IMG/VR virus record: IMGVR_UViG_3300021255_004328
From: a virus
Taxonomy: Duplodnaviria > Heunggongvirae > Uroviricota > Caudoviricetes
Length of the DNA stretch: 35,599 nucleotides
Direction: 5' to 3' (one strand)
Position numbers and translations under genes: made by a program. Numbering within the stretch: the stretch's first letter is position 1; each line of letters opens with the position of its first letter. The notes beneath the pieces are model-generated. The model saw nothing but the letters and a program-made list of their open reading frames with translations. It did no database searches and was not told the origin of the DNA. Positions 1 to 35,599 of the stretch are shown one piece after another.

Positions 1-178
1 CACGAACAAGAAGTTCTCTTGCATATTCATCTGGGTTATCACGAACATATCTTGCAATTGCAACACATACATCGTGAACATCTTTTGCATTATTAACTTC
101 TTCGGAGATTTTTGAAATGTCTGATGTACGAACCTGAGTCGGTCGTTTCATCGCTTCATTTATTGTTATAACTGCCAT
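1..178 (-). CDS. hypothetical protein, partial (runs off window start)
   Basis: ATG at 178, open to position 1 (MAVITINEAMKRPTQVRTSDISK...); sits just downstream of the promoter motif at 189-217. Confidence 0.6.
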   Translation of the reverse strand, partial: MAVITINEAMKRPTQVRTSDISKISEEVNNAKDVHDVCVAIARYVRDNPDEYARELLVR

Positions 179-188
179 ATTTTATAAT

Positions 189-217
189 AATATAAAAAGA
201 CTTTAGGTAAAGTTTAA
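189..217 (-). promoter_or_regulatory. putative early promoter TTAAAC-N17-TATATT (copy 1 of 4)
   Basis: Minus strand TTAAAC (217-212), 17-nt spacer, TATATT (194-189) continuing as ATTAT; same architecture at 3171-3199, 12850-12878 and 24660-24688. Confidence 0.65.
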
Positions 218-537
218 CTAAAGTCGTAATCAATGTAATCTACTTTAAGTTCATCATAATCACTAAAGAAGTCAATGACTCTTATCATCACTTTGTCTAT
301 AGCACGCCAGCCGCTGTTCTCTGCAGGATTTGATTTCCATTTTTGAAAGTCACCTCGAAGCAAACAGCAATCAAGTAACAAGTTTCGTCCATCTATCTGC
401 TGACTGAACATCCACCATAAGTCGTAGCCATCATTAAGCTGAAGCACATAATAATTCAAAGTATGAGTACTGCCTATATCTTCAGGCTTTTTGTCAGTTA
501 AAAATGTTTTGCAAATAATGTCTTCAACTGTTATCAT
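214..537 (-). CDS. hypothetical protein, paralogue of adjacent gene
   Basis: 107-aa ORF; shares FLTDxKPEDI, WW and LxLxCxLxxG motifs with 538-858. Confidence 0.75.
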   Translation of the reverse strand: MITVEDIICKTFLTDKKPEDIGSTHTLNYYVLQLNDGYDLWWMFSQQIDGRNLLLDCCLLRGDFQKWKSNPAENSGWRAIDKVMIRVIDFFSDYDELKVDYIDYDFS

Positions 538-858
538 TTAATAATACTCAATCTCCCATTCATTTTCACTATGGGTTATATTTTTTATTAAGATATTGAA
601 ACTATCAAGAAACTTATCTGTCATACTATGATAGTGTCCTTTATGAGATTTGAAAAAAGACAAATTACCGTGAATTAAAGTGCAATTAAGAATTAACTCT
701 GTTGGACGGTCATCACAGAAGATACGCCACCAAGTCGTGTTAGTTGGGTTTGTCTTATAATCAATTATATAAATAAGACAGTTGGTGCTAATCAAACTAA
801 TGTCTTCGGGCTTAACGTCTGTTAAAAATACTTTTGTTATAAGTTCGCTTAATGTCAT
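538..858 (-). CDS. hypothetical protein, paralogue of adjacent gene
   Basis: Start moved to ATG 858 (ATGA overlap with the upstream stop); [20 protein letters not shown] aligns with the N-terminus of 214-537. Confidence 0.75.
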   Translation of the reverse strand: MTLSELITKVFLTDVKPEDISLISTNCLIYIIDYKTNPTNTTWWRIFCDDRPTELILNCTLIHGNLSFFKSHKGHYHSMTDKFLDSFNILIKNITHSENEWEIEYY

Positions 859-1331
859 TTTCTGCAGTACTCCCAAGGACCATTAGGCTCATTGTAATCA
901 ACCTTCCCAACTTCAGGATGCGCTTTATTGAAATGATGAAGAGAACACCACTGTAAAGACACTGGGCTTAATATCCAATACAAAAAATCTGCAGCAAAGT
1001 ACTCTTTACACCAAGCATCAAAACTTAATCGGTCTTTGAAAACTTTAGGAACAGGGTCACCAAAGTAATCATTATTGATTTCAATATGGCATCTGTTGCC
1101 ACCAAGAGGATACGCTTCCCAAGTTTCTATGTGATTACGCAAAAACTTTACAACACCAAGATCAGCGCCATCTATATAAGGGTAACCGTCATAATGAATT
1201 ATTGAAGCAACAATGTCACCTGCAGAAAAAGATACATTTATAATGTTATCAGCGCCGTTCTGTAAGCGCTGCCGATAAGTTCTTTCAACATCAAAATTAA
1301 GTTTCTCTGCAATTATTGCTACTGTGCTCAT
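855..1331 (-). CDS. conserved phage hypothetical protein (HYDGYP motif)
   Basis: 158 aa; SIIHYDGYP...G...FLRNH resembles the widespread phage 'YxHxDGYP' family. Confidence 0.7.
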
Positions 1332-1702
1332 TTATGAATCCTAGGTATTATTTTCTTCAGTCTAAAATAATTTTTACAAGTATCTTCATCAGGCGGAGAA
1401 CAAAAATCATAATACTCATCGCCTGATGCAAATTTTTTAGCTCTCCCCTTATAATCGCCTGTGCTTATTATTGCAGCAATCCAGCTTATCTGATAAGGCT
1501 CTAAATCTTTATTTGTCAAAACACATACGCCATCAGAAGAGTTAACATAAAAGATAAGATATGAATAATTACCAACTATGAGAGATCGGATTACGATTTC
1601 GTTAAGAGGGAGACTTTCTAAATCAGGCATCTCTAAAACAAAATCGAAGTAATGATACTGTTCTTGATGAAATTGATTTTTACCGTTAAAGAATTGAGCC
1701 AT
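1328..1702 (-). CDS. hypothetical protein
   Basis: 124-aa ORF, 4-bp overlap with the next gene, GGTGG upstream of ATG. Confidence 0.7.
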
Positions 1703-1715
1703 ATAAAAGCCACCA

Positions 1716-1750
1716 TAAAAAGATAGAGGGTTGACATAACATCAACCCTC
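1716..1750 (-). terminator. intrinsic terminator
   Basis: 9-bp stem GAGGGTTGA (1726-1734) / TCAACCCTC (1742-1750); minus strand continues TATCTTTTTA. Confidence 0.65.
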
Positions 1751-2128
1751 GGGGATTAGCGCACCGCGCTCTGTTCCTCCACCACTTGCTTTTTAGGAAA
1801 GCAAGAAAACCGAGGGTGTCCCGATTTCTCGAAACAACTTATCCACCACCAATTTTTGAGAAAAATTGGAAAACAACAGTCAAGGAGTAACCATCAACTC
1901 TTAACTGTAGTGGGAGGTGTAATCACCCAACCCCACCGCCAGCAGTTTTCTGTCAAAACTGCAAACTCTCAAAGGGATCCTGAACCTTTAAGAAGTTTCA
2001 CTTTCACTTTCAGTTGTCCGAACTCAACTAAAGCAGGGAGGGAAACCGAAAGCAATCCCTATGGGGATAATCTCCACCACCAAGTTTCATTGATGTTTTC
2101 AGAAGGAAGCTTCAAAAAACTTGGAAAC
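1751..2128. ncRNA. unidentified structured RNA region with four NCCA-hairpin-AAAC modules
   Basis: Dense perfect hairpins (1785-1805, 1849-1869, 1942-1962, arms 2080-2087/2117-2124), each preceded by TCCACCA or CCGCCA and followed by AAA(A)C; no credible CDS; strand not resolved. Confidence 0.6.
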
Positions 2129-2140
2129 AAATACCTTAAG

Positions 2141-2521
2141 TGGAGCTAAGGGGAATCGAACCCCTGTCCTATGTAACTGACCGCTAACACTTCTTTACAG
2201 GCTTAAACTCCATTATTTTAGGCTTAAGGAACGGAGCAAAAACTATAGTTTGGTTGTTGATACAATCTCAGAAGCCACCAATAAACCGCTTCTTTTGAAG
2301 GCTGCTCTTTTGTGATACAACTCCATTTGGAAAGCAATAGCCGTCTGGGTTGCAACTAAGGGAGTTTATCCCCTTAGGTTAGGCAGCGATTCTTGCGAAT
2401 ACGCTGTTGCTCTTGCGAGCGAAAACTGAACGTTTTGTTGCAGTTATTTTTTTCCGTATTAAGGTCGGCACCTTTACCTGATGTTAGAAACCACTTTACA
2501 AGTCGAAACCTGTGTAGCCCC
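2141..2521 (-). ncRNA. ssrA: tmRNA (transfer-messenger RNA)
   Basis: 5' GGGGCTACACAGGTTTCGAC; 3' GGACAGGGGTTCGATTCCCCTTAGCTCCA; acceptor stem GGGGCTA/TAGCTCC with G3.U70 and A73; pk1-like AAGGT-GCCG-ACCTT...CGG; ATAACT-GCA resume site; CCA not encoded (CTT follows). Confidence 0.95.
2379..2441 (-). other. tmRNA tag reading frame ATKRSVFARKSNSVFARIAA*
   Basis: GCA resume codon after ATAACT, 20 codons ending GCT GCC TAA, followed by hairpin CTAAGGG...CCCTTAG. Confidence 0.85.
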
Positions 2522-2606
2522 TTATATTCAATATATTAACAAGAACTTTAGATTAAATCCAAAATCCTTCTTAATCTCTCTATATTCAAATTATGCCACC
2601 TGATAA

Positions 2607-2765
2607 TTAGCGGATTATGTTTGCAAAAATAGTTGCGTTCCTTCGCTGAACAATTTTACCATCTTTGCGGCCGATAAATACGCCTGCTGTCTTGTTGTAA
2701 GAAAGCTGCCATCCATTGAACTCAGCATCAAAGCCGCGACGAACTGTTTCCAAAAGTTCCATCAT
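2607..2765 (-). CDS. small hypothetical protein (52 aa; below ORF-track cutoff)
   Basis: GGAGG SD at 2775-2779 then ATG; MMELLETVRRGFDAEFNGWQLSYNKTAGVFIGRKDGKIVQRRNATIFANIIR*. Confidence 0.7.
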   Translation of the reverse strand: MMELLETVRRGFDAEFNGWQLSYNKTAGVFIGRKDGKIVQRRNATIFANIIR

Positions 2766-2785
2766 AATTAAAACCTCCTGCGCCT

Positions 2786-3064
2786 TTACGCAACATAAGT
2801 TGTATATTCGTTAGTTCCGCTGTCTCTTTCAAGAACAGTTTGAACCATTTTAAGGCCTAAGTCATTTCCAACAAAATCCTGCAAGTCTGCAACTTTTCTT
2901 ATTGAACCATCAGGAAGTTGTCTTTCTTCAGAAGAAGCTGAAAGACCGCCCACGCCAACCATTGCAAGAGCGTCCCACATTGAACTGTATTTTTTAGGAG
3001 TCATATTCCCGTTGCCGTAATCAGCAACAAGGTCTGCAATCAACTCTTTTTTAGCAAGTTCCAT
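2786..3064 (-). CDS. hypothetical protein
   Basis: Start moved to ATG 3064 (GGAG-TTAACA-ATG); 92 aa. Confidence 0.7.
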   Translation of the reverse strand: MELAKKELIADLVADYGNGNMTPKKYSSMWDALAMVGVGGLSASSEERQLPDGSIRKVADLQDFVGNDLGLKMVQTVLERDSGTNEYTTYVA

Positions 3065-3065
3065 T

Positions 3066-3165
3066 GTTAACTCCAATGAAGGTTTCCCGCTCCTTGGGTC
3101 CACCTACAAACCCCGTAAACCATCGGTAAGAACCGACTCAATGCAGGCTGTCAACCAACCTGACA
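3066..3165 (-). promoter_or_regulatory. structured 5' leader, possible cis-regulatory RNA
   Basis: Locally GC-richer; hairpins at 3144-3162, 3123-3136 and 3079-3095 between the promoter motif and the SD of 2786-3064. Confidence 0.4.
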
Positions 3166-3170
3166 ATAAT

Positions 3171-3199
3171 AATATAAAGAGAGATAATAAAAAGTATAA
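3171..3199 (-). promoter_or_regulatory. putative early promoter (copy 2; TTATAC-N17-TATATT)
   Basis: Same spacing and TATATTATTATTG core as the other three copies. Confidence 0.6.
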
Positions 3200-3203
3200 A
3201 TTT

Positions 3204-3253
3204 CTCTTATACTTTTTTTCTATTCCCTCCATCATAGTTCAAAAATTCGCCTT
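3204..3253. repeat. dispersed inverted repeat, copy A
   Basis: Core 3221-3253 matches the reverse complement of 15983-16015 at 32/33 nt; weaker similarity extends to about 50 nt. Confidence 0.85.
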
Positions 3254-3878
3254 AGTCGTGGTTTTCGCCTTCTTTCCAAGGGAAGTATGGGAACATAGCG
3301 CCGCACTTTTTGCAAAGCACATAATCATCACCGTGCATAATGTTCATAGGCAATTTTATATAACGGAAAGCTTCTCCGCCGCAGTTAGGACAAGGCCCTT
3401 TATTGCCATCAGGCATTGTATTAGTTCCCCAAGTTCCTATAACGCCGCTGCTGCTTTTACTTACTTTTTCAACTTCATCTTTATTTGCCCAAAGGTTAAG
3501 GTCACTTATGCTGTGGCCACTCAAATCATACCAGTTGCAATCGCCTTGTCCAATTGGCTGGTCAAGAACAACTATTTTGTTACTTCCGTTATCTGCAAAC
3601 CAATCTTCGACTTCATCATATCCTTCTTCACTTGCAGCGTCTTCAACGCCATCTCTAAAAAGCTCGCGGCGGAAATCTTTCAATTCACCAAAGCCAATAA
3701 CAGTTGCACCCATATCTTCGCCAAAAGGTCCTGTATGTTTTGCTTCAACTGTAACGCCGTTGCAAAGAAGCGCTTCCAATTGTTCTTTAGTCTCTACTTC
3801 ACTTTGATAATATTCTGACTCCTGAAGCACAGCCTCAAATAATTTTTTGTCCATCATTATCTCCTTAAAATTTTCCAA
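3252..3878 (-). CDS. hypothetical protein with C-terminal zinc ribbon
   Basis: Acidic 208-aa ORF, CPNC...CKKC near C-terminus; true start may be 3857 or 3854. Confidence 0.75.
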   Translation of the reverse strand: MENFKEIMMDKKLFEAVLQESEYYQSEVETKEQLEALLCNGVTVEAKHTGPFGEDMGATVIGFGELKDFRRELFRDGVEDAASEEGYDEVEDWFADNGSNKIVVLDQPIGQGDCNWYDLSGHSISDLNLWANKDEVEKVSKSSSGVIGTWGTNTMPDGNKGPCPNCGGEAFRYIKLPMNIMHGDDYVLCKKCGAMFPYFPWKEGENHD

Positions 3879-4566
3879 ACGGCAAATGAACTTTTACACA
3901 ATCACCTTCGATTGTCATATTATGTTCAATGTCTTTATATTTATAACCGTAATCTTTTGGAACTGTGCGACAAAAGTTTTTACGGAATTCTTCTGTGTCT
4001 TCAATTGGGTGCTCGAAAACAATTGTTATGTCTTCATCACCGTTAGGTAAACAATCAATCATTTTATTGTCATTAAAACGATTGTATATTCTTTCCCAGT
4101 TTTTGTAAAGATTGTGCATAAACTTGCTAACGTCTTGTTCTGTTCTGTCTGTTGCTTGTCTGTAATCGGCGTGCATCATTTCATTCTGACCGTGCCAACT
4201 GATTGCAACAACTTTTCCGTATGGGAAGATTTCACACTTAAGATATATGTACTTTTTCCTATCTTTTACTGGGACACAAACAGAGAACAAATACAATTCG
4301 CCGCCTTCTTTGTTTCTGTTAGGTAAAACACATATTAAATTTTTTGGCTCAAGAAACATATCAATAATCTTACAAGAAGTCTCTTTTGTCAAATGTTCAT
4401 TATGCATAAAGTCACGATTTTTATCTCTGTCTGCAATTTCAAACCTATGAGCTTTGATAGCTTGTTTGATTTTTGCAACAGCAGATGCGGCCTCTTCAGG
4501 AGTATGATGTCTTATTGCATTTGCTTTTGTTTCAAGCAGTATTTCAAGAAAAACTTTATCGTTCAT
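3865..4566 (-). CDS. MqsR-like (RelE-superfamily) RNase domain fused to an unknown C-terminal domain
   Basis: RDKNRDF...LT...II..FL...ELYLFS...IYLK...VVAISWH matches the MqsR-like pattern RxKN...ExWxF...IYIK...CISFH. Confidence 0.55.
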   Translation of the reverse strand: MNDKVFLEILLETKANAIRHHTPEEAASAVAKIKQAIKAHRFEIADRDKNRDFMHNEHLTKETSCKIIDMFLEPKNLICVLPNRNKEGGELYLFSVCVPVKDRKKYIYLKCEIFPYGKVVAISWHGQNEMMHADYRQATDRTEQDVSKFMHNLYKNWERIYNRFNDNKMIDCLPNGDEDITIVFEHPIEDTEEFRKNFCRTVPKDYGYKYKDIEHNMTIEGDCVKVHLPFGKF

Positions 4567-4574
4567 AGCCTTTA

Positions 4575-4595
4575 AACTAAATTATATATTTAGTT
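4575..4595. promoter_or_regulatory. palindromic divergent ACTAAAT motif pair
   Basis: AACTAAAT-TATAT-ATTTAGTT between divergent genes starting at 4566 (-) and 4607 (+). Confidence 0.55.
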
Positions 4596-4606
4596 GGAGG
4601 TTATAT

Positions 4607-5089
4607 ATGAAGACAGAAGCGGAGTACTGTTCTGTTATAATTCATTCACTTAATGAAGCAGGCATAGGGTATAAGATCCCAGACCCGTCTGGTCAATTTG
4701 CTGCAACAATCAAAAGATGCTTTGATATTATCGGAAGAATTGGTGAGTGTCCTGTTTACTTGGAAGCAAAGTTTAATAAAAAGATGGCGGCTTGTTCAAT
4801 GAAAAAAGTTGAAGAGCATCAGGCTTCTTATCTTGATGAGTTTGCAAAAATTCCAAATGCAATGTGTTTCCTTGCTTGGGGTATTCAGGTTGCAAGAGGT
4901 GATTGCCGTTCATATATTTTCGATTGGCGAGCAGTGTCGGAGTTATATAAAAAAGGGTATTCATTTCATATCAAAGAATTAGAAAAGTTACCTTATAATG
5001 AAATACATAAAAGCACATTTCAGTTTGTTAATATCATTACAAAAGAAGATATTATAAAAGCTTGTGGAGATATTTATGATAAAAGCTAA
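4607..5089 (+). CDS. recU: RecU-like Holliday junction resolvase (PD-(D/E)XK)
   Basis: KIPD...FDIIG...VYLEAK...EEHQxxYL follows the RecU motif order; GGAGG SD. Confidence 0.7.
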   Translation: MKTEAEYCSVIIHSLNEAGIGYKIPDPSGQFAATIKRCFDIIGRIGECPVYLEAKFNKKMAACSMKKVEEHQASYLDEFAKIPNAMCFLAWGIQVARGDCRSYIFDWRAVSELYKKGYSFHIKELEKLPYNEIHKSTFQFVNIITKEDIIKACGDIYDKS

Positions 5090-5264
5090 ATATGTTTGTC
5101 CTGAATGTAAAAAAGAAGTGATTGTAAAATTTAAGGCAGGAGAAACTCCTGCCTGTCCAAAATGCTGTAATAAAGATATGATTCGCCAATATGGCACAGT
5201 TAAGCTAGGCGATACAGTTGATGAACAAATGATTCACCTAGCCCAATCAATGTTGTACTCTTAA
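5076..5264 (+). CDS. FmdB-like zinc-ribbon protein
   Basis: YVCPEC...CPKC...MIRQYG; start moved to ATG 5076. Confidence 0.7.
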   Translation: MIKAKYVCPECKKEVIVKFKAGETPACPKCCNKDMIRQYGTVKLGDTVDEQMIHLAQSMLYS

Positions 5265-6358
5265 AGTCCCTGTCTGTCAGGTGCAATGTAATCCCAAATT
5301 TTTTCTGCAGGTTCTTCAAAGCCGTATTCAAACAACTCACTTGCAAGGTCATCAAGTTCTTCAAAAGATGCATCGCCACGATTGAAAATATCTCTGTGCA
5401 TATCAATAAGATCTTTTCCGCCATCCAAGTTCTGAATGTCTCTGATAACATCATAAAGTAATTCTTTAACACTATAGCCGTTAACATTTTCTTTAAGGAA
5501 ACTTTCTACAAGTTTGTTGTCTTCAACTTTTTTCGACTCATTAAGAGGTCCAAGAATTGCATCTGGGTCAATCTTCAAGTAGCGAGCCATCTCTGATTGT
5601 GTAATACCGTGATCTTTCAAAATATCACCAATATCAAGCGCAGAGTACAAAGTTGCTTTTGTTACTCCAAGTTCATCTGCAATCTGTGGAACTGTTTTTT
5701 CTCCAGTCAATACTTTTGCAATAACAACTTTTCTTGGTGTTGAGATTTTCTTTGAAAGAGGTTCATTCATTCTTGGGTCACGACAGAAGTCTTTCCAGTC
5801 TTCAAGGAAGTCGGCATCGTGTTCATCTTCCGCGCCGCCAACCATTGAGTCCCAAGCGTTTCCTGTTCCTGCGCCTTTGCTTTCTGTTTCAGATGTCATA
5901 CCGTCAGGATTTATTGCGCCTTTTGTAGGATCATCGTCTTCTTTGTTGTTGTATGAAATTGCTTCAGCTTTCAAGTAGCGTCCCAAGTAGTATTGGAAGT
6001 TTCCGATTTTCATATCTTGGTATTCATCTGGGTTGAAAGCTTTAATTGCTTTTTCAAACGCAATATATACCAAAGACAAGAAGTCGCCAAACTCGCCGTT
6101 TGCAATTCTCATTTTGATAACTTTCTTTGAAGCTTCTTTTCCAATGAAGTTTGTCCAGAAAGTATAGAAAATCATTTTCTTACATTTGTTCAAAAGGAAA
6201 ATTTCAGCATCATCGTCGCCTTCTTTTGCGTCAAAGATTGCCCCAAGCAAGTCATCCTCATATTCACGAGCTTTATCAGTCATAGCGAAAAGTTCGTCAA
6301 ATTGAGAATTCAACGCTCCGTAGTTATCTTCCTTTGCTTCTTTTATCTGTTCAGCCAT
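5261..6358 (-). CDS. sigma-70-like factor with extra HTH and acidic C-terminal domain
   Basis: Region-2-like AKEGDDDA...DFLSLVYIAFEKAIKAFNP...FQYY; region-4 HTH TVPQIADELGVTKATL; second HTH ITQSEMARYLKI; ATG 6358 with GGAG SD (track starts at GTG 6370). Confidence 0.7.
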   Translation of the reverse strand: MAEQIKEAKEDNYGALNSQFDELFAMTDKAREYEDDLLGAIFDAKEGDDDAEIFLLNKCKKMIFYTFWTNFIGKEASKKVIKMRIANGEFGDFLSLVYIAFEKAIKAFNPDEYQDMKIGNFQYYLGRYLKAEAISYNNKEDDDPTKGAINPDGMTSETESKGAGTGNAWDSMVGGAEDEHDADFLEDWKDFCRDPRMNEPLSKKISTPRKVVIAKVLTGEKTVPQIADELGVTKATLYSALDIGDILKDHGITQSEMARYLKIDPDAILGPLNESKKVEDNKLVESFLKENVNGYSVKELLYDVIRDIQNLDGGKDLIDMHRDIFNRGDASFEELDDLASELFEYGFEEPAEKIWDYIAPDRQGL

Positions 6359-6391
6359 TATAGTCTCCACTAATAAAATAATTAGTGGAAC

Positions 6392-6799
6392 TTATATTAT
6401 CTTTCGTGGGTTATTATAAACAATTATTTTGTGTGGCTTGTTTTTTGATTGACATAATATAATGTCGTGTTTTGTGCCTCTACTTTGTCCGTCCCATAGA
6501 ATAAGGCAGTAATCACACTTGTCTACCATCTCAATGTTCCGCTTAAAGCCTGCCCACGCACCATATTTATCCCATTCAGCAGGAAAATCCCAAGTAAGAA
6601 CTTTATGTTTATCTGCCCAATCTTTTGCAATTTTATCAACACCACGAGCAAGACCTTGAATAATTACAAAATCTCTATCGCCTGTCCCATATTTTGCTTC
6701 TTGGTCTTTATAAACAAACTTAAGATACTCTTCTATTTGATGTTCAATCCAAGGCACATCGGTAATTGTCCTTGAACCGCAAACCATTACTCCAACCAT
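6392..6799 (-). CDS. SLOG-superfamily protein (DUF2493/YspA-like)
   Basis: VCGSR...IIQGLARGVD...FPAEWDKYGxxAGFKRNxEM...WDGQSRGT. Confidence 0.85.
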   Translation of the reverse strand: MVGVMVCGSRTITDVPWIEHQIEEYLKFVYKDQEAKYGTGDRDFVIIQGLARGVDKIAKDWADKHKVLTWDFPAEWDKYGAWAGFKRNIEMVDKCDYCLILWDGQSRGTKHDIILCQSKNKPHKIIVYNNPRKII

Positions 6800-6808
6800 T
6801 GTTGCACC

Positions 6809-7234
6809 TTACTTTTTCATATGTTCAAGGATGTGGTCAGTAGGCTGTAATTCACAAGCTTTAACAACTAAACCATCTGCAGGACAACCCGCTCTTTCAA
6901 CTCTTACTTTTGATGTATCTGCAAAAACGTAATCTTTATTATCAACATCATCGTGAACTCTGATTGCTTTCATTCCAATCGAACCTACGAATGTACCAAA
7001 ACCTGTCATCGAGTGCAAGTCAGATGTATCTGAACCATCACGATATACTGAATAAAGAACTGGGTCAGGCTTAGCTTTTTGTCCTTCAGGTGAGTCAAAT
7101 GTTGAGTCAGGACATTCATTAAGAAATGTATCAATTGAAGCAAGTCGCGCTTGAAGAGAAGCAAAGTCACAAGTTAATAAAAAGTAACCTCTTTGTCCAC
7201 CTTCACGACAATTTTCTTTTTTCTTTATAAACAT
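6809..7234 (-). CDS. family A DNA polymerase fragment (motif A) with degenerate intein-like C-terminus
   Basis: YFLLTCDFASLQARLAS...DPVLYSVY...DLHSMT matches PolA motif A through DLH; ORF ends before motif B; tail VxAxELxPTDHI resembles the end of an N-intein. Confidence 0.7.
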   Translation of the reverse strand: MFIKKKENCREGGQRGYFLLTCDFASLQARLASIDTFLNECPDSTFDSPEGQKAKPDPVLYSVYRDGSDTSDLHSMTGFGTFVGSIGMKAIRVHDDVDNKDYVFADTSKVRVERAGCPADGLVVKACELQPTDHILEHMKK

Positions 7235-7293
7235 ATATTCTCCCTAGCACCGAAATGTGCCATAATCTTATATTTTATATTAACTAAATTTTT

Positions 7294-7473
7294 ATGTTAA
7301 AAATCGTAACAGCAAATAATGAATATTACTTATATGACGACTACGACTTTTATGGTCCTTATCATTCAATCGCTGACGCAGCTTTTGCAAGACATACTCT
7401 TTCAAGACAACACAAAATATCAATTGAAGAATCTGCTCAACTTTTAGGATATAAGTTTATCACTAACTTATAA
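7294..7473 (+). CDS. small hypothetical protein (59 aa; below ORF-track cutoff)
   Basis: MLKIVTANNEYYLYDDYDFYGPYHSIADAAF...; ATG lies 4 nt after ACTAAAT (7283-7289) and the ORF fills the intergenic gap. Confidence 0.6.
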   Translation: MLKIVTANNEYYLYDDYDFYGPYHSIADAAFARHTLSRQHKISIEESAQLLGYKFITNL

Positions 7474-7794
7474 AGACTCTTCATATTCAGTATCATAACG
7501 GTATACGATTGCTACTTTTTTATCAATAATGTCTTTTCTTTTTGTAGTCACAACAGTGCAATCAGCGAACTCTTCAACGCTGAAATCATTTTTATGACCG
7601 TTACCAATCATCCAACTTTCGTCTCTTTTATTTTGCACAGCTATAACATCGCCAAGATCTGATTGTTGCTTAATTATCTGTGAGTAACCGCCAATAAAAT
7701 CTTTAGGCTTTACAAATGTTGCTACCCACTGACCGTAGGCGTTTTCATACCAATGAAGTTCTTCAGTTTTTAACTCATCGACAAAATAACTCAT
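7468..7794 (-). CDS. hypothetical protein
   Basis: Start moved to ATG 7794 (GGAG SD); 108 aa. Confidence 0.7.
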   Translation of the reverse strand: MSYFVDELKTEELHWYENAYGQWVATFVKPKDFIGGYSQIIKQQSDLGDVIAVQNKRDESWMIGNGHKNDFSVEEFADCTVVTTKRKDIIDKKVAIVYRYDTEYEESL

Positions 7795-8320
7795 CTGTAA
7801 GTCTCCTATCAGATTGATTATTTTCAAGCTTGTCCATTCTTTCAAGAAGTTTTGCAATAATTTCAAGCATAAACCAATCAGGATTCATATTACCGTTAGG
7901 ATGCGCATTATTTGCATCATCAATAATCTGTTGTGCTTCATTTAGTTTTTCTTGATGATACGCTTCTTCCTCAGCTTTCTTTTTTGCTTCAATCAATTCT
8001 TCAATTTTTGGCTCAACATACTGTTTCCAATTTTTATCGTCAACATCAGAATTTACTCGTGGCCTTCCCATATAATCATAATTGCTTAAAGCCTCTTTTG
8101 CAAAACTAAGAGCATCTTCCTCAGTAAAATTGTCATTAAGTTTTTGAAGATAACAATGATGGCAAAGCCCTTTGAAGCGGTCATCCATTTCCCAAATAAA
8201 AGTTTGCCCTTCTGCTTTGTAAAGATCACCACAATTTTCACACTTAATTGTATTTACCTTTTCTTCAAAAGGACCAAAAAGAAATTTATCTTCGCCATCA
8301 ATGTTTAATTTATATGCCAT
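7775..8320 (-). CDS. hypothetical protein with CxxC...CxxC zinc-finger motif
   Basis: CENC and CHHC; translationally coupled to the helicase stop. Confidence 0.75.
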   Translation of the reverse strand: MAYKLNIDGEDKFLFGPFEEKVNTIKCENCGDLYKAEGQTFIWEMDDRFKGLCHHCYLQKLNDNFTEEDALSFAKEALSNYDYMGRPRVNSDVDDKNWKQYVEPKIEELIEAKKKAEEEAYHQEKLNEAQQIIDDANNAHPNGNMNPDWFMLEIIAKLLERMDKLENNQSDRRLTDELFCR

Positions 8321-9774
8321 TACTGTTCCTCTTTTTCTTCAGGCGCTTTTTCTTCGTCTTCGTCGTCGTCCTCTTCAAGTGGCGTCATTTTCATAATGTC
8401 TGGGTCAAACAAATACTTTCCTAAACGACCGATCTTACCCTGATTTTGTTTAAGCATATGCATTTCACAATAATCTGGAAGATCTTCCCAGAGTTCTTTG
8501 TCTTCGATATAAAGTTCAGCATAATACTTTGGTCTGAACAAACCTACAGCCCAACGAACACGCTCAAGGAATGCTCCTGCATTTTTAATTTGATTTCTTA
8601 CAGGACGGAACCTATTCAAGTCATCGAGGTCATCAATATGTTGTGCTTCACCTTCACCTTTACGATTCATCTGAAGAACAGCAATATAATGGAAACCAAG
8701 TTCCTTTGCCATTGCATTAAGGACGTTGATTGCAACTTCAATACCCTGTGCAAAGTTCATACCTTTTTCATCAGTAATCATAAACTCTTTAATCATTGAA
8801 AGCAAGTCGAACACAACAACCATATATTCTTGGCCAATGTCCTGCTGAAACTTTTTAATGTCCTGCTTAACCTGTGTTAAAGAAATCGAAGCACATTCAC
8901 TGAAACGGAAGTTTGGATTTTGTTTCAATACTGCGAACTGATTTTTGATTTCTTTCTTAACCATCTCAAACATTTCTTTGTCAGGAGGATTGACGATTGT
9001 GTCCATATCAATTCCTGTGTTCAAAGCAATGTCACGGTCAAAAGTATCCATAAGCCCCATTTCCAAAGAATAATACATAAGAGGAACTCTTGACACCATC
9101 ATTCTGTTAATCAAGTTCAAACACCAAGCAGACTTACCCATACCTGTTGCTGCAGCAATCAAACCACCACACCCAGGAGCAGGTCCATACTTTACATACT
9201 TATCAAGGATTGGGTCACCGAACAAATACTGCTTACCGTTCTTACGATCTTCGAAGTTTTCCATATATGTTTTTTCAACATCTTCGAGAGTCATAATACG
9301 CTGCTTTCTTGTTATCGGCATCAAATCACTTTCGCTTTCATACAAAAGTTTTTTGATTTTTTCGTTTACTTCATCACTACGAATTGGATTTTCTGAAACA
9401 AGTTTTCTTACTTCATCAAGACGCTTAAGAGCATTTACAGACATCTTTGTGTCTTGCAACATTTCAACTGCGTCTTTAATAACAACATCTTTATTTGAAT
9501 TGATACCTGCTATAGCTTTGATAACATCAAAAGTAACATTGATGTTTCTTGCTGATGCATCCTGAAATAATGCCTGAGGAGTAAGCGGGATATTGTTATT
9601 TGTAAGTTTTTCGATTGAGTCAAAAATGTCTTTGTAAGTCTCGTGGACGAACAAATCTTTTTCAACGCCTGTTACTTGAAAATTATCTTTATTCACATAA
9701 AGGGCGTTAAGCAATCTCATTTCCGCAACATTTACGGAAGTCTGCTCATCTAAGTTTTCAACCTTTGAATTCAT
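8320..9774 (-). CDS. dnaB: DnaB-like replicative helicase
   Basis: N-terminal DnaB-like region, Walker A AAATGMGKS, YSLEM, VVFDLL, VLQMNR, KQNQG. Confidence 0.9.
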   Translation of the reverse strand: MNSKVENLDEQTSVNVAEMRLLNALYVNKDNFQVTGVEKDLFVHETYKDIFDSIEKLTNNNIPLTPQALFQDASARNINVTFDVIKAIAGINSNKDVVIKDAVEMLQDTKMSVNALKRLDEVRKLVSENPIRSDEVNEKIKKLLYESESDLMPITRKQRIMTLEDVEKTYMENFEDRKNGKQYLFGDPILDKYVKYGPAPGCGGLIAAATGMGKSAWCLNLINRMMVSRVPLMYYSLEMGLMDTFDRDIALNTGIDMDTIVNPPDKEMFEMVKKEIKNQFAVLKQNPNFRFSECASISLTQVKQDIKKFQQDIGQEYMVVVFDLLSMIKEFMITDEKGMNFAQGIEVAINVLNAMAKELGFHYIAVLQMNRKGEGEAQHIDDLDDLNRFRPVRNQIKNAGAFLERVRWAVGLFRPKYYAELYIEDKELWEDLPDYCEMHMLKQNQGKIGRLGKYLFDPDIMKMTPLEEDDDEDEEKAPEEKEEQ

Positions 9775-9794
9775 ATATTTAAATTAACCTCAAA

Positions 9795-10550
9795 TTAGAA
9801 TAAGCTGCCCGTAAACTCGACAGTCGTAGATTGCAAATAATTGTCCAAGAACTGAAGATAACAATTATGTAACTTAACTTCTCTTTCAACAAAGTCTTGA
9901 ATTGAATGAGAAAGTCCATTTGACTCGATGTCTTCAATCTTTACATTACTTACAAATAAAATGCCTTTATTCAACTGGCCTGTTCTTTTACGAATCCAAG
10001 AGTCAAGAAAGGATAACATAAAACCACTTTTATAAAGCTTCATCTTCTCTTTATCAAAAGATTCATCAACAATTACAAGGTCAGTGTTCTCAAGCTTTTC
10101 AATTTTTGCAATTGCTTTTTCTTTTCTTTCTTCATTGAAGTCTTCAGCATCCATAAGAGTATGTATCAAATCATTCATCAATACATATCTTACTGAAAAG
10201 CCTTTTGACAATAAAGACTTACCGACCCAAGATGCAAGTGTTGACTTTTGTGTTCCGTTCGGCCCATACATATAAACCATCAACTGTCTTACTTCTGGAT
10301 TGACTTCAAACTGTTTTACATAATTGATTAGTCGATCTTTATCGGCCACTGACTTTGTTCCTGCGTATGAACGAGGTGAGTAATTGAAGTGGCGCATATC
10401 AAATCCGTTATGTTTGTACTGTTTCTCTAACAAATTTTCTGCTGCCCACTTCTTGTGGCAATCACACTCCGTAGCGACCTGAAAGAAACCTGTCGGGTCA
10501 GTTTTGTATATGTACCCGTCTTTGCATTTACCACAAGATTTAAATTCCAT
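9795..10550 (-). CDS. DnaC/IstB-like AAA+ helicase loader
   Basis: N-terminal CxxC...CxC, Walker A GPNGTQKS, Walker B LVIVDE, SN motif; adjacent to dnaB. Confidence 0.8.
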   Translation of the reverse strand: MEFKSCGKCKDGYIYKTDPTGFFQVATECDCHKKWAAENLLEKQYKHNGFDMRHFNYSPRSYAGTKSVADKDRLINYVKQFEVNPEVRQLMVYMYGPNGTQKSTLASWVGKSLLSKGFSVRYVLMNDLIHTLMDAEDFNEERKEKAIAKIEKLENTDLVIVDESFDKEKMKLYKSGFMLSFLDSWIRKRTGQLNKGILFVSNVKIEDIESNGLSHSIQDFVEREVKLHNCYLQFLDNYLQSTTVEFTGSLF

Positions 10551-10552
10551 AC

Positions 10553-11377
10553 TTAATCATTCCACCAATTTTGCTTTTTTGCTTCATCAAATGCGGACCT
10601 TGCATCAAAAAGTTTTTTGAGGTCATCATAATGACGGTCATAGATATGCATTGAATCTGATGTCCAAATAATTGTACCAACTTCAAGGTCAGGATATGCT
10701 TCTTTCAAATCCTCATACATATTCTGATACACAAAACAGTTCCAAGAAAGATCAGAACAAATAAAGCCGTAACGAACATCGTTACTTCTCATATTGTGCA
10801 CCATATAAAGTTTGTTATCACGAATGAAGAAATGTGAATACATTGTGCATATCATATCGTGCATTCCGTCTCTTTTATAATCTTTATAAATTGAAGGACG
10901 GTTATAAACAATAATTGCATTACGAGTTGTCTTGTCTTTTTTCAAAACATTCAAACACTCATCATACTGACTTCCATTTTCTTCACTGAATACACACCAA
11001 CCATAATTACTGTTGATTTCTTTTTTGTCATCTTTTGTGCAGCAAGACTGCCAAGTTGGGTTGCTTTCAATCCCTTCGTGTCCTATGATTGATAAGTCCA
11101 TAGACTTGTACCAATCAAGTTCCGACTTTACATACTTCTTTGGCGTTTGAAAAGTTTTATCAATGTAAACATAAGGTGAATATGGGTCAAGCTGAATTGT
11201 TCTTGCAAGAAGTTCGGCATAAGAAGATTGTCCTTCAACCTGAGAAGCATTAGCACCTGTCTTTACGACATTACCATTAATTACTTTTTGATATAACGGA
11301 GCAAGAAGCTCATTTTTGATTATATCATCATTATGACGATTAAGCTCAATAGGCTCTTCTACTTTGAATTTTCTCAT
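10553..11377 (-). CDS. dCMP hydroxymethylase-like enzyme (T4 gp42 type, thymidylate synthase fold)
   Basis: ELDWYKS, EINSNYGW, YNRPS, catalytic CT, MRSNDVRYGFICSD (Asp where ThyA has Asn), SMHIYDRH; closely follows T4 gp42 motifs. Confidence 0.8.
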   Translation of the reverse strand: MRKFKVEEPIELNRHNDDIIKNELLAPLYQKVINGNVVKTGANASQVEGQSSYAELLARTIQLDPYSPYVYIDKTFQTPKKYVKSELDWYKSMDLSIIGHEGIESNPTWQSCCTKDDKKEINSNYGWCVFSEENGSQYDECLNVLKKDKTTRNAIIVYNRPSIYKDYKRDGMHDMICTMYSHFFIRDNKLYMVHNMRSNDVRYGFICSDLSWNCFVYQNMYEDLKEAYPDLEVGTIIWTSDSMHIYDRHYDDLKKLFDARSAFDEAKKQNWWND

Positions 11378-11391
11378 ATTGTTATATTAAC

Positions 11392-11431
11392 ATAAAAAAG
11401 GAGCGGCGTTCGTTTTAAATTGCCGCTCCTT
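11392..11431 (-). terminator. intrinsic terminator
   Basis: Stem AAGGAGCGGC (11398-11407) / GCCGCTCCTT (11422-11431) with a T-run on the minus strand. Confidence 0.75.
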
Positions 11432-11465
11432 CAAGGAGTAAATTATGAATTTAATTGATTTGATT

Positions 11466-12182
11466 TTAGTAGTAATTTACAAGTTCACCTTTCAAGTATC
11501 TGACGTGGCGACCTTGAATTGTTCTTGGCTCACAAGTCATATAAGCTTCAGTAAAGGTAAACTTACCGACATTTTCTTTGCCGTGATCTTTTGCAAGTTG
11601 AGTAAAATACTGTGCAAACTTGTCGTTTACGACATAATTGTTACCAACTTCAAAGTCTTTTTCGCCGTCTTTATTGTAATAAGCAGCGACTTTATCTTTT
11701 CCTTTGAAAAGGAAAGAATCCTGTCCAAAGCATTCAACATCAGTTGGGTCGCCTACAAATTCTCCTGCTTCGTTTTGCTGAACAGGATCGAACTGAATAA
11801 GCTGCAAACCAAAATTGAACAAGTCTTCTTCTGACTTTACATTCCTGTCTCTTCCGACTGGGAAGATTATCAAAGAATCTTCGTAAACCTGTTTAGGAGC
11901 ATCAGAGTCAGCGCCTTCGATATATCCGCCTTTTACTGGGATAAAGCTGAACCCGTTATTTTTTACAATGTCCTTAAGCTTTGCAAATCTTGCTCGATTT
12001 TCTTCCTCAGAGCATTCGTTTCTGCTTGATGAAACGATTACATAAGGAAACTTTTCAAGGTTGTTGAAGACACGATTAAGAGAGCGGCGAGATGCTTCTT
12101 TGAAGGAAGTATAACCATCAAGACGACCGCTGTAAATTGGCTCTCTTCGAACATCTTCAAACTCTTCAAGTATCTTTTCCAT
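11466..12182 (-). CDS. conserved phage protein (DUF3293-like)
   Basis: SLNR...IVSSSR...EENRAR..KL...GF..IPVKGGYIE...EDSLII...QDSFL pattern seen in many myoviruses. Confidence 0.6.
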   Translation of the reverse strand: MEKILEEFEDVRREPIYSGRLDGYTSFKEASRRSLNRVFNNLEKFPYVIVSSSRNECSEEENRARFAKLKDIVKNNGFSFIPVKGGYIEGADSDAPKQVYEDSLIIFPVGRDRNVKSEEDLFNFGLQLIQFDPVQQNEAGEFVGDPTDVECFGQDSFLFKGKDKVAAYYNKDGEKDFEVGNNYVVNDKFAQYFTQLAKDHGKENVGKFTFTEAYMTCEPRTIQGRHVRYLKGELVNYY

Positions 12183-12198
12183 ATTTGACTCCTTTTAG

Positions 12199-12516
12199 TT
12201 AGTCAATATCACCCCATAATTCAGGATGCTGCTTCATCATCTTTTTTGCGTTAGGTCCCAAACTCCAAAGTCGGGTTTTTTCACTGTACTTCAAAACTCC
12301 GATACGTCTAAGATGGGCAAGCTGACAATTGTTCACACCGTTTACACGACGTACTTCAACTGATCTTTCCTTGGCTCTGTTCCAAGCACTTGCCTTTATG
12401 TAAGGCTGTACTCCCATCTCTTCATTTATCTGGGCTCGGTTTTGTGGGCCGAGTACATAAATCATATTAACAATTCTGAAAGTAAGCGATGTGCTTTTAA
12501 TTCTTGGACAAATCAT
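12199..12516 (-). CDS. small basic protein, possible winged helix
   Basis: RAQINEEMG and LAHLRRIGVLKY...WSLG. Confidence 0.6.
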   Translation of the reverse strand: MICPRIKSTSLTFRIVNMIYVLGPQNRAQINEEMGVQPYIKASAWNRAKERSVEVRRVNGVNNCQLAHLRRIGVLKYSEKTRLWSLGPNAKKMMKQHPELWGDID

Positions 12517-12527
12517 ATCTTAACTCC

Positions 12528-12818
12528 TTATTCTACAATACCGTCTGTCTTGCTGAACTTATTGAAAACTCTTGCAACTTTTGTAAGAGCAGCATCAACA
12601 TTGTCATTGTCAACTCTTACCTGAAGGATTGCGCCTGTGTTTACAAAGCAAACATCAATTGCATCAAACTTTTCCCACTTTTCTTCTGGGATATAATTCC
12701 CCTTTTCATCGTAATTCAAAAACTCAAACTCGATGTGAATGTTAGGAAATCTTGGGTCAATATAAGTATATCCTTCTTTGCGGGTTTCAAGATATTTTTT
12801 AAGCATTCTTCCTGTCAT
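12528..12818 (-). CDS. hypothetical protein
   Basis: 96 aa, GGAG SD, first gene after the promoter motif at 12850-12878. Confidence 0.75.
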   Translation of the reverse strand: MTGRMLKKYLETRKEGYTYIDPRFPNIHIEFEFLNYDEKGNYIPEEKWEKFDAIDVCFVNTGAILQVRVDNDNVDAALTKVARVFNKFSKTDGIVE

Positions 12819-12849
12819 AATTTGCTCCTTGTTTTCGATTTACAATAAT

Positions 12850-12878
12850 AATATAAAGAAAAAAGGACGGAAGTTTAA
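12850..12878 (-). promoter_or_regulatory. putative early promoter (copy 3)
   Basis: TTAAAC-N17-TATATT; the -35 hexamer lies in the loop of the overlapping terminator. Confidence 0.65.
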
Positions 12879-12887
12879 TTCCGTCCT
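12859..12887 (-). terminator. intrinsic terminator after the SSB-like gene
   Basis: GGACGGAA / TTCCGTCC stem (12865-12886) followed by T6 on the minus strand. Confidence 0.8.
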
Positions 12888-12916
12888 CAATATTTTTAAA
12901 TTATTTCGTAATCAAA

Positions 12917-14401
12917 TTACGCAAAATGCTTTCCGCAGCAAGGGCAAAGTTTGAATGAGTTTGGCGAAAGCTGTCCACAACCGCCATCTGCTGCAGGACA
13001 ATCGAGAAGTGCAGGAGCATTCTCTGTCCATTCAACGTGGTCGAGTGAACCATCAGCCTTAAGAACTACGTCTTTGATGTAAGATTTCTCTTCATCAGTA
13101 AGTTCAGCATATCCCTTAAGAACTGCAATCTTTTCAGCACTCAAACCTGATGTTGCAGCAACTCTTCTTACAGGAGCAGCTGCCTGTGCAGGAGCACTTT
13201 CCTGAACTGTCTCCATCTTATCGAAAGAAGGAGCATCAGCAGGATTGTCTACTGGGATGTCAGCTTCAACCTTTGCAGATTCTGCAACAGTTGCTTCTGC
13301 AGCTTTTTCATCTTTCTTAGGATGTTCTGCCTGCCATTTCTTTGACTCTTCTTCAACAAGGCTGTCCAACTGTTTTGCGAAGTCTGTGTCAAAAGCAAGG
13401 TCAATCTTCTGAATTGATTTGTATAAGTGCTTCTTGATTGTGAAGTAAGAAGTTTCCTTGAAGTTCTTATCAAGGTCGTAACGCTGATAAGTAAGTTCTT
13501 CATCAGTCAAATCATTTTCAAAAGAAATGTATTTATATTCTGATGGGTCAATTCCCATTGACTTGTCAAAGCCGGCTTTAATTGCTTCAGGTGTTGCTGA
13601 AACTGTTCCGTTGAAAAGATTGTTTGTTGTGTCAGTCTTTTCACCTGTTCTTGTGATAACAACATCGAAGTGTTCCCAACCTACTTTGAAGTTCTTACGG
13701 AGCTGTGTAAGTGGACCGAAGAAGCCGTAAGCAGGTACACCTTTTTCAGCAAACTCTGTTGGCTTTCCGTCTTTTGTTACACCTTCCTTTACACTCTTTG
13801 AAAGAAGCTTTGTGTGTTTGTTTGTTTTACACCAATCGTCGCGGCGGTCAATACAGTTGATAAGCAACATCTCAGGAGCTTTCCAACCACGAGCACACTT
13901 GTAAGGCCATTCACCATCAGAAGGAGTGTAACCACCCTTTTTAACCATTTCATAGATTTCAGGATGATCTTCTGCGTGGATTTCAACGCCTACTTTCTTT
14001 CCTGTCTTAGGGTCTTTAATCCATTCTTTCTCAAGAACCTTATCAACAATACGCCAAATCAAGTGGTCCTGCTCAGGGTCATCACCACGAAGAGGGAGAT
14101 AGAGATAGAAAGGTTTACCATCATCACCTTTGATTTTTGAGATGTGCATAAACTTCATATCTGTTGGATTTTTGCGGTGAGCAAGAGGATCTTCCTCAAC
14201 AAAGTTTCCTACGAAACGAACGATTGTAGGGTGGTCTTTTGACAAGCCGACATACTTGATGTCGTCGTAATCGCCGCCTTCTTTTGCGGCTTCCTGTGCA
14301 GCTTTCTTATCAGCGGCTTTCTTTTCCTCGCTGTTAAGCCATTCGTTGAATGCGTCATCATCTTCTGACGATGCTCTTGAGTACATTACTTCATCACTCA
14401 T
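12917..14401 (-). CDS. putative single-stranded DNA-binding protein (gp32-like) with C-terminal zinc ribbon
   Basis: TIVRFVG near N-terminus, acidic and Ala-rich linker, CPxxxGGC...CPCC at the end; ATG 14401 with GGAG SD. Confidence 0.55.
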   Translation of the reverse strand: MSDEVMYSRASSEDDDAFNEWLNSEEKKAADKKAAQEAAKEGGDYDDIKYVGLSKDHPTIVRFVGNFVEEDPLAHRKNPTDMKFMHISKIKGDDGKPFYLYLPLRGDDPEQDHLIWRIVDKVLEKEWIKDPKTGKKVGVEIHAEDHPEIYEMVKKGGYTPSDGEWPYKCARGWKAPEMLLINCIDRRDDWCKTNKHTKLLSKSVKEGVTKDGKPTEFAEKGVPAYGFFGPLTQLRKNFKVGWEHFDVVITRTGEKTDTTNNLFNGTVSATPEAIKAGFDKSMGIDPSEYKYISFENDLTDEELTYQRYDLDKNFKETSYFTIKKHLYKSIQKIDLAFDTDFAKQLDSLVEEESKKWQAEHPKKDEKAAEATVAESAKVEADIPVDNPADAPSFDKMETVQESAPAQAAAPVRRVAATSGLSAEKIAVLKGYAELTDEEKSYIKDVVLKADGSLDHVEWTENAPALLDCPAADGGCGQLSPNSFKLCPCCGKHFA

Positions 14402-14509
14402 TTGTTTTTCTCCTATAGCTCTTTGAGCTCTTAATTTTATTATAAACCTCATTGAGGTTATTTACTTAAATAATATTAACACTTTGTGCTATGTACAATT
14501 AGTGGAATA

Positions 14510-15184
14510 TTAAATTTTGTAAACCTCAATACCAAAGTCCTGCAGGTTCTTTGCGCCGTCTGGCATTCGGTCATAAGCTTCAGCGTAAAAAACCTTCTTT
14601 ATACCTGATTGTGCAATCATCTTTGCGCACCCTGCACAAGGACAAGTCGAACAATAAAGTTCCAAATTTTCATAATTGTCGATTGATGTGTTGCGGCCAA
14701 GTTCAAGTACAGCATTCATTTCAGCGTGAACTTCATAAGCTTCAGAGAACTGATGATGTCTTTCATAGTAACCTTTTGTCAATCTTTCGGTTGGGCTGAA
14801 TACTTCATCGCAGTTCTTAAAGCCTTTAGGTGTGCCGTTTACACCTGTGGAAATTATACGATTATTTTTTACAATAAGGCAACATACCTTGAGGCGAGTA
14901 CAATGTGACATAGCTTTTAATGACTGTGTTGTATCAATAAAAGCTTTCTTAATTCGCCAATCGAAAGAAGCCTGTGGAATACCCTGTTCATTAAGGTGAA
15001 CACAAGTAATTGCAGCTTCTGGGTAATCTTTTGCAATTGATTGTAAGAAAGGATTTTGAAAGTCAACTGGATAATCTGACTTTACCTGATAAACGAAAGC
15101 AACTGGGTTTTCTTTTATCGACTGATCTTTTAACAGTTCCTCAGAACCGTCTGCATAAGTGACATAGAGATTTTTCTCCACCAT
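14510..15184 (-). CDS. dCMP deaminase with N-terminal extension
   Basis: SHCTRLKV, STGVNG, HAEMNA, PCAGCAKMI zinc-binding motifs. Confidence 0.9.
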   Translation of the reverse strand: MVEKNLYVTYADGSEELLKDQSIKENPVAFVYQVKSDYPVDFQNPFLQSIAKDYPEAAITCVHLNEQGIPQASFDWRIKKAFIDTTQSLKAMSHCTRLKVCCLIVKNNRIISTGVNGTPKGFKNCDEVFSPTERLTKGYYERHHQFSEAYEVHAEMNAVLELGRNTSIDNYENLELYCSTCPCAGCAKMIAQSGIKKVFYAEAYDRMPDGAKNLQDFGIEVYKI

Positions 15185-15195
15185 TTTAATGTCTC

Positions 15196-15408
15196 CTACT
15201 TAAGGTCTTTAAGTTTTGTTATTTTTATATTAACAAGTCCCGCAAGTCCCGCTGGGGATTTTCTTGTCCATATTTTGCCTTTTTTATCCTGTGCGGCATA
15301 AAAAGTTGAACCCATAACTGTAAACTTGAACAAAGTTGGGTAGTCTTCATTTCCGTCAATTTGTTTGAAATTTGTCCAAGCTTTTGAAATGTCTTCTGGT
15401 TTAAGCAT
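15196..15408 (-). CDS. hypothetical protein
   Basis: Start moved to ATG 15408 (GAGG upstream); 70 aa. Confidence 0.65.
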   Translation of the reverse strand: MLKPEDISKAWTNFKQIDGNEDYPTLFKFTVMGSTFYAAQDKKGKIWTRKSPAGLAGLVNIKITKLKDLK

Positions 15409-15955
15409 TTGCAAGAACCTCTTGAATACCCTGTGAACCAATGATACGGCCTACAATGTTATCATAACCTTCTTTTGTTCCATCATAAGTATCATATTCA
15501 TATTTGTTTGCATCAAGGAACTCTTTTACTTCTGTATCAATCCCTTTTGCTTCGTCCTCTGTTTGAAAACGGCCGTTTGCATTATAAGGCTTTATTCTCT
15601 TTAAGAAGATGTTACAGTTTGCATCGCCGTATTTGTTGAACTCTTCTTTGATTGCTTCTTTCAACTTTGGAGATGTTTCTGGCGCATACAAAGCACCAAG
15701 CAAAATTGGAGAGTCGGTAATAATTACATCAACTTTACCAAAGCAGCGGCTGATTTTGAAAGCCTGTTTGCCTGTGACATAAAACTGATTTTTGAATACT
15801 TCAGAATTGTCTTCCCAGACTTTATCTTTTGCAAACTCTGAAACATATTCACAGTCAATTCCTGCAAGCTTCAACTGTGAAAATATATAAGCTGCTCCTG
15901 TTGACTTTCCTGTCCCTGGGCCACCAAAAAGATTTATAATAATTGTGTTTTTCAT
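15401..15955 (-). CDS. P-loop kinase (AAA_28/NadR-Ttd14-like), possible nucleotide kinase
   Basis: IINLFGGPGTGKST, VSEFAK, IITDSPILL, GRFQ. Confidence 0.8.
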   Translation of the reverse strand: MKNTIIINLFGGPGTGKSTGAAYIFSQLKLAGIDCEYVSEFAKDKVWEDNSEVFKNQFYVTGKQAFKISRCFGKVDVIITDSPILLGALYAPETSPKLKEAIKEEFNKYGDANCNIFLKRIKPYNANGRFQTEDEAKGIDTEVKEFLDANKYEYDTYDGTKEGYDNIVGRIIGSQGIQEVLANA

Positions 15956-15982
15956 AAAATTAAATTAACACAATTCTGCTTA

Positions 15983-16032
15983 AAGGCGAATTTTTGAACT
16001 ATAATGGAGGGAATAAAAAAAAGAATTAAGAG
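15983..16032. repeat. dispersed inverted repeat, copy B
   Basis: Reverse complement of 3204-3253 (core 32/33 identical). Confidence 0.85.
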
Positions 16033-16037
16033 TAAAT

Positions 16038-16916
16038 TTATTTTGGTAAAATCAATCTTGAATCCCAACCAAATCGAAATCCTTTTTCTGAAGAACTTGC
16101 GTGTTTTTTGATATATTCCATTAGGAATTGGTGACATCTTGTATTCCCAGTCGCGTCTTTATACCATTGTTGTGCCTTGTCAAACATATCTTTTTCAAGT
16201 TCAATTCCGATATAATCACGGTCACAAAGATATGCTGCAATTCCTGAAGAACCTGAACCCATAAAAGGGTCAAGAACTTTTTGTCCTTTAAGAGATGACA
16301 TCATAATCAATTCAGTAAACAATAAGACAGGCTTTTGGCAGCTGTGTATTTGTTTTTCACCAACATTATTATAAGCAGGAGGGGTAAAGAATGAAACATT
16401 GCCAATTCCTGTCCATCGTACTCTCATTCCTGTTGATTGGTCAAGCGCCCATCCTCTTGGTTTGCCATCTTTTACATAAGGGACAATGACTTCTCTTAAA
16501 TACTCGACTGCATTCCAAGTGTATTTTGTTGGGTCTTTTGTCAAATGCATAATCTCTTCGCGTTGTGACTTAAGTTTATGCGTTGCTCCTCTTCCTTTAG
16601 GTCGACAATAAACCATCGCATTTTCCCAGTGATTGAATAAGCCGCTGCGGTTAACACATTTTATAACTGTTTCAATCTTTGTAATCCCATAAAACATCCA
16701 CATTGAACCTGTGGGCTTCAACACTCTTTTGCATTCCGCCAGGAATTTGTCAAGGAAACCCTCGTATTCTTCATCAGACATTTTATCCCAGTCAGAGTTT
16801 TGCATATGATTTGAACCATCAAATGAAATTGCATAGGGAGGATCTGTGCAAATCAAATCAATTGAGGCATCCTCAAGGGATGCCATTATTTTAAAACAAT
16901 CGTCGTTTATATACAT
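16038..16916 (-). CDS. DNA methyltransferase, N4-C/N6-A beta class
   Basis: Motif IV DPPY precedes motif I DPFMGSGS; HSCQKP. Confidence 0.9.
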   Translation of the reverse strand: MYINDDCFKIMASLEDASIDLICTDPPYAISFDGSNHMQNSDWDKMSDEEYEGFLDKFLAECKRVLKPTGSMWMFYGITKIETVIKCVNRSGLFNHWENAMVYCRPKGRGATHKLKSQREEIMHLTKDPTKYTWNAVEYLREVIVPYVKDGKPRGWALDQSTGMRVRWTGIGNVSFFTPPAYNNVGEKQIHSCQKPVLLFTELIMMSSLKGQKVLDPFMGSGSSGIAAYLCDRDYIGIELEKDMFDKAQQWYKDATGNTRCHQFLMEYIKKHASSSEKGFRFGWDSRLILPK

Positions 16917-16937
16917 CCTAATAATTTAGTTTAAACA

Positions 16938-19004
16938 TTAAATGTTCTCTTTTATCGTAATATCTCTGAACTTGATATGTTGGTCGTATCTTACTCCGAC
17001 ACGAATATATAAAATACCTTCGATAGGTTTAGGGCCGAAAGTACAATATATTTTGCCTTCTTTTGAATCTTGAACTGCAAGACAACCTTGCATCCATTTG
17101 TCATTGATACCAATACCGTCATAAGGCGCTTTTGCATCAAGCCAATCTGTTGCGCCTAAAACTTTAATGTACATTGAGTCAACATTGAAAGCTTTTGTAT
17201 CTTTATCTTGAGTTATATTTTCAGCGTCTTCAAAGTTAATGAAAATACCATTTGCGATTTTCATATCATATTTCAAAGTTACATAACGCTTGCCACTCTT
17301 AGGACATTCACTGTAATCGAGTCCTGTCTTTATCCAAGATACATCAGAGAATACACCTGAAGTAATATACCCAGTTCCGTTGATTGAGAAGTCTTTTTCA
17401 GGCCACTGATACTTACCTGCGAGCATTTGCAATTCATTGTAGTTTCTCAAATCTGTTTGAGGGTCCCATTCACCGCAGCTGTTCACAATCATTTGGTCCT
17501 GAACTTCGCCTGAGTAAACACGACGACTTTCATCAGAGATTGTGTCAACACGGAAGTTGTAGTCAGCGTGGTGCTCGCCATTTACTTCACCAAATATGTT
17601 ATAAGTCTCAGCATCAATTCTTGTAACTTCTTGGTAAATGCCTTCAGGAATAACTAAGTCTTCTTTGATTTCAAGAGGCGGGTTGTAAGCTGCATAAGTA
17701 AGTTCTGGGAATCTTTCATATTCAAGGCCAAATGCTTTCATCTTTGAAATATGAGTCCCTTTTGTAAACTTCTTTAATGTTCTGTAATCAAGGTTGGATG
17801 CAGTAATTACATCTCCTGCTCTAGGTGTCAAAATACCTGAAACATATCTATATCCAAAAGTAGCAGGATTTGTTGATAACACAATTCTTTCATTTAATAA
17901 AGTGTCTTTATCCTGCTGCAACTCCTCACATACAACCAATTCATTTGAGAAGAAGATTGTTGAGTTATATGTATATGACATTTTGAATATCATAGGATAA
18001 ATATGAGAAGATATAATACCTGACATTTCTTTTAATGTTGATGTAAAGTGACACTTAATCTTTTTGAAAAATCCTCTTGCTGATAAAGAGTCAGGGTAAG
18101 CTTCACCGGAATAATCAATTACCAAGCCTTGTGCAACTGGGTTGTTTAAGTCTAATTCAATTCTTCCTACTTCTTGCCAAACGCCATTAACACTTACAAG
18201 CAATCTTACAGTGCCAAACCCAGGGTTATAAAATTCTGGGACATCAATTGTAAACTCATAATCGTCAAGGATAACGTGGTCGTAGTGTTCGTTTGTTTTT
18301 ATGTCTGTTGCATCAAATTCTTTTTCGCAAATAAAAGTTAAGTCCTTGCCATCAAAAGTTGCAGGCTCAGGAGGTATCATTTTATTTACATCAACGCCAA
18401 TCTTACTAAGCTCTTGGTCAACATATTGCTTTGTTGCAACTTGTTGGTCTTTTTCAGGTGTATAATCTGGGAGCATCTCCTGACGGCCATCTGTTGTAAT
18501 CATATGTTCAGGAAGTTTGCGTCCACAATAACGATAACCTGAAACATAGAATGGCATATCATATTCAGGCATACCATCAGTAAATGAAAGGTAGCCTACA
18601 CCTATATCAACTGTCCACTTTTTAAGGCCAAAAGGAATTACATCACCATTCGCATCTTCAATTATTAAATGCCATTCTTCATTCTGAATAACATCAACAA
18701 GTTTTTCTGAAAAGAAAACGGCGCGGTCATTTACTTTATCAACTTTGATATGTGTAAACTTTTCAACAACTGGAACTGAACTTCCGCCGATTGCTGCATA
18801 ATATAAATCGCCGCGCCAAATAAGTCCTTCAGGGGATGCAGGAATATATTCAGAGTCAAGCCATATTGATTTTGCATCAACTTTAGGTGATACTGTTTCA
18901 GGCTCCTCATACCAAGCAAGATTGTTATCAGTGTTTGATTTGTTCTTGATAACATTCTTATATGAGGCTTCTGCAATATGTTTTGTATATTTATCTACGC
19001 TCAT
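16938..19004 (-). CDS. putative virion structural protein (tail/baseplate)
   Basis: 688 aa, beta-rich; C-terminal domain (DYS...YVTL...WLDAKAPYDG...CTFG...LYIRVG) paralogous to that of 18991-21570. Confidence 0.55.
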   Translation of the reverse strand: MSVDKYTKHIAEASYKNVIKNKSNTDNNLAWYEEPETVSPKVDAKSIWLDSEYIPASPEGLIWRGDLYYAAIGGSSVPVVEKFTHIKVDKVNDRAVFFSEKLVDVIQNEEWHLIIEDANGDVIPFGLKKWTVDIGVGYLSFTDGMPEYDMPFYVSGYRYCGRKLPEHMITTDGRQEMLPDYTPEKDQQVATKQYVDQELSKIGVDVNKMIPPEPATFDGKDLTFICEKEFDATDIKTNEHYDHVILDDYEFTIDVPEFYNPGFGTVRLLVSVNGVWQEVGRIELDLNNPVAQGLVIDYSGEAYPDSLSARGFFKKIKCHFTSTLKEMSGIISSHIYPMIFKMSYTYNSTIFFSNELVVCEELQQDKDTLLNERIVLSTNPATFGYRYVSGILTPRAGDVITASNLDYRTLKKFTKGTHISKMKAFGLEYERFPELTYAAYNPPLEIKEDLVIPEGIYQEVTRIDAETYNIFGEVNGEHHADYNFRVDTISDESRRVYSGEVQDQMIVNSCGEWDPQTDLRNYNELQMLAGKYQWPEKDFSINGTGYITSGVFSDVSWIKTGLDYSECPKSGKRYVTLKYDMKIANGIFINFEDAENITQDKDTKAFNVDSMYIKVLGATDWLDAKAPYDGIGINDKWMQGCLAVQDSKEGKIYCTFGPKPIEGILYIRVGVRYDQHIKFRDITIKENI

Positions 19005-21570
19005 TGATTGACTCCTCTATCGACTTGATAAGAGCTCTTAAATTAACAGGCTTGCTTATCAATAATTTTATGTATAAATATCCTTCATCAACAATTGGAT
19101 CTTTACCAAAAGTAACCCATCTTCTTTCTTGTGTGCTTCTGAACAAGTCAAGGCCATTGAAAGTTTCTCTGTTGGACCAATGTCCAAAACCTGCATAAGG
19201 GACATTACAATTTACCCAACGAGTAAGAACATTTGAAGGTGCAACTGATGCATAAATTTCAATACCTTTTAATGTTCCATTTTTATTTACTGGGTAAGGC
19301 TTTTCTTCGTCATCAACAATATCCATAAAAAAGTTGTTCATTCTAGGACAAGGGAATCTTAATGTTATTGTTTGTGTTGCAGGCTTATCACTGTAATCAG
19401 GTCCAATGCCAAATTGTGTATAATCAGTTTTACCAATAATTGCGTTATGGTCTTTTACTTGTGCTTCATCAATAGGAAGTTTATCTGTAGGTACATATTT
19501 TTGGACTGCTTCAATAACGCCATCTTCAGGCGCATAAGGAGAAAGACCTACATAACGGTATTCTTCTTCATCAGAGTAATCTATATTGATAAAGTCAGTT
19601 TCTTGTTCGATTGTTGTACTTTTTGTAAGGCTTTTTACTTCTGCAATAAGTTTAATCTTTCCAAAGAAGTCGTCCATTGAGATTTCTTTTGTTTCATATA
19701 TAAGTTGGCCATTACTTAATTCATAAGCTTCACAAGGGATGTTATAACCCGCATCAACTACGATTGGGTCGATAGGAGCATACTGACTTTTGAAGTTCTT
19801 TACGATAAGTCTGAAAGCAATATCAATATCACCTTTAGATGCTTTTACACCTGACACATAATTGTTATATGTAGGCTGCTTTACAATATCAATTCTTCCT
19901 GAAGGCTCAAAATCATTATACACATTTACATAAACAGTATTTGATTTCCAGAAAATGTCTGGGTTATTTGCATCTCTTTGAATAAAGTAAATCTTGTGAG
20001 TACCTTCTGCAGCATCAGCCTCATAATCGAAAGAGAAGCCTTTATAATAACCGTGAAATGATTTGAACTTAGGATATGCTTCTCCAAAATATGTTATATT
20101 GAAGTTGCCTCTTTTACCTTCTCCAAAAGTTGTATCTCCATCATCATAACAATTCAATGTTTCTACAAGACTGTCATCAATGTAAGCTTCGACGCGGCAT
20201 CCGTTATAAAATACAATACCGTCAGTGCCTACGAGAATTTTATTTGAAGCATAAGTTTTCTTTAATGATGTAACATCAAGAACTTCGATTTCTTCTGCTT
20301 TATTTTTAATATCAATTAAGTCAAGACATTCAGGCTCTGTAGGCTCGATTGTTCCAACTCTGTCGTCTATGTTGTCAATTGCATCTTTATAATCTTTTAA
20401 GAGTTGGTTAAATGCAATCAATACTTCGCCAACAGTCAATGATGACATCATAACTGCGCCGCTGTTGAAGTCCTGATTATCGTTTGATTTATGGAGTCTT
20501 TGATTAGTTGCCCAAACATCAGCAATCTCTGGGTTAAGATCAGTGATGTCTGCCATCTTATGCTGATGCTTTTGAACATTTGTTGCAATTGCTTCAAGTT
20601 GTCCGTTCTTATTGATAATGATTGTTTCTTCATCAATAAGATTGCTTAAGTTCTGAACTAAAGTTTGATAAAGAGATACATTGTTGATAATGTTCTTTAC
20701 AAATTCTTCAAGGTCTTTTATCTGTGAAGCAGTGTGTTGGTGATTTGCACAATCTCCGCCTTCGCCATTTAAGTAATCTGAAAGGATGTCTGGGTTAACA
20801 CACAAACGGCCTTCTCTATCAAATCCCAATGAGTTTTCATCAATGTCGACAGAGATAACTGAACCGCCTTTTGTAACCTCAACTTTAATACCATCACCTG
20901 GGAGAGGCTTTATTTTTATAATCGACTCTTCAACTGTGTTAAGTCTGTTCTTTAATTGTGTAATCTCTGATGTGATTGCAGACAAATCAACATTGATTGT
21001 TCCGCTGCCTGAGCCACTTTCACTTGCTTCACCTTCAGGAAGACCTACTGCACAAAGTTGTCCAAATTCATTGATGCTGATTGTTTCTTCATCAAGTTTT
21101 AAGTTTGCAGAAATTTTTCCTGTAGCTGGGTCAAACTTGAATTGAATTGGGTTGAGTGTATTATTTGTAAAGATTGTGCTGAGTTGTTTAGCAATCAGCT
21201 TATTAAGATTGTCATCAGTTATTGCTTCGAGTTTTTTGTAAACTTCTTGAGGCAAATCATCATATTCAATGTCGCCTCCTGCAACTATATTTCCTGCATT
21301 ATCAAGTCGTACTTTTGTATACCAACCTGCATCTGGGACATTTGTATGTTTATCAGGATTGAAGCAAACTATACCGTCAGTGATACGCCAATAAGAGCGT
21401 TCTGAAAGAGTACCTCTTGACTCACAAATGTAAACAAGCCAATGATCTTTTGTATATGTGGTACCGTTAAGCGCTCCGCTCTCTGTTATATAATATGCGG
21501 CAAAATCTAAATCTGTAACTGAAGGTAAGACACCTAAAGCAGGCGACCAAACACCATAGAAAGTATTCAT
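18991..21570 (-). CDS. putative tail-fibre-like structural protein
   Basis: GWYTKVRLDxxG motif, two HQHxxxxIxDL repeats, coiled segments, shared C-terminal domain with the downstream gene. Confidence 0.6.
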   Translation of the reverse strand: MNTFYGVWSPALGVLPSVTDLDFAAYYITESGALNGTTYTKDHWLVYICESRGTLSERSYWRITDGIVCFNPDKHTNVPDAGWYTKVRLDNAGNIVAGGDIEYDDLPQEVYKKLEAITDDNLNKLIAKQLSTIFTNNTLNPIQFKFDPATGKISANLKLDEETISINEFGQLCAVGLPEGEASESGSGSGTINVDLSAITSEITQLKNRLNTVEESIIKIKPLPGDGIKVEVTKGGSVISVDIDENSLGFDREGRLCVNPDILSDYLNGEGGDCANHQHTASQIKDLEEFVKNIINNVSLYQTLVQNLSNLIDEETIIINKNGQLEAIATNVQKHQHKMADITDLNPEIADVWATNQRLHKSNDNQDFNSGAVMMSSLTVGEVLIAFNQLLKDYKDAIDNIDDRVGTIEPTEPECLDLIDIKNKAEEIEVLDVTSLKKTYASNKILVGTDGIVFYNGCRVEAYIDDSLVETLNCYDDGDTTFGEGKRGNFNITYFGEAYPKFKSFHGYYKGFSFDYEADAAEGTHKIYFIQRDANNPDIFWKSNTVYVNVYNDFEPSGRIDIVKQPTYNNYVSGVKASKGDIDIAFRLIVKNFKSQYAPIDPIVVDAGYNIPCEAYELSNGQLIYETKEISMDDFFGKIKLIAEVKSLTKSTTIEQETDFINIDYSDEEEYRYVGLSPYAPEDGVIEAVQKYVPTDKLPIDEAQVKDHNAIIGKTDYTQFGIGPDYSDKPATQTITLRFPCPRMNNFFMDIVDDEEKPYPVNKNGTLKGIEIYASVAPSNVLTRWVNCNVPYAGFGHWSNRETFNGLDLFRSTQERRWVTFGKDPIVDEGYLYIKLLISKPVNLRALIKSIEESINERR

Positions 21571-21595
21571 ATAAAATTAGTCGCCTGCTTTAAGT

Positions 21596-22093
21596 TTATT
21601 TAATTTTGAAGTCTCTTGAAACGTAACGAACTGTTACTTGCGGGTTGTGGTAAGCTTTGAGTTCTTTAACCATATTTGTAAATCTTTCAAACTGATTGTC
21701 AATTACTTCAGCAGGAACATTGCTGCGGTCAAGGCCGTTTTCAATATCGTCAGCAACACGGTCTGCACAAAGCTGTTTGTCGAAAGCGTCTTCCATAACA
21801 AAAACTACAATGTCATTATGTGGAAAGCGTCTTGTAAGTTCTTTGATTGAGCCTATGCGCAAGTTTGTATTTGAAAGAAATACATTAAAGCCGCCTGCAA
21901 GTTCAGCAACCATACGATTATCGGCTATCTTAAAAACCTTATCGTTCTGTGACTGGTCTGAAACATTACCAAGCTCTTTTCTTATATTGTCAAGATTGAT
22001 TTCAGTAGCCTGAACGCCTTTTAAAAAGAAATCAGCAAACTTTGATTTTCCTGAACCTGAGATACCCACTGTCAAATAAATTATAGGTCCCAC
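21596..22093 (-). CDS. polynucleotide-kinase-like P-loop protein (AAA_33)
   Basis: LTVGISGSGKS, DNIRKEL, TNL, R...R..VP. Confidence 0.8.
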   Translation of the reverse strand: MGPIIYLTVGISGSGKSKFADFFLKGVQATEINLDNIRKELGNVSDQSQNDKVFKIADNRMVAELAGGFNVFLSNTNLRIGSIKELTRRFPHNDIVVFVMEDAFDKQLCADRVADDIENGLDRSNVPAEVIDNQFERFTNMVKELKAYHNPQVTVRYVSRDFKIK

Positions 22094-22110
22094 TTTAATC
22101 CTCCAATAAT

Positions 22111-22362
22111 TTAGTTTAAAAATATATAAGGGAAAGCTTCTTCATTGAAAAGGGCCCAGCCTTTAATGTAATCTTCTAAAACGATATTGCCGTTTTCATC
22201 TTTTTTATAAAGAAGATTGCCCAGAAAGTCAACAGTTGCAAAAGTTTTTTGAGGGTAAGCTTTTATGACATAAATCTGGTCAAAGTCAGTAAGGCCCTTT
22301 ACAGTCACAACATTGCCTTTATGCCAATCAACTTCTATAGAAGATTTAACTCTTTCTTCCAT
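22111..22362 (-). CDS. hypothetical protein
   Basis: Start moved to ATG 22362 (MEERVK...); 83 aa. Confidence 0.6.
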   Translation of the reverse strand: MEERVKSSIEVDWHKGNVVTVKGLTDFDQIYVIKAYPQKTFATVDFLGNLLYKKDENGNIVLEDYIKGWALFNEEAFPYIFLN

Positions 22363-22675
22363 AACCTGCCTGTGCCATTTTCTGTTTGTCAAAAACTGAT
22401 TTACCATACCAAGATTCTTCTTTCCAAGTAATAAGATTGAAGTTCTTATGGTAATCGTCCCAAACAAATACAAGATAGTTCCATTCGTCTTGTGCAACAT
22501 TGATTGAACCATCTGTGTTAAAGTATGCAATCAAAGGATCTTTCAATAACGCTTTGATGTCAACATTGCCGCGGTCCCGTAAACGTTCTGCGGCGTGTTT
22601 TGAGATATGAAAATTGTTAGCAATCTCCTGTCTTTCGGCAGGAGTCAATTCTTCACCTCTGTACTTAATCTGCAT
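22346..22675 (-). CDS. DUF4258-like (RelE/BECR-fold) protein
   Basis: ISKHAAERLRDRG matches the SxHAxxRxxxR motif; start moved to ATG 22675. Confidence 0.5.
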   Translation of the reverse strand: MQIKYRGEELTPAERQEIANNFHISKHAAERLRDRGNVDIKALLKDPLIAYFNTDGSINVAQDEWNYLVFVWDDYHKNFNLITWKEESWYGKSVFDKQKMAQAGYGRKS

Positions 22676-23054
22676 CAACTTCCTTCCAAGCTTTGTAAAT
22701 CTTGGGTCCTTGACGAGCAAACCAGTCAACCATTTCCTCGTTTGTTGCCCAAGCATCAGCAGGCAAAGAACTTTCGTCAAGCCCACTTTCCATCAAAAAA
22801 GCGTGGACAATTTCGTGCCTAACAACACGGCGCATATCAGTGTACTGATCTTTCAAAGAAAAGTCCAAATTGCCAATTGTAGCCACTTTAGGGTTTTCAA
22901 CAACAATCTCCCGAGCAGGAGCGTTGGCATAACCCTTTGCTTCTTCGAAAGCAGGATCTTCATTTCGGTAAATGATTTTCCATTCACTGCCGAGGATGTT
23001 CACTTTTCTGATAATTTCGCCGTTTTCCATTTCAGCTGTTTTCTTCTTAGGCAT
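22665..23054 (-). CDS. HExxH metallopeptidase-like phage protein
   Basis: VVRHEIVHAFLMESGL...NEEMVDW. Confidence 0.75.
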   Translation of the reverse strand: MPKKKTAEMENGEIIRKVNILGSEWKIIYRNEDPAFEEAKGYANAPAREIVVENPKVATIGNLDFSLKDQYTDMRRVVRHEIVHAFLMESGLDESSLPADAWATNEEMVDWFARQGPKIYKAWKEVDAD

Positions 23055-23056
23055 TC

Positions 23057-23266
23057 TTAGTCCACCTTCCTTCCAGAATTGTCAACCAACTTTCTGGCTT
23101 CTGTAGCAATCGTTTTAGCTTCAACTGAAGAAAAATTTTCTTCCGGAACAAATTGTTTCAAAACTGATTTCAGAGCTGCACGAAGCTTTTCATTTTCCTC
23201 GTGCTGCTTCATCCAATGTTTCTTATAATAATTGATAACGTTTTCGTTATTAACCCTTTTAGACAT
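23057..23266 (-). CDS. small coiled-coil hypothetical protein
   Basis: Start moved to ATG 23266 (GGAG SD); 69 aa. Confidence 0.65.
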   Translation of the reverse strand: MSKRVNNENVINYYKKHWMKQHEENEKLRAALKSVLKQFVPEENFSSVEAKTIATEARKLVDNSGRKVD

Positions 23267-23435
23267 ATTCAACGTCTCCTCTTTCGATTGCTTCACGGAT
23301 GTAGTCTTCAGTCTTTGCAGCTTCATCGAAGTCTTCTGGGAGACCGTAATAAGCGCCTTTTTCAGGAACATATACAAGTCCAAAAGCTTCAAGACCTACT
23401 TTCTCTTCTGCAAAAACATACATACCTTTCAACAT
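23259..23435 (-). CDS. small acidic hypothetical protein (58 aa; below ORF-track cutoff)
   Basis: GGAGG SD; MLKGMYVFAEEKVGLEAFGLVYVPEKGAYYGLPEDFDE... Confidence 0.7.
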   Translation of the reverse strand: MLKGMYVFAEEKVGLEAFGLVYVPEKGAYYGLPEDFDEAAKTEDYIREAIERGDVEYV

Positions 23436-23445
23436 AATCTTCCTC

Positions 23446-23715
23446 CTATTTTACTGTTATTCTGTCCCACTTTGCAATGGACCCAGGGACCTTTGCCCAT
23501 TCTTTACAAAATGTCTTAAACTCAGAAACTTCGTCAGCTGTGAATTCATCAACAACCCGACTCTTCCAAAGAAGACTTCCATCAGAGCTATAAACTGCAT
23601 ACTGAACTTTATCATTTTGATGTTCAGCTCTTAAAACAGCCAAGGAAATCCCTTTTACGATAGCATCAACGATTGCAATTACACCAATCACTGCAAGGAT
23701 GTATACAACTATCAT
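23446..23715 (-). CDS. membrane-anchored hypothetical protein
   Basis: Hydrophobic N-terminus MIVVYILAVIGVIAIV; GGAG SD. Confidence 0.7.
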   Translation of the reverse strand: MIVVYILAVIGVIAIVDAIVKGISLAVLRAEHQNDKVQYAVYSSDGSLLWKSRVVDEFTADEVSEFKTFCKEWAKVPGSIAKWDRITVK

Positions 23716-23725
23716 TTTGCTCTCC

Positions 23726-23800
23726 TTATCTTGACATAGCCCAAAGACCTACACAACCAACAACACAGATAGCAATTACTGCTATAGCAAAGTCACTCAT
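23726..23800 (-). CDS. 24-aa hydrophobic micropeptide
   Basis: MSDFAIAVIAICVVGCVGLWAMSR*; ATGA overlap with the upstream stop, GGAG upstream, fills the gap exactly. Confidence 0.55.
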   Translation of the reverse strand: MSDFAIAVIAICVVGCVGLWAMSR

Positions 23801-24261
23801 TTCCACTCCAACCAAGTAATATCTTTAAGATATACCTTACGACCTTTGTAAGGGCTGTAATCATCGTCAGTAACGATTTCAATATAATCTTTTTTGAAGT
23901 TTTTGCCAAGGTGAAACTGAAACTCAATATCGCCTTGCATAAACTGTTCTTTTCCGTTATACATAAAATATATTTCAGAACATCTTTCAAAAATATTTGA
24001 CTGATATATGAAAGAGTCCCAACTCATATTGCAAGGATAAATACCTTTTGTCTTTTCGTTGATAAAACTTTCAAACTTCTTAAACTTTGGCTCCCAGTAC
24101 TTGCGTCTAAGAATACCATAAATGTGTCGAACAGGAGCAGTAAAATCCTGTCCAAGGCAGTAAAGGAAACGGCTCAATTCACGCTTGCTGAACTCGAAAG
24201 GAGCACCTGTTCTCAACATATCAATGTAAAAGAAAAACAACTTTGAACCGCTCTTTCCCAT
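23797..24261 (-). CDS. hypothetical protein
   Basis: Start moved to ATG 24261 (GAGG upstream); 154 aa. Confidence 0.7.
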   Translation of the reverse strand: MGKSGSKLFFFYIDMLRTGAPFEFSKRELSRFLYCLGQDFTAPVRHIYGILRRKYWEPKFKKFESFINEKTKGIYPCNMSWDSFIYQSNIFERCSEIYFMYNGKEQFMQGDIEFQFHLGKNFKKDYIEIVTDDDYSPYKGRKVYLKDITWLEWK

Positions 24262-24262
24262 C

Positions 24263-24625
24263 TTACCAAACCTCTTCTTCAACGTTGTCGTGGAACTCAG
24301 CGCCAAGTTCAACATAAGCCTGCATTACTTTCTGAACCTTTTCGTAAGGTCCTGCAGGAATAAACCAGTCCTGTCCGTAGTCGATGTAAAGGCCGACTTC
24401 CTTAGGATCTTCAGGATTACGGGCTTCGTGAATTCCGTTTCTAAGGAGTGTATCAACATACCACCCAGGAGTCATCTGAATCCAAGTTGTTCCGTTTTTA
24501 CGGGTCTGTCTTTCAAGAAGATGTGCTGTAGGCGCGCAAGGTTTATTCTGCCAATCTGTTTCAAAGATTGCAACTCCCCATTTTTCATCCACAAACTTAA
24601 CTGCCTTAGCCTTCTTTATATCCAT
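24263..24625 (-). CDS. hypothetical protein
   Basis: 120 aa, GGAGG SD, first gene after the promoter motif at 24660-24688. Confidence 0.8.
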   Translation of the reverse strand: MDIKKAKAVKFVDEKWGVAIFETDWQNKPCAPTAHLLERQTRKNGTTWIQMTPGWYVDTLLRNGIHEARNPEDPKEVGLYIDYGQDWFIPAGPYEKVQKVMQAYVELGAEFHDNVEEEVW

Positions 24626-24659
24626 AAGTTCCTCCTTTTATCGAACTGTTTACAATAAT

Positions 24660-24688
24660 AATATAAAGAAGTCGGTTAAGAAGTTTAA
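24660..24688 (-). promoter_or_regulatory. putative early promoter (copy 4)
   Basis: TTAAAC-N17-TATATTATTATTGTAAA. Confidence 0.65.
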
Positions 24689-24738
24689 TTTTTCACTAAA
24701 TTTTTTATTAAAGTTAATATATTTTTAGAGGTTATTTT

Positions 24739-25035
24739 ATGGGTAGAAAAGCCAAGTTGATACGAGTAAACTTTACTCCTGCCGAAAACGTCGCTGCATT
24801 TATTGTAGCTTTTGTTGATAATGAAAAAGACGGATTTAAGAAAATTGTCAAAGAAGCTTATTCTAATTGGTCAACTGACAACAACATCAACTGGGAAGAA
24901 AAACAGCTTAAGATTGTAACTGAGCTTTCTTCTTATTCATTTGTTGCAAATGTCGATCTTGATGAAAAGTATTCTGACTGGGAAGACTTTTATATCCTTC
25001 ATTTCCAAAAAACATCTGATTATAAGGTCCGTTAA
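24739..25035 (+). CDS. hypothetical protein
   Basis: 98 aa, GAGG SD, ACTAAAT and GTTAATAT motifs upstream. Confidence 0.75.
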   Translation: MGRKAKLIRVNFTPAENVAAFIVAFVDNEKDGFKKIVKEAYSNWSTDNNINWEEKQLKIVTELSSYSFVANVDLDEKYSDWEDFYILHFQKTSDYKVR

Positions 25036-25044
25036 TATTTATTT

Positions 25045-27138
25045 ATGCTAATACTTAAGTCTCTTCATCTTGAACATTTTATGTGTATCACTGAGGCCGA
25101 TTTAAATTTTGATGCAAACTGCATTATTATTGAAGGTGATAACGGTCAGGGAAAATCGGCAGTTATGGAAGCGATTGCAATCTGTCTTTCAGAAAGAAAA
25201 CGCTCTGACTCTGTAAAAGAGTTTATTCAAAAGCCACACGACCACGCAAAAATTATTCTCGATTTAATTTATAATGACGAACAGATACTCTTTGATGTAA
25301 ACCTTAATCATAAAGGAGGAACACCTCTTGAAAGAGATGTGCTTTATAAAGGTAAACATTATATCAACTCTGAAGTAACTGATCTTATTAAAGAACTCGA
25401 CTTTACATTTTATTCAGACATTATTATGCAAATGCAAGGACAGGATGATATTGCAACAATGACTCCTGTTATGCGTCTTAACTTATTGCAGCGTCTTTTC
25501 CAATTTGATTTTACTGAAGAGATTGGCCCAATTCAGGAAAAGCTTGAAGAGTTTGTAAAAAACAAAACTTTGGATATTGATAAGATTGACTTCTTAGAGA
25601 AAGCAAATAAGCAAAAAGACACAACATTGAAATCTTTGAAAGAAAAAGATTTTGACTTTTCAAAAGAAGATTACGATAATTATAAAAATGAACTTGATGA
25701 CAAAAAAGCTCAGGTTGAAAAGTTGAGCAACGACTTGGATAAAACATTTGAAATCTTACAAAAGAAAACAGACATCCAAGGAATGATTGATACAATTGAA
25801 AATCAGCAAGCAGGTATTGCACAAAAGCTTCTTGATAATAAGAAGGCTGCTGAAGCATTAAAGAAAGCTGATTACCCAACGCAGATTTCTTCTTTAGGAA
25901 CTGGCGAAACTGATGCTATGATGAAGAAAGCTGCTGCTGAAGATATTATCAAAAATAAGAAAAACGCAATTGCTCAATTGGAAACTTCAATCTCAAGTAT
26001 CAATGTTCAGATAGGTGAGCTTAATGCCGCAAAAAAGAATTGTGACCATAAGCTTGAATTAGCAAAGAAAGGTATTTGTCCTGAATGCGGAAAGCCTACT
26101 GATGATATTGATGATGTAAAGATTATCAAAGAAAAAGAAGAATACGATGATAAGATTGGCGATGAAATCGAAAAGAAAGATAATCTTATTATTGAAATGA
26201 ATAAATATAAAGATGAGGTCGCAGCCCAGCGTAAGCAAATATCTGTTCTTGAAGCAAGCATCTCGAGATTTGATACTGAAGCAAAAATGTTGGAGCAACA
26301 AGAAGCTGCAGAAAAAGCAAAACTTATTCCTGAAGAAAAGATTAAAGAATATGAGGATAAGCTTAAAGAACTTGATGAAAAGGCAAAACCTTTATATGAT
26401 TTAATACACGATTATGACAACCAATTGAGTGACAGAAATAAAAAGACACTTGAGAAGTCTAAATTGAAAACTGAAATTGCTGACCTTGAGAAAAAGATTA
26501 AGGGTTCTGATGAGATTGCAGACCATAACAAAGTTGTCGAACTTCAGAGAATGTCAATCAAAAATGAAATACTTGAAAATGAAAAGAACATTGAAGTTTT
26601 CAGAAACTTAATTTCAGATATTGATTTGAATGTTCAAACTTATAATGAAGTATTAAGAGTCCTTGATAAAGAATTGCCTAATTACCTTGTAGTTAAAACT
26701 TGTGCAAAGCTTGAGGCTGAAATGAACAACTTCGTAAACATTGTATTCCCAAACTTCCGTTTGAGATTGTTGCAATCAAGACGAGGCGTTGAGTTCTTTT
26801 ATACAACTGACCCAAATGTTGATATGACTGATATTAAGAAACTTATCAATTCAAAAATGGCTTCAGGTTATGAAAAGTCTGTATTGGGTCTTGCTTTTAA
26901 GGTTGCATTGTGTAAAGCTTACAATCTTTCATTTATTGCTCTTGATGAAATTGATGCTGCTGCATCTGAAGGCAATTCCGTTCTTACAATGGAATCTTTA
27001 ATAAGTTCAAACATCTTCAATCAAATTTTCTTTATTACACATAAAGAAGCAACTCGTGACATCATCAAGTCATTAAGCAGTTCAGTTATATGTTATCATA
27101 CTGAAAAAGGTGTATTCACAAATGAAGACGCAGATTAA
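25045..27138 (+). CDS. sbcC: SbcC/Rad50 (T4 gp46-like) recombination ATPase
   Basis: Walker A GDNGQGKS, Q-loop, coiled coils, zinc hook CPEC, signature ASGYEK, Walker B LDEID, H-loop ITH. Confidence 0.9.
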   Translation: MLILKSLHLEHFMCITEADLNFDANCIIIEGDNGQGKSAVMEAIAICLSERKRSDSVKEFIQKPHDHAKIILDLIYNDEQILFDVNLNHKGGTPLERDVLYKGKHYINSEVTDLIKELDFTFYSDIIMQMQGQDDIATMTPVMRLNLLQRLFQFDFTEEIGPIQEKLEEFVKNKTLDIDKIDFLEKANKQKDTTLKSLKEKDFDFSKEDYDNYKNELDDKKAQVEKLSNDLDKTFEILQKKTDIQGMIDTIENQQAGIAQKLLDNKKAAEALKKADYPTQISSLGTGETDAMMKKAAAEDIIKNKKNAIAQLETSISSINVQIGELNAAKKNCDHKLELAKKGICPECGKPTDDIDDVKIIKEKEEYDDKIGDEIEKKDNLIIEMNKYKDEVAAQRKQISVLEASISRFDTEAKMLEQQEAAEKAKLIPEEKIKEYEDKLKELDEKAKPLYDLIHDYDNQLSDRNKKTLEKSKLKTEIADLEKKIKGSDEIADHNKVVELQRMSIKNEILENEKNIEVFRNLISDIDLNVQTYNEVLRVLDKELPNYLVVKTCAKLEAEMNNFVNIVFPNFRLRLLQSRRGVEFFYTTDPNVDMTDIKKLINSKMASGYEKSVLGLAFKVALCKAYNLSFIALDEIDAAASEGNSVLTMESLISSNIFNQIFFITHKEATRDIIKSLSSSVICYHTEKGVFTNEDAD

Positions 27139-27502
27139 ATTGTGGTTTAAGTTCAACAAGTATTCTTTTATCGAACTGGGTTGGTCTCTTGGGTCATTAG
27201 TTTGTGATATACTTATCGCTCATCATTGGTGGGGTAATTTGTTTACCCCGCTTCATATTGTGTGGTGGGTTATTGCTGTGCCTTGGACATTGTTTGGATT
27301 TTATCGAGCCTTTGAGTCTTTCAGGTCTTACAAGTATCGTATTGATGATTACTTAAAAGTAACTGAAATGTTCCAAAGATATGGTGTTAAGAAAAGTGTA
27401 TTATACAACTTACAGCAAATACCTTGCTCCGCAACTGTTGCAGAACAACTTATAAAAGACTTTGATGTAAAGGATGTTAAACTTTACACTGATGACTTAT
27501 AA
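27122..27502 (+). CDS. membrane protein
   Basis: Two hydrophobic, Trp-rich segments; start moved to ATG 27122. Confidence 0.7.
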   Translation: MKTQIKLWFKFNKYSFIELGWSLGSLVCDILIAHHWWGNLFTPLHIVWWVIAVPWTLFGFYRAFESFRSYKYRIDDYLKVTEMFQRYGVKKSVLYNLQQIPCSATVAEQLIKDFDVKDVKLYTDDL

Positions 27503-29815
27503 TCCTGAGAACGCTTTTGTCATATCATTCCAAGCATTACCTACATCTTTACCTGCATTATTAACACTACTAACATAAGCTTCACCACGATCTTTTGCCC
27601 ACTTTTCTGCTCTTTTCATTGGTGTTTGTTTTCCCATAGCGTAATCAATTGCAGCATCAATAAACATACTCATTTGTGATGTTACCCAAGTGCCTGCGTC
27701 ATCATAAGTATCAAGTTTATAAAATCTTTTGTAAATAAAGTCATAAGTAAAGTTAACAGGACCTGCGTTTTCTCTTTCAAACTTTATTGCATCTGATGTG
27801 CCAAGAATCTTAACATCTTCAAAAATAAATCTTTCGTCCATTTTATCAGTAAGTTTTGTTCTGAACTTAAAAGATGGTGTTGTTCTTTTTACAATTATAT
27901 CGAGTCTTTTTGTAGTTTTTAATACATTGAACAAGTCGTCCTTTTTTGCAGGAGTTGATATAACTGAAATGTTTTTACTTAAAGCTTCAGTAACATAATT
28001 GAATCCTGTCTTATCAAAATGAAGATTTTTGAGGTCTTGTTTTCTTTTTGTATTAAGTTCCTCTTTTTCTTTATCAAGTTCTTCACAGAGGTCATAATAT
28101 AACTTTGCACATTCTTTACGTTTATTCCAATGGTCATATATGTAAAGAGCTTCAAGGTCCTTTTTATACTCATCAACTTCTGCTTGAATCTTTTTCTTTT
28201 CTTCTCGTTCAGCCTTAAGTTTTGCAAAAAAGCCTTCTGCCTTTTCACTATCTGACTTTTCTTTATTCTTTTTCTTCTTTGTGTCTTCAATATATCTTTC
28301 AGTATCAAACTGCATCTGACTTCTTAAATGTGTATAGAAGCCACTGAGGTCAGTATGTTCTTTTAAGTATTTTTCTTTTTGTTCTTCAACATACTTTTCG
28401 TATTTATCAGAGTCTTCATCAGAGAACTTTGCTTTCTTACCTGCAATAAAGTCATTTACGATTGAGGTAGAGTCTTCTTCCAAAGCAACTTTCCAATCAG
28501 CTTCATATTGCTCATCAAGTTCTTTTTGCTTTTTGAGAATTTCTTCAAGGTGGTCTTCATAATCGTCTTGAATTTTTGCAGCGGCTGAATTCTCCAAACC
28601 TTTAGTAATTGCTGAACCTTTACCAAATAAGTTTGACATATCAGTTCCTGCGAGTTCATTGAATGCTGAAATGTAAGCAAGTTTTGTATCGCCTCTTATT
28701 GAGAATGAAGAGCGCCCAGGCGTGTCAATTCCATCAAGAGGTCTTTCAACAACGCCACTTGCATAATTGATTGTGCCCGACTTTCTCTGATATGCTGGGA
28801 TGTCAATTGAAGCTATACGAGCAGATAACAATGTTGATGAGAACAAAGCTTTAATGAACGCCTGCCCTCTACCAAGCAATTTTGTATCGTGTGTATCATC
28901 ATCTCTTATTCTGAAGTAAACATCATACATATTTGACATCGCATCAGGATAATTTATTGCTTCCATCTCAGTTAAAGGTTGATTATTAAATTTCATATTT
29001 ATAACTGGGTCAGCATCATAATCAACTGTATCTGAAACTGATGTTGTGTACACATCCTTCATATCACTATAATCTGTAGGAGACGGTGTTACAGGATTTA
29101 AGTCAGCTACAGGTTCTTCCATAATGGGAAGAGGATTTCCTACATCAAGAGGATTTGCTCTTAACATTGGGATTGCAGGATTTATACCTACGCCTGTACC
29201 AAATGCGCCGTCTGATGAACTGCTTGTAACTGAGTCTTTTGTATTTTCAGCATAAGAATTACTATCGCCATTATTTCCGTTTCCATTACCGCCGCCTGAA
29301 GAGCTGTTGTTATGATTGCTTAAGTCATCAACAACATCCTTTAAAACTCCATATAAAAACTGAGCAGCGCCTTCAGACTCATTTTGATTTACATTACCAA
29401 CTTTGCCATAATTGCTTGTTGCTTCTGAAAACATCCCTGTTTCAAAACCGTCAGCAATAACATTTACAATCTTTCCGTAAGGGTCGCCTGCGGGTCCTGT
29501 GATATTGACTTCATTAGCAATTTCTTCACCTTTATATCCGTTTGCATTTCTTTCAGTAAAGATGTCGCCGTTGTTTATAACAGCATTACCTTTTTCACCA
29601 TAGGGAGCGGGACCTTGAGCGCCTGTGTTGCTGTTCAAGCTTATTGTTGAGGAACCATCATCTTTTGAAGTTGTCTGACCATTATATGAAGTTGGACTTG
29701 AAAACTTATTTGCGCCACTTTTTGGGCCTTTTCCTTTATACTGACCCTCTCCATTTTCAGGAATATCATCTGGTCCTGATTGGTCAAATATGCTTAATCT
29801 GTAAGAATCTGCCAT
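27497..29815 (-). CDS. tail-tube-fold protein with long N-terminus and charged insertion (tube initiator/baseplate-hub-like)
   Basis: SNMYDVYF...ARIASIDIP and RFIFEDVKI...KFERENAGPVNFTYDFIY align with the adjacent tube protein. Confidence 0.55.
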   Translation of the reverse strand: MADSYRLSIFDQSGPDDIPENGEGQYKGKGPKSGANKFSSPTSYNGQTTSKDDGSSTISLNSNTGAQGPAPYGEKGNAVINNGDIFTERNANGYKGEEIANEVNITGPAGDPYGKIVNVIADGFETGMFSEATSNYGKVGNVNQNESEGAAQFLYGVLKDVVDDLSNHNNSSSGGGNGNGNNGDSNSYAENTKDSVTSSSSDGAFGTGVGINPAIPMLRANPLDVGNPLPIMEEPVADLNPVTPSPTDYSDMKDVYTTSVSDTVDYDADPVINMKFNNQPLTEMEAINYPDAMSNMYDVYFRIRDDDTHDTKLLGRGQAFIKALFSSTLLSARIASIDIPAYQRKSGTINYASGVVERPLDGIDTPGRSSFSIRGDTKLAYISAFNELAGTDMSNLFGKGSAITKGLENSAAAKIQDDYEDHLEEILKKQKELDEQYEADWKVALEEDSTSIVNDFIAGKKAKFSDEDSDKYEKYVEEQKEKYLKEHTDLSGFYTHLRSQMQFDTERYIEDTKKKKNKEKSDSEKAEGFFAKLKAEREEKKKIQAEVDEYKKDLEALYIYDHWNKRKECAKLYYDLCEELDKEKEELNTKRKQDLKNLHFDKTGFNYVTEALSKNISVISTPAKKDDLFNVLKTTKRLDIIVKRTTPSFKFRTKLTDKMDERFIFEDVKILGTSDAIKFERENAGPVNFTYDFIYKRFYKLDTYDDAGTWVTSQMSMFIDAAIDYAMGKQTPMKRAEKWAKDRGEAYVSSVNNAGKDVGNAWNDMTKAFSGL

Positions 29816-29831
29816 ATTGAAAAATTAGTCA

Positions 29832-29861
29832 TAAAAAATGGCGGTCATAAGAGACCGCCAT
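29832..29861 (-). terminator. intrinsic terminator after tail tube gene
   Basis: ATGGCGGTC / GACCGCCAT stem (29838-29861) with T6 on the minus strand. Confidence 0.8.
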
Positions 29862-29889
29862 AAAACAGATAATTGCTTATCTAGGAAAA

Positions 29890-30537
29890 TTACAAGTTTG
29901 TGTTTCCTTCACCTGGGTTTCCTGCAGCGAAGCCTGGGTATTTAACCTTACCGAACTTGAAGTCAACTGTGAACTTGATAACGTCTGCACCGTCAGTTGA
30001 GAACTTAGGCATTGTAACTTTTGTTACGATACAGTTCTCAAATACCCACTGAAGACCACCTTTGATAAGTCCTTCACCTGGGCCTGCATTTGGGTTTGAG
30101 TATTCCTCAAGTCCCTTAGGTGCACCTGCCAAAGCGCCTGCTGCTGAGTTTCCTGCTGCAACGATAGCAGAGTCAATTGTTTTAACAGTTACTTTACCAA
30201 CTTTGTCGATATTTGCGTTTGATACACCACCTGTGTTAGGGTCAACGTGCCAAGAAAGCAAAGAAGTAAATGCCTGATAAAGTCCATATTTTGCATCCAT
30301 TCTAAACTCGAGTGAGAATGCTCTTTCAAAGTTCTGCTCTGTCTTTACACGAGGATATTTAACACCGTGATATGCATTTTCATATGTAGGAGCTTCAACA
30401 TCAGGAATTTCAAAACCTGAAGCACGAACAGTTGCGTTCCAGTTAGCAAACTCTAACTGAACATCATACATATTTGTCTGTGCATCAGCGCCTGCTTCTA
30501 TCAATGCTTGAAGTCCGCTATTTACTACATCACTCAT
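29890..30537 (-). CDS. tail tube protein (T4 gp19-like)
   Basis: NMYDVQL, IP, YHGVKY, FSLEFRMD, W, WVFENC..., KFTVDFKF: typical gp19-fold pattern; high-expression codon usage. Confidence 0.7.
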   Translation of the reverse strand: MSDVVNSGLQALIEAGADAQTNMYDVQLEFANWNATVRASGFEIPDVEAPTYENAYHGVKYPRVKTEQNFERAFSLEFRMDAKYGLYQAFTSLLSWHVDPNTGGVSNANIDKVGKVTVKTIDSAIVAAGNSAAGALAGAPKGLEEYSNPNAGPGEGLIKGGLQWVFENCIVTKVTMPKFSTDGADVIKFTVDFKFGKVKYPGFAAGNPGEGNTNL

Positions 30538-30559
30538 TTCAATCTCCTATGATATTTAT

Positions 30560-31102
30560 TTAGTAACCAAGATGAAGTCTTCGTTCAGCCATTTTTGCAA
30601 TAACAGCCAAAGTATTAGGACTTAAATCGTGGTTGTAAAGTGTCGTGTTATATTTTGATTTTATAATCATCGCACCGCCAAATGTTCCTAACGCCTCTGT
30701 AACTTGTAAACAAAGAATGCAAGGATGGTCAGGAGTATCTTGTGGGTCCAACATAATCCTAATTATCAAGTCATCAGGCACCAAATACACATTGTGTGGC
30801 ACAACAATTTGATAAATTTCTTTGTTTTCTTCTGCAGCTGCGTTAACTAAAGAATTGACAGTATAACCACTTTCGATGTTCCCTCCAATACGACGATAAG
30901 GAATATCTTCCATAGGTGGGAAAACAACTGGGATAACATCAGCCATTTGTATGTTTGCATTTTTAGGGTCACCTTCGTCATTTCTCGTAAGTCTTATACG
31001 AATACAATCAGTTGGCGCACCTTCGTGTTCAATCTGCAAATCAATAAGTTTTCTTCTTATGTTATCTTGCTTCATCGCAAGTCTTTGCTGCCAAGTTCTC
31101 AT
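30560..31102 (-). CDS. hypothetical protein, possibly head-tail joining
   Basis: 180 aa directly upstream of the tail tube; ACTAAAT 4 nt before ATG. Confidence 0.5.
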   Translation of the reverse strand: MRTWQQRLAMKQDNIRRKLIDLQIEHEGAPTDCIRIRLTRNDEGDPKNANIQMADVIPVVFPPMEDIPYRRIGGNIESGYTVNSLVNAAAEENKEIYQIVVPHNVYLVPDDLIIRIMLDPQDTPDHPCILCLQVTEALGTFGGAMIIKSKYNTTLYNHDLSPNTLAVIAKMAERRLHLGY

Positions 31103-31161
31103 ATTTATTTAGTTGACTAAATTGTTATGGTGAGTTGCAGGAATGCAGCTATGGAGATAAG

Positions 31162-33708
31162 ATGGATAAGTTTCATAGAAACCCTATGCAAATGCCATCA
31201 ACATCAGAAGCAAAATTTGATGATGCATTTGCTGAATTAAAGCAGCGCGAGCTTCTTTATAATCGCGATAAGAAAGAACTTGGTATTAAAATCGGAGATA
31301 AATTGATTATCCCAAAGCCAAGAGTTGATGAGTTCAATGTAACTTTCAATGAAGATGACGAAATTGCATTGAAAGATGATGTAACGGTAGATTCAGTTAC
31401 TGCACGAGCAGACCGTCAAGGTGTTGATTGGAAATCACAAACATTATTAGCAGAAACAACAGAAGAAAGAACAATTATTCTTATATGTGCTAAAGACAAC
31501 GATAGAGAAACAGGAATGGTTGGCTTTTTTGGTGGTGAAATTGTTGAACTTGGAGAAGATGTTGAAAGTCATTATCAAGTATCTTTAACTTCAACAGGTT
31601 CCCGTCTTATAAAAGGCGCAACAACAAACAAAAAGAAAGCCAAGCCTTGCTTTGTAAAATATAATGGAGATTATTATTATGGACTCCATTTTAAGGAATC
31701 TAGCCCTGCAAAAATTTATCACGCAGGTTGGTCAAATATCCCAGGCCCTCTTGCGGCGCCTTCATACACGACTTACACAGATGGAGATTTCTCAGAAATC
31801 GTCGACCTTGACGATGATTCTGAGACAGGGACGGAAGTAATTGAATTAAGCTGGGCAGACATTGAAAGTTACAACTGGGAGTTCATAGGTGAACTTACAA
31901 GTAGACAAACAGTAAACTTCAGAAACAATTTTAATGCAATCGGCTCTGGCAATAACAGATATTATTCTCTTGCTTCAAATATTCGTTTATATCCTGCAAA
32001 CAAAAGTGGCTCAAATGCATCAACAGTTGAACTTCACCCAGAATGGGGCTCTATCACAGTTGAAGGACGTGATGTAACAAATGTTCGATTTGGTATCACT
32101 GATGATATTGGTTATGTTACATTAAGACTTAAGAACTGGGGTGGTATGAACAGCATCCCTCGTCAGGGTGTAAATATGGTTATCTACTCTGATAACGGCA
32201 CAGGAAATGCTCCTAATGCTGCACAACAGTTAGAGAGTCATTACTTCCCTTATGCGGCTACAGGCACTGATGGATATATCTCTGACTTTACTTTCGGCCC
32301 ACTTCCAAGAGGAACTTATTGGATAAGACAAGGCTCAGGTAATTATAACACAAAGGTTGAATATTACATTCTTCAAACAGAAACATACTCTGGTGAAGAC
32401 GATATAGTAACAGCGGGAGACCATTATGATTATGATTTCAAGCACGGTTTGAAAATCAAAACTCATAATGATACTCACTGGGAAACAAGTCGTAATGGCA
32501 ATAGCGGTGTTATTGTTTGTGATGCTCCTACAAATGAGGTTGACTCAGAAGGTCTTTTACAAGTTGAAGTTTTAGGTCCTTGTAGATTTACTGTAGGATT
32601 TTCTAAATTGCCTGATGACGAAGCGCCTACTGCAACATTGCTTATATCTGAAACACTTGAAGCTGGGGATGAAGCTTGGCAAAGAGCAGTTCAAGGATAT
32701 TCACAGAATGATGCAGCAATCACAGATGTTACTTATGAATATTCTGGAAAGTGGGGCAAAAAGCAAACTCTTTATGTTGCAACTGACCGTCCTGCAGCCA
32801 TATATTATGCTGCAATTGAATACCCATCATTCTCAGGCGGAGCAATTATTGCTGACATTATTCGTGGCCTTGATGAAACAGGTGAAGATGGCTCACCTCA
32901 TATTATCAGACCTTCAGGTGTTATTGATAAAGCATCTTTAATGACAATTGCAGGTGTATGTCTTAATTCAGAAAAACAATTGGTAATTGACTTAAGTAAC
33001 TGTACTGCAGCTGCGGATGCGCAAAATTGGTCAGGTGATACTGATTTGTCAAAACTGTTTCAAGGAGCTTCTTCAGTAAATAAGTTTATTTATCCTAAAG
33101 GTGTTTTAACTGCAGGTAGTGCGCCGTTCTTAAACTGTTCATTCTTGCGTGATATTGAGTTTAATGATGAAATGTATCAGCTAGGTTATTCTGAATGGGT
33201 TAACAGAAACCAAGGATTCTTCTCAGGAGCTCGTATTAAAGAAGTATGGCTTCCAAAGCAATTAGGCCAAGTAACAGGCATTCACGCTTGGGGCGGATAC
33301 TTTATGGCGCAGAACAACATTATTGCATTATATATCAGACCTGATTCTTATTATGCTCAGAATAATATAAGCATAGTTGATATATTTACAAATCAAGACT
33401 GGAACAGCTCAGCGCATCAATTCTGGTCAACTTGGAACTACTCTCGTGGAGATTTCAAAATATATCTTCCTTGTAAACGTATTGGGTCACCTGAAGATAA
33501 TCGTTGGGAAACAGGAAATGAATGGCTTTACAATCGTTGGGTAAACCAAGTAGGAAACACAACTTTTGCATCAGTAATGAACGAGTATTTGTCAAGCGTT
33601 ACAAATAATGTTCCTTCTTTGGAAGGAACAGACCTTGTAAGAGACCACTTGGTTCCTTATGATGTAAATGAAATGTGGTATGAACCAAGAGGATTGGATC
33701 TTGTGTAA
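31162..33708 (+). CDS. putative receptor-binding/tail-fibre protein with C-terminal BspA-like leucine-rich repeats
   Basis: N-terminal ELLYNRDKKELGIKIG attachment-like motif, beta-rich modules, C-terminal YPKGVLTAGSAPFLNCSFLRDIEF and FFSGARIKEVWLP; ATG 31162 with GGAG SD. Confidence 0.55.
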   Translation: MDKFHRNPMQMPSTSEAKFDDAFAELKQRELLYNRDKKELGIKIGDKLIIPKPRVDEFNVTFNEDDEIALKDDVTVDSVTARADRQGVDWKSQTLLAETTEERTIILICAKDNDRETGMVGFFGGEIVELGEDVESHYQVSLTSTGSRLIKGATTNKKKAKPCFVKYNGDYYYGLHFKESSPAKIYHAGWSNIPGPLAAPSYTTYTDGDFSEIVDLDDDSETGTEVIELSWADIESYNWEFIGELTSRQTVNFRNNFNAIGSGNNRYYSLASNIRLYPANKSGSNASTVELHPEWGSITVEGRDVTNVRFGITDDIGYVTLRLKNWGGMNSIPRQGVNMVIYSDNGTGNAPNAAQQLESHYFPYAATGTDGYISDFTFGPLPRGTYWIRQGSGNYNTKVEYYILQTETYSGEDDIVTAGDHYDYDFKHGLKIKTHNDTHWETSRNGNSGVIVCDAPTNEVDSEGLLQVEVLGPCRFTVGFSKLPDDEAPTATLLISETLEAGDEAWQRAVQGYSQNDAAITDVTYEYSGKWGKKQTLYVATDRPAAIYYAAIEYPSFSGGAIIADIIRGLDETGEDGSPHIIRPSGVIDKASLMTIAGVCLNSEKQLVIDLSNCTAAADAQNWSGDTDLSKLFQGASSVNKFIYPKGVLTAGSAPFLNCSFLRDIEFNDEMYQLGYSEWVNRNQGFFSGARIKEVWLPKQLGQVTGIHAWGGYFMAQNNIIALYIRPDSYYAQNNISIVDIFTNQDWNSSAHQFWSTWNYSRGDFKIYLPCKRIGSPEDNRWETGNEWLYNRWVNQVGNTTFASVMNEYLSSVTNNVPSLEGTDLVRDHLVPYDVNEMWYEPRGLDLV

Positions 33709-33710
33709 AA

Positions 33711-33747
33711 ATGGCACAGCTTTCAAAAAATGATATACTAACTAATT
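33711..33747 (+). promoter_or_regulatory. putative capsid-gene promoter region
   Basis: Extended -10-like TGA-TATACT (33731-33739) followed by ACTAATT (33741-33747). Confidence 0.4.
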
Positions 33748-33896
33748 ACTAAAACAATTTGTGTAGTGCTTAATATATGCAGATAAGCGGGAATTATATA
33801 CCGCAAAAAGTAGGGTTTTATATATCTAAATATATCGTTCAAGTACACCACATTCTTGTTTTAATTTTTAACAATAAAATAAGGAAAGGTGAAAAA

Positions 33897-35582
33897 ATGA
33901 GTGCAACATCAGTAATTGCAGGTCAGAAAGACGCTGCAGCATTGCGTGAGGCAACAAGAAAAACTCTCGCAAAAACAGAAAGAGAATTCCGTGGAGCTAA
34001 GTTCGTAGAATCTTGGTCTCGTATCCCTAAAATCGGTGCAGGTTTGAATAAGCTTCCTGAAGCAGTAGCTCGTAACACAGCTATCAACCTTCAGACACAG
34101 GCTGCTTCAATGGCAAAGATGACAGAAGCACAGCTTTCAACTTCATTCCAAGGTTTCACACCTGAGAATATGTTGAGACTTGTTCGTCTTGCAATGCCTA
34201 ACACTTGCCGTAACAAGGTATTCACAGAGTTCGCTATGGAGTCAGCAAAGGACTCTATCAAATACATCAAACCTGTTTATTCAAAGACAGTTGATGGTGG
34301 TGATCTTCACGACAAGCACACTGCTAACAAAGAAGGTGCTTATCAGGATGCATCAAAGTATAAAGATGTTTACAACGACATCAACGAAGACGATTTCCAG
34401 AGAGCTCTCTATGAGAACACTGAAGACCGCTTCACTCAGGAGCTTGTAAACATTCAGGGTACAGGTGGAGTATTCACAATCCCTGCAACTCCTGCTGCTG
34501 ATGCAAATCCTTTTGTTAAAGCATCAAAGCTCATCCCAGGTTATATGAAAGTATACGTTGGTGATGAAACACACCCAGTTGCTGAAGAGAACAAAAGAAC
34601 AGGAAACTTCTTCGTAAACACAGAAGACTATCCTAACGCAAAAGTAACAAAGACTGAAGACGAAGAAACAGGTGATATCACAATCAAAGTTGAAGGCGTT
34701 GAAGGCGATGTTAAAGTATTTGCACGTTTCGATATGGAAGACGACTTCCTCGGAACAAACCTTGGTGAGATTGAACTCGTAATGAGCGACTACAAGTTTG
34801 AACCACGCCCAACAACAATTGGTGTTACTTGGTCACAGCTTGCTGAAATCACTCTTGACGCTTCATTCGGTCTTTCAGCTCAGGATATGTTGGTACAGTA
34901 TGCAGGTGATGCAATCCGTATCAATCTCGACCTCCGTTCATTCAAGCTCGCTTACGGTGTAGCTCGTTCAAACAAGGACTATATCGTTGAGTTCGATGCT
35001 GCTTATGGCAACGGTGAAAACATCGAAGGTTACTTCCACACAGCTCAGACATTCCCATCTGCAGTTGATACAGTAACTGACGTTATGGTAAACGACATCA
35101 ACCGTGGTGGCGTTTCAAGAATGGTTGCAGGTTTCTCTGCAGGTTCTTACCTCAAACTCGTTAAGGGTACATTCTCTGACAAAGGCCGTCAGGCTGCAAA
35201 GGGTATTTACCAGATTGGTGAGTTCGGTGGAATCCCAACATTCAAGGCTCCTTCAAGCATTATCCCAACAAATGAGATTATGTGTGTATGGAAGGACGAC
35301 GAGAACGAAGGCGACGTTGCAATCGCATTCGGAACATTGGTTCCATTCTTCAACACTGGTATCATCCAGAGAAAGAACTTCTACAAAGAAGCTGGTCTTG
35401 CAACATACGGTGACTGGGCAGTACTTAACAGACGTTATCTCGCTCTTATCCGTATCAAGGGATTGAAGGATACAACAGACGGCCGTGTAGGCGGTATGTT
35501 GAAGTACTCAAACCCTAACGCAACAGCAGCAAAACCTGCTGCAGCTAGCGGAAACGGTGGAAGCACAGGAAGCGGAGACTAA
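33897..35582 (+). CDS. major capsid protein (T4 gp23-like, HK97 fold)
   Basis: LVRLAMPN, EIELVM...PRPTTIGVTWSQ...DAS.FG...AIRINLD follow gp23 motifs; strongly biased codons; ATG 33897 with AAGGAAAGGTG upstream. Confidence 0.85.
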   Translation: MSATSVIAGQKDAAALREATRKTLAKTEREFRGAKFVESWSRIPKIGAGLNKLPEAVARNTAINLQTQAASMAKMTEAQLSTSFQGFTPENMLRLVRLAMPNTCRNKVFTEFAMESAKDSIKYIKPVYSKTVDGGDLHDKHTANKEGAYQDASKYKDVYNDINEDDFQRALYENTEDRFTQELVNIQGTGGVFTIPATPAADANPFVKASKLIPGYMKVYVGDETHPVAEENKRTGNFFVNTEDYPNAKVTKTEDEETGDITIKVEGVEGDVKVFARFDMEDDFLGTNLGEIELVMSDYKFEPRPTTIGVTWSQLAEITLDASFGLSAQDMLVQYAGDAIRINLDLRSFKLAYGVARSNKDYIVEFDAAYGNGENIEGYFHTAQTFPSAVDTVTDVMVNDINRGGVSRMVAGFSAGSYLKLVKGTFSDKGRQAAKGIYQIGEFGGIPTFKAPSSIIPTNEIMCVWKDDENEGDVAIAFGTLVPFFNTGIIQRKNFYKEAGLATYGDWAVLNRRYLALIRIKGLKDTTDGRVGGMLKYSNPNATAAKPAAASGNGGSTGSGD

Positions 35583-35599
35583 TCCGTCACGGGCATAAA

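Follow-up and report, generated by a model that had tools for sequence, protein, structure and literature searches.

The four structured units at positions 1751 to 2128 of the window (the whole 35,599-nucleotide stretch of phage DNA that was analysed) appear, from their sequence and predicted structure, to form an expanded wcaG RNA (RF01761) that diverges from the typical members of that family. The wcaG-type identity and the assignment to the minus strand, taken together, are held with high confidence. The array fills the stretch between the 3′ end of a phage tmRNA gene and a minus-strand intrinsic terminator, and it is present as abundant RNA. The statement as a whole, in which a wcaG-type minus-strand RNA of ~420 nt would be released as a trailer and take a role in tRNA or tmRNA biology, stands at slightly better than even. 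Listed since 2010 as a ‘riboswitch candidate’, wcaG has remained an orphan, and its known occurrences were confined to marine samples and cyanophages. An earlier note had suggested that the array could be an undescribed RNA; that suggestion falls, since the array is most probably a divergent wcaG RNA and UGGYG is already the hallmark of that family. The novelty lies in the habitat and phage lineage, in the four-unit layout and its invariant central domain, in the direct evidence that the RNA accumulates, and in the association of the unit with tmRNA and tRNA genes.

The tmRNA and all neighbouring genes lie on the minus strand, and every feature described here is read on that strand. The tmRNA gene that the array follows (2141 to 2521; RF00023, 88.3 bits; tag ATKRSVFARKSNSVFARIAA) is complete by itself according to both ARAGORN and Rfam and ends in ...GCUCCA, with the CCA incompletely encoded. 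The array holds neither a tRNA-like domain nor a tag reading frame, so it is not tmRNA (RF00023) itself. The neighbouring proteins yielded no useful Pfam or PHROG family. Re-reading the sequence confirmed the four modules of the earlier note, each in its place. By their general plan, GUUU(U)C precedes a hairpin, P1, whose 5′ arm is rich in U and whose 3′ arm is rich in A; UGGYG(G) comes next, and then P2, a G+C helix with GG(A)G:CCCC as its closing element. Unit D (2063 to 2128) comprises GUUU (2128–2125), P1 (2124–2080), UGGUGGAG (2079–2072), AUUAU and CCCC (2066–2063); its P1 is long, with an inserted arm, in the window and measures 28 nt in a sister lineage (L136). A central domain of two long hairpins (1967 to 2062), delineated by alignments A1 and A3 and by folding, separates it from unit C (1910 to 1966), which consists of GUUU (1966–1963), P1 (1962–1942), UGGCGG (1941–1936) and a P2 (1936–1910) in which GUGGG/CCCAC closes GGGUG-AUUA-CACCU. 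A variable spacer hairpin (1876 to 1908; ACAGU...ACUGU closing AAGAGU/ACUCCUU) is followed by unit B (1814 to 1874), with GUUUU (1874–1870), P1 (1869–1849), UGGUGGAU (1848–1841), the P2 hairpin UGUUUCGA-GAAA-UCGGGACA (1836–1817) and CCC (1816–1814). Unit A (1751 to 1810) contains GUUUU (1810–1806), P1 (1805–1785), UGGUGGAG (1784–1777), an inner hairpin AGCGC-GGU-GCGCU (1770–1758) and CCCC (1754–1751), and folding allows an outer helix between CCUC (1815–1812) and GAGG (1779–1776). The terminator scan returned the intrinsic terminator (1716 to 1750) that the earlier note had proposed, with the hairpin GAGGGUUGA-UGUUAUG-UCAACCCUC at 1726–1750 and the tail UAUCUUUUUA at 1716–1725.

The repetition of these units is beyond chance. 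The window contains 29 copies of TGGYGG where shuffles average 13.7 ± 3.5, and 12 of GTTT-N16-46-TGGYGG where shuffles average 2.7 ± 1.8, with seven of the 12 overlapping matches falling within the array stretch. An independent covariance model finds unit A at an E-value of 8e-11, unit B at 3e-8 and unit C at 1e-3.

The family assignment comes from two models. A permissive Rfam scan (1.2-kb search) places a wcaG match over units B and A, at 1770–1877 on the minus strand (41.5 bits, E 4.8e-6); this is 0.5 bit below the RF01761 gathering cut-off of 42 bits, and at the gathering threshold wcaG is unlisted for the whole window. The nearest record, G001, also scores 41.5 bits (E 1.8e-7 per record); as a point of reference, a true cyanophage wcaG scores 92.7 bits. 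For the families that the earlier note had singled out for an Rfam check (GOLLD, ROOL, T-box and Csr/Rsm), the scans of the window produced no match, leaving wcaG, near its threshold, as the family found. A match to a known Rfam family is the outcome that the note itself had named as refuting its reading, and the wcaG match is of this kind, at a near-threshold score. A tmRNA_permuted match (19.4 bits, E 0.15) and other matches with E > 0.5 were dismissed. The wcaG consensus consists of two copies of UUUC-hairpin-GUGGYG in the Infernal alignment. A single-unit covariance model, R1, was built from 112 distinct marine units, none of them from the rumen phage studied here, within a reference set of seven cyanophage isolates and 88 IMG/VR loci. 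With filters off, R1 scores units A, B and C at 43.8, 35.4 and 20.0 bits on the minus strand of the window, the next match reaching 11.3 bits, and it finds unit D in the relatives (28.6 bits in G001, 31.8 bits in L136); no further unit was found by R1 in the window or in the 188 kb of G001. The UUUC-hairpin-UGGYG flanks of wcaG (its P1 and P3) are thereby seen in A, B and C, and in D of the relatives, while the minus-strand terminator and the sequence variants indicate that the UGGYG strand is the transcribed one, with a terminator downstream. UUU and UGG are invariant across distant phages, and P1 covaries within the family, six of its seven pairs being altered on both sides.

The departures from the family consensus are equally specific. 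The middle hairpin of the Rfam model (P2, GGGnn...nnCCC) and the linker UGGUGCGGAU/CCUGGUUUC are absent from the window, where Infernal assigns a local end of 29 nt; in their place stand UGGUGGAU and the GNRA hairpin. In 70 of the 112 marine units, against 24.5 ± 4.1 in shuffles, the three nucleotides before UUUC can pair with the hairpin loop, and this flank-loop pairing covaries in marine unit types 2 and 3. The pseudoknot is absent from the window, where only unit A can form two of the three pairs (GG:CC). Likewise, UGGUGCGGAUGGG and UGGCGWGC, the markers of types 2 and 3, do not occur in the window units. Since these marker linkers and the pseudoknot are both missing, the array is read as a divergent variant. 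The closest marine type is a first unit ending in UGGUGGAG and followed by GUCA...UGACCCC; it shares the four-U flank and a GGAG:CCCC closing helix with an unpaired or A-C-apposed A, and it too lacks the flank-loop pseudoknot (pairing in three of 23). Marine arrays hold two to four units.

Relatives were found via a neighbouring gene and by a scan of species genomes, and they fall into three lineages: G001 with near-identical contigs; L136, whose neighbouring protein is 59% identical; and L302, a contig of 306 kb whose tmRNA has another tag. Two indel blocks aside, the identity of the array between lineages is ~97%, compared with 74–86% for the flanks and 77% for the aligned part of the tmRNA. 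The central domain is invariant across all three lineages except at one position, and a permissive Rfam scan matched it to no known family. Where substitutions do occur, the structure is kept. In unit B, the P2 pair U1834-A1819 becomes C-G in an RNA contig from run X19, a compensatory change, and the GAAA loop becomes GCAA in L136, retaining the GNRA form. In unit C, GGGUG/CACCU is replaced by GAGUG/CACUC in G001 and in the X19 RNA contig, again compensatory, and the closing pairs of the spacer hairpin change from ACAGU/ACUGU to UCGG/CCGA in L136, structure kept and sequence changed. The terminator is conserved in L136 and L302, with changes in its loop only. Larger losses are tolerated in the sister lineages, which can do without unit D and without the P2 of unit C: L302 has a GIY-YIG gene in place of unit D and is without the spacer hairpin, and the P2 of unit C is deleted in both L136 and L302. 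In G001 a homing-endonuclease gene lies between the array and the tmRNA, and the array is retained; a homing endonuclease has inserted beside the array twice. G001 has no tRNA gene, its only tRNA-like gene being the tmRNA beside the array, and SmpB was not found in it.

A reading at the DNA level, as Chi-like GCTGGTGG-type sites, iterons or a recombination hotspot, could draw on the two endonuclease insertions and on the TGGTGG-rich words, which recall Chi. It is nonetheless most improbable: the base-pair changes that preserve the hairpins are compensatory, RNA libraries in which the flanking DNA is missing contain the stretch in abundance, and the unit belongs to transcribed tmRNA genes.

The functional strand is the minus strand, that of the tmRNA. 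Folding energy alone cannot tell the strand, because both strands beat shuffled sequence (z = -5.1 for minus, z = -6.9 for plus). The earlier note had considered the strand unresolved and had offered two accounts. Its minus-strand account, an RNA collinear with tmRNA, ended by the terminator and carrying UGGUGGA repeats, proved right as a frame; the terminator, the G.U variants, the R1 scores and the copies embedded in tmRNA genes all give minus. Its plus-strand account proposed tRNA-Ala acceptor mini-helices (G1-C72, G2-C71, G3.U70, A73, CCA) acting as AlaRS decoys, and it has a certain surface logic. On the plus strand the closing helices of A, B and D read GGGG/CUCC or GGGU/AUCC followed by ACCA, a G.U pair takes the place of what is an A-C apposition or a bulged A on the minus strand, and the fold is good, as the z of -6.9 shows. 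However, the plus-strand NCCA words (CTCCACCA at 1777–1784 and 2072–2079, ATCCACCA at 1841–1848, CACCGCCA at 1934–1941) are the reverse complement of minus-strand UGGN, the ‘G3.U70’ is the minus-strand A-C apposition read on the other strand, and GGAG:CCCC with its A is conserved in marine units of known strand. The decoy reading is rejected because the G.U pairs fit the minus strand only: the two U.G pairs in the P2 of unit B would be C.A mismatches on the plus strand, and A1987G in the central domain, which turns an A-U pair into G.U, is likewise acceptable on the minus strand and a C.A mismatch on the other. R1 scores on the plus strand reach at most 8.4 bits. No plus-strand promoter or terminator was found at the array ends, promoter-like matches at ~1542–1569 and 2536–2565 being no more than in shuffles. 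The strand of UGGYG is certain in the copies embedded in tmRNA genes (26 of 26) and in tRNA arrays (15 of 15). With family orientation, terminator, co-oriented tmRNA and neighbouring genes, G.U pairs and model matches all on the minus side, the evidence runs opposite to transcription of a strand bearing G3.U70, A73 and CCA, although the RNA contigs are unstranded, and the decoy account is scarcely credible. A plus-strand open reading frame at 1856–2149 (97 aa) was also discarded: the indels between lineages are not multiples of three, so it is not a gene.

Contigs from metatranscriptomes of four rumen or gut studies cover the array (1743–2156, 1750–2090, 1776–2037 and 1777–1993). The k-mer depth is 5–21 on the array and 17–82 on the tmRNA, and in run X19 the two are 21.5 and 31.3. 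Three of the four runs show no depth at all over the flanking protein genes, and run X8 has low-depth contigs at 1032–1235 and 2531–2933. It is from this depth on the array, set against near-zero flanking genes, that abundance as RNA follows. The tmRNA contigs (2140–2512) end exactly at the mature 3′ end. On the other side, RNA contigs stop at 1743–1750, beyond which depth is zero in three of the four runs, with 1032–1235 the only signal in X8. These contigs are unstranded and give neither exact ends nor single-transcript proof. Two features were not counted as evidence: the junction of tmRNA and array, which no RNA contig bridges by the required 31 nt, and the ends of the RNA contigs, which fall 25–35 nt short of the predicted 3′ end. 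The phage contigs themselves come from ruminant and other animal gut metagenomes. They have no blastn match among isolate phages, and their DnaB-like helicase has distant relatives only (20–28% identity). Loose pattern scans of viral contigs returned mostly Gly-rich coding repeats, with only the studied phage lineage real.

Between the tmRNA 3′ end and the terminator, stable hairpins could simply guard the tmRNA precursor from 3′ exonucleases or space its processing sites. This passive-trailer reading agrees with the location, with the likewise 3′-terminal position of marine arrays and with the loss of unit D and parts of unit C. Against it, conservation is near-complete and includes loops and linkers, exceeding that of the tmRNA; UUU and UGG stay constant between distant phages; the G001 array has been kept despite the endonuclease gene that separates it from the tmRNA; and in X19 the array is about as abundant as the tmRNA. 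A merely passive role is therefore considered unlikely.

The second conventional reading is a cis-acting riboswitch or attenuator, in which a ligand or factor would select either the helix CCCUCGG (1816–1810):CCGAGGG (1752–1746) or the terminator and thereby set read-through into the genes from 1702 to 214. wcaG was graded a probable riboswitch by Weinberg et al. 2010 (PMC2864571). The alternative pairing, which the earlier note had flagged as a competitor, is indeed possible in the fold and overlaps the 5′ arm of the terminator, a co-directional gene begins 14 nt past the terminator tail, and a terminator usually follows marine wcaG arrays. However, the sequences of the marine terminators vary while the units remain constant, so no conserved antiterminator is apparent, and the competing helix at the present locus shows no variation. 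Most marine arrays start right after the stop codon of a protein gene, and the terminator hairpin behind them contains the promoter of the next gene (a U-run lies within 110 nt in 61 of 77 marine loci); this arrangement identifies them as 3′-terminal elements rather than 5′ leaders. Units inside tmRNA genes or between tRNA genes have nothing to attenuate, and the RNA depth beyond the terminator described above is zero in three of the four runs, low at 1032–1235 in X8. An attenuator is thus judged improbable. A functional study of wcaG RNA was not found in the searchable literature.

The wider occurrence of the unit points to tRNA and tmRNA genes. The pattern GTTTTC-N4-5-TTT-N3-9-AAA-N4-GTGGTGGA was scanned in one genome per prokaryotic species (GTDB) and gave 48 matches, at least nine of them inside tmRNA genes and downstream of the tag reading frame: six in Selenomonas/Mitsuokella (five distinct genomes) and one each in a Herbinix, an Ignavibacteriaceae and a Methylococcaceae MAG. 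In the Selenomonas/Mitsuokella clade the unit-bearing tmRNA is chromosomal and the sole tmRNA of the genome, and this tmRNA class scores 86–101 bits, compared with 145–193 bits in other sampled Selenomonadaceae. In whole genomes R1 gives a single match, located in the tmRNA. In an R1 survey of Selenomonadaceae at least five of 41 genomes match, a fraction that is a lower bound because 150 first-look candidates were scored per genome. In IMG/VR the same pattern yields 109 matches, 98 of which form a stem of at least 6 bp. Phage tmRNA genes, which between them encode at least 13 different tags, contain 26 of the units, every one in the orientation of the tmRNA, and 15 units are no more than 500 nt away from a tRNA gene, each on the same strand as the tRNA; the patterns require conserved flanks, which biases these context counts towards this sub-type. 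Several units fill tRNA-sized spacers in phage tRNA arrays (L386, L433, L457), as in L386, where one occupies the 71 nt between tRNA-Pro and tRNA-His. On another contig (L306), which also carries a tmRNA, one unit sits 20 nt behind a GOLLD RNA. The embedded form, GUUUUC-P1-GUGGUGGA-P2-CCCC, runs on the tmRNA strand downstream of the tag reading frame, and in L319 Infernal places it at the third helix after that frame. Many phage and some bacterial tmRNAs naturally carry the unit in the domain that lies 3′ of their tag reading frame. At the corresponding position of the Rfam alignment, the tmRNA of the window shows a hairpin loop with nothing of the unit but its flanks (GGUUUAUUGGUGG). Of seven cyanophage isolates examined, five have a tRNA-Gly or tRNA-Met gene 19–105 nt downstream of wcaG. 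Only ~18% of the 88 marine loci, which are phylogenetically non-independent, adjoin a tRNA, so the tRNA link is partial.

Taken as a mechanism, the array RNA (~420 nt, from 2139 to ~1717 on the minus strand, ending at the intrinsic terminator) would begin as the 3′ trailer of the primary tmRNA transcript, from which processing of the tmRNA 3′ end would free it. The stable RNA would then act with tRNA or tmRNA biology and not as a metabolite riboswitch, a functional class to which we give a little less than even weight. Its repeated recognition surface may be the UGGY linker between P1 and P2, offered together with UUU to a partner. The Weinberg supplement (PMC2864571) noted the duplicated UGGYG as a hallmark and suggested a dimeric protein site, and a protein is accordingly one candidate partner; the other is the single-stranded RCCA 3′ end of tRNA or tmRNA.

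The second candidate, in which the RCCA or NCCA end would be the partner, is a speculative and improbable sub-hypothesis. UGGU is complementary to ACCA and UGGC to GCCA, and the base after UGG is only U or C across the 112 marine units, in keeping with A73 and G73. UGGUGGA(G) has as its complement (C)UCCACCA, the universal terminus of tmRNA and tRNA-Ala, and UGGUGGAG matches CUCCACCA in the window and in L302. Beyond the seven universally conserved nucleotides, no covariation was found between units and tmRNA 3′ ends, and because the (C)UCCACCA end is invariant, covariation is no test of CCA pairing. A longer pairing with the tmRNA 3′ end was rejected: the units keep G where the tmRNA has G69 (L136, L319, L293), and unit position 8 does not follow tmRNA position 69. 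Pairing of marine types 2 and 3 with cyanophage tRNA ends, inspected by eye, also failed, with a U-U clash at the discriminator for tRNA-Gly (CCGC-U-CCA against UGG-U-GCGG) and no fit for the 3′ end of tRNA-Met. No covariation of UGGY with any discriminator base was found, and a cognate tRNA is unassignable for the units. That wcaG-type units constitute a widespread phage-borne module capturing RCCA ends, a T-box-like contact outside T-box leaders, is likewise a long shot. If it were true, units in tmRNA, in tRNA arrays and in multi-unit arrays would sense, shield or sequester uncharged acceptor ends, and shielding could counter host toxins that attack the CCA end.

Whatever the partner, the locus extends the wcaG family to a ruminant-gut jumbo-phage lineage and shows a wcaG-type RNA accumulating in vivo. 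The building block recurs in tmRNA genes and phage tRNA arrays and usually stands at the 3′ end of transcription units, not in 5′ leaders. Metabolite sensing thereby becomes a less plausible field of function than tRNA/tmRNA or translation biology.

Several known systems resemble the array in part. GOLLD and ROOL (RF02032) are phage structured RNAs that also lie beside tRNA genes and whose function is likewise unsolved; unlike them, the array is much smaller and modular and shows no sequence or model match. The UGGN bulge of the T-box antiterminator and L15 of RNase P recognize the NCCA of tRNA, and the array has a comparable invariant UGG plus Y between two helices, near tRNA or tmRNA genes. 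This is a resemblance only: unlike the T-box bulge, the UGGY linker joins two separate hairpins, and the array has no specifier or anticodon-reading part. The 3′ domain of tmRNA (the PK2–PK4 region) carries the identical unit on the tmRNA strand in phages and in Selenomonas/Mitsuokella, but there one unit is embedded, whereas here four units lie outside a complete tmRNA. Tagging in E. coli can largely do without pseudoknots PK2–PK4, and what they do is therefore no explanation of the unit. The closest likeness is to wcaG RNA, with which the array shares UUUC, a U-rich/A-rich hairpin closed by C-G, UGGYG and a G+C helix, as well as tandem units, a phage-borne location and a terminator behind. 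Unlike the two-unit Rfam model, however, it has four units and a 96-nt central domain, and unlike the wcaG RNAs of marine cyanophages it comes from a rumen jumbo-phage lineage and stands behind a tmRNA.

Marine wcaG arrays (loci L173-L290; for example L173, L176 and L182) begin directly 3' of a stop codon, and a terminator hairpin follows them. The loop of this hairpin carries a -35 box (TTGCAT/TTGACA), and a TATAAT element lies after the U-run of the terminator, an arrangement that we read from its sequence as a promoter-in-terminator cassette. Because the arrays follow a stop codon and precede this putative cassette, a simple 5'-leader role for wcaG is disfavored. Within the marine units themselves, the alignment (A2) reveals that the three bases ahead of UUUC covary with three loop bases, as the flank:loop triplets UGG:CCA, CUG:CAG, CAG:CUG, UAG:CUA, AGG:CCU and GAG:CUC. 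This covariation implies a predicted H-type pseudoknot in which UUU forms loop 1.

Units of this type are also found inside tmRNAs. The Selenomonadaceae contain two tmRNA classes within one family, as judged by bit scores against the Rfam tmRNA model RF00023: the majority score 145-193 bits, and a Selenomonas/Mitsuokella subset (genomes G002, G003, G018, G036 and G042; loci L305, L321, L339 and L340) scores 86-101 bits. Four of the five low-scoring tmRNAs carry a wcaG-type unit after PK2; G036, of the same subset, gave no match to the single-unit covariance model R1. The window phage's own tmRNA forms a minus-strand hairpin, GAAGC-GGUUUAUUGGUG-GCUUC (window 2262-2290), at the position where other tmRNAs hold a full wcaG-type unit. 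Its loop contains both unit flanks, GUUU and UGGUG, without P1.

The tmRNA 3' end is the exact site of a GIY-YIG homing-endonuclease gene in two sister lineages. In the nearest record, G001 (L001:1992-2612), this gene separates the tmRNA from unit D; in contig L302 (L302:4500-5220) it stands in place of unit D. The equivalent insertion point in the window is position 2140, and the gene is absent there. Across the whole 188.7-kb G001 phage sequence (L161-L170), a tmRNA is present, and neither tRNA genes (zero) nor SmpB were found. The 306-kb L302 (JAZNWZ010000130.1), whose tmRNA tag differs (ATKRSVFARKSGALVRAAA), is probably a near-complete genome of the window's jumbo-phage lineage within a bacterial MAG. 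It is binned as Candidatus Fimenecus sp., which may reflect either a binning artefact or a hint of the host.

A wcaG-type unit also accompanies GOLLD, a large phage RNA. In a 7.4-kb contig from a Flavobacterium MAG (L306:364-830 and 3185-3587), a single such unit begins 20 nt past a GOLLD RNA that scores 289 bits, and a terminator comes next; a tmRNA lies 2.4 kb beyond them on the same contig.
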